A DNA stretch of 64,000 nt from NCBI GenBank assembly GCA_965285935.1, contig OZ260661.1, positions 104,780,001 through 104,844,000 on the forward strand, given 5' to 3'. This DNA comes from Ophelia neglecta (lineage: Eukaryota). The translations under genes were made by a program, and so were the position numbers. Under the pieces are notes generated by a model. It did no database searches and was not told the DNA's origin. It saw only the letters and a program-made list of their open reading frames with translations. Below are positions 1 through 64,000 of the stretch, one piece after another (position 1 is the stretch's first letter; the number at the start of each line of letters is the position of its first letter).

Positions 1-488
1 AATTCTTCATTTCCGGGCTATATCTCTGGCACTACTGGGCCGATTGCAACCAAACTTCACAGGAATATTCCCCATGAACCCTAGATGTGCTTTTTGGGGA
101 AACTGAACTTTGGCCTACTTTTTTTACCGAACTGGGAACATATTTGTACTTTTTGATCAATTCTTCATTTCCGGGCTATATCTCTGGCAATACTGGGCCG
201 ATTGCAACCAAACTTCACAGGAACATTTCACATGGACCCCAGCTGTGCCTTTTGGGGAAACTGAACTTTGGCCTACTTTTTTTACCGAACTGGGAACATA
301 TTTGTACTTTTTGATCAATTCTTCATCTCTGGGACAAGCACCGGCCCTTTTGTTCTCAGTTTGTTCTTTTACCATCCATCCGTTAGTTGTCCATCCATTT
401 ATTGGTGGTGCATACTACCAGTACGGTGAACTTCTACCTCTTTAATATGGCGCTGTGGCGGGGGTTGTGGAGGCTAAGCCTCTTGTTT
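1..488 (+). mobile_element. End of a non-autonomous Helitron/Helentron-associated (HINE-like) element containing a 158-bp tandem repeat array (runs off the window start)
   Basis: Near-identical units start AATTCTTCAT at 1, 159 and 317 (period 158). The element ends in the hairpin GAGGC-TAA-GCCTC (470-482) followed by TTGTTT. This terminal layout is known from invertebrate HINE/DINE-like elements; the family assignment is inferred. Confidence 0.6.
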
Positions 489-1049
489 ATTAATTTATAA
501 TAACGATCAGACTCTTTCCAGGAAATGTGTAAATACAACACCTTTTTACAAACGCGAATTGAAATATAGAATTTACGACTGGAACGAGACTGAAATAGTC
601 ATTAACCTATTTATTATCTTTGGTTCTTTCCCTTTCTGGCAGTATCCACTGAAGTACGAGACCATAGAGTGGAATTACCCCTCCCAAAGAATCCTTCATG
701 ATCATTCTGTGGAAGAGTTCCCTCATTTAGTTGAAAGTGCATTGACTTTCCATTGGTTCAACATCAGTAAAATGCTTGACCAAAACACAGTGATATTCAA
801 TTGCATATCAAAGATAATGTAATGTTTATTAAACACGCTACCCTCAAATACAAATCAGCTACATCCGAATGCTTGACAATGTTTGGGCGGGCAGAATTGG
901 GTGCAGTGCGATCTTAGACATCGTTTGTATGACTATGTATATACATAATTAAGACTAACTGAAGAACTTCGCATGGTACTTCTTCTAACAAATTTGTTGA
1001 TGTATAACTCCTCGTTTTGTATTCAGCAGCTAGAGACACACTTGGCTAC

Positions 1050-1260
1050 TCGTATGTTATATTGTGTGTTTACCTCTGAAGTGTCTACTCAGACTGCTGT
1101 AATCGGATAAAGTTTGGCCGGATCTGACCTTTCCATTCCGTCCACGTCCTTGACAGGAAGTGTCTATTTCTCCTGTTGTCTCGGCCCTGTCGACATTCCC
1201 CTCACACTCGCCCTCCTGCCCGACTCCCCGAATGCACATTATCATCCATTCAACGCTTGC
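1050..1260 (-). mobile_element. Decayed RTE-type LINE, 3' end of ORF
   Basis: With one frameshift the minus strand reads GECEG-CRQGRDNRR...RTWTEW, resembling the RTE/RTE-X C-terminal GxxEGxRxRGRxxxxWxDxxxxWTG motif. Confidence 0.25.
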
Positions 1261-2399
1261 TTTTCAAAGATGCCACGGGGATATTGGGTATTCTGACCGT
1301 AGCTCGGTAAATAGCTTTTCCAAATATAATTAGCTCACGGCTTTCCAGGGAATTGTATTGTTTTCCTTTCTGGTCCAAGTTTGTGAAGTAAGGTTCACAA
1401 GAGGGCCATTCCGGGCATTGGATTCCAAGAAAGCCTTAATAGTACATTTAGCATCCCGCAGATCACGTTTCTAGTCTTCACTCTGCAATCACATTGTCAT
1501 TGGAGAATTGCGGCCTGAAGCTGCCCCGGCTGTTTAAAAAGTGAAGTCTAGCCTTAATTCAAAATGCAACTTTTTTTGGTGTTTGCCGGTATTTTAAGTA
1601 AATCGCAATTTCTTATATATTTTTTAATTCAAGTCAATTTATTTATATTATACATTTGATTTGTTGCCATGACACATGCATAATTGAAATAGGATCTAAT
1701 AGGCAAACACTCCTATATTAACATAATGCAGCGAAAAAAGTGCCATGACAATGAAAAATGGGCAACTGCGGCTGCACAAGGCCTCATTAATAGTTGTAAC
1801 CAACCACATCATAAAACAGTGCAAATATGGTTGTTACTGATAAAGTAGCAATCTGAATCTGCATGGTCCCTATAACAAAACCTATCAAACATAACAGTAA
1901 ATATAAGGCCTATTTGTCTACTACAAAACTGGGTCATCACTAGCTAGTGAACGCAAAAGGTGCTTCATATGTTGCAAGTTATTCTTAATTTATACCTTGA
2001 ATCTCAGTAGCAATATTAATACAGTTATTTTGATTAGATCTGAACACATTGAACGGTCAAAGCTTTTTATCCAATAGTTGTCTAATTTCACCGCAAAGAG
2101 CAAACAAAGGGAAGCGCATATGACGTTCCTTTGGACATTATATAACAACATATTTAGAAATGTTCGCCTTCAATACCATTCTTTAGAGAGTATAACTATT
2201 AAAAGGGTGTGATAGACGTCTTCATACCCGAAAAGTATTCAGGCATAGTTTCTGGCGGACTCTCTTCCTTTTGGGCCGAATAACAATATTATTACTTTCC
2301 CCTATAGCAAACGCGTGTCAACAATGAGAAAACTGACAGATATGATGACCTAGTCATTATCGACCTCCCCCAATCTAGAATGACCCTTGATAGCCTTCA

Positions 2400-2620
2400 A
2401 AGTCACGTAGACGCCATCGTTTGATGTAGTGCACCTAATCCCTTCGTGATAATACGCCATCCGGGCACAAGAGTTATGTTTGGAAAAGGATCTGGAGACG
2501 CGCTCATCAATCAAGCTGATGGCCCTTCCCGTCCCACTCTCACTGAAACAATATGTTTGAGTACGAAGGAGACATGGCTGCAATTTGTCAGGTATACTCT
2601 GTAACCGAACAAGTCCACCC
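2400..2620 (-). mobile_element. Decayed LINE apurinic-like endonuclease N-terminus
   Basis: Minus ORF reads LQSIPDKL...YCFSESG...NDGVYV, similar to the APE N-terminal pattern NxxSLxNK...xCxSETW...GGVxxY. Confidence 0.3.
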
Positions 2621-2769
2621 ATGTATGGCCTTATTCGTGTTGTCACAAAAATACATATCCATCATAACTCAAAGCTCAATTTTGGTTGATAAATATATTT
2701 AAGTTTACATTTGTATAGGGAGTTCCAGTGTCGTTTGTTCCTTTGTTCCAACAAACGTACCGTATAGCT

Positions 2770-2970
2770 TCAAAAGTCTGTACGATTCATGGAATTTCGA
2801 CCTCGTTTAAATACATCCTGTTTGTATGCACGTGTCCTTCATGTAACATTTCCTACAGAAAATTGGTTGAAAAGTAATAGTCTGATGTTTTATTTTACAC
2901 AAAGAGTGATATCATATGGGCCCAATGTTTTAGATACTGGTTTTTCCCAGATTGACACTTGTAATGTGTC
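2770..2970 (+). repeat. Diverged direct duplication, copy 1 (copy 2 at about 3793-4000)
   Basis: Shared collinear blocks TCAAAAGTC, TCATGGAATTTC, TCGTTTAAATACATCCTG, ATTTCCTAC, TTGGTTGA, AGTAATAGT, CACAAAGA. Confidence 0.75.
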
Positions 2971-3792
2971 GAACGAAGCAAGGTCAAATTTTCTAAGCAA
3001 ACGTCTATCTGCTCACACGATACCCCTTCATTATAATAATACGGCACAGATCCTTGCCTGTTGCCACCCTAAAACAAAACATTATTTTCCAGTGTCTACA
3101 TGTTTTTAGTAATTAACCAAATTAGTTACTCCAATAAAGGTTTACACAGACGGTTTAAGTAAATCGTGCTTATCATATAAACCCATGTACTTTATAGTTT
3201 TTTAAGGGGATGTGTATATAGGCTATAGATTCTATATGTCTATCAAAAGCTACCACGCATTTCTGATATACATAGTATGAGTTTTATCACTTGCTACCAA
3301 TTCGAAATATGCATTCCTACCCACGACTATAGGCTGTTCTTTGACATTCATGGAAGTTGTTTAGAATCATTACGTTGCCAGATAAACAGACTAAGTTGGG
3401 AGAGATTATATTCTAGTGGGGAATCAATTCATCACAACGTCCATTGACACTTAACTGAAGTCATCAACAAATAGATTGGCCATAGTCTCCAAGCTAAATG
3501 GGCTCAAATGAGAGGAAAACAATGTCTGCCTTCTGTTGCATTGAGCTCGGAGGAGAAAACCTAAATAATTCATTCCGTCAATGCTTTGATGGATCATTTC
3601 CAGCTACGCCGTGATATATTGTTGCCAAATAAAAAGCGGACGTTTGTGGTGCTTTGGTCTAACAGAGTGGACATGAAATAGATTGAAATAATATAGTTTA
3701 TTATAATGTTAACAGCCAAGAATTAGCACATGCTATTGATACTCCAGTATCGCTTTTTCGATATTAGTGGAAGTTGGCCAAAAAAAGTGCCA

Positions 3793-4000
3793 TCAAAAGT
3801 CGGCATGAATCATGGAATTTCCACATCGTTTAAATACATCCTGCTTGTGTCCGTCGTGTAGAATTTCCTACTTAAAACTTTACTGTGATAAAACTTGGTT
3901 GATCAGTAATAGTTCGTTATTTTAGTTTGCACAAAGACTGATATGATTAGTGTCAAATGATGTTGATATATCCCGCTTTCTTCCCGATTTTCACAATGTG
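3793..4000 (+). repeat. Diverged direct duplication, copy 2
   Basis: Collinear with 2770-2970, with small indels. Confidence 0.75.
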
Positions 4001-5879
4001 TACCCTTTCGGCGCCATAAGTGACAATAGTGCTACCATGCAGTGGATGAGCATGAAGTATCAACAACAGTCACCCCTCGAGATTTTACATGCTATCCACT
4101 CTAGCCAAGGCCCAAGGAAGGCTTGAACCTTAACCAAAATAATTATGAACAATTAAGTGGGTGATCATGAACATACATATATAAATAATTGGGACTGCAA
4201 TATTCGCAAAAGGTCGATAATTGGCGCCGAAAGGGGGCGAGCAACAATTTATACATTCTAAATGCCCGGAGCACGAATTAGAGAGAATGCGTCTTATACT
4301 GCATGGAAACACTATATATATGTGAACTATCGACCCGGCCGTGTTCAGCAGACAATAGAACTGCTCCGGGTGTTAGACCTAAATCTATTATTCAACACTC
4401 TAATTTTGGAGTTTCGTATTGAGCTAAATAATTAAGTCCAGTTCAGTCCCTTTGGTTCCGGTTGGTCTATTGGTTCTTATATCTTGATACTTTTAAGTAA
4501 TCCACTTTTTTCAAAGCTTGATATTAATCATCAACTTTAATGATATTTAGACTCAACTTCTGTATACTAATCCAGGTACTGACATTGGTATAACTTACTG
4601 GGGTCTATCTGCAATATAAAGGATTTTCTAATGTTCATTGTATCCGTTGTGCAGATGTGCATTAAACAACGTTCACCAAAATAAGAACTCTGTTATGCCG
4701 GAATAAAGGTAAGTAACAATGTTCTCAAAACCATTTCTCTAAAAGAAACATTATTCATCATGTATGAAAGGTATATAGGAAACACATCATTCTTCAATCG
4801 ACCAGAGCATCAATCTTTTAAAACAAATAAACGAAGCGTATTTTCAACGACAGCTGTCTCATCTTAAGGTTTATTAATATCTCGACCGAGAGCAGTGAGG
4901 TAAAGTAAAATATTACTCGCTTCAGATTAAGGATAGTTTCGTAATCGCCTGCCCCAAACTGTCATGCGTTGGGATATATAATAAATGTGGCAAGAATTAT
5001 TACTTATTTTAGATTGACTCGTTGTCAGTTGCGACTAGCGTGCAGATGTTGTGAAAGTATGCTAAGGTTTATATAAAACAGGTACTCCTTTCGTACACAT
5101 TTTTGCGAGTCGTATTTTCAAGCAGTAAGCTTTAAGTTTAAAAAAACTTTGCAATTGTTCAAACAGATTTTTTTTCTCATTCGGTAATGAAATGCTATAG
5201 ATACAGCACTATGTTATTATTGAAAACGTTATAGTTACATGTCCTAGCACAAAATACATCTCGAGGTCTATAGTCCTATAGGATGCATGGATGACTGGCT
5301 TGTTGTGGTATAAAGTGCATGTCACGGGAACTGAATTTCAGGCAAACATGTATGTATAGGATGTTTACATATGATACAATTGAAACGTATGCTACTGGAG
5401 AGATCAGCTTTACATGCATGCCTTGAAGAGTTGTATTTTGATGTCCGTTTGATACTCTGCCGCTCCGACACAAACATATTCAAACATCAATTTATTTTCC
5501 ATTAACCAAGAATTTCCCTGCCGAACGAAATCATCGCCCAAGATTAAATGAATTCGAGACAACAATTGCCAAACTACATCACCTTGGTTTTTTTACGTTT
5601 GAACTCTGGACCTAATAAGCCTAGAAGGAAAAGCTTGATTTACACATAATTACACGGCCCTATTCACATTAAAAATAAAATAGTAGTAGCAGAAAGGGAG
5701 GCAGCGTGCCCATGTGGAGCAAGGAGTGAACCGACCCTTTTCATGTGATCTCAACCGAATGCTGTTTTTGTTTTGCGTCAAACAGATGACAAGGTTAATG
5801 GCTTTAGTGTGATCATATTCTACGTCAATACGAACAGCAGTCCGATAGGCAAAACATCATCATTTTATTCATTTCCCAA

Positions 5880-5990
5880 CAGCTCCAGCTGCGCTGAGTC
5901 TCTCACGGTCCACATTGCACGTGCCAATCAGTCCCTGCGTCTTTCGCCACTGTACCGGACATGTATATATTTAAGTTTTTTTGTTAATGT
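5880..5990 (-). mobile_element. Decayed RTE-type endonuclease N-terminus
   Basis: Minus strand reads LIGTCNV then, after a frameshift, TVRDSAQLELL, similar to RTE IGTWNVRTL...KLxxL. Confidence 0.3.
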
Positions 5991-8900
5991 TAGGCCCATG
6001 TTGTGCGCCTTCCGCTACAACATTAAGATTCTGATTGACTGAGATTCGGGCTCAATGCGTACATAACATCACTTTCCGTTTTCATATCTAAATAAGTCCC
6101 TGCATGAATATGACCATAAGCCTAACTTTATTAGTCCGAAGGACGAGCGAAAATTGGGCATCGAGTGCATGAAAATAAGAGTGCATATTTGAAATCGGCG
6201 TGAAATATTACTTCATCACATATCAGGGCAGAACATGAGCCACCTTTAATACCAAGATGCGGAAATTATTAAGACCCATGTATACATGTATGCTTGCGAT
6301 TTCCAAACAAACCATATCAGTGGATAAGACAAGAGGCACGCGTGTACGTGTGCGTTCTTAGGCCAAAGTAATGCGCGTACAGGCCTATATGGACGAATAC
6401 ACCAAACAATTCTATGGGGGTAAATGCGCGCCTACTTCAGACAGTCGATTTCATTTAGGCCAAATTTCCAATAAGGCCTGCAAGTGCGCTCTCTCAAAAG
6501 AGCAGTGCAAAATTTCTTCTTCCTACTAGGTATAGAAAATATGTTCCCTTGGCAGAGTATGCATCTTGCCTGGCTTTCCCCTACGGTAGGATTGAGTATT
6601 GTCAAAATGTAAGTAAGCTAAGAAGTTTTCCATTTCAGATTTAGACAACCGAGTACGTTCTGTAAGTTACTTTAATTTGCACCTGTTAGCTACTATTTGT
6701 ACTTATTGCTTTCTCTGTAACTAAGGAATCGAAAACAAAGGGGCTTGATAGTTTTAGGCCAACTGACTGCTTAGTCCCATAGTCTAACGTTAACCTACAC
6801 ATGGAAAGCACTAGGCTAACTATGGATGAAAGCTGGCTAACAAAAGCCAAAGTATTTTTTTTTGCGTTAAGTGCTTTTTAAGGGACTCCTCATGACTTCG
6901 GCGGAAGTCGGGTTGGGTGGGGTGGGGGGTCTGCTGCTGCGATGATGCACAGCCTGCCGATTGGACGAGTGCCCTGATGGAGATGTTGTTACCCTTTTTT
7001 GTGAATCTCTTCTGACTTATAGTTCTTAGCAAGCTTATTGTATACAGCTTTGACAATCAAATTTTAACCGCGTTTCCAATAAATTTGTTATGAGCGTCTC
7101 GCCTCAATGTGCAGTTTGCCAGTCTCCCCCCCCCCCCCCAATCCACCTACTATATTATGACCGATCCCTAGCCTACCAACTGTGATCTTATGGAAACGTA
7201 GCTTCCAATGAACAGTTAGGCCTACTCATAAATATTTGATTTAATAGCATCATTGATTTGGTAAATATGACACCGTACATCGCACAAATTGACGTTGCGA
7301 TCCGATATTTTTGCTCTTAGCACAGGAGAACATGCGTGACAATTACGACTAAGGAAAGCCAGCAATATTATTCTATCTCGCCCATGGGAATCGTCCTGAA
7401 AGTGTGTGATTGGATATAGCTCGGCCTGATTTGTACCAAGTCGTCTCGTAGTCTTTAATGCAGCTTTCGTCGACTATGACATGAGTGGGGTAATGTTGTT
7501 CACAGCTCAAGGCCAGCCGTGTTAAAATTGTCAAAAAGGTTGTTCGAATAACATCGCAATCAAGTGAGAGGTTTTTGCATGATGCATAACATAGTAATTT
7601 TGCTACTTAGAATGTTTTCAACTCGAACGATCATACCTTGTCAGACATTCTGGGTGGTTTTTTCCTGATCAATACTGGTATGTGTATGCCAATATAAGAA
7701 AATACGGCCGGTGGCAACATTTCTGGTTCGCAATGCAAGGCAATTAGTTCACTCTCGTCCGATTCTGCCAAGCGAAATTTATATGAAAATTCCCTCTTTG
7801 TCGTTATTGAAATGAGCATCCTGACAATATGCCCCCCCCCCACCCCCACCACCACCACCACTATCACGTCCATGTCCCACTACCAGTGTTTTTTTTTAAT
7901 AATCGGGTAATGAAGAAAAATAAAACGAGCATATCCGAGTCACATGCATATACTCTGTGTATGCCTGCGGCAGAAGGGAGATGGTAAGCCTTTTAAACGC
8001 CCCTGTATGGCTGGAGGAAAAGCGGCCCAACTCCTTCTACCACTCAATCACATCACAGCTGACTCTTCACCTCAAACTAAGTCAGCCATCGACAGGCAGA
8101 TGAACACAATTCTACAAAATTAATTTACTTCGCACCTTTGCCATATTAATTATAGGTAATCCAATTTCAGTCTATTCAGGCAGGCGTTCTACACCCTCAT
8201 TGATAGATAGGGGCTTTATAAGACATGGCTTCGTCCTAACCCGAGGTGCCGCCTGTCACAGCGGTTTAAAGGAAAAATAACTCAAATGAATTCCGAAAAT
8301 AGGCTCGATGTCTTCATTGACCTTTGCTTTTCGTCTCTATATAAGATAAGAAAGCAAATAGATTGAATTTGGCTTTCGATACCTCTCTACTCCGGATATT
8401 GTTTCTTAAAACGTTCATTGTTACTCTGGAAGTGAAGATATCGGTTGTGGTAGTCCGGCTGTGTTCCCTAGGGGCTAACTTGTCATCGGCTCTAGTCACT
8501 CGTCCCCATGTAGCTTACACAGCCCGAGGGCAGCCGCCCCGCTCGGGGACTTCATGGTGGCAGAAAGTGCCCGAGAGAATCAGGTCACGAGTCGGCTGGT
8601 CTGTCGTGTTCCCTTAAGGAACGCCAACATTTCAGTTGCTTTCAGCATCTTAATAGGCTTATACGGTATTGCTTCTCCATCGCAAAAATACACTTTCTGC
8701 ACAAATTCACGTTGGAGAGTGCCTGGCTAAACTCTTTACAAGACATGTACATTTATATCATATTTCAGATGCATCTTTTTAGCAATTTGATATTATCAAT
8801 TCTGATGGGATTTACGCCACAAACATCTTTACTGTACAGAACTAAGCATAGAAATGTATAAAGGCATAAGATTTATGGCTTTCCGCAAACTGGTTTATCA

Positions 8901-11900
8901 TTTTAGCTTACATAACAAGGATTGACGAAACGACGTGGGCCAATATTAACACCGTTTATATTGTCGACATTAATTTATGTGCCGATATACATTAATATCA
9001 CACTATACCTGCATGCTTGTGCCATCAAATTGCTTTTTACAAGTTATGGTATCCCTGCCTATTATTCGTCTTGCTTTTTTGGGGCAACAGTAGCATTTAT
9101 ATTGAATTAATATTTTAAAAAGCTTTATGACATTTGTGTCTGGCATTGTGTGAGTGGCCTGACAGGCTATAAGCCTATAACTTAATTCGGATATCTTTAA
9201 GTCAAGGGAGAGTTCACTTATCAGTGTTATGCAGCGGTCAATGCGGCAATCGGTTTTATCATGCGGCCAGAACAATAGCAATGCTGCATTCGGTATCTGG
9301 TTGCACGGCAATACCGCTTGCAGCATTGACATTGCTCTAGCAGCACGATAATACTGAATGCCTCATTGACCGCTGCACAGCAATGCTAACAAGCAAACAT
9401 GTTTATTGCGAATCACAGGGCATTTACAATGTGTATAAAATCTGCATATATAAACCTATATTATGGATTCAATAATAATATTTAGTTAGAGGCCATTTGC
9501 TCCGGACTAGCTCCTTATTAATTAGTTTATAGCCTATGCTTTTACTTTCCATTTAGGCCTAGCTCTTTAAAAGAAATTCCAGGTATCCTACCAAATACTC
9601 GAATTAGGCTATATCATCTAAGTCTGGCTGATAGGTAGACCATTGTGCCATGAAGAGAAGCACAAAGACGTTCGTCTGCTGCAACCCTCGGATAAACAAA
9701 GAGTGGAGGGTGGCTGTTGTGTTCTGAGCAGAGCGCTAAGTACAGTGATATCGGCTTGTTTTGTCATGAAGATCGATACACAACAGGAAATATGCTGTGT
9801 CTCCCAGATTGTTATATCAAGTCATTAGCCGAGCTCAATCGCCATAGAAGAGGTGTTGCCTTTCAAATATTCCCGCTGTATTTGCCAAGAGCCAGTATCA
9901 TCAGTCTGTTAATGGTATCACTGGAGACAAATCCTTAAAATGTTGAGAAATGTACCCAGACTATATCAGTTTTAAGGCTTTTTGATGTGTCTTATGCGTG
10001 TTTCTTCTGTAGCCGGAAGCTGCGGCGTCTTCATGAAGATGCCGGTTAGCCTCTTCACAGTAGCTGTCTCGGCCGGGTCACGCCTAGTAAAATGCCTCGG
10101 GGAAAAGCCTGTCGGTCAGTAAAGATTGCTGATTGTTATTTCGATAGGTTTGCGGGTTCTAATCAGTATTCAGGATACTATTCATGTAATGTCAGACTAG
10201 TGCGATTTGAGGCAAGTGGTGGTAGGGATTTTAGGTTAAACTAAAAAAACCTCAAAGGTATTTAATAAGGCCAATTTTCCCAACTAGATTCGAGCTCATT
10301 CGCGATAGGCCAGTGATTTATTGTAGGCCTGCAGGGCCCCAACTGTTCTAAAGTTGAGCCACGGTCAGGTTACACAAAAGCTTCGGCCTTCTAAGGTCAA
10401 TGCGTTACGCTGTAATAGTTGTGTCGTCGGGAGATCTACAGCTGGCTGAGCGGGAGGCGTTTAGCTGAGCTCAGCCCCCGGTAGTACACCGTGCATGGCG
10501 AGGCTGGAGACCGTGCTGCGGCGGGCACTCAGACTATACGGCTACGGGTTTCTCACTGATGCATTGCATCCATGCACCCATATTTAGCGCTCAAACCAAG
10601 CAACAACAAACCTCCAATTAGCTCAGGGAAGAGCAGACGATTCTCCCCTAGCTGCTTGATAATCCGTTGGTATTGGCTCCGAGCTCGTACCTATAGGCAG
10701 TGCATTCATTCCTCTCTTGGCCTTTGTCTCCAGCATCTGAAGGTCGGCTGCCAGCCGCGGGGATTACCATATTGGTGTTCCTCAGCGCGGCTTTCTGCCT
10801 TGAACGTTATTCCTTTGCGCTCGCCTCGTGCCAGTGTATTTGGGATGATATGCTATAGGCCTAGGTCTGAGTGACTGTTGTCTCTAAATGCGGAAAGTGA
10901 CTTCATTCGGTTTGTTGTGTACCAGGATATCACACACGAATGGCTTATTCAGGGGAAGCGACCATCATAACAAACGGACAGAGTGCATTGAAGATGTTGC
11001 TGACGGTATATTATTGACTCGTTAGTTGCAGACAAATTGTCAGGTGAGACATTTCTATATAATATATTGACTTTCCATATTGTGCTCATATTGATCCCTC
11101 TGTCTTCTCGTATAGCTATCGGCAGTCTACCGTTACCACAGCTTGACATGTTTTAGGGATACCGTTTTAATAGATGACAGTTTTTCCTTAGGATAGGCGA
11201 AAGTTTGAACAATCTATTATTTTTAGATCATATTATTCTGATAAGAGATATTCTGTGGGATGCTGACATTAAACCATGACACTTTCTTACTTCATATTAA
11301 TGCCTGGGCATAGTTTACCTAAATGTCCATCATTGGAAGCAGGCATAAACATTGTTCACCCCTACATAGGCCATGGCAGGTTTAAACGGATGTATAGAAA
11401 TACATATGCCTAGTTGTACACAGACTAATTGTGTGTCAAATAATATTATCGGATAACAACAGCTCTAACTGCATGATTGAGTCACCACTATATCTATAAT
11501 TGCCCATGGTATTTCGCTTTTTGCTTGGCCTATGTATAGGCCTGCATATATTGTATATCATACACCGCCATCTGTTGAATCTGAATCGAACAGCGAATTT
11601 GCATCATTTGAATCATGGCTTTCTATAGTCCTTTCACCGAAGAAATAAAACAGAGCCTTAGCCTTAGGCGGAGATTGATTTTGTGTCAAATCGGGTGATT
11701 TGAGTTAGGCCTATACCTGGCGTGGGCCCATCCCCATGGATATATTACAGCTCTATTAACAGATCAGTTTGAAACTCCGAGGTGAGTTCAACATATTGCA
11801 TTAATTTATCGTATGGAACTTGATCCACTTGATTAGTAATGATACAATACTCATTGTTTAAGGGGTGATTTTCATTGAATTTCTCTGGATATGTTACAAT

Positions 11901-14207
11901 ATTATTTAAGATAGGACTGAAGCATAAAATATTGCTCCTAGAATAAAAGTGTGCTGGGGTATAATATAGTATTAATTCCACCTAGCCCAGACCCATGATA
12001 TTAGTCGCTCTGGTTTCCCCTGTCATTGGTGCTCTTCCTTCTTTATGATTTTACCTGTTCCGTTGGCAGACGATCAGTTTTAGTGCAGTCCACCGTTAAA
12101 TATGCATGGTCCTTAGTTTCATTTCCTAACACACAGCATACTTAATACCAATTCTAGTGTGCTTGCTGAACTGTCTCCTTTATTGCCAGGATGTAGGTAT
12201 TTAAGATGGGTTAGGTATAGTTAATATCCGGGCTATAATTGGCTCGAAGCCTGCCACAAGCCTGCGCGTGTGATTTGTATTTAACGTGACCTGCACATGA
12301 GATGGTTGGTTTAATCATGACCCATCCGTATTTGTTGGCTTGTTGCTGAGCAAGATGGAAGAATTAGTTGCCGGCTCAGTTACAATGACACCAGGCTGTA
12401 AGAATAAATACTGCTCCAACTATGTAGATGGCGTTTTTAGTAGCGGTCACCACCAGCCGAATTATAGCGAAATTAAAACCACCCAATGGACTGAAAAATT
12501 GGTCTGATAATTAAGGTTGTCTGTGAAGCAGGTTAGTTTAAATTGAAAGTACACAGCACAGTAATTATATTACTGGTCTGAATTGGTCTGAATAAAGAGG
12601 TGATATATACAGCTGGTTAAATTGTATTTATATTAAATATAAGTATTTGAAATTTATGAAATTAACAAACAAGCCAAAGTATGCATGCCTCTGAAAGAAA
12701 TCATTAGAAATTGTCTATATACGATACCATGCATATAAGTTACTTGTCTTATGGAGTCTAACCCAACAGTTTAACTTCTGACCTAAAGGAAAATCGTTAT
12801 TCATGAATAACAGGGTTAAATATTGCTTCAGTATTTGAACCACGCCCGCATTATAAGAATTGTGAAATTATCTGAATCTCACATTCTTCGCGATACAACA
12901 AATCTATGAAGTGGGCACTGTGTCAGTTAATCCAATCGATTGTTTGGTTGGCATGCGTATAGAATTGACTGCTCTGCAGTAAACATTGTGTAATTATTAT
13001 GTATGCCGACATATTCACATTACCCAAATGCTCGTTATTAACTATGGTTTGCTAATTTTCGTATAATAGGTTTTGTGTAGCTGTGCCAACATGAGGATTT
13101 AAGCGAAAAAAATACCCTACATCCATTATTGTGCTTATACATATAGGTCACTAAAATAAAGCGGCTCCAGTGCTAGGCGTGCTTGATAATTTTCTCATTT
13201 TAAACGTGCAAATTTGGTTTACAAAAACACATCGCTGTGCCTGTAGGCCAAGGAGTGATCAACACGAATGTCTGCGACAGATTTCATGTAAGTCGGCTAT
13301 ATTTTCGAGCTGCCATTAAGGCCTGTTATCACGCCCTCCCTGATCCCACGCCCAGCCTGGCGTCTTCGACTGCCTCGTTTGGCCCGAAGGCAGGTGTTAT
13401 TCTGCTGTAACAGCTTTCGTCTGCTGATTAGGAAGTTATTAGTCGATTTTTGCCCGTCGATCATTTGTAGACTCCTTGGAATGCAATGAAGTGGCTTTCT
13501 TTGTATCGTCACTTCCTAGGTGCCGTACATGTCAGTTAATCAGCCTTCTGATTGAGGCCTGCATACATTATTGGCTTCAAATGTCTATTCATTGTGTGTT
13601 GTTCTTTTCCAAAATAGCGCCTCCTATTTTACATCCAAGTTGAGTAGCACTCAATAAAGCAGACGAAGCAAATAAGGCAGCATATGTAGTAAGAACCTAG
13701 CCAAAACTTAAACCTATAGGGCTACCAGTCCATATAAGTCAAAATCCAATTAAACGCCAGATCTAGTCATGATCTTATGCAAAAGCCAAGGTTTTTGCCT
13801 GTATAATTCATCCACTCCCAAGGCGATGTATACATGTTTACCAATCTATGCGGACATTTCGTTTATTTATTCAGCTGGAAAAAGAACGCCTATACTTTTA
13901 ACAAGAAATATGCTAATTTATGTAATTTCCGTTTTATATGGCGGTCTCCTGTTATCATTGTGAGAGGATTGTGTTCAAGGAATACTATCCGTGATTATTG
14001 TACTTGTTTTAGTCATTTGCTAAGTCCTTCATTAAAAAAATGTTTTCAGTTTGTCTGCTTTCCACACAGTATAATGCTGTTTTATGGATGTTGCTTGTTA
14101 GGAGGCTTGTAGGATGTTGTATTGTATCAGTGCGCTGCTGGGACAAGGACCTATTACCGTTGATATAGGTCTACGTTGTAGCACTTCATCTGCAGTTTGA
14201 AGGAGCT

Positions 14208-14330
14208 GTGCACCTCTTCAATCTGACAGCACGGAAGTGGAAGATCCATCTTTTGTCCCTACGGAACACTCCAAAGAGCACCGTTGAACACTATGAAATG
14301 TTTCTCGGCTCAAATAATGTTCAATGGAAA
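14208..14330 (+). mobile_element. Decayed Gypsy/LTR integrase fragment
   Basis: ORF contains LLSLRNTPKSTVEHYEMFLG, similar to the Gypsy integrase motif LLxYRNTPHSTTGxSPAELxxGR. Confidence 0.4.
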
Positions 14331-17300
14331 TATTTGTCAAGCCTTTTGTGTTGTTTTCATCTTGAACACCGAGACAGGATTGCTTTTGGTAGATATATTT
14401 GCTCTGGCACAATGTGCTTCCTTAATCCTAACTCTGCCTGTTGGCGGCATAAAGACCTGCCAACATTGGGATACTCAGTCGGTATTTGAAATCAATCCTT
14501 TATATGGAGGTTTCCTTTCACGTCTGTATGAATATACGTTGCTGAGTGCTGAGGAGTGCAGACTTGGGGAGACATTGAATAAATCCGCCCTTTGGCCTTG
14601 GTGCAGCCAGATGCCTGAAAATATCAATCAATGCTCAGAGTGGCGTCCAAGTTGAAGAAACCTAGAAGGATTGTAGCAGCAAGGCTGCAATTAAAAACTA
14701 ACATTGTAGGGATGACATCTCACAATAAGTATATTCAACATGTTCGATTATAGCCTTGTTCCCTGTCTTTCACATTTAGGTTCTCGTCCACTCAAGGATT
14801 TTTCCCTTTTAACAAGAGTTGTTCGGGCAATGGGTCTGCTGGAATCTCACAAGACAATGTTCCATGGAGAGTGGCGTCTTTGAGGGGCGGTTCAATCGTT
14901 TTCCCCTATTTCTTCTTCAGAAAGCAGTTCAATATCCAGACTCAGATGTTTGCAGCTGTGCCCAATGAAATAGGTCATGTGAACAACGGACACAAAACCC
15001 TGTTATCGAATATTGCTTGGACGCTGCACTTGAAAAGAAACCAATCTTGGAACTTTGAGGATTAAGGAAATCTGGCTAAGGGCTGCAACTTGCTGAGAAC
15101 TGTTTTGTGTATTTCCCTTCGGCTTTGTTTGCCAAGCAGGGAGAGAGATCTCTGGGATGTTCTGATTATTACCGGAGAGGAGCATTGGGACTACCGCCTT
15201 CGTGACCATCTTAGTGTCATTTGTGGTTTCGATTGACTCGTCGGCCCCAAATGGTTCTATTCCCGTGGCAATATTCCAAAAACTTGTAAGTCATGAATGT
15301 CGAACCCGAAAAAATGGCTGGTCACCAAATGTTGCGTGATTTATATTAATCAATGGGCAGATAAGCCTTTTCATTTTATTACTAATTTAAGATTAAATCA
15401 TTGTCCTTGGGAAATAATACATAATTAATGCGGCAAAATGTGTTTTGCCATGTGTCTATCTATTACTATTATTGTTATGCTATAGGCCTACTGAAAGGAC
15501 TGTGATGTGGAGATGGGTGCATAAGAGTTGGGGAGTTGGATGAAATGGTGTTGAGGGGAGGGGGGGGGGGGACTCTTAACAATGATACTTACACAAAGTA
15601 TTAAGCCTCCTATAGTGTATGTCGTTCATTATACTCGGTCAGATTTAATATATTTAAACGTATAGACATAGCCTGTATAATATAGAGCACACAAGGCGCA
15701 TGGCAAAGTGGTTTGTACATTGGCTGATGACGTGAAGGTATAGGCTAATGACATCTCACCATCTTGTGATTCCTTGGAGAATTCATCGCTATTTTGTTGC
15801 TTCCTCCCTTCTGTGCGAGAGTGTCCGTATATTTAGCACTGAGATGATTTGTGACAGATCTCCCTCTAAGCGCCGTGTGTGACAGCTGTCTGTATGTGTC
15901 GCAGGGACTTAAGAAAGCTCTGACCTGACCAGGTTTACGCACCGGAGAGGTGACGTAATTCAAAACAAGTTTACCTGTTTAAAAATGGCAAGGTCCCACA
16001 TATTGTCTATCGTTACCGGCGCCCCAGCTGTCTGTTCCTTTTTAGGCGTTGACAATTTTACTAATTACAAATATGGAAATTTCTTGTTCCACGAACTCCA
16101 AGTACATGTATTTTGAAATATCTGAATTTTATAATTAATAAAACCCAATTGTTTACTTTCAACGCCTGTTCAAGTGTTGTGTACATAAGGCCAACCAGGA
16201 GGGTTGGTAGGGAGTATATCTCGTGCTCAGTCGACTTCCGCTGATGGAGGTCTGCAGTCTTGACGAAGCTGACTGCCGAACGCCGCAGGCCGGAAGACGA
16301 GTCTCTCCATCCAAGTAATGAAGGCGTTCACGATGGATGTCCTCCGGGGATTTATTCTGCAGGCTACCTCAGTTTTCACCACTGATTATTTTATCAGTCG
16401 ATGGCTAATGTTTTAACATAATGAAACTATTAGCAGTGAGACCCACAGCATAAGTGCCAATAGTAATTTTCGATGGTCGGTCTAAATCTCGCCTGCTTTT
16501 TGACACTCCCTGTTATAGGCCTATATGGAGTTTGGTTGAAGGTTAACGGGCAATGCACTAGATCAGCAATGCCCTTATAGCTTCAGGCCTGCCAATAGGC
16601 ATGTGTATATACATAGCCCTCTGTACGTTTAGGCCAAGATGCTGTAATATCATTTCATTTGCATCTGGCGTATCTTCTTCGCCAAATTAAGAAGGCATTC
16701 AGTCCCCCAATTCAATCAGTCTGGAATATCTTCTCAGCTCTAATCTAGAATTCACTCGGGAGCCAACAAAGGGCGCGCGAGTTGGGCTAATCGGCTGAAG
16801 TGAAGAAGGAAAAGCCTAGACCTATAAAGGGTTGAAATCCGCAAGTGTACGAACAGTGGCAATCTGGAATTCTCTTAAGCATGTGTTACTTTGGTGATTT
16901 GGTCGTCCTTGGAGACGAGTCCTGCAATCCTTTGAAGTTCCCCCAGTGATAGTTCGTAGTAGAAGTACAATGTTAATGAAAAAAGGACAAATTTAATATA
17001 GCTAATCTTCCTCCACGCTCCAACTGGATTAAAGTCATATTGGCGGCCCTCTCTTTCTATGTTGGCAATTTCTAGTCATTCTAGGCAAGAAGTAATAAAT
17101 CCGCGAGTAGCTGCTGCAATTCTGTTTATAATCATCCGTTTTATGGTCGTTCCTATGCACGCCAATAAGCAAGAATACGAGAGTTTCCAGTTATCGCTCA
17201 TTACGGCATTCGAAGAAAAGTTAGACACCTACAGGTCCTTTCTTCTATCTACAGAGAACACCCGAATTTTTAGTACACCACTTCGATTAAGGGCATAACA

Positions 17301-20300
17301 TTCATATAAAATAAAAGTCGTGGGGATCTATTTATTAAATGAGCAAATGTAACTATTGCCTCGATTGCTTAGGCCTCAGAAATCGATAAGAGCAACAATT
17401 CGCCTAACTTTGATCTGCACTCTCATCCCAGTCCAGTGCTATGTTCTGACTAAAGGGTTTCCTTGGCGCTGGATGGTGATGGCTGAAGTAAAGCCAGGGC
17501 AGTCGTCTGATTGCATTATTTCTAAAAGGGTTTGGGGGCAATACGTATTTTGACCCGGCTTCATCACCAAATGTAGCATAATGAAGCAAAAGTCACCACA
17601 GTTCTTTAACCAAGAGTGACACTGACTCTGCTTTTTCAGACAATGCACACTTGACATATCCCGTTTTGAAACATTTTCTACTTTCTATCAATCTCCTGAA
17701 TAGGCTATAACCGGAAGCAGGCGTGCAACTTAACAGAATTGGTGTATAATTATTGGCCTAAAGAGTTTGCTATGGCTTGCCTACAGACGAAAAGAGCCAC
17801 CATGACGGATTGCAACAAGATGAGAGAAGTTGCCTGGGATAAAACAACGAGGCCATTACGGGCCCCTAATGACAAGAGAATGGCTTTCCCATCGGCCTTT
17901 CACCGCGCTAAAAGCCCTCCAGGTTATTTAGAATCAATTTATATCGGACTGCTGTCTCGACATGGAATCAATCCGGCCGCCTTTCTCTGCCCATTTATGT
18001 AAATGTCCGGCAAAATGCCAACGGCTAGAAATGACAGGGTGTCGATTAGGGCATGCTTCCTGGTCAACAAGAGTCTGCCCACACCCAATTTCATTTATTG
18101 ACAAATCACCGATATCCTTGCCATTGGAATATTTACCATGTAATGCCGGCTCACATGTATACATGTAACCAACATGTAAATTGGGGATGCCCAAGGACTG
18201 TTTTTTGTCATTGGTAATCAAGCAGTCTCCCTCCGGATCCAGTTGCCAGTTAAGCTTTTCTGGAATATCTTTTCTCCAAACAATGAAGCTCAATGGACTG
18301 GGTTTAATTATTAATAAATCAGTGGGATGGATATCAAATTTTACGTGGATAACAATATTGTACTAGCTTGTTTGCTTGTATAGGTTGTCTCATTAACCTT
18401 AATTTTTCTGGTCACAGCTTTATGTAGGTTTCTTTTATAGCACACAGATCCTGAAGCCTACTTCCCAGTCAAAATCTGATATTCAGGCAGATCATTTTCA
18501 GGCGTGTATTTGACCACTCTGTTTAATGTCCACTCACTGGCGAGTCACCGCAGCTCCCGCCATTTACATTAAACACTCCCAAACCCAAAAATGAAGAAAT
18601 TGGGAAAAAAAGGACTTGCATTTTCCTACAATCGTGAAAATAGATTTAATTTAAAGGTTACAATGTCATTTAATATATGACCATGTTGGAAATAGTACAA
18701 ATATTGACCGACATTCTCTACCCACCTAAAGGTTCAAGACAAAATTTGGAAAGTGTTGCTGCATATCCCTGATCACGGGTGTACAGTATTCCAAATTTGT
18801 CAGCCAGTATCCGAAACGGTCCATAGGATAAATCAGGTTAAAATACATGCCCTGACTCCCCAAACAATGCATTTGCCCCCCCCCCCCCTCCATCTTACCC
18901 TCAATTTGACAGCAGGGCAAATTAAGTTCTTGCAATAGGCCTACTGTTTTTTGTCGCCAACGATGTACTATTTTGAGAAGTTAAAAAAATAACGCCGCGT
19001 CAGATAATGAATAAGCATATACATAGTTGTTGTTATTAATGGGGTTTCACGGTTTCGTTAATATGTCGTTGGAAGGTCATATAGTTATACATTTATTTTG
19101 ACCTGCTTTTCAATGTTGCATTGAGGAATTATTCAGTGTTGCTTGATGTAATGAAATTCCGTGAATCTGTTTCATTTATCGAGGACATATCAGGGACTTT
19201 CCCTGTCGATTCGTTCATCTTTCGAATAATTATTTGCCTTATAGCACTTCAAGAAGACAATATTTAAGGGACTGTCAGGCAAGACGTGTATGCTGAAGAA
19301 ATACTGTTATGATTGTCATGAAGCATAACAATATTAGACAATTCTTTCCCTACCAAAATGGGGGGGGGGGGGGGGATACTGTTTCCCCGGCATTCGTTTT
19401 TCCTAGGCCTCATTTGACACAACGCTTTTATTGATTATACAGTTATAGGATTAAATGTTGAATGAATGGAGTAATAGATAATGACTTTTTTTGCTGTCTA
19501 TTTAGAGGTAGATTTGGATTTTTTTCATCGACAGTCGGGTTTTGGTAATAATAAAGCAGTGAGATCTACATTAAGTCGTTGGCAGGTCTTGCACTTATTC
19601 CCTCGTTCTATTACCCATGGATGGACTTCGGACGAATAGGATCCATGCTTTCCTGATTTTTAGTCGTATCATATTTATCACATACACATCACTTCCGTAT
19701 ATAAAAGCTATTGTTGTGTCTACCATCCACGGATATAGAGCAATCCCTATATCTGTAGGTTTACTGGTAGATCGTTAGCTCTTCTAAAAGCTCTTTTTTT
19801 CCGAAAAGTAATAAGTGTGTCACACAAATCGCATCCAGACGAATTGTCCCTTATTTTGAATAAGACCACATAAAATGTTTACAACATTATATTATAAACA
19901 TATATACATGTACATGTATGCATTTTTCTTCATAATAAATCAATCAAAACTAGATTCGATTTCGAATAATTGAAAATTGTTTTCTATATTTAGACACATT
20001 ACATCCTAACGTAGACCTCTATATATACACATAGCAAAATAAACAACAATTATTGAATTAAATAATGGATTACATTAATTCACTATCAAAATAATGACGC
20101 GAGTAAATGCTTGGCAAATAGTGAACAAATTTGAGCTCATTGTTATTTGGCGTTCATATTACTACACCGGGCAAAGCGTACTCTTGATAAAGATGCGGAT
20201 GTGTTGTATATCTGTCTGAGGCATCAGACCATAAGCGATATCTATACCAAGAGGATATATACTAGGGTGTGCTCCACAGCAGCAGACCTAGGGCAACACA

Positions 20301-21599
20301 TGATAAATATATTAAATAGAATTAGTTACCTTTCATTGTTTACATAATGAGCTTGTCGATGACAAGTTAATATCTATTAATTTTGTAAAGGCCTCTTGCC
20401 ACAGGTCACATCATCTATGTTTATTTGAGACAGAAATGTATTTGCATCCTGCATGTCTATATCATCCTAATGAAACTAATTGTGTGTGTTAATGTTTTCA
20501 TAATTATAGGCCCTATATATCGAAAAGAATACCATGTATTCGTTCGTACACTGTTTGCTGTGCTCAGACGACAGTAGGCAGAAAGCGGGCGAGCATCTGG
20601 AGCCGGCACCTGCTTTTGGCCGAGTGTTCGGTCATGTCACCTGCTAAGGTGCAGGCTGGAAAACAGTAATCTTATTCAAATGGTGTTCTGTTTGTAGAAC
20701 TGCATGATCACCCTTGCGTCACTGTCAGACGAGTTCCACATTCAGCTACCAATGAACCACTGAGTATTTGGCCCGGCCGAGGTCTATGGTGCAAATTCGT
20801 CATGCTTGGGCTGTTCGTGGCAGTAGCAGAATTTCATGGGTGCGTGCTCTCAATTTAGGTCATCAACAATTTAGTTCATAGACAATCCTGGACTGGTATT
20901 CAACGGTAAGAGGACATACATTCTACAGATTGCTGTGTCCTCTTTTACAGTGCTGCCTCAGGTTTTACGGAAAAGAGAAACAAGTAGAGGGTGTTGAGTT
21001 GAATGCAGGACTCAGAATGAATAAGCCATATAAGGAAACAATAAACGAAGAATGACCGGTAATAGCTGTTTACCAAAATTAAACTATAGCTGGCTGCCTT
21101 TCCTGTCAAATGTTTGCCCCGAAGCAGGATTCGTTTTCCGACATGCTAGGCAGCGACCGTTGATTTGAACGGTTGTCTCCAGGGACCAACACATCAGTTC
21201 TATAGGTCTACCCCTACTTGGTGCTGGGCGCAACCTAATGCAGTTAGGCCTAAATTAAGGGTTTAGTCACGAAACATATATTTACAATTTGCCAATGCGC
21301 TCTTCAAGGTTGGTCGTTTTGGTGCAGATAACGGCCTGGTCCTTTTCCTTTTGAAAGTCAAGACTATTACTTATAGTGTTCGCGTACTTTTCACGTGACT
21401 TCATTTGAAAGCATATCGCTTTCACTTCAAACCTCACTCACGTCGCTGCCCCTCTGTCTGGAGAAAGAGCTATCATAAAATTGGATAATGGTTGACAATG
21501 GGTTTGAAACAGTTTATGAGACCCATTGGGATGAAATATGCATGCAACTATTAGGATGCTCGATCACAGCTATAGGAACAATCTTGAGTTGGTAAATCG

Positions 21600-21750
21600 A
21601 TATAGGGAATTCAATTGTACCCTCAGCCTTTGTCGAATGATTCGCTTTTGTTTAATTTATTGCTGCTTGAGTCCAAGAACAGTTGAAGAGTCACGCACCA
21701 CTATTGTGAAAGCTTTCAGTCGCGAAGAAGTCCTTCCATTCGTGAAGAAA
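21600..21750 (+). mobile_element. Decayed CR1-like LINE ORF2 C-terminus
   Basis: PRTVEESRTTIVKAFSREE resembles the CR1 terminal motif FFPRTIxEWNxLPxxIVxAxSLExFK. Confidence 0.25.
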
Positions 21751-24700
21751 CGAGATCTTCGCTTTAATGCCATCCTCATTCATTCATTATAAATAATTAA
21801 GCCGTCAGATGTTGGCGTTGGAAGTGTGTTTGTCCCTGTGATAGATGAGCCCTGGAAAGGTTTCGCCTCTTTTACCTGATGAATTAGTTCACTTTCGGGC
21901 AAAGGGCCATCAGCAATATCTAGGATTCGGCTGCTTTTGTAAATAGTTCATAAATCACAGCGCCTGGCCGCGGCTGTAGCCGGCTTACACGCCTACCAAC
22001 CACAGACTGCAGGCTCACGGTGACTTATCCCAGATACAATGACAAGTCTGGCAGTAAATGCCGCCGTTGCAATATCATAACGATATAGAAACCTGTTAGG
22101 TATTTTCCTCATCTGCTAAATGTGGGCAAATGTGCTGTAGGGGACTATTTAGCTGCCATTTCTATGGTAACCCGCGTAGCCAAAAATCAAATGGCTCCTG
22201 GGTTTTAATAAAAACTAAAGCCCATTGGATATAGAGTTTGGTTAAGCTAAATCTTAGGTAATCTCGTCATTGGTTCAGCTCGAGAGGGCGGGACTAAGGT
22301 CATCCACAGAATTAGTGGCGCCCAGAGTCCATAGTCAGATGTGGCTGTTACATGTGCAATATAATTACGAACGTGGCGCATCTAATGGAGCGACGGAATG
22401 AAACTTCCATCTAAAAAATAATAACATCGGGGGAGTAGAATGACCTAGATTTCCGAGCTCTCTTTAAGAGTGTAATGTTTCTCAGTCAATTGATTTGAGC
22501 ACGCTGACGTGCCTTCACGATGATAAATTGGCCAACTTTGACTGATGATACCCCAGATATCCCTGACCATGTACCATGCAATTTGCAGATGGAGTCACGA
22601 AAATTACCTTTCAGTTCGTGTTTAGATTGATTATGCCACCATAGTGAATCCCAACGCCGGAATTTCTCTGATGTGTACCTGCATGCATGTGATTCAAAGG
22701 CCAACTGATCGTCATCCCAATGAGTTTAAACTGAAATGTGGAGCTTAATAGTTTTAGACTGGAAGGCCACGAACATGCTTAAAATTAACTATTTATATGC
22801 CTAATTTATATATACATGTATATATATATGCAAACAAACATAATTTCCGTTTTAAATGCTCCGCGGCTTATTTTATGTTTTCCGTACTCTTCAGCCATCT
22901 TCGAAGGAACCACACGAAGTCTTGGTTATTTGAGTGACACAAAGGGTAAGGATTTCCTTAGGCTATCAGTGGCATGCAATGATCTGGAAGTCTCAGAACT
23001 ATATAATAAGGCAAACTTCTGTACTTCCCTCTTTTATCTCGACCTTTGAGGAATGAAGGCGGCAATCTGGCCATTTATTTCTTTCGGACTGGCTCGCTTA
23101 CGGCATCTTTATGCTCTTGAACGCTAGACATTTGATATGGCCTTTTAAAGGACAGAGCCGGCAATTGCTTTCATTTCAACTGCTCACATAAAGGTTTATC
23201 CCAGGTTAAAAACACCACAAGCCTGCCGACCTGTACTGTAAGATGTCATAATTCAAGCGCCACGCCGACTCTCCTAAGTAACGATCACAATAAAATCTAT
23301 CGGAGGAAGGCTTGGTACTACAATGACTAGGATGATGGTGAGATTTGCTCATCAATTCTGATTTGCGCGCATGTAAGTACACGTAGGGCGACTCATCGCA
23401 TTATTATTACGACTTTCCTGATTTTAGTCCCTGCAAGGTAATTCGCACAGACGGTGATAACCATCTTTCTTAAATGTCAATTCCTTATCACAATAGGCCC
23501 AATAAAAATTGCTCAGTTTTTATTGGTGAAACCTTGAAGACTGTGATTACCTAATTCTGATAATAATATAATATGGTCATGTAGTTTGCCAGAGTCGCCC
23601 ATGCTGGATGGAGGTCATTTTAAAAATGACATAGGGTTCTTATATGCCGAAAATTGGCGATAATAAACCAATTAGGTACGGATCATTAATTTGTCTCGGG
23701 GATTGAGGATTGGGAGGGCCTGGCATCGGGGCGCACAAAAACCAGTACTTGTTTACCCGTGAATACACGCGATGAATCAAGGATTACTCTTGCACAGTAT
23801 ACCACGTGGATGGACCATTACAGAAACCTTTTTTTTAGCAGTAGGAGTGAATATTTTCCAAGAAAGCAGAATTTAATCTATAAATATAAAAAGCCCCCCT
23901 TAACACGTGCATCACCCCTCCCCCACATACATTATTTTTTATATCGATATGCAAAAAGTACAAAATGGTTAAAGCATTTCTTGCATGGTGTTTTGCAATT
24001 AATTTGTGGGCAGGACAAACTACTCACTGCTAAGCCATAAACCACGTGTAAAACATCACCACTTCCGGTTTATTGTGTTATACACTGACTATGGGCCGCT
24101 CACTGCATATATTGCTTCTTTACCCTCTGGAAGATGTATCGTTTTAATGTAGTCTACTCTCGGCACATGCAAATTGAAAACAATGTACCTTAGACACTAA
24201 AACCTCATTGTTTGATTTCTCTATCTCAGATAGTCAGTGTCCTGGCAGAGTTTGGGAGATATCTCCTTTTACTGCTTGCAGTGACAATTACTTAGATAAC
24301 ATTCACATTAGTATTGCTGGGATGGAGCTGATATACAGGTCGCTCTCACACCGCCTTAATAATGAAAAAGATGGCATCTTCAGAATCAGCACTCGAGCAA
24401 AGGGCTCATTGGCGTACTTTGATAGCCCCATGAACTGGACTGAAAGATTGGTATCATGTAATAGGATGAGCCAGAGAGAAAAGCAGCCTGCAAGAAAGGA
24501 AGTGAGACAAAACGCGTGGCCATGTGTCAAAATGAGACTAGGAAGTTTGCAATATCTTTCAGGCTACTTTGCATAATTAATAGCAGTTGATAGCCTGGAG
24601 GCTGCAGTCTGCACGATTCCCAATATGTTTTCTCAAGCTTTTAAGTCCTTCAGGCAAATAACAGGGAAAGATTCACCCAGATCAGCGCGGGATTTAGTGT

Positions 24701-24908
24701 GCCCTTTGTAACCAGTGTTTGACTTTAATTTGAGCACTGGAAAGGTCCTAGTGGCTTTGATTTTGATGAACCATCACGGTTTAAAAATAATAGTGTTATA
24801 TTGAGGAAACCGATTAGTTATAGGCCTGAAAAGACTTCGGAAACAAACATGAGAAATATTAAAAAGCATCCAATACACTATTGAGAAAAAGAAAACAATG
24901 AATAGACA

Positions 24909-26200
24909 CTAGACATAAGTAAAACGTCCAAACTGGTAAAATGGCACCTGTTGTAAGGTGAAGGTGAGATTTGGTTGGATTAAGAATGGATAATTGATGC
25001 AATCCTCTAATGAGGGTAACCTACTCGTAGAGAACAATATATTGATCAGTGCTGGAGATATTTGTTTGCTCACACCGATCGTCTGCTCATTACCATTAAA
25101 TGAATAAGCTCTATGGAGTTTGAAGGTATTTATATTTAGGTGGTCAACGGCAATAGGAGGTTGGCCGGACCCGTAGACAGTTTTATGCTTAAATTGATAA
25201 AGGGTTGAAAGAGTGCCCCCTGAGTCTAACATAAAGAGCAATGAAAGGTGGCCGCTGTGTCAAATATAAGAGAAGGAAGCATGTGAGCTTGTTTTAAAGT
25301 GTTCGGCTTGTGGTTTACAAAAGCAAGTCTGCAGGCGTGTACGAGTTATTTGTAATGTACGCTAACAGCAATAGCAGTAGGAGGATAGCCTATTAGTGAA
25401 TTATAATGTAAAAGGGGCTTTCTTATCGCAATATATGTATCTTTAAGTTTGAGTTCATGCAATAGTCGGTTCAAGTCGAGGAGGCCTTAGCGCAAGAATT
25501 GAATGTTCAATGCGTATTATTCTTGGCTCCTTTACTGTCGAATAATGCGCACAATCATAGCACATGAGTTTTATTTGCCCATAAACAGAACACGACCTTT
25601 ATGGTCGAGTGTTGGTTCTTGATGTTAATAAAAGCTCGATCCAGATTATTGGTATAGTGTTGCTAAGTCTAAATGTTTTTGGTCTTCAGAACAGGCTGGA
25701 TCGATTGGTCGTGGGTCTCGTTCAAATATAGAACTATACAGGGGTCTATAGTGCTGTTTGTTTGTTTTTCTTGAACTGAGCAATATCTTAAGGTCAGGAG
25801 CTGCTATGTTTCATTTATGTTCAAAAACATCTAGCACGTTCTTGGTTGAGTGCTGCTGATGGGATTTCGTTAAGCAGAGTGTGAGATTGGCTCGTGTGGG
25901 TGTTCATGAACAGACCAAAAGTCTGGATCGAATGCGGGTAGCTTCTTGCTGTCTATGAACACGCAAAGCAAGTGTCTTGGTCTCCTGTTATATTGGGTTT
26001 ATGATGTTCGTGGTGATGTTCATTTACATAGTAAGAGTCTTGGTCCAGCGCCCGAAGCCTCCTGATAGTCATGTTCAAAGTGAAAGCCTCGGTCACGTGG
26101 TCAAGTGTTTGTCGGGTTTGTTTTCTGCTCATTGTCAGGGCAAAACCAAACATCATAATTGTTTGATATACCCATGGCATGCATTGAAACTACAGATAAT
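24909..26200 (-). mobile_element. Decayed Gypsy LTR-retrotransposon gag-protease remnant
   Basis: On the minus strand, in the expected order: gag-like RQTLDHVTEAFTLNMTIRRLRALD with a CFAC knuckle start (25953-26180), then aspartyl-protease-like FMLDSGGTLSTL (about 25205-25235). Confidence 0.45.
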
Positions 26201-27479
26201 AGGCCTTGTAAAATGTGTACCAACACCTCCGTTAAGCAACTAACTAAATTTTATGGAATGTCTGGCGCTGAATAATTGATATAATTATTTTTTAACACCA
26301 CTCCCAAACAAACGCAAGTCCCAATGCATTTTGAAATGGGCATTTCATCATACAATTGGGAGAGATTTGTATGTACCCTATTTCAGCTCTGCTGTTACTG
26401 GTATGAAAGGGCATTTCTTCTCCAAAGGCGATTACAACTTTGATTACAGCTTCAACAGTCATTGGTATGAAGGACGCGTGATGGTAACTCGTCTACGAAT
26501 TTGATGTGGCAATTTTTGTTTTGTATAGGGACTTGGCAATTTGACCAACTTCCCAGGTTTATTAGACTTTGAGACTTCTAATGTAGCTCTGCCGCTGATG
26601 AGGAAATTGCATTCCTAGCGCCTTTCAAACACTAACTACCTATCTCCAGTCTGATTCCTTTGAGGCCATCTTTCAGCCGGCCCTTCATCATTGGTGTCAG
26701 AAGCCCGCTGGCCCCCCCATTACTCCACAGACGACACATCAACTTTGATAGCTTCCGATATTAAATCAAGAAGTGCTTTATTTGAGATGAGTCAATTGAA
26801 TTGTGGCTGACTCGAGTGCCTTTGCGCATGTTAATGATGGCTTCGACATGGGTCTTTCCGGCTCAGGCAATGTGCGCGACTATATTTTTCTCAGTAATCT
26901 AGAACTAACATTACCAGGCAGGAGATTCTAGAACACGGCAATTTTGTGAGGCGCGTTAGTTGAGGTGGCTGTATTTACATGTGCTAAGCATTAGCTCCTA
27001 AACATATTTCTTACCGAACCGCAAACCACCTTGAATTTTAGTTTTATATGTTTGATATATAGATAGAGTAATGTAGGTTCAATTGGTTCAAGTTATTATT
27101 ATATCGTCGGATTGGACTTATTTTCTAGTTGATCGGATACATTAACTGGGGAAGTTTTATCCAAGGTTTACATGCACCGAGTATACTTGCCTAATTGAAA
27201 TGAATTCAATGCTTTACCACAAAAATGGTGTTAGTCGTGTATGCCCTAATATGCTATGTCGAAAGTGACGCATGAGGCGCTCTTCCAGCTCATGCGACTA
27301 TAGCTTTCGAAACTGAGAAGATTGGGGAAGATGTTGGCTTGGCTGCTCTCCGACTGGCAGTTGCTGTCTTGCTGCAGTGGACGCTGTTGATCACGGAAGA
27401 TGGGCAAATTTCCCAAGTGACTTGGCGTCTGGTTTGATATCAATCTCGAGCCAGTCTGTCAGAGAGCCGTGCCCATTAG

Positions 27480-27760
27480 ACATCGGAATAATACAGGTCA
27501 GATTCGCGATCAGTCGGGCTGTCAGGGGCCGAAGCCATGTATGCAATTGACCCTGCAGTACAGTCTCAGTCCTCGGGTGTCTGGGAAATCCATGGCCAGC
27601 ACGGCTTCCTAATGGGCCCGATATACGCTGATCAATGGGCCTGCAAATTTGTGCCCTCGTCACATCTAAGGTTTTCTGGCTGTCAGGGGCCGACCCGCTG
27701 CGTTGCTGACGGTGTCCCATGTCAGTAATATCTGTAAAATCCACGTCTATGCTGCCGTTT
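27480..27760 (+). mobile_element. Heavily decayed CR1/L2 reverse transcriptase fragment
   Basis: Frameshifted remnants in order: NN(Y)RSDS..IS (cf. NYRPISLTS), GQHGFLMG (cf. QHGFRxGRS), TRCVADGVP..YL (cf. LDxGxxVDxIYLD). Confidence 0.3.
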
Positions 27761-30229
27761 GTCAACCGAGAGAATGACCGACACAGTGCAGCCAGGCTAT
27801 TCAATGGCAGCCATCGGAATTCGTATCAAAGGCACGGTAAGAATGCTTTTCGGGCTCATGGTAAATAAAGTAAAACCAACGGGCCCCAGGCTGCCACCTC
27901 ATGAGGCCTTATAAAAAGCCAACTCTGTTCGCGAGGAGGAGAAGGGGGGTGGGGGATGGCAAGCTGACTTTGGCCTGTGTTCCCCTGCTCTGGTTTCTGT
28001 AACTGATTATAAACGGCCAGGCTGGCTGTCAGAGCACGGCTGTCAACTGTCTCTGGAACTCGGCTGCTGCATTTGAACATAATCACGGGGCGGTAATAGG
28101 ATTGATCAAAGAGTAAATGTATGCAAAGGCATAAATGCATTTGACCTCCCAGCCGCAGTAGGCCTATCACTTCCTTATACCACTGTCAACCTTTAAAATA
28201 TCTTTATTATTATTTAAGTGGAGATATATTTTGGCTGTTATGTTTTTAAAATGTTGCTTTTTCCCAGTTCTCTGTAGGCATTCCTGCCAACCCCAATGTA
28301 CTGGCTGCACGATTTGGATTCTCTAATGGTCGAAGGACATGCAGAAATATTATCTTTGTACAGGGAGACTTTTTTCTCTGTCCTTCACCCTTGTTTTCTT
28401 TGTTTCTTAAAGGGCACGACCCCCAGCCAGCCCTCCACACCGCCCCCATCCATCAACCAGAGTCTCCGCCGCAGTTAAAGATGGCCCTTGGGGACTGGGG
28501 AAGGCCCGCCATGCCAGGGCACGGATCTCACAGATATTGCACGATATATTGGCTTGGAGTCGGCCAGATTAACTGGCGAGCGCCTTTGGCATTTTTAGTG
28601 CGTAACTTGTCAAAAGCAAAGACCAAAAGGGATTGAAATGTATTAAGAAAGAAAATTGGTGCATCTTTTATAATGTGAAATGATCTCCTCTAGTATTGGA
28701 TATGGCGAGATGCAATTGTTTCCAAGCGGCGAGCACCAGCGCTCGTGCTGATGATTTGTCTTTTCGTACATGGTTACGTCATAATTATCTCGAAGACAGG
28801 TGTAATAGAAATATCTGTCTGCTTATTTTGCTTGCTGTTTTAGAGGCCTTTGCTTATCATCTGATATATTACCGATATATTTGGCGTGAGGAGAGAGTAG
28901 TTAAATTGTATTACATTGATACTAGATTAGTTTCATTCACCTAGACCTGTTGGGCTTTTGTTGTTGCCCATCCTGATTGTATTGTCACATTTCTTTGCAA
29001 TAAATCACGCAAATACAGGTACTCTTCCCTGCATTGATTTTGATTCAATGACATCCGGTGGATTTCTTCCCATATTCCCTTTGCAAGTCAATAGAGAAGA
29101 ATGGCTTATCGATCTGTATAATGAGCATTCGTATCGCGTCCTTGCTAATGCGTATTGTATTTATCCCGAATGTTCTCCTAGACCCATGGTTCATAATTAA
29201 GCAAGGGTTGGGCATTACTTGGTTCCCTGGAGTAGTCGCTCAGGGATGACGGGGTTTGTGACAACTGCAAGTAAGAGAGCATCATGCAATGTTAAATATA
29301 AAACTACAAATGGCCGAAATGCTGTTTAGATAATATACCATCTGAATTATAAGATCGCATTGTTCATCAATTAAGTAATAGACGATTATAGTACGTAAGA
29401 AATTTATACAGACAATTCAATGTAATTTTCCTACTACAAAGTTTCAATTGATAAATGGTTCTTGTTAAAACAGATAGAAAAATGAAATGGCTGATGCATT
29501 TGGTTATGTTCAACAAAAAAATATGGGACATTGAAATGATCTACGAAATAAGGCTCACCAAGGAAATACAGCCTATCTTGCAACATGTCTATAAGAATGA
29601 GCAATGGCCATTGTGCCAAGTCAAGGATTGAGGTAAACAATTTCTTCAACCGAAAAGAAACTCATTTTTTTCCATCCACCTCCCCTTTTGTCCCCGACCT
29701 TTCTGCTAATCCCCCTACACGTCTATTCCATCACAGAGTCTGGGTGGCTCACTAGCTGTGCCTATAGAATCCAGCTATTGAAAGAAGACGCCTTCCGAAT
29801 GTTTTCATAAATTTGCCTGTATATTCACGGCTTTGATATTTGAAACAGCTCTAACGAGAAGACTAAAACTTTTGAATACCTTTGCGATCTGCGATTTTGG
29901 CAAAGGAAAATATAATTGTCCCCCATTTTCTTTTGCTTGCTTTTATCAATTCAATTTCCTCGTGGCTTGGCGATAGCTTTTGACCTATATTTCGGTTCAA
30001 CCTGTCATGGGCTAAGATTGTTTGACAGTTAACTATACAACAAAGCGTAGACTTTTCTGTCGAGCTCGAGAACCTTTCACATATTGCGCCAAATGGATAC
30101 ATGTATATAAATGTGGTCGAGGCCCGATCGTTGGTGACAACCATTTTTATGTATTTTATTTTATTTTTAATTGATAAATTAAGAAAACGATACTGGCCAT
30201 ACTGGCCCATAGAAGTGCTGCAAAAATCG

Positions 30230-30590
30230 TGAACTTGCCAGTTAAGACCTACATTTTGCACATTTTCGAGGTTCGTTTTATAGCTCACACTCTGATTACT
30301 GGAAATGATCCAGAAAGAGCACTGAGACTTTTTACCCTGAAGAACATACAGTGATATTTTAAATCTGTCTGATATTGAATCAATTTCTACCCGGACGAGA
30401 ATCACTTTGTAAATTCTTTTTTAAAAATTCAATGTATCATGGAGATAGCAAACTGAGTTACTTGTTACCTGAGTTCAGGGCCTTACTCATTGCGCAGCCG
30501 CTTTTCTTTCACTGGCCCATTGTTAAAATAATTAGAGATATAGCAAGAGTTTCGCGCCATATAGCCTTTTTGATTTCCTACGGATAAAGT
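30230..30590 (+). mobile_element. Decayed L2/CR1-group LINE ORF2 3' portion
   Basis: Frameshifted LLEMIQKRALRL.P..YSDILNLSDIESISTR/RESLCKFFFKN..DSKLSYLLP matches the ORF2 C-terminal LExIQKRALRII.P..Y...L...RRxxLCxxFF...LxxLLP pattern. Confidence 0.6.
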
Positions 30591-31104
30591 ACTGTTCTTT
30601 ATCTATCGTCATATTTTCTAGTCATGTACATATCATCAGCAGTAGATGTTGTTTTAAACATGTACCCCATTGTACACTTCAACCACATGAAAGGTTGGAT
30701 TAAGATAAACATATCTGATCTTATCTTTGAAAAAATTGGCGTTAGTACTTCTAATACGAACAAACATCTCCACTGAATCATTTTTATGTGTATAACCAAC
30801 AAAAATAAAACAAGCTTGTGGTTTGATTTACTTTACCTTAAAACACCTTCTTACCTACTAAAAAAACATTCCATGATCACAGTAACATGATACATGTGCC
30901 ATTCTTTGCGATGTAATAATATCATTGTAAAATTACCACCTGGTGCACCATTTCAAAGATTTATAAATCTCGTTAGTATTGATTAGTAGATGGCTGCGTG
31001 TTTATATCCGAGAGCATGCCGTTCTGATCATTGCTGGGGCAACCTCTTTTTTCCCAGATTTCAAATTCAGTTCATATAAAAGGGATTGCCAATATATTAT
31101 CTAA

Positions 31105-31841
31105 GGCCAATTAACGCTTGGCCAACGGAAAATTGGTAGGCGATGCCAGGCTAGGGTAAAAAATGGTTGACGATGGCGAAAAAGTCTGTCTGTGATAGGC
31201 GATGGCATAAGATGGTAGGCGGTGGTAAAAGTAGTAGGCGGTGGTAGGCAGTGATAAAAAATGGAAGGCGGTGGTAGGCGAAGGCAAAAAACGTTAGGCG
31301 GTGGTCGGTGATGGTAAAAGAAATGGGCGCTGGTAGGCGATGGTAAAACCTGGTAGGTGGTGGTAAAAATGGTAGGCGATGGTAGACGATGGTAAAACCT
31401 GTTAGGCGGTGGTAAAAATGGTAGGCGATGGTAGACGATGGTAAAACCTGGTAGGCGGTGGTAAAAATGGGAGGCGGTGGTAGGCGTAGGCAAAAAACGT
31501 TAGGCGGTGGTCGGTGATGGTAAAAGGAATGGGCGCTGGTATAGGCGCTGGTAAAACCTGGTAGGCGCTGGTAAAAATGGTAGGCGGTGGTGGGCGATGG
31601 TAAAACCTGGTAGGCGGTGGTAAAAATGGTAGGCGGTGGTAGGCGATGGTAACACCTGGTAGGCGGTGCTAAAAATGGTAGTAGGTGGTAGGCGATGGTA
31701 ACACCTGGTAGGCGGTGCTAAAAATGGTAGTAGGTGGTAGGCGATGGTGAAAATGATAGGCGATAGTAACAAATGTAAGGCAGTGGTAGGCGATGTGAAA
31801 TGTGGTTATAATTATGACGGTGGTCCAAGAGTCAGATGGCC
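31105..31841. mobile_element. MITE-like DNA element with imperfect TIRs enclosing a G-rich minisatellite
   Basis: Left end TAA|GGCCAATTAACGCTTGGCCAACG versus reverse complement of right end TAA|GGCCATCTGACTCTTGGACCACCG. Flanked by TAA and TTA (PIF/Harbinger- or Kolobok-like). Confidence 0.55.
31133..31800. repeat. Hierarchical GGTAGGCG(A/G)T / GGTAAAA minisatellite
   Basis: Dozens of 8-10-bp subunits (GGTAGGCGGT, GGTAGGCGAT, GGTAAAACCT, GGTAAAAAT). A higher-order block starting GGCAAAAAACGTTAGGCGGTGGTCGGTGATGG recurs at about 31283 and 31489. Confidence 0.95.
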
Positions 31842-33631
31842 TTATCCAGTATATATTACGGTAACAACAGTAACTATAAAGTTGTAAACTAACGTTCTTG
31901 CACAACATGAAAATAATCAAGGCCTATCATGTGGATCCCAAATAGGATGGAAAGTCAATGGTTGCAAGCTCTTTTGTAGAATAGTGTTATTGCTTAATTA
32001 TCTAAGGGTGTGAAGAGTTGGAAAGGTGATCGTCGTTCGTACCAATGTAATTCCATAAACCCGACAGAACAGTTTGGTAGGATTGACTTCTGTGAACTGA
32101 TTTAAAATCATAATTAGGGATAAGAAGGTGGAAGGTATCAGCCTGGCTGATACCATAATAAAGCTGATCAGTTGAGTTGAACTTACACATATCAAATACC
32201 AGGCTAGGAAGTCAACTATTGAGAACACTGTACAGCACGGTTTGAAGACTAATAATCTATGTATGCCTATACTAAGCAAGGGCAATATGCGAAGAATAAC
32301 TTGAGTAAGGATAGATTAATGGTACAATAATTATAATGTAATGAGAGTTTCCAAAGAATGTTCGAGCCCTGGAAATTACCTACAAGCTTCTATAAAAGCT
32401 GGTGGAAAAAAACAGAAAAACAACAAAAACAAATAGGTTTTAATGTGAATACCAAAATGGCTCAAATCAGATTTAGGTGTGTTTTGAAAGTTCCTCATAG
32501 AATCCGACGACACCGTTATTTAACAAGCACATAGTTTAAAACGTAATCCAAAGAGGCATATAATGTGATACAACATTTTATGGAGAGCAATTATATCTAT
32601 CAAGCCTCCTTTAAAATGACTGTCATGGGAATTGGGAATAGGTCCATTAGGTCTTAAATGTACGTATAACTAAGACAGAAGAGAAAAATCTTCATCCAAT
32701 ACCTGACAGGCAGTTTTATGTATATTCAATAAAAATAGTTTCGCCCGGTCTTCCGCGATCTATGTCATTAAGATTTGGAAGCAGGGCCTAAGTTATAGAT
32801 TATGTATATACTGATACCATAACGTGGGTCTACTGATATAGGATCAATATTTAGATTGCCTAAGTAAAATTATTTAATACCTGTCAAGATTGTCATAACG
32901 GCCTGTGCAAACTCTATTTGTTCGCTATGAAGTTTTGCATAAGCGTATAATGGCATGCATCATCCAGATGACATTTCGAGGGGCCAAATAATCAATCCGA
33001 TTTTAGATGGATAGACTTATTTAGGCTACATTGTTTGCCGGATTATTGCAAGCCAAACGACGATCAATTGTCAAATGCTGCAGGTCCGTCCTTTGTGTAA
33101 GGGTAATACTTTAAGAGGAGCTTGTCATCATTATATGCGATCAACTATAGCCGTTTTAATCAAAGCTTTCATCCGCTAAACCACCATAATAATCTCTATC
33201 CATTATTGATTTTCTTAGGCAATCCTGGTTATTAGTTTTACCGTACGGAGTATTTGTTCATACATGTGTTCTGTATTGACCTTTTTGTGAGGTTGGCATA
33301 AATGGGTCGTGTATTAGGAAATTGTAATTTACGATTAGTGAGACGTTTACGAGGACAAAATGAGTTCATAATGAAAAACAGCCGCCATTTGCAACAAAGC
33401 GCTAGAGGTTGGTTGTGGAGTGTCGATCTGGCACATACATGATTAATAGCGGCGGAGGGGGACACCGGTGTGGAGGAGCTTAACACGCCCGAATAGCAAT
33501 GTAAAATTCATGAAATGCGCGGATGTAATCATCCCCCGTCCAAATGAAGGTAGCACTGTGAGTGTACCTTAAGAGGGAGAGCCCACTGCCTTCCTCGGGA
33601 GCAGACCGTGAGATGACATGCCGCTGTACAG

Positions 33632-33637
33632 TCAGTC
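33632..33637 (+). promoter_or_regulatory. Candidate Initiator (TCAGTC) / TSS of a + strand gene
   Basis: TCAGTC lies 47 bp upstream of an ATG and about 110 bp upstream of a perfect AG|GTAAGT donor. Confidence 0.3.
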
Positions 33638-33678
33638 TCTTTATAGCTAGAGTTTTGACCACTGGCAATCTCAAATTG

Positions 33679-33743
33679 ATGGTGAACAGATTTATAGATC
33701 ATCATTGGATATTTGTGACCGCCTGGTGTGTTGCCTATTTTAG
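33679..33743 (+). CDS. Candidate first coding exon (signal-peptide-like)
   Basis: MVNRFIDHHWIFVTAWCVAYF followed by a consensus AG|GTAAGT donor (phase 2). Linkage to the 49-52 kb gene is unproven. Confidence 0.3.
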
Positions 33744-33787
33744 GTAAGTCCATTTTCCCCCATCACCATGACATGACTTCGGCATAC

Positions 33788-33789
<2 letters not shown>

Positions 33790-33871
<82 letters not shown>
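33790..33871. repeat. Perfect (GA)41 microsatellite
   Basis: Uninterrupted GA run. Confidence 0.98.
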
Positions 33872-33874
<3 letters not shown>

Positions 33875-35471
33875 CGACCCATATCCAGGCTTATTTGCAT
33901 CATGGATTCAATTTAAGATACCGATATTTTAGAGATTGGTCTACGCCAACATTAAGTATCATATCTTTTTCAAAGAGTAAAATTCATGATTGCGAAATGA
34001 TAATCAAAGATGAATGAACAAATATATTGTCACTCAGCTGGAAAATCAATATGCGAATTTGAATGCAGCATGTGTTATTTAATTGTCCCAAAACGCTCAA
34101 CAATATTTCATATAAGATTGAGTAATCAATGTTTCAACTTCCAAGACGTCATTCGCTATGGATTTGAGACATTGCTGGAATGATAAATATGATCTTAGGT
34201 AATGAATGTTTTGTTTGACTGTTTTGACATCATTAGAAAAAGCAACAGCTTCTGTGGATTTGTGATCCCATAAAAACTCCGAACACAGATCGAGATTGGG
34301 GCATTTAGAGCTGCGCTTGAGCAAGTCCTCAAGCAACTAGTCCCTTGCCTTGGAACGGAATTGACGCCTATTCGGCACATATTATGCTTATTTTGTGTAA
34401 CGGGCAATTATTTCACGGCGGTTCCGAGGAAACAGATGGCCTTTCCCACAGTACACGAGCAATGGGCCTGCTTACAAGCTTCTTGTTGGCTTATTTGAAC
34501 AAGGGCGTAACACAAAATTGCAGTCTGTCGTTCATAATGAATATAGGCTGGCTGCAAAATTGTTGCCAGTTTCATTAACCTCTTTGTTATTCTCCTGACT
34601 GCCTGGCGTTATCCATGCATACATCTTGCTTGAGACGCTACTTCGGGGAAAACGTCGTGGAAATTGGAGGTATAAAAGTATCTAGGGGTATTTTAGGGGA
34701 GCATGATTATTTCCGGAACGATCCATGCAATTTTCAGATATGTGGAAGATGCCTTTAACACTTATTATGCAAGGGCTATGAGCAATCAACGGCATACGTT
34801 TACCCGCCTGGGCAATGTACCATCAATGGTGTCATTTGCATATGAAAGAATCTCTCCATCCGGAGAATTCAGCATTTCTATGAAAATTCTCCGAGGACTT
34901 GTTTTCTAGTGCGCTGAGCGTATTTACGTTGAATAAACTCATTGGAGTTCTCATCGGTCAAGAGACCCTCCCATGGTCATCAGTCGGTGTGTTTGTCTAT
35001 CTCTGTGTATGGTGAAAACAAGAATAATGAAAAAGACCCCTTCAATTGGTTTGGATTGGTTGGCAGGCTCTTAAGTTGTATGCATAACCCTATATAAATA
35101 TAATAACTTATATGTTCGCGATGTAATTCAAACCCTCCGAATAGCTATTGCGAGCACAACACTGGCTTACAATAATAATCATAGGTTAATGGTTGATGGT
35201 AATCGAATGTCAATCATTCATCCCTCAACTAGATTGAGCATAAGCCCGCGGGCACCATTAAGAACTGTTTTGGGGGTATAGTTTTTATATCGGGTGATAG
35301 ACCTAGGCCTATTTGACCATAGGGAGCTGTTTGTGTCGATTTCAGGCGATAAATCTGTTTTAGGGTAGGCCTATAGAGTCAAGGTCAAGTGATAGGCCTA
35401 CACCAATATGACCAGCTAGATGTACGAATTGCCAGTCCGGGCGTATACTCAAACCATGCATTCATAATTCG

Positions 35472-35530
35472 CCCGGGGGGGGGGGGGGGGGGGGGGTACT
35501 CCTATCTTTTCCAAAACCCGTTCTATAAAA
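35472..35530 (+). mobile_element. Terminus of a CCCG(n)TACTC-type non-autonomous DNA element
   Basis: CCC + G22 + TACTC, a terminal motif common in marine-invertebrate MITEs. The partner end was not found. Confidence 0.3.
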
Positions 35531-37250
35531 GTATAAAATGAACTCATACAGAGAGAATTTTCCTTGCGCCATATTTGCGTTGAAATGACTGCTGGCTTGG
35601 ATGATGTACTAATAGACCTGCCATGTGTCCTATAATGAACGTTCCTCTTGAGTTAAGGACCACTGAATGTTTGTATATTTCCTGATTTCTGATATCAGCG
35701 AATTCCATCATTTGGCATGGACAGGGACAAAAATAATGGAACACACTGAATAGTTTTGGTATAGGCCAAACAGCTTAAATATGCACTAGCCTTAAACATT
35801 TTTGACAGTTTTACATGATTGGTATTTTTGGAACAGTACAACGTGTCCCAGAAAATGCGTTTCCCTATTTTAAACTACTAAAAAGATACTCGGAAACAAA
35901 TGTTACTATCGCAGAACACACCGAGAGTAAACAAACTGGCATTCCTATCAAAGAATGTAATAACTTAGCCAGTATCATTCCAGCGTACGGGCCCAGTACA
36001 CCTGACACTTTACTAAATTATAAGACATGACTAAGCTCATTTCCACTGCATTTCAAGTGAAAATAAGGCTAATTTCTTCCAGCACACTAGCTCTGATAAT
36101 TCACAAACCTTGGTGTTACCACGTATAGCCGTCAGTTGCTCTTGTCCTGTATGAAGTCCCATTGTTTCCTGTGCTCATTGGTGGTTGTCTTTCCTCAAAC
36201 TGGCTTTAATGTAGAAAGGTAGTTTTGCCTTAGTCTTATCATACTACTTTGAAGAATATATTCGATATTTATCTCCGGGATACTGGGATCCCTGCCTTTG
36301 CACTTTCCTCACACTTTCCCCAGCTTTAACTATATATAAGCTATATAATGTAGACCCATTTGTGTGCATGGCCTTGTCCTTAATTATGATGTTACTGTCC
36401 ATAGCCAACACATTAACTGTAATATTGATATCAGCATATGGGTAGTGAAGACGAGTCTGATCCGGGCTGCATGGCTGCTAGTGTGTAGCCATTGTGCTTC
36501 CCTCCTCGCCATTATCCGATCCATTTCCCAGTACATCCGTCTTAATTTACTATTGAGTTTTGGCACAAAAATTGTTGCTTTTTATGTGCGAATAGCGGCT
36601 TTATTACAAAAAGCACCATAATTACACGTATATACTCCTTCGGGAAATGTAGACTGGAGGCGGGGATGCACAAAACACATACATGTATTTGTAGCACACG
36701 TCAACAAACGGAGGATCATGTTATTTTTTAGCTTGGTACGAGAACTGTAAGGAAGGTTTTTCGGAAGCGAATGCTGCCCGCAGGCCTGGTCTTCCCTCAA
36801 TGTGGTTCAGTTTTCTAGTCCTATGTTGGGACATCTGTCTACATGGGCGTGGAATGTCAATATTGATGCGACATTTATGTTTCCTGCAATGTCACAAACT
36901 GACGTTAGATCTATAGGCGACCGTTAGGAATTTTGCATTTCATGATTGTATTTATATTTCTCTGGCGGGCGAAGCCTGGCTTTCTTCTCATATAAATGCA
37001 TGTCTCTGGGTACCCTCACGTCTACCTACAGCTTCATAAGCTTCGTTCGAGGTTGAGCAGTTTTTATTTATTTTTTGTTTTATTATCATTTTAATTGCTA
37101 TTATTAATACTATCAATATAATTATAGATTCATTGCAATCGAGGCAGAAGATATATCTTTTCTCTTTATAGGCTTGGCCATGTAGGCCTATTTAAACTTA
37201 CAACGAAAATCCAAACCCACAATTTCAATTTTTGTATTGAAAATTCAAAG

Positions 37251-37410
37251 GTATTTGTTGACTTGGCTGGGACCCGCACCCGCAACCCGCGCGGGACCAC
37301 ACACTCAACAGCGCTCTTGTAGCACAATGGATCGAGTCGCTGATATCGCTGGGCTAGGTGGTGGTACCGCAAGGATTGTGGGTTCGGGACCCAGCCAAAT
37401 CAACAAACAC
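37251..37410. repeat. 160-bp imperfect palindrome with tRNA/SINE-like A and B boxes
   Basis: Arm 37254-37300 matches the reverse complement of 37361-37407 at 39/47 positions. A-box-like TAGCACAATGG at 37320; B-box-like GGTTCGGGACCC at 37381. Confidence 0.75.
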
Positions 37411-37540
37411 ATCGGAATTATTAAAATTATTAAACTCCACACAGTGCACCTCAGTAATGAATAAGGATACTTATTCAGTCACATTTCACAAGGCATACAT
37501 ATTAAGGCAAGCAGAACTCATTTACTCTACAGAATTGGAG

Positions 37541-37660
37541 AAAACAAGACATGTGACCATAGGACACGGATACCCCGTACCGTCTTTTTAATAAATTAGA
37601 TTTTTAAATCCTAAAAATGGACAGGGGTATATTTAGTGGTCTATGGGGCCATAGACAACC
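37541..37660 (-). mobile_element. HINE/Helentron-like terminus fragment
   Basis: Minus strand ends ...GGGGTATCCGTGTCCTATGGTCACATGTCTTGTTTT, the same hairpin + TCTTGTTT layout as 470-488. Confidence 0.4.
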
Positions 37661-38029
37661 TAATGTTTTGGTCTACTCGTTTCTTAATAAACCAAGCCAT
37701 AACGCCTCTGTTGTTTTCTTTATTTATTATAAGCCTCGAAAACTGCTTAAACCTTTTATGACTGTCTAAGAATCTCTGTGTGGAGTCAATGTCCCTATCT
37801 GCGCCAGATCATCTGCATACTAACATTTTTCTGCTCTTTTCGCACAATGTTTTTGCCGACTATGTTGATGTCCTGCTTGAAGCAGGAGGTCTACATTTCT
37901 GTCACTAATATAAATAAATAAGGAGACAGGGTTCCCATGCCTTACTCCCCTACCCAATGAAACATATTCAGAGGTATCTTATTATCCGGTAGCCAATATG
38001 TGAATCTTATTTTGCTGAAATCATTTACA

Positions 38030-38460
38030 TTTTTCTTGACTTTGGTGCCCTATACCATGGAAATCAATATTATGGCCGATGCCAAGATAGTACCCCAGAA
38101 CAGTTTTTTTTATTTGCATAAATCCAATTAAAATGGCAGCCATATTTCATGGGCTGGTGAGGCATTGGTTTTGTATCATGAAAAAAGGGAATACTCGGTT
38201 AAGTAGAAAAACAGCAAATTACATAGTATAATTTTCAATCTCATTGACTTGAATCAATTTGCATCAATACAAAATGGCCACCAATTTTAAGGCAAAATAG
38301 CTTTAATGGTATTTTCGCACACTGAATGTAGAAAAACTATAACTGAAATGTTTTATAATCAGATAGTATAGAAGAATAATGCCTTTGAGCATGCCCACAT
38401 TTAATTGACTGAGCTTTATGTACCCATAAATCTAAAATGATCAAAAATGGTTCAATGTTG
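38030..38460. mobile_element. Degenerate non-autonomous DNA-element body with repeats spaced about 145 bp apart
   Basis: ATTTGCAT...AAAATGGC motif at about 38112 and 38257, with a weaker third copy at about 38425. Confidence 0.3.
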
Positions 38461-39249
38461 GCATGCGCAGTAGAGGGATAATAATACTTACAAAGTCCTA
38501 CAAATATATTGAGACTATTAAAAGAAATAAATTACGCCACATATAAAAAATAATATTTACATCGTGGTCGGCTCATCCGACATAATAGTAATAATGGGAT
38601 AACAATGGCTAATCTGACCTTGACTAAATGTAACTACTGTGTCTTGTTTTTCTGCGGTTTATGTCTACTTTTAATGGAAGTGTCACATGATAAACATCTC
38701 GGCAATAGAAATAGTGTCCAAATATAAACTTAGCAAAACTGGCGTAAAAAGCTTGTAGACGAATTGTATTGTATAAAATAAAAGCTTTGGGCCTAATTTA
38801 CGTGGCAGGATTGAAGCCTTCAGGTCTATAGGGTTTCTAGTCCAATAAACAACCACTTTCACCTTGGGAGATACCTTACTTGTTTATATTTGAAAGCAAG
38901 AGACTTATTCTCTTCGCTATTGACTGAAGTATATCCCAATGAATTGGTGACTCTCTTTAAATGGATTTTCTTTAGCAGAATCTTTGTGTTACCGAAGATT
39001 ATTATTTTAAAGTGCAAAATATCTAGTAAACATTCGATTATGATTAAAAGACCAAATTGAAAAACATATCTCTTGACATTTCAAAAATGAATTCATATAG
39101 CGCCCCATATTCCCACGTGAATGTAGGCCTAGGCCTATTGATATTAACCCACTCTCTCGTGACCAGTTTATAATATATATTAACTGTCCTCCAGAATGAC
39201 AAAGAAATAATTTATTTGCTGGTGCACATAGATCTTGGATACTAACTTT

Positions 39250-39510
39250 TTATCTGAAACTGTCTTGTATATTCGAGACATGTCCACTGCCACTCGAAAA
39301 ACGTAACTCGAAACAAGTAAATTGCAAGCAAATCTCGATCTATTTATGTTCTTGCGGCATGTTCTAGAACTGGCTAAATTTGTAAAAGGCTCCGGCGAGT
39401 CGATACTGACAAGTTGATGGAGTAGTGCCGGTGTAGCATGACTACTGATGAAGTCGGTTGCTCAGCGGGTTAAATTGGCGGTCGATCGCGAATCATGGTC
39501 CGCTGTCTTT
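39250..39510 (+). mobile_element. Decayed RTE LINE 3' end
   Basis: LVYSRHV (cf. LxYFGHVxR), followed by AQRVKLAVDRESWSAV (cf. RTE terminal AxDRxxWR). Confidence 0.4.
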
Positions 39511-39849
39511 ATGACCTCAATGAAGGCTCAGTGATGAACGCCTTTGTCTGCAAGGTGACAGGGTTCATCTTCTAGTCGATGTACAACACCGCAAATAGGC
39601 GATTTAAAGTATTCTGCTTGATTATGTTCTTCGTTTATATCCGAGTCAAAGACAAACAATTAGAGGAACAATCGTGCGCAACGGCCTATGTATTATTTTG
39701 GACTGAGGGAGTTATTGGTTGGTAATCAAGTACATTAATCGTGCCTAGACGAATATATGAAGCTAATGACCAAGTAAAGCCATTGCCCCAATATTGGTCT
39801 TTGTTGAAAACCCCATTTGAAGTAGCACAGCCTTACAATCATCAAACAT

Positions 39850-40230
39850 TAGGAGTCCAGTTTCCATACGAGGGCAAGTTACTTGAGCCATGGCAGTTCG
39901 GCTTAACGTAGTGTAATTCCTACCCTGTACATTATTTCCATAGTTAGCGGTCTATTTAGGGTACAGTCGGGTATATAATCTCGTGCATTGTTTAGATCGG
40001 CCTTAAAAGAAAAGCCTGGCTTATTCCAAGCAAAACGTGTTCGGTCTATATAATGTAACAGTACAAGCGACAGATTTGACTCAGAATGTGACAAGAGCAC
40101 CAACCAGTCTGAGCCAAAATGATCAAATGAATTATAATGAAAAGGGATGGGTAAATCACTGAGATTGCCCAGCATGCTTCGCAAAGGGAGCAGGTCGGTT
40201 CGGAGAATCAGGCACACACCAATACACATA
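39850..40230 (-). mobile_element. Decayed LINE endonuclease
   Basis: GVCLILRTDL (cf. GGVCxYxRxDL), frameshifted VTLYRPN (cf. YRPP), FKADLN (cf. GDFN). Confidence 0.35.
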
Positions 40231-53392: not shown

Positions 53393-54974
53393 TACGTTTA
53401 CATTGAGAGCAAGTTCCGTCCCTATACATTTGTATATTTACTCACGAGTAAACGATGTTATCACATATTCTAAATTCACCAATGTAGATCTACATATAGA
53501 TAATGACCATGAACAAATACACTTGCCAGAGACAATTGACAATGATTAATGCCAAGTAATTACGTACACTGTAAATTATACCCACCAAATCCGGTCCGTT
53601 TATTCTATACCATAACATTCATCTATTGCATAACTGTACCTGTCTATATATGGGGTCCGGAGCTTTATGAAAGAATATGGTTGACAAGTTTTTTTGGCAC
53701 ATTCCATGGTAACACAGTTATTCACAGCTAGGCGCACTATTTTTCCCGGCATTTTAGCACTGATCAGTTGAATGGATATTGGAATTGATGGTCCCATTTG
53801 ATCATGTTAAGGTTTAAGAAAAGTAAGTGATTATTTTATTTTTCAGATAGGTTTGGGATTGTGTGTTCAAAATTGATAGATAACAAGGCGAAGAATATTT
53901 GAATCATGTTGATTCTCCGATGGGCGCCAAATGTAATATTGAATAGCGAAGTTTTGCTTTTCTGCTTGCGACCAGTTGTTAGATAATAATAACAAATTTT
54001 GTGATTTGAATGATGTACATGTTGTAAAAATGTAAAAAGGCTTTATTTTTATATCTAATAAAACACATGCATAATATATCCAGTCCCCGTTTTCCTTATT
54101 ACTTCTCACAATTTATTAAAAAAAAACTGTTTCTAAGACAAAACATAAATGTTTTTTTCTTGCTGAAAGATCTAGTCATAATTCGCATTTAATATTGCCA
54201 AAGTCCAAACATTTACAAAACTAGACAGGATTAACCATTTACTATTTCTAATTTTATATTCCAAAATAAAACTGTAAACAATGGCTTTCGATTTTTATCC
54301 TATATAATTTTCCTAATACCTGTTACAAAGAAAAATAAAAACCCTTTCTCATTCCCCTTAAATAATTTGTCTACATCACAGTTCCCAAAGAAATCGGCTT
54401 GTATGAAGGGATCTTAGCCTTTGGACTACGACTTTGTCTCAACCTTCAATTGTCACTTCTGTAAAAACATTAGGCAAATCACATGCATATAGTTTTGTCA
54501 GAATCCCTGTCATATTGTCACACTCTATAGTCCGTATAGTATTTAGTTTTTTTTAGTTGTATTACAGTTTGAACAGTCCTTTACAAACCTTAACAGGCTA
54601 TGAATTTCTAAGTTCGCCCACAAGAAATTTCAAGTAGTAAGAGATTGGTTGGCATGAAAGGGTAATAAGCACTATTTGAATATTCGACGCCTGTTTAGAT
54701 GGGCCGTGAAATAGATCATTGAAACCTACACATTCTCATAGCCGTGATAGGAAATTTCAGAATAACACCCATATCAAAAACCACAAAGTTAAGCGATTGA
54801 CAACCGACTCCAGAAATAAATATTGAAAAAGCAGTTCTAAAAGGAAAGGACACAACAACACATACACGTATCCACTGAACCCTCTTTGCTGAACTTGCTG
54901 CTGTGCTTTTGATTTCATGTTATTGTTTGAGATCATCAAGATCCATAAATTCTATGCAAAAATATAAAATATTG

Positions 54975-57020
54975 TGAATGAATGAATGAATGAAATAGTT
55001 TATTTGGTTTTTTTTTCATCGAGCATTACAAATATAAATACAATTTACAAGTAGAGGGGGAAAAAAGAACCTGGACGCCAGCAATGGCCAGAGGCTGTGT
55101 ACGCTGGACGCCGGGAGATACGCACTTTGTTATTCAACAATTAGTTAATTAGGAATATATAAATATAGAGATTTGGCATAGACTTTTGTATATGCACATA
55201 CAGACACAGACACACACGTATTTATACAAACACGCGTGCATACACACATACATGTATATAAACATATACCTACATACATGTACATATACATACATAACAC
55301 ACACACACATACAATAGGCACACACATACACATAAAACAGATACATGAAACAAACAAAAAAAAAACAAGGGGAAGTAGTAATGGACAATCAGACAGTAAC
55401 TCAAATTAACAAGAGAGCGATTGTTGATACAAAAAAGTGTCTAATCAAAATTACCACAATAAGTGTCTGAACAAAATTAACGAAAACATAAATAGACAAT
55501 AATATTAACCAATACTATAATTATAATGAACACAAGTGTACCTGGCAACAACAATATGCATATAGCATTCACGGAAGTATATAGATACACAGCAGTCATC
55601 TAGAGTGTTACAGTACGAGCAGGTAAGGAGAGTGTGCATTAATGCAATTTAGTATTATGAGCAGTTAAACAAGTGTAACAGTTCCTAACCTGGCAGACTT
55701 CGCTATAACTATTCAAGAGCCTTTTTTTTATTCTCTTAATATTTGTTACATCAATCTTAAATTTAGTTTGTGTGTAACCGACTACAGAATTGATTTTGTA
55801 AGCGATATCGTTTTTCATGATATTTGTTCGAGCCCGTTGAACAGGTATAGCGTTTTTCCGGCGGGTATTATAACCATGTGGAGTATTAGGTAGAGTTAGG
55901 CAGGATAGTAGGAAAGATGGACATTTTTTGTCGACAGCATTACGATAAAGTTTTAATCCCTGGATAATAAAAAGGTCGGTCAGTTTCAGGATTTTAAGCT
56001 TTTTGAAAAGAGGATCAGTGTGTGCGATGAAGCTGGATTTAGTTACAATACGAATAGATCGCTTTTGCAAGAGGAACAGCCTTTCTAGGTTCTTGGGATG
56101 ACACTCGTTGTGCCATACAAGTAAGCCATAAATTAACTGAGAATGGATTATCCCAGAATAAATCATTTTTAAGACATCAGTTGGCAGTTTGTATTTACTC
56201 TGTTCAGAATTCCATTTAATTTGGCAATTTTTTTGGGATTTGTTATCAGTATTACATTTCCAAGAAAACGTTTCGTCGAACCATATGCCCAAAAACTTGT
56301 ATTTTTCAACTAGCTCAATCAGGTGACCTTCAATGGACAGGTCGAGGGTAGAGTGATATGGAGGTAAGGATTTGTGCTTGCTGCGAAAGATTATGTACTT
56401 GGTTTTTTTTATGTTTAAAGAAAGTTTATTTAACTTTAGCCAAGCATAAACGTTGTCAAGTTCCACATTAAGTTGAAGATACAGATCGATAATGTCAGTA
56501 TTATTAAACATCAGACTCGTGTCGTCGGCAAATAGTACAGGATGTGAGCTTGACGTAGCCCGACAGAGATCATTTACGTATATTATAAAAAGTATAGGGC
56601 CTAGGATGGATCCTTGTGGCACTCCACAATTTACGGGCAATAAAGAGGACTGGACATTATTATAAGTAACAAACTGCTTACGAGAGGAGAGGTAGCTCTT
56701 AAGTAAATCCAAGCATTTCCCTCGGATACCATAAAAGCTTAATTTATGTAGGAGTATTGCATGATCTAACGTGTCAAATGCCTTAGATAGATCGAGGAAA
56801 ACTGCTGATACAAATGCATTACTATCCAGCCCATTTGATATATAGCTAAGTAACTCCAGAGCGGCATGTTCGGTAGAATGCTTACTTCGGAATCCATACT
56901 GTGACACAAAAAGTAGATTGTATTTGGTAAGAAAACAGGTTAATCTGTTATATATGATTCTCTCGAATATCTTGGACATGGCAGGAAGCAGGGAGATGGG
57001 TCTATAGTTTGTGTTATTAA
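54975..57020 (-). mobile_element. 5'-truncated young CR1/L2-group LINE (RT, 3'UTR and (ATTC)n tail)
   Basis: RT ORF, then a 3'UTR of about 660 nt with a TG-rich tract, a CCAGC..GCTGG stem near 55070-55110, AATAAA and an (ATTC)4 tail at about 54976-54993. Confidence 0.9.
55180..55345. repeat. Degenerate CA/TA-rich microsatellite in the LINE 3'UTR
   Basis: ACACACACATACA-type low-complexity run. Confidence 0.85.
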
Positions 57021-57102
57021 CCTTCTTCATTCTGTTGCTGTCACCTACATAGTTCAACATATTTTCTTGACGATGTAGTATATCATTTCCTTGCCCAGTC
57101 AT
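55639..57102 (-). CDS. Non-LTR retrotransposon reverse transcriptase (CR1/L2 group), N-terminally truncated
   Basis: NYRPISLLP, QYGFR, FLDLSKAFD, GVPQGSILGP, LFADDT, KFLGI, C-terminal CQVRNCYTC. The first 27 or so aa appear to come from flanking DNA. Confidence 0.92.
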   Translation of the reverse strand: MTGQGNDILHRQENMLNYVGDSNRMKKVNNTNYRPISLLPAMSKIFERIIYNRLTCFLTKYNLLFVSQYGFRSKHSTEHAALELLSYISNGLDSNAFVSAVFLDLSKAFDTLDHAILLHKLSFYGIRGKCLDLLKSYLSSRKQFVTYNNVQSSLLPVNCGVPQGSILGPILFIIYVNDLCRATSSSHPVLFADDTSLMFNNTDIIDLYLQLNVELDNVYAWLKLNKLSLNIKKTKYIIFRSKHKSLPPYHSTLDLSIEGHLIELVEKYKFLGIWFDETFSWKCNTDNKSQKNCQIKWNSEQSKYKLPTDVLKMIYSGIIHSQLIYGLLVWHNECHPKNLERLFLLQKRSIRIVTKSSFIAHTDPLFKKLKILKLTDLFIIQGLKLYRNAVDKKCPSFLLSCLTLPNTPHGYNTRRKNAIPVQRARTNIMKNDIAYKINSVVGYTQTKFKIDVTNIKRIKKRLLNSYSEVCQVRNCYTCLTAHNTKLH

Positions 57103-57251
57103 TAGTATATTTTTGTTATTACCTACCAGGTCTATTCAGCATTGATATTATTTCTAGGACATTCGAAAAAGTTTATTGTAAAATGAGACTGGTGAACTCA
57201 GGGGGGTTCTCTCTATAAGACATAATAAGGTCACGATTGTACAAAAACCAG

Positions 57252-57443
57252 CCCTTAACACTTACCTCGCAAAATATATAACCCTTATCACTGACCCAAT
57301 TTGAAAAGGATATCCCTAATCACTGAAGAAAAGGTACCCACAATCAATGACCAAGCAAAAAGGGTACGCCTTATCACTGGCCAACTTGTAAGAGGTATCC
57401 CTAATTACTGGCCAAGTTAAAAAAGTGCTCCTAATCAGTGACC
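57252..57443. repeat. About 30-bp degenerate tandem repeat (MITE-internal type)
   Basis: CCCT(T/A)ATCACTG-like core at about 57252, 57282, 57314, 57337, 57368, 57399 and 57429. Confidence 0.75.
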
Positions 57444-58594
57444 GGTCTTTAAAATGGCTTTTTAGTAGTGAGAAGTGTAATTGTCCATATAATTATGCAG
57501 ACAAATGAAGATACCTAAATGATAATACCTTGCTTCTCAAATCTAATAGAACTTAATTTTGAAACTCAATTTATATACAAATCCTTAATTATAAAAACTT
57601 TAAGTACTTAAACTTCCACAAAAAGTCATTTCAAGAAAACTTCCAGAAATGTCACATCAAGACAGTTGTTTGAAATAACTCTGTGAACTTATGGCTCGAA
57701 ATGACCCCCTCAATTCTTACCAAAATTGACAATATTGTATCAATAATATCAATGGAACTCTTAGTTACTCATGCTATTTGCATATATAAGCATTTTTGTT
57801 AATTGTACTGGATTTAATATTTACATTTTCAGGCACAATATCATCAATGATTTGTATAGTAGTCATAATTTCCATATTAAACAGACAGAATGCAACTTTA
57901 AATATTTTCCAACTTCTTATTTTTGTATCGTTTAGCCATTCCTTATGTAGTATAGAACTTGAAATTTGACATTTTTGACATGCAATTACAGTTTTAAAGT
58001 CCCAAAACAAGCTTGGTCCGTGTATGGTCAAAATTCACCTAATTATGAGAAAAATTAGAAAGGAATGCGTTTTCTATCTCAAAATTTACTTCCAGGACAT
58101 TTGTCCCAAAAATGAATAAAAGTTTTAATATTCGTAGTCAATCTTAAAACATTTTAACAGCTAAACATACTTAATGACAAGTTTTACCACTACCTTAATA
58201 TTTGCCAATATTAAGGATGCAAGCACTTCACATACGTCTTCATAATACGTTGCACAGTCCCCCTTGATTATTACGCAGCGTGTGGTGACAAGTTCATCAA
58301 GGAAGTTAAAGCGAAAAATAGTAGTGAATTAAAATAATAAGATCATGTTCCAAACAGAAAATCAGCTAAGTTTAATTAAGCATATGGTAAAATTGTAGCT
58401 GAAAAATAAGACAGAGGTTAAACAAATAAAAGGTGTTTGAAACAGCCATTTTGACCCACTCAACCCACCTACACTCAGCCAAAGAGCCCTCCGGTAACGA
58501 AGGCCGTCATGAGCTGTTGAAACATTAACCAGTTTAGCTTCGAGGGTCACGAGGAACGACTTGTAGCTGGATCCAGAAATATTAAGGAGAGAAT

Positions 58595-59670
58595 GGATAG
58601 CCCCCTGCTTGATAGATATCAAGTCAGAGGCCTCTTCTCCGCGGCAGGTAAAGATTTCCTGGCTGCTATGATACGGAGAAAAAACTAAACGTTGAAACGG
58701 TCCGTGATGCTGGTAATGGTATCGGCCGGAACTTGAGAGAATGAACGAGAATCAATCAGAGAATTTACTATCTTTAATATCATAATTATGTGAGCTGAAC
58801 CTTGACTCTTCTAGATTTACGAGACTCCTATTGAAAGTTTTCTAAAATGGAGGAAACACTACTGGTGTTTCATTACCTGTTAGTTGTCAACCTTGCTGCT
58901 CTCCTCTGCATCATTTGTAGTCTGGGACCTGGTCTTGACTGCTAGGGTTCCAAGCTGTCAGGCAGTACTCAAGGATCGAACGTACCAAAGAGAAATAGGC
59001 CGCACGTTTAAGCTAATAATTCTAAGGTTACTTAGGACTCCCTGGAGATATCCACCCATAAGTATGTTGTGGTCTCGTCCACAGAGATATCTTAACCCTT
59101 AATGATGTAGTTGTGGACTTTTGGTTTGACCCTATAAAACCTTAAAATGCTACACTTTTCAGGATGAAATGACATGCCACACAGTTTCTCCCACTCGGCC
59201 AGTCGGAGCAGGTCCTGCTGGAGGAAGGATGCTGCAATCGTTTAATGATGGTACTTCCCTAAACCCTATGCAGTCATCCGCAAATAATCTAGTCCCAGAC
59301 CCAGCACTAAGTTAAAGATCATTTATGGAAATGGAGAACGGCGTCAGTCCCAGTATACTGCCTTGTGGCACGCCACTGATCACAGGTGCCGGGTCCGATG
59401 CAGCCCCATCCTCCAACACTCTTTGGATTCTTTTACCAACACCTTTTAGGTTCTTCCGACAATGAATTACCGTATCAATTTCAGGGGTCCTCGTCTGACA
59501 CCATATTGGTTCAGCATGAGTAGAAGTCGCTCTTTAGGTACATGGTCAAACCCTTTGCTTAAGTCCGAATTTTGCCAGATCATGCTGCTTCCCCTTGTCC
59601 ATGGATTTGGTGAGCACATATGCCAACGTTAGCATCTGAGTCTCACAATTCATGCTGATAATCCGTAAAG
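58595..59670 (-). mobile_element. Decayed CR1 LINE RT-to-C-terminus fragment
   Basis: CETQML, SMDKGKQHDL, LSKGFDHVP, SGVPQGSILG, RLFADDC, LQQDLLRLAEWEKLCGMSFHPEKC, LVRSILEYC..WNP, QRRAAR. Multiple stops and frameshifts. Confidence 0.88.
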
Positions 59671-59699
59671 GACGTAATTTGAGTCAAAGTGCTGCATGA

Positions 59700-60327
59700 T
59701 GTTATGTCACACGATCTAAGGGGCTATTTGACTTTTTAATTTTTCTAATTGCAACCAATTATCTAGCTTGACATTTATTTATCTTTCCCCCTTCGCTACA
59801 AACTCGTTTGCGTCTGTGTAGGTTAAGTAACATATTTCTTATTAAGAATTGTTGATTCACTGTAAGATTTACCTTAAATTAAATCATAGACACTTTAAAA
59901 TAGATATAATACAAATTTGAATTGCTTAAAATAAGTCATATGTTTAGCAATATACATATAGGCTTAGACTGGTTTCGCTAAAGTTCGACTTTTATCCATA
60001 TACATGTAAAGTTAACTATCTGTCCAAAAATGCAATCGGAAATCACCAAATACCAAGATAAGAACATATGTTTTTGATCAAAACCTGTAGTTTGTGATGT
60101 GCAACTCGGGAAATAGCGTCGTCACGGATGTGACGTCGGTCAGGAAGTGACGTCGCATAATGGCGTTGCTGGTGGAAACGTTGCAGGTGCCATATTAAGT
60201 GATAGCGAGATGTCCACTCATCATTTCAGCTCCTTTCTTTCTCATGGCTTTCTGTGTCAATCATAGCAAATGGTCGCACACGTTTATGTCGCGAGATCAC
60301 AAATTCTCCACCTTTATACAGGTATGA
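59700..60327 (+). promoter_or_regulatory. Promoter / first-exon cassette, copy A
   Basis: TGACGTC (60131), GGAAGTGACGTC (60143-60154), ATAATGGCG, GCCATATT, TCGCGAGA, donor CAG|GTATGA at 60321/60322. Homologous to copies B and C. Confidence 0.55.
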
Positions 60328-60364
60328 AAAATCTTTACTTTCAAAGGCTCAATCCCAGCGGTGC

Positions 60365-60495
60365 TACTATTCGCGTAAAGCGTGTAGCAAATGTATCCTC
60401 CAGCCTGACCTGCCCCGACTGGCCGAGTGAGAGAAACTGTGGGGCATGTCATTCCATCCTGAAAAGTGTACTATTCGCGTTAAGCGTGTAGCAAA
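60365..60495 (+). other. 75-bp inverted copy of a CR1 segment flanked by a 27-bp direct duplication
   Basis: 60396-60470 is the reverse complement of 59151-59225 (69/75 identical). TACTATTCGCGT(A/T)AAGCGTGTAGCAAA occurs at 60365-60391 and 60469-60495. Confidence 0.9.
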
Positions 60496-60794
60496 AAAAA
60501 ATTTCTGTTGTGATAACTTCAGTGCTGTACTCTGATACAGGGAAGACAATTCTTTCCTTTGTTTAAATATTAGCAAAAGTTATCTTATTCTTCTTCTCAA
60601 TCCCAAATCTAAATCCCATCGGAGGTACTGTTCTCATACAAGAAAAGCCCTCTGCTTTGTACTTGAGAAGCACTGTGGCGGTTTTATAGTAATTTTCATT
60701 GATAGCGATATCATTCAATAAGTAGTATTATTATATAACTAAAACAAAGTTGGCTTTTGAAATTGGCATTTTTATGCATTTATAGCTTTAACCA

Positions 60795-61630
60795 TTTTAT
60801 ATAACTAAGTACTGATTGACGGTGAATCGTGGCTATGATTATTTCCGATCCCTCACAGCTTCTATGTTATATATGCAATATTTCATGTGTTTAAGGGGCT
60901 ATTTCGACTTTTAATTTGCTACTTCTAATCAATTATCCAGCCTAACATAAGGCTATCTTTCCCCTTTGCCTCATACTCGTTATCGTCTCTGTAGGATAAG
61001 TTACATACTTCTTATTATGAAATGTTGATTGAAAGTTAAATTTGCACAGCGTATCCCTACCATTATCCCCACCCCAGTCTAAATACCCACTGATATTATA
61101 TATTTTAAGGACCGGACTCCGGGGAAAAGTTTTGTATTACAGTAAAAGATATTGTACGGTAAGGCTTATAATAAAATACGTATACCCAGGCTTTTTTTCC
61201 AAGCGGTATGATGATTAAAAGCGGCACAACTGGATGAGCGATATGGTGTACTTGACTAAAAATCGCCCACACTTCCCGGGGTCCATTGATCTACTGGTTG
61301 ATCACACGTTAAACCATCCATCTAATAGGGACATCCCCATAATTTCAGTCTTGGTGGCATCAAGGACAATAGGCTCTCTTTTTTTTAACGAAAACAGCCA
61401 CTTTGTGTTCAACGCCACCCGGGAGGGGGCTTCGCCTTGGAGGGACGTCGGCCGGGAAGTGACGTCGTATAATAGCGTTGCCGATGAAACGTTATCAAGG
61501 TGCCGTATTTGTAAGCTACCATCATTTCGTTTCTCTATTCCTCAGCGCTTAATGTATCCGGCTTTAAGATTTGTAATGTGCCAGTTTCTGTCGTGAGAAC
61601 TCCCAGTACTGCCCATTCTTGCAGGTAAGC
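60795..61630 (+). promoter_or_regulatory. Promoter / first-exon cassette, copy B
   Basis: 60890-61040 is homologous to 59717-59870. GGAAGTGACGTC at 61455-61466; donor CAG|GTAAGC at 61624/61625. Confidence 0.55.
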
Positions 61631-62863
61631 ATTTCCCAATATTTATTATGATACGGCTAATTATAAGCATATCCTTTTTTGTAAACTTCATTATGTTAAT
61701 GACTAAATTCCATTTGGGATAGACCTACTATTGTTATATAGACGTAAGTTTTGGAATAGGCCTACGTACTATGGTTAAATAGGAGTAAACTGTCTGCTAA
61801 ACTAAACTGTCGATGTTTCCATTCATTCAGCCACGGTTTATATAACATTTCCTGAAGCTACTGGTAATTTGATTACGGATTTAGGGGATGTTCATTTTCA
61901 ATGGGGGGGGGGGGGGGGGCATATGGGACAAGTCTAAAAGAACTGTCCTCCTCTATAGGGAGCGGGAAGGGGAGCGGGATAAAGGGAGAGGGGCCAGAGG
62001 GGGATGGGGGGATATTGCCTTGGAATACCCGCTTTCAACGCTCAACGCTCAACACAGTCTAGGCATTTCTCTCTGTCTACAATATGCAAAAATTTTCTCT
62101 GCAAATAACACACCGAGGTGGAAACGCGATTGCATTTACTGTGAAAATCCTGCTTGCGTTTTAACGCAAAATCCCAGAGGGACAACCTATGAAATTGTTG
62201 AACCCGATTTTTTCGTTATGATAATATCACCTATTTTAAAGTATATGATATTCCTTATAGCACATAGAATAAATTATAATATGGCTGTATATACTGACCA
62301 TGGATTTGAGAACACGCGCATCAGATAAAAATGGCCAGTGACCGAGGCAATACTGTAAAGTTGTAAGCTATATCTACCTAGGTGTAGACTATAATTTAGA
62401 CAGAGGTATACATGGATAATGCTGAGTATGTCCTAGTTTCAATATTTAAGGATCGCCAATGTGTCGATATTATAGATAATTCCAATATCGTGTGTCAATA
62501 TTTAAGAAAACATGTTTTGAGCGAATAGTTAAAATAATTTTAGTGTTAGGGACAAATGATATAGGCCTATAAGCCTTGTACTATATTAACCTGCACACAT
62601 TGCCTGATGCCATTTATGCTCGTCTTGTGGATTCATAATAGATCTACTGCTTAAAATTTTAAGGTTTTATCACGAAATATCTAAAAATTATACCATTTCG
62701 ACGAGTTAAGTTTATTTCCTAGGGGGGGGGGGAGGTTAGGTGCCATGGGGAGTAAAGATGTCATTTTTTATGCTGCTTGGGTTGCCAAATATGAGAACAA
62801 GTAAATCCATTGTTCTAGAAAGAGAAAAAAAATTCCAAGTGTTTAAATTAGTTTTCCTTTTAG

Positions 62864-63033
62864 GCTCTTCCAAGTACACAGACAATGAACACTGGCCAAT
62901 CTGTACTTTACCATTACAGACAACTATATCACCATGAAGCTTACCAGAGGAACGCTTTCAAATATAACTCAGAGGTATATATTTGGGGAATTAGTCCAAT
63001 GAGAGTGACACATCTCCTAACACAGATCATGTG
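62864..63033 (+). CDS. Candidate internal or start-codon exon downstream of cassettes A and B
   Basis: TTTTCCTTTTAG acceptor and TG|GTAAGC donor; one frame open throughout (ATG at 62885: MNTGQSVLYHYRQLYHHEAYQRNAFKYNSEVYIWGISPMRVTHLLTQIM). No recognisable domain. Confidence 0.3.
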
Positions 63034-63289
63034 GTAAGCCGCCCTCCCATAGACACATAAACACACCCCTTCTTCTTCCCCAGATATCCTTCCAAATTTT
63101 TCGCATAAAAGCTCTTGTTTAGGGAAGTCAACTTTGATATAGGCCTAATATTTGTGGGTAAAACATCAAGTCGAAAAACTAAAAAAACTTCTGTATTTAT
63201 AAATGCTTCTATCCTGTGTAATATAAGTTAGTATTTGTAAACACGTGAATAGTTACGCAGTTCTGGGTAACTCATTATCCTGCTGAGCC

Positions 63290-63575
63290 GGCCTGTACCG
63301 ACCGCTGAAGAAACTTGCCAATATTTAGGCCCGATCTCTCTCAGCTAGAATTATTATATTTAATTACTAAATACTGATAGAAGGTGAACCTTGCAATATT
63401 AGGCCCGATCCCCCTCAACTGCAAACATATCATTTTATAAATAAATACTGATTGACGTTGAATCTTGCCAATGATTAGGCCCGGATCTTCTAAGCTGAGA
63501 TTAGATAATTGTAAAACTAAAATGCTGATTGCCGATGAACCCTGCCACTGAGTAGGCCCGATCCCTCAGTATAAG
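63290..63575. repeat. Four-copy degenerate tandem repeat of about 75 bp
   Basis: TAGGCCCG at 63326, 63400, 63476 and 63553 (spacing 74/76/77). A single related unit lies at about 60795-60860. Confidence 0.85.
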
Positions 63576-64000
63576 CTAAGGTACATATTTCTTATTAAAG
63601 AAATGTTGGTTGACAGTAAAATGTGCATTACATTAGATCATTGGTTGAAGGCAAGATACTTAAAAAGTAGATTATTACAAATGAAATTGCATAAAAATAG
63701 CCTAAAATTTTGCTAACCACATAGCGGCTTAGAATAATTTACATGTATTTGTCAACTATCTGTACAATCTAAAACTGTATTAGGTAAACACCAAATCCAA
63801 GATAAGAACATATGTTTTGATCAACATGTCTAGTTTGTAATGTGCCAATCGGAAAATAGCGTCGTCAAGGATGTGAGGTCGGCCCGGAAGTGACGCGCAT
63901 AATGGAGTTGCTGGTGGAAACGTTGTCGAGGTGCCATATTTAGGGGGTCGCGAGAGGTCCACTCATCATTTTACTCCTTTATTTCTCAAAGCTTACTCTG
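63575..64000 (+). promoter_or_regulatory. Promoter / first-exon cassette, copy C (truncated by window end)
   Basis: 63740-64000 is collinear with 60001-60255 (CCAAGATAAGAACATATGTTTT, AAATAGCGTCGTCA, GTTGCTGGTGGAAACGTTG, GTCCACTCATCATTT). CCGGAAGTGACGC at 63884-63896. Confidence 0.55.

What the first reader, a model, noticed from the sequence alone, without database searches (positions are those of the whole stretch)
59700..64000. Tandem array of three duplicated ETS-CRE/YY1 promoter plus non-coding first-exon cassettes
Seen: three homologous units (A about 59700-60327, B about 60795-61630, C about 63290 to beyond 64000). The best-preserved block in all three is (C)GGAAGTGACG(T)C followed by YY1-like ATAATGGCG/GCCATATT. 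A and C also carry TCGCGAGA. A and B each end about 170-180 bp downstream in a CAG|GT donor, and the ATGs next to the motif in A and C run into stops. Known: GGAAGTGACG is the overlapping ETS+CRE composite of animal housekeeping promoters; YY1 and TCTCGCGAGA motifs also mark such promoters. Inference: a serial array of alternative promoters and 5' exons spliced to shared downstream exons (possibly 62864-63033 or beyond the window), or the 5' ends of tandem paralogs. Motifs retained while flanks diverge suggest selection. This is the best candidate for an undescribed regulatory system here.
Basis: partly seen in the sequence, partly recalled or inferred. Interest (0 to 1): 0.7.

Follow-up and report, generated by a model that had tools for sequence, protein, structure and literature searches.

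The report
Dispersed family of tandem promoter arrays
The three repeats begin a seven-copy run of a DNA module that occurs at least 162 times in nine clusters of this animal genome, one with 99 copies in a row; its selectively preserved transcription-factor motifs and splice signal suggest it likely works as a promoter with a non-coding first exon, which is still untested.

Summary
The repeats are real but are only the start of something larger. The local run has 7 copies (3 in the window). The same core occurs 162 times in 9 clusters on 4 chromosomes, including arrays of 27 and 99 copies with 1.3-1.7 kb units. It was never found alone: 0 of 20 lone motif hits are members. Among five intact local copies (76-87% identical), the longest invariant runs fall on the ETS/CRE, X-box-like and initiator-like motifs. 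Most lineages keep a GT donor 170-325 nt downstream. At three other loci the module sits in front of a spliced orphan gene (4 of 4 copies). The core has no conserved RNA structure or Rfam match. Best reading: a promoter plus first-exon module spread by segmental and tandem duplication into promoter-dense macrosatellites, arranged like the miR-430 locus or DXZ4. Transcription is untested. No earlier finding of this scan matched the sequence.

The parts
59700..60570 (+). Unit A: upstream spacer, motif core, predicted non-coding first exon and donor
60143..60152 (+). ETS/CRE composite 10-mer of unit A
   Evidence: invariant in 5 of 5 intact A-type copies
60157..60179 (+). YY1-like ATAATGGCG followed by X-box-like GTTGCTGGTGGAAAC
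   Evidence: X-box consensus from PMC10530576 passage; YY1 consensus CAAGATGGCGGC
60215..60226 (+). Invariant 12-mer CACTCATCATTT, initiator-like (label recalled); candidate transcription start
   Evidence: role inferred
60319..60327 (+). Predicted splice donor of unit A (CAG|GTATGA)
60392..60468 (.). Insertion in unit A, an inverted copy of about 59146-59225, flanked by a 27-nt duplication
   Evidence: I1, D16
60795..61630 (+). Unit B, a separate sub-lineage; ETS/CRE 61455-61464, donor CAG|GTAAGC at 61624|61625
   Evidence: tree
60813..60841 (+). DECA-like/CCAAT-like upstream module (CCAAT degraded in this copy)
62420..63235 (.). Old interspersed repeat containing the proposed 'shared exon' 62864-63033; not part of the module
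63290..63580 (+). Four tandem 74-77 bp modules with TGATTGAC-like and CCAAT-like motifs; best copy at 63449
63560..64000 (+). Unit C, ETS/CRE at 63886-63895; its donor and units D-G lie beyond the window (G000:C1:104844066-104850300)

Best explanation
The window holds the first three of seven tandem copies of a 0.6-1.7 kb module that occurs at least 162 times in nine clusters, and the module likely acts as an RNA polymerase II promoter with a non-coding first exon. Shown: upstream DECA/CCAAT-like modules, an ETS/CRE + YY1-like + X-box-like core, a GT donor 170-325 nt downstream in most lineages, clustering, and position in front of a spliced orphan ORF at three loci. Inferred: the module was carried to new sites by segmental duplication and amplified in place by unequal crossing-over or conversion; selection on transcription-factor binding kept the motifs while spacers decayed; at the window locus and the large arrays it would give redundant starts for spliced non-coding transcripts, or at most extra upstream starts for the SDR gene 2.9 kb past the last core.
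For: Five intact local A-type copies, collected by BLAST and position rather than by motif, are 76-87% identical; invariant columns are 122 of 160 in -30..+130 against 245 of 500 outside (Fisher p 1e-9), and the three longest invariant runs in -30..+130 are the ETS/CRE 10-mer, the X-box-like 15-mer and the initiator-like 12-mer. Across 7 lineages (42 pairs) flanks are at random level (51-55%, random 52%) while the 10-mer is 100%, the YY1-like block 79% and the X-box-like block 72%. 151 of 162 copies keep the exact 10-mer. Donors at homologous positions: C2:90.04 4 of 4, C2:54.69 13 of 13 anchored copies (14 in all), C1:124.26 26 of 27, C1:124.9 89 of 99. Core plus exon is less variable inside arrays: 18 of 217 against 178 of 1063 sites (9 regular units of 27, p 0.001) and 35 of 217 against 303 of 1331 (65 regular units of 99, p 0.03). 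All 4 copies of an acidic orphan gene have the module upstream. The DECA/CCAAT-like module has 0 matches at up to 8 mismatches in 596 kb of flanking strand-length.
Against: Promoter activity and splicing are untested. Five of the nine clusters were found with patterns that required the ETS/CRE motif, so the 100% between-lineage value is partly circular and motif-less lineages would be missed. Array sites are not independent, and the exon-only test in the 99-copy array is not significant (p 0.26). Local copies show decay: F has a deletion, G lost donor 1, A and C lost donor 2, C has a changed YY1-like site. The C5:60.71 copies lack a consistent strong donor and one C7:29.51 copy has GC instead of GT. 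The X-box-like site is degraded in the two largest arrays. The best donor in random 300-nt windows reaches 3.4 at the 75th and 4.8 at the 90th percentile, so scores of 3.5-4.5 are weak by themselves. CpG depletion of the SDR gene begins after a separate CpG-rich patch 1.7-2.3 kb past the last core, which points to its own promoter. No common target was seen downstream of 7 cluster ends.
Confidence: 0.6

Rival explanations
1. Mostly dead promoter copies: one real promoter (of the orphan gene or a lost gene) was duplicated and now turns over as an ordinary satellite; motif conservation reflects past selection and conversion, not present activity at the window locus.
For: Decay in local copies, retroelement insertions inside clusters, frameshifts or stops in 3 of 4 orphan-gene copies, 97% identity among 65 regular units of the big array as in concerted evolution.
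Against: Motif-exact invariant runs among 76-87% identical local copies need constraint acting after those copies diverged; reduced variation in core plus exon in both large arrays.
Confidence: 0.2
2. One reading: serial alternative promoters and first exons spliced to one downstream gene, here the SDR (retinol-dehydrogenase-like) gene.
For: All 7 local copies are on the gene's strand, the last core lies 2.9 kb before its ATG, and the ATG exon starts with an acceptor 7 nt upstream; adh_short hits on 2 of 4 exons tested, both below Pfam's cut-off. Two cassettes precede the orphan gene at C5:28.5 and C7:84.45.
Against: A CpG-rich patch with possible donors at L001:8885 and 9073 lies between the array and the ATG; the proposed shared exon is an old repeat; the model does not explain the 27- and 99-copy arrays.
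Confidence: 0.12
3. The module is the end or internal promoter of an unrecognised mobile element (LTR, LINE 5' monomer, Helitron or Penelope-type repeat).
For: Presence on 4 chromosomes in both orientations.
Against: All 162 copies are in clusters of 2 or more; 0 of 20 lone motif hits fetched (of 21) are members; no inverted ends at 4 of 6 clusters tested, the other two matches appearing to be unit fragments; longest ATG frame in the big unit is 51 codons; no exact match in viral contigs.
Confidence: 0.05
4. Array of small-RNA genes (miRNA hosts or spliced-leader RNAs) in which the conserved block is the RNA product.
For: Unit size and three internal sub-repeats in the 99-copy array resemble the miR-430 layout.
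Against: No Rfam match at E up to 1 in 30 kb; core folding z-scores between -1.2 and +1.6 in 21 copies; 1 of 9 predicted pairs covaries; sequence after the donor is not conserved between lineages; the sub-repeat is confined to 2 of the 11 fetched regions.
Confidence: 0.03

Closest known systems
Zebrafish miR-430 locus (10.1101/2021.08.09.455629 passages; PMC10417697 passages)
   Same: Tandem promoter-bearing units at similar density: over 300 promoters, one per 1.8 kb in 0.6 Mb there; 99 cores, one per about 1.65 kb in 163 kb here.
   Different: No miRNA was detected here, activity is not shown, the array is split into two divergent halves, and diverged relatives form 8 more clusters.
Macrosatellites with internal promoters, DXZ4 and D4Z4 (PMC5687341 passages)
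   Same: Kilobase units in tens of tandem copies with a promoter in each unit.
   Different: Here units are AT-rich, carry a donor-terminated exon and belong to a deeply diverged multi-locus family that also heads a protein-coding gene.
Clustered protocadherin and chelicerate sDscam 5' cassettes (PMC4835542 abstract)
   Same: Serial promoter plus first-exon cassettes on one strand.
   Different: Those cassettes encode variable protein domains; these exons are non-coding in the window and no shared constant exon was identified.
Segmentally duplicated regulatory element families (10.64898/2025.12.03.692127 abstract)
   Same: Families of similar cis-elements created by segmental duplication and placed next to new genes.
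   Different: Described for human elements with chromatin data; tandem amplification to about 100 copies is not in the abstract.
ETS-CRE and DECA-CCAAT composite promoter elements (PMC3464117, PMC6023610, 10.64898/2026.02.16.706105 passages)
   Same: The core 10-mer matches ETS-CRE; the upstream module matches TGATTGACAG at 9 of 10 positions followed by CCAAT at fixed spacing.
   Different: Defined in vertebrates; binding here is untested and the DECA-CCAAT spacing convention could not be matched.

Membership tests
Macrosatellite with internal promoter (DXZ4/D4Z4 kind) | Kilobase-scale units in long tandem arrays | tested here: met
   27 copies of about 1.34 kb and 99 of about 1.65 kb; the window cluster itself has only 7 irregular copies
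Macrosatellite with internal promoter (DXZ4/D4Z4 kind) | Transcription from a promoter inside each unit | not testable with these tools
   Only motif and conservation evidence
miR-430-type promoter-dense cluster | One promoter-like unit per 1-2 kb over 100 kb or more | tested here: met
   99 cores in 163 kb; activity not shown
miR-430-type promoter-dense cluster | Pre-miRNA hairpins in the units | tested here: inconclusive
   No Rfam hit; core unstructured; best 90-nt window in one 1.7-kb unit had z -4.0 but an irregular stem
miR-430-type promoter-dense cluster | Early zygotic transcription body | not testable with these tools
   Needs nascent-RNA imaging
Pcdh/sDscam alternative 5' cassettes | Cassette exons encode variable protein domains | tested here: not met
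   ATG frames stop after 12, 22 and 12 codons in A, B, C
Pcdh/sDscam alternative 5' cassettes | Each cassette splices to shared constant exons | not testable with these tools
   Proposed exon rejected as an old repeat; SDR acceptor remains possible
Transposable element | Dispersed solo copies | tested here: not met
   All 162 copies clustered; 0 of 20 lone hits are members; genome-wide counts are lower bounds
Transposable element | Terminal repeats or own coding capacity | tested here: not met
   target-site duplications were not searched systematically
Spliced-leader RNA genes | Conserved leader and conserved downstream part with Sm site (features recalled) | tested here: not met
   Sequence after the donor differs between lineages; no Rfam hit; trans-splicing reported absent in an annelid (PMC7854359 passages)
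ETS-CRE composite element | 11-mer CGGAAGTGACG | tested here: inconclusive
   10-mer in 151 of 162; the full 11-mer in 3 of 7 local copies (C, E, F), other lineages mostly read AGGAAG or GGGAAG
DECA-CCAAT composite element | [quoted passage not shown] | tested here: inconclusive
   9 nt from decamer end to CCAAT, 11 nt up to its middle A; the paper's counting rule is in a figure and supplement not seen
RFX X-box | GTNRCC N0-3 RGYAAC | tested here: inconclusive
   One mismatch at C2:54.69, two in local A-type copies (left half fits the monomer GTTRCY), degraded in the two largest arrays

The most novel reading that the evidence does not exclude
An invertebrate has turned one housekeeping-type promoter module into a family of promoter arrays whose job is transcription itself: the 99-copy divergent array forms a germline or early-embryo transcription hub like the miR-430 body but with a non-coding spliced product, and the smaller clusters (including this window) recruit neighbouring genes into the same regulon.
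Probability: 0.15. Interest if true: 0.8.

Novelty: new variant of a known kind. Interest (0 to 1): 0.5.

Why it matters
Promoter-dense tandem arrays are known mainly from vertebrates (miR-430, DXZ4, D4Z4 in the papers read). A family at nine loci with 2 to 99 copies, deep divergence and motif-selective conservation is a natural series for asking how promoters spread without transposons, whether promoter copy number is itself selected, and whether transcription bodies exist in spiralian embryos. One CAGE or nascent-RNA data set would test it.

Tried and rejected
No RNA holder listed for the stretch; this says nothing about expression. The three listed runs are DNA-like contig sets of one sample; they cover the window stretch and 29 and 28 of 30 bins of 5 kb of the large array at far higher depth, compatible with a multi-copy array but not a copy count. 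Structured-RNA reading of the core rejected. Shared exon 62864-63033 rejected. I first took 58.3-59.7 kb for a DIRS-like element; six-frame reading shows decayed reverse-transcriptase LINE sequence (label recalled from motifs). Orphan protein exon: no Pfam family and no homolog among 1652 candidates of 194-618 residues; longer or shorter forms were not searched. No exact match of the core pattern in metagenome or viral contigs. A fuzzy module search returned nothing anywhere because of a pattern fault and was redone. The first within-array variation count was confounded by irregular units and was replaced, which kept 65 of 99 and 9 of 27 units. A profile search of the whole genome was not available, so 162 is a lower bound from fetched regions. 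Literature searches showed no description of this family in their listings; they were not exhaustive. PMC9904021 was not held; supplements of the bioRxiv papers were not seen and may bear on the DECA-CCAAT spacing.
Full report
Observation. The three units are present as described. GGAAGTGACG is exact at 60143, 61455 and 63886; 9 matches at up to one mismatch compare with 1.68 expected. Donors are at 60321|60322 and 61624|61625, and the ATG frames stop after 12, 22 and 12 codons. The exact YY1-like 9-mer is only in A, and the two TCGCGAGA sites are not at homologous positions.

Local context. The window is G000:C1:104780001-104844000. Four more copies follow, giving 7 in about 10 kb, all on the + strand. 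Some are damaged: F has a deletion after the X-box-like site, G lost the first donor, A and C lost the second. A multi-exon short-chain dehydrogenase gene starts 2.9 kb after the last core; its ATG exon begins with an acceptor, and 2 of 4 exons tested hit adh_short weakly. A separate CpG-rich patch with possible donors lies between array and ATG, and CpG depletion starts only after it, so the gene probably has its own promoter (inference from invertebrate gene-body methylation, general knowledge). The proposed shared exon belongs to an 800-bp old repeat with four other genomic copies at 66-80% identity.

Family. BLAST and pattern searches found the core at eight more places; reversed-pattern controls gave 0, 2 and 0 matches against 138, 55 and 28. 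A profile from 18 copies, run over 773 kb of window and fetched DNA, counts 162 copies: 7 here, 27 at C1:124.26 Mb, 99 at C1:124.89-125.05 Mb (34 minus, 65 plus, largely divergent), 14 at C2:54.69, 4 at C2:90.04, 2 at C5:28.52, 5 at C5:60.71, 2 at C7:84.45 and 2 head-to-head at C7:29.51. A looser 16-mer gave 47 matches (control 10), 26 in known clusters; 20 of the other 21 were fetched and none is a member (best 9.7 bits against at least 32.8). In a tree of 25 representative copies, the C1 clusters group together (100/99) and most clusters form their own clade, which fits dispersal followed by local amplification; the root is midpoint only.

Constraint. Among five intact A-type local copies (76-87% identical), 122 of 160 columns are invariant in -30..+130 against 245 of 500 outside, and the longest runs in that stretch are the ETS/CRE 10-mer, an X-box-like 15-mer and an initiator-like 12-mer. 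Between seven lineages the flanks are at random level while the motif blocks are 72-100% identical; the 100% value is partly circular because five clusters were found by motif. Within arrays, core plus exon is modestly less variable (p 0.001 and 0.03; sites not independent; exon alone in the big array p 0.26). The core does not fold better than shuffles, covariation is 1 of 9 pairs, and Rfam gives nothing, so the constraint looks like DNA-binding sites, not an RNA product.

Anatomy. Upstream 74-77 bp modules carry TGATTGACGG, nine bases, then CCAAT in the best copies; they occur in six of nine clusters and not in flanking DNA at up to 8 mismatches. This resembles the TALE/NF-Y element bound at zebrafish blastula stages (PMC6023610 passages); the published 11-bp spacing may or may not equal ours. 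ETS-CRE is enriched in human housekeeping open chromatin (PMC3464117 passages); YY1 acts best at or just after the start site and NF-Y upstream (10.1101/2024.07.09.602649 passages), the order seen here. A GT donor follows at +170-181 in the C1 clusters and +282-324 elsewhere, usually about 35 nt after a GTCG-containing block; C5:60.71 is the exception. At C5:28.53, C7:84.45 and C7:29.51 the module precedes a gene for an acidic protein, with 491 codons open across three exons at C5; all 4 genomic copies have it upstream, three with frameshifts or stops. No homolog or Pfam family was found for its largest exon. Seven cluster ends share no downstream exon-like sequence other than ordinary repeats.

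Mechanism. Shown: structure, copy number in the assembly, clustering, motif-selective conservation, linkage to the orphan gene. Inferred: promoter activity, first-exon splicing, spread by segmental duplication and unequal exchange, selection on factor binding.

Comparison and verdict. In layout it is closest to the miR-430 locus and to macrosatellites with internal promoters, and in origin to segmentally duplicated regulatory families (abstract only). It fails membership of Pcdh/sDscam cassettes (non-coding exons), of typical transposons and of spliced-leader genes. The listings of nine paper searches showed no account of this family, and no earlier finding of this scan matched its sequence. 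It is a new variant of a known kind, worth an RNA and chromatin test; interest 0.5.

Noticed in passing
G000:C5:28534598-28540000; C7:84447000-84454600; C7:29511900-29524500 (L048, L049, L056, L061, L062): Four copies of a multi-exon gene for an acidic, low-complexity orphan protein, 83-91% identical at DNA level, each behind the module; the C7:29.51 pair is head-to-head; three copies carry frameshifts or stops.
   Followed up: partly
G000:C5:28523600-28534500 (L047, L048): About 11 kb insertion between the two cassettes with a RecQ-like helicase ORF and a transposase-like ORF; resembles an Academ-type transposon (label recalled, no call).
   Followed up: no
G000:C1:124946400-124953800 (L018, L019): The 99-copy array switches strand here, with a reverse-transcriptase LINE in a 5.6-kb gap just after the first plus copy; a separate 4-copy inversion lies at 124897-124902 kb.
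   Followed up: partly
L028:5340-6350: Exons 3.5 kb past the right end of the large array read like a small secreted phospholipase A2-like gene (motif recalled, not confirmed by a call).
   Followed up: no
window 60392-60468 and 59146-59225: An 80-nt, 90% inverted copy of nearby LINE DNA sits inside unit A between duplicated 27-mers, like a templated repair insertion.
   Followed up: partly
window 55639-57135 (-) and 58300-59700 (-): Reverse-transcriptase LINE remnants; the first hits RVT_1 at 2e-33.
   Followed up: yes
window 51035-52219 (+): ORFs for a probable single-pass membrane protein with a cysteine-rich juxtamembrane stretch and a PPPSY motif.
   Followed up: no
G000:C2:54683800-54711300 (L043-L046): In this array, roughly 570-bp sub-units that lost the ETS/CRE core still keep GTAAGT after a conserved 50-nt block, which could mean the donor is under its own constraint.
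   Followed up: partly
G000:C12:52128806-52228024: Four near-identical segments spaced about 33 kb apart, a tandem segmental duplication unrelated to the module.
   Followed up: no
G000:C5:60714500-60728000 (L051, L052): A roughly 480-bp satellite array directly follows the five-copy cluster.
   Followed up: no
window 13507-13516 (-): A lone exact GGAAGTGACG that is not a family member (no profile hit).
   Followed up: yes
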